Source of the DNA: Saccostrea echinata
Lineage: Eukaryota
Assembly (NCBI RefSeq): GCF_033153115.1
Contig: NW_026889789.1
Span: 2,728,001 to 2,792,000, forward strand
DNA length: 64,000 nucleotides
Direction: 5' to 3'
This document shows positions 1-64,000 of this stretch, piece after piece (position 1 is the stretch's first letter; every line of letters begins with the position of its first letter). Below the pieces are notes generated by a model, which was given only the letters and a program-made list of their open reading frames with translations, had not been told where the DNA came from and ran no database searches. The position numbers and the translations under genes are program-made.

Positions 1-29377: not shown

Positions 29378-30894
29378 TTACGTTTAAATAAGTTCGTATT
29401 CCGATACTCGTCTATACATTGTAGGAACTCTAAATATAACTCAAAAAAATAAATCAGCTAGCTGGTTTACCAATCACAACTTCAAGGGCCTTTCTAACAA
29501 GCGGGAAATCAACTTCAAAATTGTAATAAAGGCGTTCATGACAACCTTCTATAGATACATTAAAATAGACGCAGGGAAACCTGTATAGAGTCTGGAGTGA
29601 TGCATCATTGAATCAATGTACTACAGAAGAGATTATTGATTAAACAGTATTGTTCTGAACATGTTTTATTGATTACATCAAAATGATTGTAAACAAGTTC
29701 TATACAACTTACAAAGTTCCTAACAATATTAATAAGGAAGCGACTCCATTTTGTATAACACTTTTGCATACGGTAATGTACATGTAAATATATTCATGAT
29801 ATTTTCCCAGCTCTTCCGGAAAGATCTGAGAACATGCAATTGCTGTATCTACGTGTAATGCGAAACCTTGCACATGAATTACAAGAGATTCATTTGAAAC
29901 TTGTTCTTCCTGTTGCAATATTAATATTTACATTTCATTTAAGACAAGAAGACTGCCAAGGTTTGTTTACTATTATTTTTTTTATTAAGGAAATGTCGCA
30001 GGTTTCTGATAATAATAATTGCCATATAGAATATTTACTGATCTCAGTGGAATAATATTTTTATTCACTTTATGAATGTGCATAAATTAATGCAGAGAAG
30101 GTTGTTTAATACCCAGGAAGAAGATTTAAACTACCCTTTAACTGTTATTTATAACAGTTATACTCTTTGGTTAACAAAAAATAAAGGAATTTTAAAAAAA
30201 AAAAAAAAAAAAGCTTGTTTGTCCTCTCCTGACTGAATAAAGATGGCCCACTCAAAATTTTCAAACCTCCACGAAACTTTCACATGTAATTATTTCCTTC
30301 AATGAATGTTGAAAATGTCTGAAAAAAACAACAAAACATTTCTACAATAGTTTACATGTACTCAGACGGAACGTGCAACACAAAGGTATTCCTTGCTCTG
30401 AGATAAGATATTTCTCAATTTTAAAAGTTCATGGAAAAGTTTCCCAAAATGATGTTGATAATGTATTTTTTACATTCAATTTAAGAAATTTTCGAAGCTT
30501 GAAGTGAGGCCTCATGGCCGTAGGAACCGGGGATGGCACGGGGGTGGGGGTGGGTCGTGTCATTGAATTTGCTTGGCAAGGAATGTTTGGTAGTTTTAGT
30601 GCCCCTCCTCTCCTTGAAAATGTTTGTGCCCCCCCCCCCCCTTTGAAGTGAAATTGCTTCCAACGGGCCAGGGCCTGATATGTTAAAAGTGATCACCACT
30701 ACGCTACGCATGCAGTCTTATAATTTACTTGAGTCAGTGAGTTTTTTAAGCATATCTTTTTTTTTCAAAATTACCTGATAGTCATAAAGAATGGGTTTAC
30801 ATTCCATTTGTTAAAAAACATGATATAGATTTTAACATCACTTTTCCGTGAGGCTCCAATAGATTCATTTTTTTCACTTAAAACAGTCATGGTT

Positions 30895-30929
<35 letters not shown>

Positions 30930-31467
30930 ATTCTTTACCATGAACTTTGAAAACTGAGAAATATATTGCCTCAGAGCTGGTAATTGTTCTCGATTTGTAC
31001 GCCCCCATTCTTTGAAATATAGGTGTAATCAAAAGTTTATTCCAAAATTCGACCAATACGTTAATGATACGTGTGCATAATTTTAAATTTTATTTTCCAT
31101 ATACTAGTGTATATATCTTTAGTTAACAGACCATAGAAGAATATTAAAGAAATTGATGTCCTTGATTTTTTTCCAGGAAAAAGAAAATTACATATTAGTT
31201 CATTTTTTTATTCTTAAAAGATAAATATATTTCACGAGATAGAATTAAAAATAATTTTTGAGTTAAACGTAATGTTCAGATATGTGAAAATCCCTCACAA
31301 AAGAGTCATCTACTGACTTTAAAGACTTGGCGCAATGCACATGTATACATGTATGTAGATAAAAGCTTCCTTCTCACAATCATAGGCTTCTAAATGGATC
31401 AATAATATTATCTACTTACATATCTGTCGCAGTTACTGTACGTTTTATAAAAAATGAACCAAAAAAA

Positions 31468-31507
31468 AAACAAACAAACAAACAAACAAACAAACAAAAA
31501 CAAAAAA
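31468..31507. repeat. (AAAC)n microsatellite
   Basis: Directly visible. Confidence 0.85.
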
Positions 31508-32809
31508 TGGAACAGGAAGAAATGTAAACACAATCGCCGAATTCGGTGACTTACAAAATTTGATCCATCGAGTGGGCAAAAATTGTGATTATACTGGGAA
31601 AAAATCTTGATTGATTAGCAGACATGGTAAGTCCTGTTAATAAGCAAACACTTTCGCAACGATAGAGGATTTGAGTTTAACATACATAAAATCACTTTAT
31701 GTCTTGCATAACTAGATTTTTTGAACTCAGCTAGATTTAGAAAGCTAATAAAAAGTGACTTTCTAATAATTTGAGCTGAAATCTGTGCGATAGTGAATTA
31801 CTCCTGCACTTACACTTACGGAAATCTTGAGGAGTTGTAGCCCCCCCCCCCCCCACATTAGAAATGGAGAGGGTTGCATTAATGCAGCTCAATTCATTCT
31901 TGTAACATTCAGATGTCGTTTCCCCTGTTCATGTAATACTGTCATAAAATAATATTTTGGTCAAAGAATGTTCTCTTAATTGCCAATTCTCAAGAGTTTA
32001 CAGAGTTGAGGCCCATTCCTTTAGGGGTACTGGTCTAGACTTTCGTCGTTGGATTAAGAAGAAATCATTCATCACACTAGATGGTGAAATATTTCACTGG
32101 CGGCATTTCTTAGCTTTTGGAAAAAACTAAACTTGTGAGCCATATTAATATGGCAAGTATTAGGTAATGGAGATTCACATTGTCCCTCCAGGCGAGGATC
32201 TAGGAACTATTCTGTTCGGTGGGGGGGGGGGGGGGAGTTCCACCCAATACCCCCCAAAAAACCAACACAAAGATTTCTTGACGAGCAAAATTAAATTAGA
32301 AAACATAATTTGTCAGAAGTGAAAAAATTAAGAATTTCGAATATGTGATGGGGGGGGGGGGGGGGGTGTTGATGCGCTTACTTTTATTTCTTAACCTTCA
32401 TAATTGGTTAAAAGTAGCTGACTAGATTTATCAGGGGACAGCGTTTTCAGTGTCTCCGGTGTTCATGAAATAACTCCACAGCCCAGCTGGTACTTAACTG
32501 TCTTGGTTTTTTTAATAGGTTTATCTAATGACATTGTAATTTTAAAGAATTAAGATATACAGACTCTGTACAGTGTTGTTGTATCTGCTACATTTGGTTA
32601 AATTGTTTACATGGCTTGTTCTTTAAAAATAACGCTGTAACTACCTCACTTTAAGCACCGGACGTCTCCAAACATTGCTTTCTTATTGTAAAACCAATTA
32701 CCAAACCAAAAACCAAAATTATTCCTAATACACGATTTTTAACACTTTTTTTCAACTTTGCTTTAAGGTGCCGGGATTGGTGGAACCAAGTGTGACTTTT
32801 TAAAAGGAC

Positions 32810-32950
32810 AAATTCCGACCATTCAGACAGTTCTTGACATTAGAGGTATTCTTGGAAATCTAAATAAAACAGAACTGAATTATCTTGCATCTATTTTCAA
32901 TTTTCGCGGAAAGCCTGTAGAATTTAGAACTGTCTGAATGGCCGGAATTT
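32810..32950. repeat. Inverted repeat pair (25-bp arms)
   Basis: AAATTCCGACCATTCAGACAGTTCT / AGAACTGTCTGAATGGCCGGAATTT. Confidence 0.7.
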
Positions 32951-34116
32951 GGCGTTTTGAATCAACTTGACGTTTTAACTTAAAATATCCCCATGCAATA
33001 ATAGTATGGGGATATTTTTTTCAATGAAGAAAGAGGTTCAAAACGTTAAGTGCTTGTGTTTTGAATTGAGTTAATTGTACAGTTTGCACCTGGTTCCAGG
33101 TCAGTTAAATCAAAGATTGACAGATAGGCAGAGTTTTCTTTCAAATTCTGTTTTCAAAGAAAAAAACAAAACAAATAGTGCATACTTCCGTGAAAATACT
33201 CACAATGATTCTTAAAAATCTTTATCTATTTATTTGCAGCTACTTAAATTGTGCCAAAATTTCTTTCAGTCAAAATACTATTGCTGAATACTGTTTAATT
33301 TTACACAAGGCAATAAGTAATCGAATGACGAGGACACAAAAAAAATTCTCCGTTAATTCACTGTATTCAGTATCGCATAAATAATGCGTACATGTAATTT
33401 TTTTTCAGTATGATTTCTTTATTTTGAGAATTCTTCGATTCACACTTTGGTTGATGTATTCACAAACTGCAGACATGTAAGCGCACACGCAGCATGACCA
33501 CAATTTACTCAAATCATGGCAATTTTGAAGACCCAGCATCACGCAAACAACCCTACCTCATTTATTCTTAATGAATCCTGTGTAGTTTTTTCTTTAGGGT
33601 CAGACGACACCTTCTCAATAATATATATAATAGCTCCCAAGAATTTGTTTGTGAATTATTGCTACTTCAACAAGTTTCTTAAACAAAAATGGGGAACCTT
33701 ACAAGGCATTCTTCCAAGATACCAGAGGATGGTTTTTCTTATATAATCCTATAGGAAATCACCAATATTGTCAATATCACAATTATTCCTGTATTTATTT
33801 TTGAAACATTCTGAATACAGATTAGAAATCACAAGATAATGATAACAATTATTACTTTGTTGTATATTACGAAGAAATACAAAATAGATTTTTGAGGAAC
33901 GTATCGTCTGAGCTTAAGATGTCCACTTAGATCGCTCATCCAGCAATATTGATTACATCTCTTACTCAGAAATCGCGTCATCATCAATCGCCATTCTACA
34001 GGTTAAAGATCGCAAGTCATTACGTATACGTCATCTTCCGTGGGTGATGACTTAGAAGTATGAGTAGCGTCATCCTCACATTGTCAAGGTTTTGTGATTT
34101 CGGAACTCCGCACAAA

Positions 34117-34480
34117 CCCTTGACATAAGTCGTTATTTAAAAGTCGGGCTTGTCGTTACACATGACATAGTGGGTTATTATAAACTAACCAATGAGAATA
34201 TATTTTTCAAATCCGTCGTTATCAATTGCCCAACTCAAGAGCATATCTTTTGTGATTGTAAGGAGGACGATCTTCAAAAAATTAATCCCCGATGTTTCAT
34301 TCAATGTTGCTAGTCACAAATCCTACAATATTGACACTTTACATTTTAAAGACGAGTCATATTTGTTTACAAAACTTACCTACAATAAAAACTGTTTTCT
34401 GATTGGTTCCAGTCCTAAACATGGAATAAATGAAATAGCTTTGTAGCCCAACTTTTAAATAACGACTTATATGTCAAGGG
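34117..34480. mobile_element. MITE-like element with ~35-bp TIRs
   Basis: CCCTTGACATAAGTCGTTATTTAAAAGTCGGGCT / AGCCCAACTTTTAAATAACGACTTATATGTCAAGGG. No clear TSD. Confidence 0.65.
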
Positions 34481-35936
34481 ATGGAGGAGCGTAGGAAAGA
34501 TTTTTTATTGTAGGAATGCTTTGAAGTGTACTTGTTAGACTGTAATTGCCTGTCTCTGTTGTGCGAAGGAGACTGTATATCATGCATTTGATTAGATTGG
34601 CAAGGCCACTTTATCTACTTGTAGGATTAGTTTATTCGTGCAATACATTAGTGTACTATAGCTTTCTTCCTGTAATTAAGACTACCCCTGTGTTGGAATA
34701 TTTATTAGACAGGCAAACATGGTATTAATTACGATTAGACCGCAGCTGGGAATGCATTAATGGCTCTTTGTACATGGACAGGTCATAAAATTTACAAGTG
34801 GATTTATATTCAGGCCTTTTTAAAAGGCTGATGCAATGGTACATGTACGAGTAAGTATCGCTGAATTATATCATCTAACTCAGAATTTTGTCCCTAATCT
34901 TTAAATTTTTAAATGAATGGAATTTATATAATTCCCATTCGGTGCCCTTTTTTCAATTGTTTTTATTATTGATCTACCGTTTTTTTTTCCTTAGAATAAA
35001 TTATGTAATTAGGTTTCTTTTAAATTGTAACTGCAAGTAAAAAAATTAAAAAGAATAAGAATTTTTGAACTAGTTTTCATGTTCCTAAACTTATTTGTTT
35101 AAATATTGTTTTAATGAAGCTTTGTCGCATTCTATTTATTATTGATTGTGTCCTGCTCTGTAATTTTAAGAATATTTACATGTACTTCAACAATTAAGAT
35201 ACAAATGCATTTTTTAAATTTGACGTGGCTAAAAGAATATAGAAATATTCATTATCTTTTGTTGCACATTGAATATTACAAGGCTACCATCCAGACTTAG
35301 GAAAGTTGGTGAAACACAATAATTAACAATATAGATTTGTCAATAGTTACTATTAAATGTACCTATACACTGTATATATATCGGAGAAATGAAAAAAAAT
35401 ATATATAGGAAGTAACATATGTAACGACAGACTGCATGGGCGTTGTAAAGCTGTCATTAAATAAATCCCTCATATCTCGAATCATTTTGTAATCAAAAGC
35501 AAAAGTGAAAATAAAGAAAATACTGTGAATACAAAAAGGAAGTATGCTGGCTCATTATCGTCTATATACTTTAGTACATGTACAAACTACGTGTACAATG
35601 TTTGTATAACAACTCTGTGCTAGCGCGCTTCATGAAATATGCTTACGTGACAAGTCTGTGTGATTTACACACCAATAACTCACACAAAACTTATATTCCT
35701 TAAATATTTACATTAGCAAATGTTTTCTTTTATATAAAACTATTGAAAGCAACGCCTATATCCGTATAAACACAGCTTCTTCATGTCATAAATGTTCGAC
35801 GTACGTAATTTGTCTGTGACGTCATAAAGGGGGGTCAAACTCGTGCCACTGAGTATGAAAAATAAAACATTTCACGCGTTATAAATTATAATCAGGCATA
35901 TAAGTCACGAATGTAAATATAAGTAAAAAGGTATCA

Positions 35937-36062
35937 TTTACAAACATCTATCGGGATATAAATACGGGTTGGTGCGAGGTCAAATTTACCATAAAGCCCT
36001 TTGGGTTTTATGGAATTTGATCTTGTGACCAACCCGTATTTATATCCCCATAGTTGTTTAAA
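35937..36062. repeat. Long palindrome (hairpin)
   Basis: GGATATAAATACGGGTTGGT...CCATAAA GCCCTTTGGG TTTTATGG...ACCAACCCGTATTTATATCC. Confidence 0.8.
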
Positions 36063-36599
36063 AGTGTTGACATTAATTAATCNNNNNNNNNNNNNNNNNN
36101 NNNNNNNNNNNNNNNNNNNNNNNNNNNNNNNNNNNNNNNNNNNNNNNNNNNNNNNNNNNNNNNNNNNNNNNNNNNNNNNNNNNNNNNNNNNNNNNNNNNN
36201 NNNNNNNNNNNNNNNNNNNNNNNNNNNNNNNNNNCACCGCATTTTTAAAAGAATTGACTCTTTTTGAGCTTTGTAAATTGAGAAATATCTTGTCCCAGAG
36301 CGGGTATTGTCCTAATTATTATTCTTGATTAACCAAGATAAAGATATTTAAAACCCGTACGGAATACAATATCAGTTCGCTGTACTTCAGACTAAATTTG
36401 TTATATCAGAGTTCGTCAAAATTATAGACTTTTTCAAAGAATTGCTAAGAATTTTATCGAGGATCCAAAAAAAAAACTTTACTATATCCGTGTTCGTACT
36501 TAATGAGTCTTACTGAGTTACTGTTCCTTAACCACGAGCCCAGCACCAGATGTGATAGACAACTAAATTAACAAACATTGCTTCACTTTTCAAATTTTT

Positions 36600-36822
36600 A
36601 TTTTTATAATATAAAGCTTGTTTGGATGCCATTGTTTAACCTTTTTCAACATTCTTTACACTTCCTGTAATTGTTATTTAATAGTTTGAACAAATACATG
36701 AATAATTTCTGAAATTTAAAATCATGTACCAAATACCGGTATTTCAGTCTCCGTATCACGATACGTATCACGCAATAAAAAATCACGATATACCGGTATA
36801 CCGATAAAATCGCGCATCCCTA
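36600..36822 (-). mobile_element. Partial inverted copy of the hAT-like MITE at 23837
   Basis: ...ATACCGGTATACCGATAAAATCGCGCATCCCTA is the reverse complement of the sequence starting at 23837. Confidence 0.75.
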
Positions 36823-37699
36823 ATTATTTGCTCATATTTGTCGAAGAATGTACAATGTTTTCAGTGGAAGAACAATTTTGATTGCAATAGAAACTAAATG
36901 ATAAGTCAACACTAATGTTGACGTCAATGTTTTTGATCAACATGTACAAGAGAACGACATTATCACCTATAACCCCCGACCGAAAGAAGTTGTCCTTTTC
37001 ATATACTCCCTTTAAAGATTCTCTCCTTATATTTTGTACTGATTCGAAAGAAACATTTCAGGTAATATTTTGAATCAGCTTCATGTAATACATAATACGA
37101 ATTCTACTTAGTTAATCTAAAAAACGGTTAAAGAAATTAACTACATAATATAGTAATGTATTAATTTTTGTCCTGTATCGATTTTGGGTTTAGACAGAGT
37201 ATAATTCTGCCTAGAGAATCACATGTTTTGCATATTGTCCACATTTCGGATATTATGCCGACAATTCCAGATAAGACTAAACATTGCATACAATAAGGGA
37301 TTTCTGTAAGATATCTTTGATTTTGTATTTTCATATCCGTTATCTTGAACAACCCCAATCAACTTATTATTTACTGTATCACATTAATTAAATGAGTATA
37401 TACATGTATTAATTGCCTTCCTATATATGTGCTCTAGGCAATTGGTAACGTCTTTCAATTGTTGTTGTTATTTTTTCTCTTTTTGAGTTTACCTCTAATC
37501 TATATCTTGTCCTCTCCAACTTCCTCCAAGGTAGTCGGAGCATGCACGAACGTATTTTTCTTGATTTTCACAGTGATTCTGCATTACAGCTTCGTTTGTG
37601 ATATTATTACTGCTACCACAGAGTGACATTCAGTATGTTGTACTTAAATGTTAATGTTTTGCTTGTCAAACAAGCATTCTGAGAGTATGCATTAGCAAT

Positions 37700-38160
37700 A
37701 CTAGTCCCCTACCGGCAAGTGTAATCTGGTTCCCGTTAAGAATTGAAAATGCCATAATTCCGTCAAAAATCAATGAAGCGGGACGAAATGCAAACTTGAT
37801 CTATAAGTAATCAAGGTAAAGTCACATACCAAAAATCAGCTCAGTATCTGAAAGCGTTAAGACAAAAAATGCGGAAAAACCCTAAAAATTGAAATGGCCG
37901 TATTTCCGTCAGAAGTCAATGAAGCGGAACGAAATGCAAACTTGATCTGTAACTCATCAAGATACACTCACATACCAAAAATCAGCTTAATATCTGCTAG
38001 CGTTTAGGGAAAAAGTGCGGAAAACCAAGTTGGACAGACTGACAGACAGACAGAGGGACAGACAGACAGACAGCTAGACAGACAGACGGACGGACAGACG
38101 GACGGACAGACTCAGAGGAAACCTATAGTTCCCTCCGGTTTCACCGGTAGGGGACTAATA
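37700..38160 (-). mobile_element. Non-autonomous Helentron/HINE-like element
   Basis: Sub-terminal IR TAGTCCCCTACCGG at both ends, (GACA/GACG)n microsatellite, and two ~146-bp core repeats (37741 and 37887). Confidence 0.7.
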
Positions 38161-40126
38161 ATAGCATGGTTGTCATTTTCCAGATTAAATTACACTTTGT
38201 ATATTATTACAACGGAGAATATAATGCATCCATTGGCAATGGGAAGGACAAAAAACCCATTCATTAACCATTATTCTAAATGCAATTTTACGGTTAACCA
38301 GGCCTTCATGGAATTACAACTTTCACTATCTCTATTCGTCCTGAGGCTTATGGACATTAGTATTTCTTCTTAATTCTACTTGTAGATCTGTGTCAGTTGT
38401 ACATGAGGAATTAGTTTCCATTCAGGTGATTTTTTTAAGTACGGTATTAGGTTTTCAATTTTTTTTTCCTCTAGCTGCATTTTGTTTCTGATTCGGAATA
38501 AGATATAAATTATTTGTATAGATATGTATTTCTCATGGGCTTATTTAGACATATGTTAATTTACATGTCATGCATATACTTCTACGCTGCAGTTTTCAAA
38601 TCAGATTTATTTCATAGGTGTCGCAAAGAGGGGGGGGGGGGGGGGCTTACCCCCACTTTTTTGCAAAGATAGACATAATAAAGGTGATGCATTAACTAAT
38701 TTTTCTTCGTACCATTCAAAATAAATCATTCTTGCTACATGTATATAAGATATATGCATTTTCTTTAAAATGGTCTGATTCAGTAGAAATTTGTCAATGT
38801 ACAGTAATCGATGAGGCTTTGGGCTTAAATGACCGTTAGATGAAATGTGAAGATAACGGACAATAATCATGCTCAAAATTCCAATTAATAAAAACTGTCA
38901 GCTGAGCAAACACTTAATTCTGGAAACGGATGTGGGATCAGGTGCCATCGATGAGTAAGAATCCCCTGCATGTGTCCCTTGTGATGAGAAGAAACTGATA
39001 ATGATCAAACAATTCGTCATCCTCACAACGTCAGGGGTCCTGAGTCAACGTTGAACCAGTGACAAATTTCATTCGATATCTTCTGGCATAGGAATAAGGA
39101 TAACAATAAGGAAAACATATATTTTTTCCATAATGATATTTTAATAATTTGCACTAGAGAATGTATTTGATCATCGTTCTGCTTATTAATGTTATAATGT
39201 CAAATTATTCCTGTAGATCATCAACCAAACTTACCAACCCTGACCATGTCTTTGATAATTAGATAACTTGTAAGTTCTCAGCAAACTACGTCAATATTAA
39301 AGCCTTAAAAAGTTTATTTTGTTCATCAAAATTTCCCTTAAAATTGCAGTTGTTTTGATTTTCATGTATTAACCATAGTGACTTTTATCACATAAGATAT
39401 ATGTTTACTGGTGTATTTTGCCTTGCACTTCTATACTGCTAGGATAGCATGTTGTAAATTCTGATAAAAGATAAAGAATTTACAACATGGCAGCTTATTT
39501 ATTTTGTATTTACTGCACACTGAAAATAGAAACGAATCTACAAATGTGATTCATATACATGTACTAGTATATCTCGCATATTTCTGTGAACTATACACGT
39601 CAGTACTTGTTTACCAGAAAATGAAAGAAGGAATTTTAACTTACAAAAAAAAGCTTCCGTGAATATATATGTATATGTACATACACTTACATTATTTTTG
39701 TTTTCATGATATAGTGATTTAATTTTGCTAACAAGGTTTGTTATTAACATAACATGCAAGTATAGTTTCTCTTACCTTGTCTATATTGCATGCTTTTGGT
39801 ACAGGTGTATAATGCATGTTCTGAGTTATTTCCTAGAATATTTACAATTGTCTAGTAAGTACTAGAAAAAAGTAAACCTTTATTTCCTGGTTAATATCGA
39901 CTTTAACACAATATAGCAGAAAAGGACGCGTTCAAGCAAAAATCTCAGTTATTCATATTCCTTTCCTAGTTTGTTGTGAACAGTTTATTGTAATTTATCA
40001 AATATGGTTTTGTTAATTCTAACGGTAAGATGGTTGCACTTCAATTGATTAAATTTCATGCATTACTAATATCAGTAGCTTGATCATATATCCTCTCCAT
40101 CTAGAAATTTGAAATGGGCGCGATTA

Positions 40127-40369
40127 GGCCATCTTTAAAATCAATGTTTCGTTGCCGGACTCTCCTGACTCGGGGTAAAAATAAAAACTTGGACGGTAGG
40201 TAGGAAGAAAAAGTTTTTTCCTAGAAAATTTCAACATATATCGAGAAAATTCAGGTATAAAAAGGAAAAAAAAAAAATCATTTCCTGTATGTTAAAAAAG
40301 TTTTTGAGTCGGGCAATTTTTAGCCAGTTGGTCGGGAGAGGGCAAACAAACAATTTTTTAAAGATGGCC
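40127..40369. mobile_element. MITE with GGCC termini and TTA TSD (Zator- or Harbinger-like)
   Basis: TTA-GGCCATCTTTAAAA ... TTTTAAAGATGGCC-TTA. Confidence 0.75.
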
Positions 40370-42633
40370 TTATTCTGAAATTTTTAATTTTGAAAATTGT
40401 CTTCCATTTTAGGTTGTGTCGTATCTATACAATTACAGATGAAAGTAAATAATATTTGTATACTTAAATATCCGAAAAAGAACAAGAGGTCATTGGCAAC
40501 AACGCTCAAAATAGCCCTGTTGTTCTTCATGAGCATATTTTTTTTCCCATTATATATTCCTATGTAATATTTCTATCACTTTTGTGACCCCACCCTACCC
40601 CCAGGTGTCATTCATGTATGGATGTAATCATATAATTTGATCAAAGTTGAATCTGCACTACCTCACGTTACTAACCAAGTCAATTTGACTAAATATTGTT
40701 CTGCTGTTCTTGAGAAAAAAGATTTTTAAATTTTTTTCCCACTAATTATCAGTATGGTAAACTGTAATAGCGCATTATGGCCCCACCTTATCCTCGGGAT
40801 CTGATGGTGCTTCCATATCAATATAACTAATTTTGTCTTCGCTGTTCTTGAGAAGATTTAACAAGATTTATTGAATTTTATTCCTATATATTCCTTTGTT
40901 AAACTTTCTGCACCATTGCTAGCATATAGATGTATCATTAAGACTCATTTAGGTTAATATAAAAGAGAATATTATATTAAATACTCCGTCTTCAGTAAGT
41001 AAGAAGTTGCTAGTTTAAAGCATCATGCTGAAAGAACTGCGAACGATAGTATTGTTCTGCCGCCTACCTCCAAGTCAAATTTCAAAAGTTAACATATTTG
41101 AATGATTTTTTTAATATTTATGTAGATATTTATGTGAATTTTCATATAACATAATTTATTTGGGAAAACTAAGAGAGATAACTCTTTAATTTTGGTAAAA
41201 ATTGCGTTTTTCACAATAGAAATCAACGGAAAACGGAAAATATTTTTAAAACATCTCTCTCTCTCTCTCCCCCCCCCCCCCGTGAAACAAAAATTCCTTT
41301 TTATGGGTTTTATGAATTGTTATTTCACAAATTCATACCAAAGCTTTTGTTGTTTCATGGGAGGGGGGGTATGTTTACAGACAAAAAACCCCCGTAAAAA
41401 TGGTCATTTAATTATCAATTTGAAAGGAGATTACTAATAAAATAAGGTCTTTTATCAATCTTTTATGCTGAATTTTACATAAATCTTTTTTATACAAACA
41501 TACGGAAAGTTTTAAGGGTCGTTTTTCCGTTTCCATGCATTTTTGAAAATTTAGCGATTTTAAAGCCTGATTTCAATGGATAAAATTTTCAACCCCCCTT
41601 TTGAAAAGAGTCGAAAATAAGAGCAATTAAGTTTTTGACACTGGTTTTAAAATTATTAATCAATTAATAATGAACTCTTCTTTGCATTCAATCAAGTTCT
41701 AATGGTCAAACTGCCATTTATATTGAATTACATGGGTATAAAATGTATAGGCGGGAATCGAGAGTTAGCGTGCGTGGTTCTTCTATGGTCGTTAAGGAAA
41801 TTCTTTGCAAATACAATATTTATACTATCGCTGAATCGTATTTTGATTGATATGTTTCCTCATAATATTGTTTTGTACCAATTGTTCGGCGATTATATTT
41901 ATATTAAATTCTCCATGTCAACACGGTCCAAATTTGATTTGCAGTAATATACGTTTATTCTCTGTGTGAACAGACATAGAGTTCACGGTGGAAGTGAACG
42001 GAATTTTACTCATTCTATTTTTCCGTGTTGTACATATATATCCCCTGTTCACAATCTGTATTGTTTAAAGGATTAAGGAGACAGATCATAGTATGTTATA
42101 TTCTTCTTCTTTATTTATCAAATTAGATAGATAATATAATTCTTGCTATTTTCTTTTTTAGTATATTTTTATTATTTTTTTTTTATCTAACAAATACTGA
42201 GTAACCTGAACTTCTTCTCTTGATATTCCTATTTTTTAAAAACAATTTTCTTTCTTTCTGGTTACAAATGTAAGCCAGATATTGTCAGATACCACGTGCT
42301 TATGTCACAAGAATCCCTAAACAAGACATTATTAAAGACGTAATAATGTGATGCATAGTTAGTCTGACATTATTACCAAGCATGCAAAAATTATTAAAAT
42401 TCAGGATCTGGTATAGACAAAAAATGACCAGTGATTCTGAAGATAATGCACACGTGTGCATAAATTTTGATGTATATCGACCAATTCTAGAATGGATAAA
42501 CCTGTGATATTTGAGATATTTATATAGAAAACGGTGTTACTGTTTGGACAGGAGCACCAGTCAAACAATAATATCCGGTAATTTAAAATAACAAAACATC
42601 ACACGTATGTCTAATGACACTCTCAATGATTAA

Positions 42634-43155
42634 TTATACCCCGCTCCGAAGGAGAGGGGGGTATACTGTTTTACCCTTGTGTGTATGTCTGTCTGTGTGT
42701 CCGTCCGTAACAAAATTTTGTCAGTTTTCTCAGCAACTGAATGAAATTTTAGCACACTCTTTGTTTAGTCATGCCATATGGTGGGATTCATTTTTGTTCC
42801 AATCCGATGTCAACTTCCTGTTTATCTATGCGTCTGTTCGTAACAAATTTTCGTCACAGTTTTCTCAGCAACTCAGCAACTAATCATCGCAGACGTGAAT
42901 GAAATTTTCGACTCACTCTTTGTTTAGGCATACCCTTTGGTGGGATTCATTTTTGTTTGAATCTGATATCAACTTCCTGTTTATCCCTGCGTCTGTCCAT
43001 AACAAATTTCCGTCGTAGTTTTCCCAGCAACTACTCATCGCAGATGCTTGAAATTTTACTACACTCTTTCTTGAGGCATGCCAAATGGTGGAATTCATTT
43101 TTCTATGAATTCCGTGTCAACATGAGAGGATATGTTCACATCAGAGCGGGGGTAT
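42634..43155 (+). mobile_element. Non-autonomous Helentron/HINE-like element
   Basis: 5' TTATACCCCGCTC...GGGGTATA hairpin, GTCT/GTCC microsatellite, ~3 core repeats and 3' GAGCGGGGGTAT sub-TIR. Confidence 0.7.
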
Positions 43156-43184
43156 TACATGGGATGGTTGGAAGTTGAAGATTT

Positions 43185-43222
<38 letters not shown>

Positions 43223-44442
43223 AAAGAAAGTGGGGAGGCTATAATGTTTACATTTGTTTTTACATACATTTAGCATTTAATCATCCCAAAGTACTTGAAA
43301 AGAATTAATTATTTGATAGAGCATATGAAGAAATGATCATTTTTAAAATTATTTTTGAAAGTTTACAATGACTCAAAGTCATGCTTGTATAAATGCACGA
43401 TCTAGTCATTATGATAATCTCTCACATGGTACTATATACAGCATATAAAAAACTTGAAAATGTCACGTTTCTGAACCCACATGGTGATTTCAAAATTTAG
43501 AACATACAGGTGTACACGGTGTCGGTTTATCTAGTGTGTCAGGCCGGTTCAAGATTTAAAAAAAAAATGTAAGTGTTGTGCTTACATGTAAATTCTTTAA
43601 AATGTCAAACTTAACTTACCTCATTTGTGATTTTATTCTTTATATATCTGCAGCTGGAAGTTGACCAGAGTTGAAACTTGGATCCATCATTCAGAGGATA
43701 ACAATTTTTTAACAAATTTTTCTCAGAAGTCAAATTCAAGTAAGTTACATAGAAGTATAATATAATATATACACCTATATTATATCAGGTACAGTATACC
43801 TCGTTGNNNNNNNNNNNNNNNNNNNNNNNNNNNNNNNNNNNNNNNNNNNNNNNNNNNNNNNNNNNNNNNNNNNNNNNNNNNNNNNNNNNNNNNNNNNNNN
43901 NNNNNNNNNNNNNNNNNNNNNNNNNNNNNNNNNNATTCACTGAGTTTTCCTGAAACTTCCATTTTATTCAAGGCCCTGCATGAAGCACAAGAGTACAAAC
44001 ATGATACAAAATCTGAACAGAAGTTTATGATTTTTAGGGGGATCTCTACATCGTCACAAAATGGTTTTCTTGTTTTCGGAATGCCATTTTGGTCCGAAAT
44101 GACTTGATTCTGTCCTGAACAAATTCATTAAAAACCGATAATTTACTTCTAGGATAAACTTTTATCATGCGAGATGTATACACCACTTTATATGGAATGG
44201 CCCCTCGAAGCGACGAGAGTGGCCCAGGTGCCTTTCCTTTAAACAAGGTTTTTTTTTTTCTTTCTTTCTTTTTTTTTTTTTTACTATATTCAAATTCAAC
44301 TGATTTTTCTTCCCTGACAATATATCCATAAACCTATAAAGATAAAATATGATTATAAGCAATAAAGTGATACTGTAATAAAACTGTAATAATATTGTAG
44401 TAAAACAGATTTTGGAAGGAATCCAGTTTATCTCATTTACTG

Positions 44443-44491
<49 letters not shown>

Positions 44492-45362
44492 TTTACCGTA
44501 GATAGAAATTATGCACGTTTCGTTTATGACTTTGTTGGTTTTCAGTTCAAATGGTTATTACGCTGAACATTCATACGAATTTAATGCAAACGTTTTAAAA
44601 TATATGTAAAAAGGGGTTTCTTCAAAATGAATTAATATTTTGAATTAATTTGAAAACTAAAGTTAAACAGTTTGGAGGTTTATTTTATTGGACATTGAGT
44701 CCATTACTACATGTGGAAACAAATGCATGCAACAAAAATCCCTTAGACTTCATAGATCTAGACAAGATCTCCTTAAGAACAAACACATGAACAAGCGTTT
44801 ACAGGTGATGAAATAAAGATTTTGTTTCATTGTTCAAAAAATTGATCACATAACAATTTTGCAGCATTTGCTTTATCCGATATACATACTTAACCCGGGA
44901 TCAGAAAAAAGAAACTAATTGTATTTCTATTTTTGCATAAATCCTGATGTAAAAATTTACACCTTCCTCGTTTAAATTATTAAGACTGAACAAAAGGTGA
45001 AACTCATCTGATTCACCCTTTTCCCCAAAATTACAAAAATTACAAATTCTTTCACTTTTTATAGAGATGCCTCTTTCGAGATAGGAACTCTCCTGTTTAA
45101 GAGGTGGAAATAGTTGACGTGGAGTTGAATTTACATCGTCAAGGTAAACAAACAGCGATTTGTATTAGTGTATACCTATAATACTAAATTTGATTAATTT
45201 AAACTTGCTTTGTGGAGCATTAAGTCTTTTTATATTTTAATGTGATCCTATGGTTTGCAGCAAATTAATTCTCATTATACGCAAGATAATTGCAAAATCA
45301 ATGTATCCTTGAACGATTTTGCAGCATATTCTTACATACAGGGCACGTGACAATGAACTTAA

Positions 45363-46488
45363 GGTGATATGGGATACCAAACGAAACTTCTCCTACATAT
45401 TTATGTACCCAAATTAGAAGGATTTGAAATACCCCCACCTTTCAGTATATTAAAGTGTAATTTTAATAATTTTTTAATTATTTTAATGAGAAATACAAAA
45501 ACGACTTTTTTTCTTGCATAAATCTTTTTTCATAAGCTTAATATTATAGGCAGGCGTTTGCTAATATAAAGTGTTTATAAAAACAAAAATGACAAGAAAT
45601 ATGTCTTAGTATTTTTTTTAATTTTCAACAAAAAATAAGCGTAAAAAACTGGGAAAACTTTATTTCTTGAAAACAGATGGATAAAATTTCATGAAAGTCT
45701 ACAATAAGAATGTATCTTGATATGTTAGCAAAGTGAAATAAACAAATTGAAAATATATATATAAATGGAAAATATAAAATGCATTTAAAATTTTTTGAAT
45801 TAAAAGATCCGAGCGGAAGAGTTATCCTTCTTTATTTTCCAAGGGTTGAAAAAACCTGGGTGCTATTTTAGAAATGATGAGCATTTTTTCCCAACCATAA
45901 AAAAATCGCACTTTGTAGTTTTCAACTTTGAGCGGTTTTGAAAACAATGCATGGACAATCGCTTTCCAGGACGTGTCTTGTTCAGAGCAATTGCATTCAT
46001 CTGAACGTTTTGGGACTATATACAACAACTAGCTGATTTGTGACCAAACAGTTACTTCTTGAATTAAATAACAAAAAAGTCCAGCTCTGGTTAACGTGAT
46101 AATTGATTGGTGATAATTCAGCACAATGTGAAGTAATCGCACTTATCCATGCCTCACCGCACACAAGGTGCTGTACAGTTACTCAAACAATTGAAATACA
46201 GCTTTTGCTTAGAAGTGTTCAAAACGTTGAAATGTTGAAACTACCTTTTACAGGGGTTTGCTTTTTTAAATGTCCGTTGTACAATTATAAGTAAATTTAT
46301 ATACTTGCGATTTTTTTGTCTGTTTTTACTTAAAATGCCGACTTGTGAGAACTTGCATTGAAATAGGCTTCAGAGTGTTCTTTTCAACGGTGTATCTACA
46401 AATTTTGACCCGATAATAAGCACTCATGCAAATCAAAACAATACTTCAAACGGAAATACGTCAGAACGTGGAGGTATCCCATACTACC
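45363..46488. mobile_element. Kolobok-like non-autonomous element
   Basis: TTAA-GGTGATATGGGATACC ... GGTATCCCATACTACC-TTAA. Confidence 0.8.
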
Positions 46489-48119
46489 TTAATCTCATTA
46501 ATGAAAAACAGTACAGAAAAGATAAAATATGTACAAAGTTTAAGAACAGAAATATCACATGTTAACATGCCTGAAGAAGGGATATCAGAGTGTTATTAAG
46601 TACATGTATTAACCAAGCGAGCCAACTCTCTGAATTATAATATCATGCGCGGATCGGGGGGGGGGGGGATCCGGACCCCCTGGAATTTGCAGAGTTATTA
46701 AATGTATATACTGAAGCCCCCCACTCCCTTGGAAAAAAAGTCCTGGAACACCGTCTGTGTATAATTTATTATAGTATCCAAAGGTTTAGTAAACACATTT
46801 TGCTAAGTTCACTTGATTAATATTTGTTACGTTATAAAGCATTTCAAATTTCAAAACACATGGATTAGATTGAAAATAATTTGGTAAATACATATTGTAA
46901 CACAAGAGTTCTTTATAGATACATCGGTACATTTAAATAAGTGATGAAATTCATCGCAAATTTCATTGAAGTTACATAATTTACAAATGTGTATTCTCTC
47001 TAGGGATGTTACATGTAAACCATATCCGAGTCTCGTGCTACCCAGTCAGTGTTGGCTCTATGACGCGACCTCTATGTATCGGATGTAGTCATTTATTCAT
47101 AAGAATGTTAAAAGAAAATGCGACAAATTAGTCTAGGATTCGAAACCGCTCCCCCCCCCCCACCCCCCACCACCACCACCGCCCCCAATTCCATTTTGAC
47201 TTACCTTTCCATACTGATCCCCTAAATCCTAGACACTCTGGAAATACATGTATATCTCCTCCCAACCATGTGTAATTACATGTAAATGCAAAAGGTGCAG
47301 ATCTATGTAACAAATAGCGATCAATTAAATAATGCATAAGAGAATGATCTTACAAAACAAGCGTTTCGTAAAAGGTTGGTTGGTAAAGAACCACCGTTCC
47401 AGCTCTAATATTCCCTCTATCATTGTATTGGTTTAAAGGGAATACGAATAAATAGACTGGGGTTATTAGGTAAACATTGTGGAAACCCCCTGAATTTCAC
47501 AATTTAAATTATAGGCAATCGTAACTAATCGGCCATTTCCGTGAACGATAAATAACGGTTTAAATAGATTGACTCACTTCCTTTTAAACATAGGAATGCA
47601 TTAAGGCGGATGTACTGCAATGTTATGAGAAATCTGAGTGGTTAAAAGGGGGAGGAGGGGCAACCAACTGGTCTTCATCTAAACCACGTTTATCTTAAAA
47701 GTAAATACCGGTATGACTCACTTAAAACAAGGGAGGGTGGAACTATGAGTGGGCTTCTAAATAGATCTTTTTTCAGACTTGTACATATTAATACTACACG
47801 AGAAAAACTATAAACTTAAAGAATATTTTATTGAAAATTGGGGTCTTAATTAATTTTGTTATCAGCTTGAGTGTAAAATGGATGGAACCTGGTTTTCACT
47901 GAGAATATCACATGAAGGTATGATGCTTTAGGTTTAATTTTTGTCTCCACCCTTTCATTAATTGAATGGCATGACTGTTAATAACCAGACAGGATATTTG
48001 TCCTTTGATCCAAATGAATATACATGTACGATTTGATTAACTAGACCGAATAATAACAAGATAAAGTATAGTCAGAAGTAAAAGAAATTCAGAGGAGAGT
48101 TGGTGTAAGACTGTTATTT

Positions 48120-49193
48120 AGGAATGACTCTAATTCTTGGCCAAATTATTCGAGTATAACCTGGTTTGGGTAAGTTTACGCTTAAGTTTATAATCCGCGA
48201 AGCGGATTATAAAACAGCGTAAACTGACCCAAACCAGGTCATACTCGAATAATTTGGCAAAGAATTAGAGTCATTCCTTATAATTTAATTTTAAAATCAT
48301 TAAACAACTATGGGTGTAAAATTTCGTTGCTTTTTATTAGTTCAAATTTGCCGCTCCATAATACAACCGTAGTAACGGAAGTAACGGAAGAGATTGGAAG
48401 CGAAGGGAGGTAAAAACTGATACATAGGCCTAGCAGCCTTGTTGTTTGTTTACATGTAGTAAGATCGAATTATTGTTTGAAGTTAAAGGTACATTTATTA
48501 AATCTGGCATTTTCCATGAATCCCGAGGACTGGAAATGAGAGGATTGTATGGATACAGATGATTCAGCTGGTTGTCAGGTGGGGAGGTGTCCCCATACCA
48601 AACCAGGTTATACAGAAGTAATTTGTGTTCCTTTTTGGATATTAAGCAATCAGAGGCTAGAATACAAACAAAATTAAATTTTATTACTATATAGAACCTA
48701 CTTTTAGGTGAATAAGGGATTAGTAGTGGTGATACAGGTATGTTTAGTCATTTTTCTTTTTTTCTTTTTCTTGACTGAAGCTAGGGTGGGGTCACAATGA
48801 GCGATCAAAGTTGTGCAAAGAAATATATAGGAAAATAATTTAATTTTGTTTGTTCTTACCACATGTAAACAAACAACAAGGCTGCTAGGCCTATGTATCA
48901 GTTTTTACCTCCCTTCGCTTCCCATCACTTCCGTTACTTCCGTTATTACGGTTGTATTATTGAGCGGCAAATTTGAACTAATAAAAAGCAACGAAATGTT
49001 ACACCCATAGTTATTTAATGATTTTAAAATTAAATTATAAGGAATGACTCCAATTCTTGGCCAAATTATTCTAGTATAACCTGGTTTGGGTCAGTTTATG
49101 CTTTTTTATAATCCGCTTCGCGGATTATAAAGCGTAAACTTACCCAAACCAGGTTATACTCGAATAATTTGGCCAAGAATTAGAGTCATTCCT
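48120..49193. repeat. Large inverted repeat (~340-bp arms), each arm ending in a ~155-bp palindrome
   Basis: 48120-48464 is the reverse complement of 48854-49193. Palindromes at 48120-48278 (centre GCGAAGC) and 49040-49193 (centre GCTTCGC). Confidence 0.9.
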
Positions 49194-50969
49194 TAAATAT
49201 CTTCAGCAGGCATAATTATGAAAATTTCCTAAGATGTGTCTTAAGACGTGTTGTAGGATATATTACTTAGGACATATCTTAGGAATATCCTAAGATATGT
49301 CTTAGGGTGTAAAACGAAAGTATCTTAGAGATATCTTAAATTAAGATGTCGTAAATTTCATTTTAAGCAGTTTTCGTTCTTTCTTTTTTTGGTAAAACAA
49401 ATATATGTATTACATTGTTCCGATGTCCATATGCCATTATTATGCATGCGCAGATGTAAGGAGTGGATAGGGGGGTCACTGGGTTCGGTCCCCTGGGATT
49501 TTTGGAGTTATTATAAAGACTAGTATTAACATGATTAAGTATATAGTAAATTAACCCCCTAGACAACATGGACCCCTGGTAAAATGGCTAGGAAAGTCAT
49601 ATTCAGGAACGTATTCTGTTTATTTGTTAAGACAAGCGACTTAACCCCCTCCTCCCCCCCCCCCCCCCACACACACACACAAGAAAAGGTTTATCAGGTT
49701 TGGAGAAGTTGGTGGGTTTTGTTTTCCTTGACTGTCAAAAAATATCCGAGTTAAAAATTTTTTTGAGTGGGGGACCCCCCCCCCCCCCTCCGAGATCGGA
49801 AAACGGAAGAAATGCTTGCATCCGCATATGATATGTATTAGTAAATTTAATCTGTAAATGGGCTTTTTCATCGATTTCTATTACGAATTTAGTCCATTCT
49901 TATCCCGATTTCATATATTAAGTTGTAATATATATAACAGAGATACTTGTCTACAATCTCTCTAGTAAGAAATAAACAAATTAAAAAAACACGAAACTTT
50001 ATACATTGTTATATTCATAGATATTTGTATCACTGGATAAGTAAATTAGGAGAAAAAAAAGTTTTGAAGGGGGAATACCAGATTGCAACACCACTATGGG
50101 AAGCATTACCCTAAAACATTAAACTTATCATACACTATCATGACTATAGAGACCGATGGAAATTAAGAATAAAATATATTTTCTAACCATAATTTCTTGT
50201 CGTTGTTTGTCCCTGTATAATCAACATAGATCTCTCTCTCTCTCTCCTCTCTCTCTCTTAAATAATTTTAAAAAAATATATATAACTAAAATAGTTGTCA
50301 AAATGGTAATTTTTACACATGTATACATAATGTTTATATGCATTACAAAAGAGTTTGAATAAAATACTTGAGAACGTTTTAACCTGCGACATGATTACTA
50401 CATCAATTAATGAATGAATTTTCATTTATTACTTTCTCTGTATTCCTTTATTCAGGTACATACTTAAATATACAGATATACAGCACTGTGACACGGCACA
50501 ATGTTAAGTAAACTATATTGATTTGATTCATAAAAGAAATTAATATTTTACAAAAATTGGATTAAATTACATAAACAATGTACATTCAATAATTACTAGT
50601 TGTTTTCCTGGCACCAGCGCTTCGTTGATCACCTAAGATATGTCTTGGGATAACCTCGTCTCCGTCTTAAATTTATAGTAGGACAGAGATTAGAAAAACC
50701 GATATGTCGAAAGTTCGTCTGAAGAGATGTCTTAGTCCTAAGATGGTTTCATAAGCATGCCTGCAGGTCCGTAGAAAGCGGGGGGGGGGGGGGCTTTTTT
50801 TAGCATACGTATTAGTTTGCTATAGTAAATTTTCTTTTAGATGCTGGTTCCCCCCCCCCCCCCCAACTTTTTGTTGTTTTAAGGTCGAGCATTGGAAAAC
50901 TCCAGGATTTGGACATTATTATTATTTTTTTTTTTTTTTTAGGTTTTTCCACCTTTCTGTGGAAAGGGC

Positions 50970-53843
50970 TAGGGTGGGGTCACTATGGGAAACAAAGGTT
51001 AACATAGAAATATATAGGAAAGTTCTTTAAAAAATCTTCACATGAACAGCAAAGTCATGATTGGTCATATTTCTGTGGAAGTGTCCATAGAAAGTGTAAA
51101 TTCAAGATTGTTCAAATCATGACCCCAAAGGTTGGGACGGACCACAATGGGCGATCAAATATTTACGCAGGTACACATATGTAGAATCTTTAAAAATCTA
51201 ATCAAGAACAGTAAAGCAATGATTAGACATACTTATATGGAAGCATTCTCGGTGTTGTTTACATTCAAGATTGTTCAAATCATAACCCCCAAGGGAGGGG
51301 CCAAAATTGGTGATCAAAGTTTTTACATGAGAATACAAAGGATAAATCGTTAAAAATCTTCTTCCCAAGAATAGCAAATCCATGATTAGTCATATTAATT
51401 CAAAAGCATCCTCAGGTAAGGTATCTTCAGATTTGCTCAAATCATGTTCCTTGGGGGTAGGACAAGGTCACAATATAAGATCAAACATGCAGAGAAAAGG
51501 CTTATAAAGCCATGATTAGTCAATGAAATATTTGAGCATCCTCAGGTAGTGTAGGTTCATGTGTGAATAAATCATAACCCCCCTTTCTCGCAAGGGGGGG
51601 GGGGGGTACTTGCAATCACTTATATAATCTTTTCAATGCCAAACTGATTTCTAATTTTTCTACCCAACGTGCTCAGGTGAGCGATGTTGCCCATGGGCCT
51701 CTTATTTGTAAGATGCATAACTCTTACTTCAATACATTCACCCGCTTCACTGCTCTTTAATGAGGATTACTCAGTGAGTGTGATATTGCACGAAGGCTAG
51801 TATTACAGAGTATATAGATTTGCTACAGTAGTAAAAATGATAACGTATGGAAACCCTGTAACGATACGACGTTTTAAAGGAATCGACAAAAAAAAAAAAA
51901 AAAAAATACAAGTATATATAAATTCATTACAAACATTGCTCTTCGACTCCACGTAGAAAATAATTCTCAAAGAGATTAGACTAGTAACCTTCACTGTGCG
52001 CGATATACAAATTTAAAGCGCTTCGCCCATTGGCTGGTAAAAACTCTCACTGACGTAGCATTTAAATATCTCGGGGAAACCAAAACAGATTACAGAGTGC
52101 GGAACTGCAATATCGGTACCTTGTTTTCTCTTTCTAACTAAAATTTCATTGGCAAAAATTAACTGTAAAAGATGTTTTTAAGCCTTTACAAGGAAAAAGT
52201 ATATATTAAAAGTGCTTTAGATACTGATACTCTCGTTGTTTGCTGTACGGGAAAAGTTTAATTTACGAGATGCTGCCTTAAATACATAATTTAAAAAGAT
52301 TGTTATTTCACAGATAAATGCAATCATCGAGAAATACTCCACAAAACTAGGTGACATGGCTGTGACAATATAGATGGAAAATTGATAATTCAAATACCGA
52401 TAGGTTGCAGTCTTCAGCTATCAAAAACCTGAAGAAAATACATTGAAAATATGCTTTCTTATAATAGAGACAGACATAATTTAGTCTATAAAGAGATTTT
52501 GATGTGCATGGAAAAAAAATTAAAAAAAAGAAATAAATAAATAAAAGCTGGCTAACAAACATGTACATGTAAACAGCGATGAAGATAAATGATTGAGCCG
52601 TGTGTTCGTGATTTATCACTAAGACGTCTGCGAATTAAAACATAACAAAAAAAACATAGGTTGGTATTTTTGTCACTCATACGTTAATTATCTACAACAG
52701 ATCCCGAATTCTCATTGGCTGTCTAAATAAAAAGTAGATCAAAGGTCAAGGCGGATATAATTCAAATTGTTTAAAAGACATTGACGAAGAATAAGCGATA
52801 TATGGACTTTCATCATATTTTAGGATCAATATTCCTTTCATTCTTACATATTTTTTTAGTTAGGTAAGAAATGTTTTTTTTTTAAATTCATTTGATGATA
52901 ATTTGATCATCCTCAAGTAGTGGAGATTTAAATTTGTTCAAATATCATGGTCTCAGAGGCAGGGTCACAATTGGGTGTCAGAGTTTGACGTGTGGATATA
53001 TAGCTAAGGATTAAACAAAAAAAGTATCCTTCTCAAGAACAGCAAAGTCATGTAGTGAATATTTAATTGCAAGTTTGTTCAAACCATGATCTCTGGAGGC
53101 AAGTAGTCTACAGCCACATAAAGGGATTAAAGTTTTACATACATGTGTACATGAGCATATATTGAAGAACTGCAGGGTCAAGTTTAATGATATGGTAGAG
53201 TAGATTCAAATTTGTTCTATTCATGACCCCCCCCCCCCCCCTCCGCTGGTAATATGATGGGAATCTAATAACAGATCGAAGTTGTTTTAAATCATACAGA
53301 AGAAAAATTAATAAGTAAGTGTTCACAGGTAATGGAAAATCGTGGCCTTAGGCATAAAGGCGGGGCCACAAATGGGTATATAAAGTTCAACGCGTGAATA
53401 TATAGATTTAAAAAAAAGATCACATTCTCAAGAACAGCAAAGGCATTGTTACATGTAGATATATATTATTGTGCAGACATTTAACTGATAGTGCATATTA
53501 TTCAAGTTTGGTCAAGTCATTACCCCAGGGTGTTGTGTAGGATGGGGCACAATATGGGGAAATCTTTTAATGCAATTATTATGTATAGAAAAAAAATTTT
53601 CTTAAGAACAGAAGAGCTTAGGTGTGATAAACATTATGGCCCATGGGATTCATAAACAGATTCAAGTTTGTTTAAGTCATGACCCCATGCATGTTGTGTA
53701 GGATGGGGCACCATATTGGGATATGTTTTTTTTTATTGCAATGTAGCAAAAAAAAAAAAAAAAAAAAAAAAAATCTCAAGAAGAGCAGAGCTTATGTGTC
53801 TCAGATCAACATACTGTATATTGAGTCCATGGGCCTCTAGTTA
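50970..53843 (+). repeat. Two degenerate Helentron/166-bp satellite remnants (~50970-51706 and ~52905-53843)
   Basis: Diverged TGTTCAAATCATGACCCC and TTCTCAAGAAC units. 3' ends CTCAGGTGAGCGATGTTGCCCATGGGCCTCTT and CCATGGGCCTCTAGTT match the element at 58104. Confidence 0.65.
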
Positions 53844-54409
53844 ACTGTCCCAATTGTAATGATCCTTTGATTTTTTTTCAGGCCAGAGCATAAGAATTTT
53901 AACTAACAACATTTTCTGAAATCAGGAGGCAATTTCTATGCAGGGGAGAGGTAAATACACCAGTTTAACATCCTTCCTGTTACATTATTTTCCGCTTTCA
54001 GCGAAAAAAAAATTAACGTAATTATTTCATAAAGCGCTATACATAAAATATGCAGGTGTGAAGCGTTGTTGATTACCTACCTCATAAATTATGAAAAAAG
54101 GTCATTTCTTACAATTCCCTAAGCTACAAAAAATGTCAAACAACTATCCTCAGATTTCACTATACATTTGACGTCTAGAACAGTATTATGACTTAACAAA
54201 GAAAAAATTCATGCTAAATCATTAGAGTTTATGAGAAATGAACTATTTTATTATATTTCTATTTGTAAAAATTCAATAGAGAAAAATGTTAAATTATAAC
54301 CACTATAAATATTAATTTCTTTAGGATATAAGTATATGTTACATCCTTTTACCTGGAAAAAAGTTCCTCAAAATAAGATTTGCATTTGAGTAAGTAACCT
54401 TTTATATTG

Positions 54410-54410
<1 letters not shown>

Positions 54411-54493
<83 letters not shown>
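54411..54493. repeat. (TA)n microsatellite
   Basis: Directly visible. Confidence 0.95.
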
Positions 54494-54495
<2 letters not shown>

Positions 54496-54701
54496 AATTG
54501 ACTATATAAAAACATGTAATCAGACTAAAACTGAAATGCACTTTAAAATTTGAACACATTTAAAAGCAAAACAATCCTTCTAAGCTGAAGGGTTAAAGAA
54601 AGGATGTATTAGTCTAGAATAGCTTAACGATCAAGTATCCTCCCAAGAATTTGTTTTAATGCATTATATATACATGTATGTACAAACTTTAATATTACTT
54701 A

Positions 54702-54791
54702 TTTCAGCTGGCCACCCTTCTGACGAGGACAGGCGAAAGTGTCCGAAACACAGGCATCAGTATCTGTGTAAAGGGTTCACTGTAGCTGAGA
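54702..54791 (+). ncRNA. Type I hammerhead ribozyme
   Basis: Stem I ACCCUU(54714-19)/AAGGGU(54771-76); core CUGACGA(54720-26); stem II GGACA/UGUCC; GAAA(54745-48); stem III CACAG/CUGUG; cleavage triplet GUA(54768-70); 9-bp distal stem I extension (54702-10/54783-91). Confidence 0.88.
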
Positions 54792-56201
54792 ACGAACCAA
54801 GATGGATTTCATCTTTATCATGTTAACGTTGAAGATTATATTACTGAGCTGTCCTGAAAACATTTCATGTTTACAATTTCGGAGGGCAGCTGTAATCAGC
54901 TTTTTTAATACTGTCATTTACATTGTCATTTATAATTTATTAATTAAGTTACCCTAGTATCATTAAAACACAAATTACTCTCTACTTTAATAATCTGATA
55001 ATGATTTATTAGATAATGTGTTACTTTGAGAACGTCAGGAATGTTAAAGATATTAAAAATAGTAACGGAGTGACGTTTTATTTCAGATACGGGCATGCAA
55101 TCATTCCCTTGAAAGTGTCAAAGAGGGCCTTGGTTGTCCAAGAAACAAATCTGAATGGGAAAAACGAGCACAAGAGATGCAGTGTGAAACGTATTCTCAG
55201 AACTGCACAGATAAGTCGTCTTTCGTGTACCATTGCCTTATCAATCCGTGGTCTAATGGCACAATAGAAGTATGCGCACCAAGGATAAAAATTTTTGGTA
55301 AATTTCTATATTTCCTTATCAGTGAATCATGATTTTTTAACACTTTTCAATTGCAATATACTCGTTATTTCAAGTCGGTAATACTTTTTTTGAAATACTG
55401 TACAGTCACAATGTATATTATGTGTCAGTGTGGTATGAAAACTGCTGCTTTATTTATACATGTGCAAGTATCGAATATTAGGCTACATGTTTATCAGATG
55501 TAATAAGATCAAGTTTATAAGGAATTTATCAGTTGACTACCATAAACGAATTGATGTAATTGTTACGTTTTGCCCCATTTAAGACCCTATTCAGCGTTGT
55601 AAATGTAAGTCCTGTGTTGTAAATTATCTAAATATTTAAACCTTTTCTTTTAAAACTCGATCGTAAGATTGAATTCTAACAAAATTGATGGAACAATAAC
55701 TTTGCTTTTGTAGCCATTGCACAGGGCAGCTCAATATAAGCGTGTTTTCAAATATCTTAAAATTCTCAATTATAACGAAAAGATCTTAAAAATGGTGTTT
55801 CACTAAAAAAAAATCATGTGTAAGTTTAATGCAAAGTCTCTGATGACTTCGTACGACATTTGAAGATTTATGATAACAGCAATTGGGTTAATGACTTTAG
55901 AAATGTAAATTTCAATTTACTAGTATATTCAAATTGGTAGGAAGAATATTATAATATCTTTGTGTTTGCTGTTATTTCAATCTTAAACAGTTTATTTGTT
56001 TTAATTAAAAAAAAAATAGCAGAGACCTTACAAGCTCCGAGTAAACTTCTAATTATCATTATGTTCATTGCAGGTAAAAAATGCACTGAATTCAACATCG
56101 GTGGCGCACGTGTACAAACACACTATAAAAAAACGTGTCAATCATGCCCACGCAGGTATTATTCTTCAGAGAGCTACAAATGTAAGTATACAGTTAAAGT
56201 A

Positions 56202-56304
56202 TAATTATCATTGAGGGAGTTAGCAAGTTTCCAGTTCCCCAAGGCCAGGACTATTTCCCGAGGCGAAGGGAACTGGAATCTTGCTAACTCCCTTAATGAT
56301 ATTC
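56202..56304. repeat. Long palindrome (hairpin)
   Basis: ATCATTGAGGGAGTTAGCAAGTTTCCAGTTCCC ... GGGAACTGGAATCTTGCTAACTCCCTTAATGAT. Confidence 0.75.
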
Positions 56305-56927
56305 TTTTAACTGTTTTATTAATCGATACAAACGTAAAATTTAGAGGATTCAGATAGCCTGATTTCAATGCAGGGATTACATGTAGCTCACTGAACTAAC
56401 ACATGGGGATTAGTCCATTCACATATCATACCAATGTAAAAGCAAACTCTAGAGGATTGCGGAAAAACTGGGAATAAGCTTTCAAAGCAGGGATTAGCTC
56501 ACTTGACTAACGCACGGGGATTAATCCATTTCATAACGATTTCTAGGGAATTAGTCATATCTAACGATCTAATGTTATGTTATATAGGGATAAAATCAGT
56601 AGAAGTATAATAATTTTGATTGAGCAATTATAAAATGCTTTCTTGGATTGTTAGTTTGGGAATTAATGATTACAGCTGTTGAAGAAAAAATACCCAACCA
56701 GGTAACGCGGGTTATGCTTTTTTTGGTAACAGTTTCAGCCGTTTATATACGTTTAAACAGTTATCTCTCATTTGGCTCAATTAATTTTTGTGTGAAGAGG
56801 ATTTAAGAAAAGAGATGAATTGAATTAGAATCTTCATGGGTTTCCTGTTCAAATATATGGAATTTTACAACTGCCCTCTGAACAGACCATACTATTTCAA
56901 GGGTTCCTAAGTTATTTAGGTTCGACC

Positions 56928-57250
56928 AATTTTCTTTAGGGAAGTTGACAGGCTTTCGCCTACATCCACTTCTCTTTGCAAGTCTTCACAGAATTTGTGA
57001 ACTTGTGAAAGTGAATGAACAATATGTAAAGGTTGGTTTTCTTGTGACAGCTGTGTGTATTTATGTTAAAATGCGCATGGTTAATATAACACGTCTGTTA
57101 CCTACATTCAGGTATATTTTAAACGAAATGTCGGTTGAAGTGTAGGCCGTCATCGGTTCGAATTTCACAGGTTTTCCAGGATCAAAGCATGGAGGCTTGC
57201 GAAGAGAAGTGGATGTAGGCGAACCTGTCCACTTCTCTAAAGAAAATAGG
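56928..57250. mobile_element. MITE-like element with ~60-bp inverted arms
   Basis: TTCTTTAGGGAAGTTGACAGG..TTCGCCTACATCCACTTCTCTT / AAGAGAAGTGGATGTAGGCGAACCTGTCCACTTCTCTAAAGAA. Confidence 0.65.
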
Positions 57251-58103
57251 TTCGGCCCTCAATGAACATGAATATGTACCCAGTGCGAGCTTCATATTTA
57301 AGCATCTTTAGCGCAGAAAACATTGCGCTAATTCTTGATTAGAGTTAAAATAGAATACATTAACCAAGCTTTAAACAATGATCGATCTCACCCGCCATAT
57401 TGAACAGGGATCCCGATTCTTTTGTGCAATTCAGTAATCTAATTAAAATTAGACGTCGCTTCTCAAACAATACAGGGTCATGGCAGCGCGACCTTTCAAT
57501 AATGAATAAAAAATTTGGCCAGTCAGATTCAAGCTTCTGTGTACAATTCTAGTTCCAATTCCACGGCTACATCTTTATATTTCTAATGCTCAGAAGTCTG
57601 TCTAACGTTAATTGTGGTATAAACTAATTTAAAATGACCAGTCCAACATTTTATTCTGATGAAGAAAAACGAAAAAGAACAAACTATACACCTTGTTTTG
57701 TTTAATACGAAATTCCGTCCTCGGGATTTTAGTTTTGACTGCGAAAACGAAACATATCCAAACTGTATTAGCAAAAATTTCGGCAATTTTATTGGCTAAA
57801 TGTCTGAAAAGGCCCAATATTGGATGTTGTATGATGATTGAGAAACTGTTGCAGATTCGAAACATCTAATTTTAATGAGATTGAATTCAAATGCATCACT
57901 TATTTTAATGTTTGATATTTGGAATGCAGTCTGTAATGGGTGGGGGGGGGGGGGTGGGGGGGGGGGACTCGCGGTGTGGATATTTGCCATATTCACGGTT
58001 TTATTAATTCCGTGAATTCCAGAAACCACTTACTTTTAAGTAATATCAATTTTTGTGATTATGAATAAATTTTTACTTTTTTCGGTGAGAATCGATACAG
58101 TTT

Positions 58104-58113
58104 TTAGCTCACT

Positions 58114-58148
<35 letters not shown>

Positions 58149-64000: not shown

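Follow-up and report, generated by a model that had tools for sequence, protein, structure and literature searches.

The locus described here raises the question of what a complete hammerhead motif is doing just upstream of the start codon of an oyster gene, at a place where the splice acceptor of the leader is itself part of the motif's outer helix. The window, by which we mean the whole 64,000-nt stretch of Saccostrea echinata DNA analysed (contig NW_026889789.1, positions 2,728,001 to 2,792,000 of the forward strand, numbered from 1), had been described in an earlier note, made from the letters alone, as holding a solitary type I hammerhead in anonymous host DNA, either a solo retrozyme remnant or a domesticated intronic or UTR ribozyme. 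The note has the nucleotides right but the surroundings wrong.

By the sequence and secondary-structure definition of the type, the window motif is a type I hammerhead, for which self-cleavage is predicted. It has the CUGANGA, GAAA and NUH core elements arranged round a three-way junction, with helices II and III closed and helix I open, and both the G10.1-C11.1 and the A15.1-U16.1 pairs are present; the core is invariant in three paralogs (see below). The complete core and three paired stems reported from the sequence are reproduced by the minimum free energy (MFE) fold of 54695-54800, which is a type I hammerhead and also contains the GCC/UCACUG internal loop and nine further pairs of helix I. 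A type I descriptor scan of both strands of the 64 kb returned a single match, the motif at 54714-54776, in agreement with the earlier statement that the window holds no second copy; in 60 block-wise dinucleotide shuffles three matches reached stems of 3/3/3 or longer and none reached 5/5/5 or longer, and the folding z-score of the motif region is only -1.7. The Rfam check that had been proposed for this motif went the other way: among the hammerhead families considered (Hammerhead_1, HH9, HH10 and RAGATH-1, with the gathering threshold as criterion) none matched at gathering score and none by E-value on 2.5 kb, the best hammerhead match, over 106 nt, being RAGATH-1, whose 13.4 bits fall short of the 56.3 required. 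The motif of the third paralog likewise has no Rfam match, and an RF00163 search of the oyster's own genome gave 0 matches, which is uninformative, as its controls gave 0 too. The internal loop of the pre-mRNA fold differs among paralogs (3x6, 5x1 and 4x2 nt, by our own reading), and a fast, tertiary-stabilised form of the ribozyme is doubtful because the sequences of loops I and II vary among them.

Table. Features of the host gene and of the hammerhead fold, in window coordinates unless prefixed otherwise.
Feature	Position	Strand	Basis or remark
Exon 1, 5' UTR	53882..53950	+	AG/GT boundaries, translation; RNA joint to about 54325
Exon 2, 5' UTR	54325..54389	+	ends in TGA; RNA contigs, translation
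Intron tail with 3' splice-site CAG (54705-54707)	54702..54707	+	also 5' strand of distal helix I
Distal helix I	54702-10/54783-91		9 pairs, two G-U
Exon 3	54708..54891	+	5' UTR with hammerhead, then ATG 54802 and predicted signal peptide
Hammerhead proper	54714..54776	+	the core with proximal helix I and helices II and III; cut predicted after A54770
Proximal helix I	54714-19/54771-76		6 bp
Core CUGACGA	54720-26		
Helix II	54727-31/54740-44		5 bp
GAA	54745-47		
Helix III	54748-54/54763-69		7 bp
GUA triplet	54768-70		predicted cut after A54770
Helix I internal loop 3' side and distal helix I 3' strand	54777..54791	+	MFE fold
Exon 4, Cys-rich ectodomain	55087..55297	+	RNA joints; S. cucullata similarity
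Exon 5, second Cys-rich exon	56074..56181	+	
Probable exon 6 (stalk)	62106..62228	+	tblastn E 0.005-0.03; homology and position, not RNA joints
Probable OTU-like tail exon	G000:C40:2808327, beyond window		homology and position, not RNA joints

Far from lying in anonymous DNA, the motif is exon sequence of a spliced gene, as transcript contigs and translation agree. The contigs come from runs X1 and X3 (one study and one sample, presumed to be RNA) and join 53945/53955 and exon 2 to 54708; at the joints 53948-54323, 54891-55087 and 55296-56073 the ends are GT..AG. They enter exon 3 at 54708, where the loose end before that position equals the tail of exon 2, and in run X2 exon 3 is without coverage. 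The hammerhead starts 6 nt into this exon and its predicted cut falls 31 nt before ATG 54802. Downstream, the product of exon 3 matches residues 1-31 of the S. cucullata protein P0008 at 77%, and exon 4 shares 84% identity with Saccostrea cucullata LOC134273502. Full-length relatives of 416-430 aa have a signal peptide, a Cys-rich part and a hydrophobic segment, and match an OTU-like profile over part of its length (E 8.5e-5, positions 42-95 out of 128), and we infer that the family consists of receptor-like membrane proteins. It has at least 150 members in the oyster's own genome (150 of 273 candidates scored), and its sole matches in a protein atlas are unnamed mollusc clusters (score 0.80-0.81). 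The OTU-like tail exon itself has two matches in the genome among seven candidates scored (G000:C40:2808327-2808677 and C40:3146540-3146860), each lying 3' of a gene whose hammerhead is fully canonical; because these genes are sisters, the co-occurrence is not an independent correlation. The ATG of exon 1 opens a 25-codon upstream ORF (window 53938-54389) whose stop lies exactly at the end of exon 2, and skipping of exon 2 would extend it to 43 codons, through the hammerhead and overlapping the main ATG.

The CAG in helix I doubles as the splice acceptor. Of the nine distal helix I pairs, six draw on intron bases 54702-54707, the acceptor CAG included, and are available only until the intron is removed; joining to exon 2 does not bring the CAG back, since exon 2 ends in TGA. 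Folding models predict that the hammerhead fold is lost upon splicing: its probability is 0.33 while the intron is present and 0.004-0.13 at the two spliced junctions (9 contexts each). Specifically, shuffling the intron tail with the CAG kept left a median fold probability of 0.33 (81/100 at 0.32 or above), full shuffling of the tail gave a median of 0.06 (17/100), and shuffling of the exon 2 tail also gave 0.06 (10/100). A CUG after helix I, able to pair with the CAG, is found in the three structured paralogs and is absent from the decayed one. For two structured paralogs the nearest-neighbour models predict a hammerhead fold probability below 0.01 even with introns. Such models leave out tertiary and Mg2+ effects.

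We suggest, at about even odds, that the motif is a ribozyme that has been domesticated: it would cleave pre-mRNA whose splicing is slow, and splicing would disarm it. As long as the upstream intron is unspliced, the full fold would be armed and self-cleavage of the pre-mRNA likely; splicing would remove the CAG strand of the outer helix and, on the model predictions, largely disarm the ribozyme. A cut at A54770 would part the cap from the ORF, and we propose that the uncapped piece would in consequence likely be degraded. The net effect could be a kinetic race of splicing against self-cleavage that lowers or quality-controls expression. Such a race is suggested by the predicted loss of the fold on splicing, by three spliced contigs that cross the cut site uncut, as expected if the ribozyme in the mature leader is mostly inactive, and by the sole intron-retaining contig spanning the cut site, which carries a C3U change in the core (54720) and, being one contig at a depth of 5.5, counts as anecdotal. 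Two identical-allele contigs of run X1 leave a gap at 54750-54838, which was set aside as a sign of cleavage, as contigs cannot show ends. A stronger form of the proposal, which we put forward tentatively and think has perhaps one chance in three of holding, is that of a splicing timer: the pre-mRNA ribozyme would destroy slow-splicing transcripts, the spliceosome would sever the ribozyme and so license the mRNA, and the paralogs would have tuned or lost the switch.

Neither is the motif solitary, as had been supposed, because three homologous motifs lie on the same contig. The census rested on fetched paralog regions and genome-wide patterns, with 5 kb upstream of 148 other listed paralogs, and found the motif in four of the 150 paralogs examined, always at the start of the same exon; two of the carriers are canonical, one is altered and one decayed. 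All four motifs are in sense orientation, with CUGA 9-12 nt after the acceptor, so that the position of the hammerhead in the host transcript is fixed, in a spliced exon and at the same place in four paralogs. The second canonical motif, found by pattern search, is at G000:C40:3132592, and its gene ranks first by protein (64% identity), a ranking by which this closest paralog was selected independently of the motif. The third, at C40:1631053, was recovered among 29 loci by a two-sequence model not trained on it (E 9e-8). The fourth, a decayed copy near C40:2302234, was recovered by a three-sequence model (E 4e-6) and has A9 changed and helix II lost; the next best scores were E 0.014 and 0.17. 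In an exon 4 tree the four carriers fall within one 22-row group (SH-aLRT 90, 67 columns) and are not resolved as one clade, three changes being needed. The other 18 rows of that group have no motif with filters off, the signal-peptide exon being insecurely located in some of them, and further 10-kb upstream stretches of four of the 18 have none. Metagenome scans gave 0 matches by pattern and two loci by protein, neither with the motif. Four C52 pattern matches, one of which was read, and two C6/C28 matches do not form hammerheads. As 146 of the 150 examined members are without the motif, the element is dispensable for the family.

Two of the carriers have features of their own in this region. 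In the third paralog (G000:C40:1631046-1631101) helix III contains the start codon, and the cut is predicted within codon 3 of the ORF. In the decayed copy (G000:C40, about 2302234) the AUG left from the old core shares the reading frame of the ORF, so that ribozyme sequence may have become an N-terminal extension.

Within the span of these comparisons, namely paralogs and related transcripts, the structure is under purifying selection. The window motif and that of its closest paralog have the same base at 38 of the 39 constrained places in core and stems, against 9 of 22 free positions (P 9e-7); fourfold sites of exon 4 agree at 6 of 14, near saturation. Flanking introns align at only 51-56%, and in a blastn comparison of exon 3 plus upstream intron the hammerhead (54714..54776) is the sole part that aligns. 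The closest paralog contributes identity and one one-sided change that keeps a pair; the compensatory changes are those of the third paralog, which has them in all three stems together with an A.A mismatch at 10.1-11.1, a junction position at which a U.U mismatch is reported in natural hammerheads (PMC3088659). In the three-sequence alignment 43 of 44 cells are paired, with one double-sided change per helix, a level reached by 17 of 500 shuffles and due to changes that all lie on one branch of three sequences. At the transcript level, three related contigs show no difference at any of the 23 constrained places open to comparison, as against 16 of 60 places in the signal-peptide codons; differences were assigned to contigs by depth values, and since none are listed for the roughly 30 nt nearest each contig end, 54708-54737 is poorly tested in this comparison.

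A pattern of this kind might also reflect selection on something other than catalysis. The three-way junction could have been selected as a structure, for splice-site sequestration, as a protein-binding site or as a scanning barrier. The acceptor CAG is indeed sequestered by helix I, transcripts survive uncut and one transcript contig carries a core change; but the unpaired catalytic core is kept in three structured paralogs while the loops vary, which is the pattern expected of catalysis, and we consider a purely structural role improbable. Far more improbable still is a conserved short upstream peptide that merely resembles a hammerhead. For such a peptide it may be said that the net indels from core to cut, of 0, 0, -9 and -12 nt, leave the reading frame intact in each of the four copies, that all four read C-[VI]-[KR]-G between core and cut site by our own reading, and that the core AUG of the decayed copy is in frame with the main ORF; yet that frame is without an AUG in the window copy, pairs of paralogs differ in frame across the GAAAC segment, and structure, not codons, explains the paired double changes.

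Cleavage might alternatively act on the mature mRNA, removing the cap and the upstream ORF and leaving a 31-nt leader to be translated cap-independently, as reported for the hammerheads of fungal RNA viruses. The work on the 5' UTR type I hammerheads of chrysoviruses and fusariviruses describes a long helix III without clear loop-loop contacts, a location close upstream of the start codon, and coexisting cut and uncut RNAs (PMC13725137). In architecture, a type I fold whose helix III is long and which has no obvious loop-loop contact, and in position, the oyster motif matches those viral cases (PMC13725137); an upstream ORF precedes the hammerhead, and the distance from cut to ATG is 31 nt in the window gene and 27 nt in the closest paralog. 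Against this, the sole in-frame ATG of the third paralog's exon lies in helix III, 5' of the cut, so that cutting would destroy it; the fold is predicted to be disfavoured after splicing; we found no precedent for a signal-peptide protein made from an uncapped 5'-OH RNA; and the fast human HH9 lowered reporter output in the same report (PMC13725137). The viruses moreover are RNA viruses without splicing for which cap-independent initiation is proposed, whereas the oyster host is a capped, spliced cellular mRNA. We therefore regard cap-independent translation as quite unlikely here, and return to cleavage of slowly spliced pre-mRNA as the preferred reading.

How the motif reached the gene is a separate matter. 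A remote retroelement origin is likely, and a retroelement probably landed in the ancestor of the small subfamily of membrane-receptor-like genes that carries the motif today. As to its present state, no self-repeat was found within 1.2 kb of any of the four motifs, genome-wide patterns found no dispersed copies, no frame of at least 170 codons lies near the motif, and no RT was found in the window. Matches to four successive patterns were these gene-linked motifs in 2/2, 2/2, 3/7 and 3/25 cases (the last with a control of 36), and a DNA search of the genome gave at least one match. With no dispersed or tandem copies found, the motif is not an ordinary retrozyme or Penelope copy, and the many dispersed copies with shared flanks that the earlier note would have taken as the mark of one did not appear. 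Other hammerhead-core families yielded 52 pattern matches in the genome against a control of 43, and for 30 of these 52 dispersed loci compared with the motif there was no blastn, model or flank match. An 8-nt direct repeat at 54692/54838 was rejected as a target-site duplication, being AT-rich and having its second copy in coding sequence.

The dispersed hammerhead-core loci fall into several multi-copy families. Twenty of the 30 read (L221-L250) have in common a repeat some 430 bp long; RT-like or other long frames often lie next to it, and one such frame has a weak RVT_1 match (E 3e-4, below the curated cut-off). We take these families of about 430 bp to be Penelope elements.

It remains conceivable, though we judge it unlikely, that the motif is now an inert or near-inert exonised retroelement remnant, inherited by gene duplication and persisting mostly because it supplies a splice acceptor and leader. 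The retroelement-associated hammerhead-core families of the genome are possible donors; one of the four copies is decayed and another has a junction mismatch, two paralogs are not predicted to fold as hammerheads, and the spliced transcripts are uncut. Conservation, however, is confined to core and stems, 12-68 nt inside the exon, and extends neither to the acceptor nor to the leader in general, and compensatory changes have occurred in three helices while fourfold sites between the canonical copies approach saturation. Of the two origins first suggested, then, the domesticated UTR ribozyme is supported, and the solo retrozyme remnant is disfavoured as a description of the present state.

The oyster motif is best filed with the domesticated gene-embedded hammerheads, among which its location in a 5' UTR, in an exon and across a splice acceptor is new. 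The reviews consulted list domesticated animal hammerheads in introns and in one 3' UTR, with function mostly unproven (PMC6155905, PMC6765202). They also describe the conserved intronic type I hammerheads of the amniote RECK/HH9 type, with a proposed role in mRNA biogenesis or splicing (PMC6155905, PMC6765202); these resemble the oyster motif in being isolated, conserved type I motifs in a host gene, but they are intronic, while the oyster motif is exonic, in a 5' UTR, with the acceptor in helix I, and its conservation is known among paralogs and not across species, without an Rfam match. The 3' UTR case, Clec2, is likewise an mRNA-embedded hammerhead that lowers expression (PMC6765202), and differs in being a discontinuous type III. 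A hammerhead in a variable multigene family, intact in some members and not in others, is known from SmPoMuc of Schistosoma, where the motifs lie in introns and retain Pol III boxes, unlike the exonic oyster motif (PMC2576457). Perhaps the closest analogy of mode is the intronic HDV-like ribozyme of Cpeb3, whose cleavage is tuned against co-transcriptional splicing and whose blocking raises protein (PMC10919898). That mode is the one we propose for the oyster motif by analogy, with activity shown in Cpeb3 and predicted in the oyster; the Cpeb3 ribozyme is, however, of another class and wholly intronic, whereas in the oyster splicing itself is predicted to dismantle the ribozyme.

Among mobile elements, the non-LTR retrozymes of Mytilus share with the oyster motif a type I topology in a bivalve, and the mussel motif, which also lacks most of the archetypal tertiary nucleotides, is reported to cleave at about 0.1 per min (PMC7229834). 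Retrozymes and Penelope pLTRs are a likely remote source. Their hammerheads otherwise number in the thousands and sit in tandem arrays of 150-450-bp units or next to RT frames, whereas the oyster has no repeat unit, no RT in the window and four gene-linked copies. The Penelope pLTR hammerheads have shared pLTR flanks, a minimal helix III and an adjacent RT/GIY-YIG frame; helix III of the oyster motif has 7 bp. The chrysovirus and fusarivirus motifs resemble it in type, in the long helix III and in lying near a start codon. Among the papers listed by our literature searches, no title or abstract opening described an oyster hammerhead that is gene-embedded or spans a splice site, although supplementary motif lists could include the locus, and we found no description of a splicing-gated ribozyme in the 5' leader of a cellular mRNA.

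With its hammerhead under selection in an exon of the 5' UTR and the acceptor placed within the outer helix, the oyster gene offers a sharp test of whether host-gene hammerheads act by racing splicing, and the four paralogs, two canonical, one altered and one decayed, form a natural control series. The locus is equally suited to testing initiation of the viral, cap-independent type in a cellular mRNA. If confirmed, the race would add a new means by which an animal gene curbs its own output, and a compact design for a splice-controlled self-destruct element.

Elsewhere in the window, the minus strand at 242-15495 carries a type B polymerase, an rve plus chromo integrase, an A32-like ATPase and a BIR-RING frame. 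We presume this element to be Maverick/Polinton-like. At about 48090-49195, the ends look by eye like long inverted repeats, as in a non-autonomous DNA transposon. An array of 4.8 copies of a 165-bp unit occupies 58359-59152, and, by our own reading, diverged stretches of similar appearance lie around 51000-53800.
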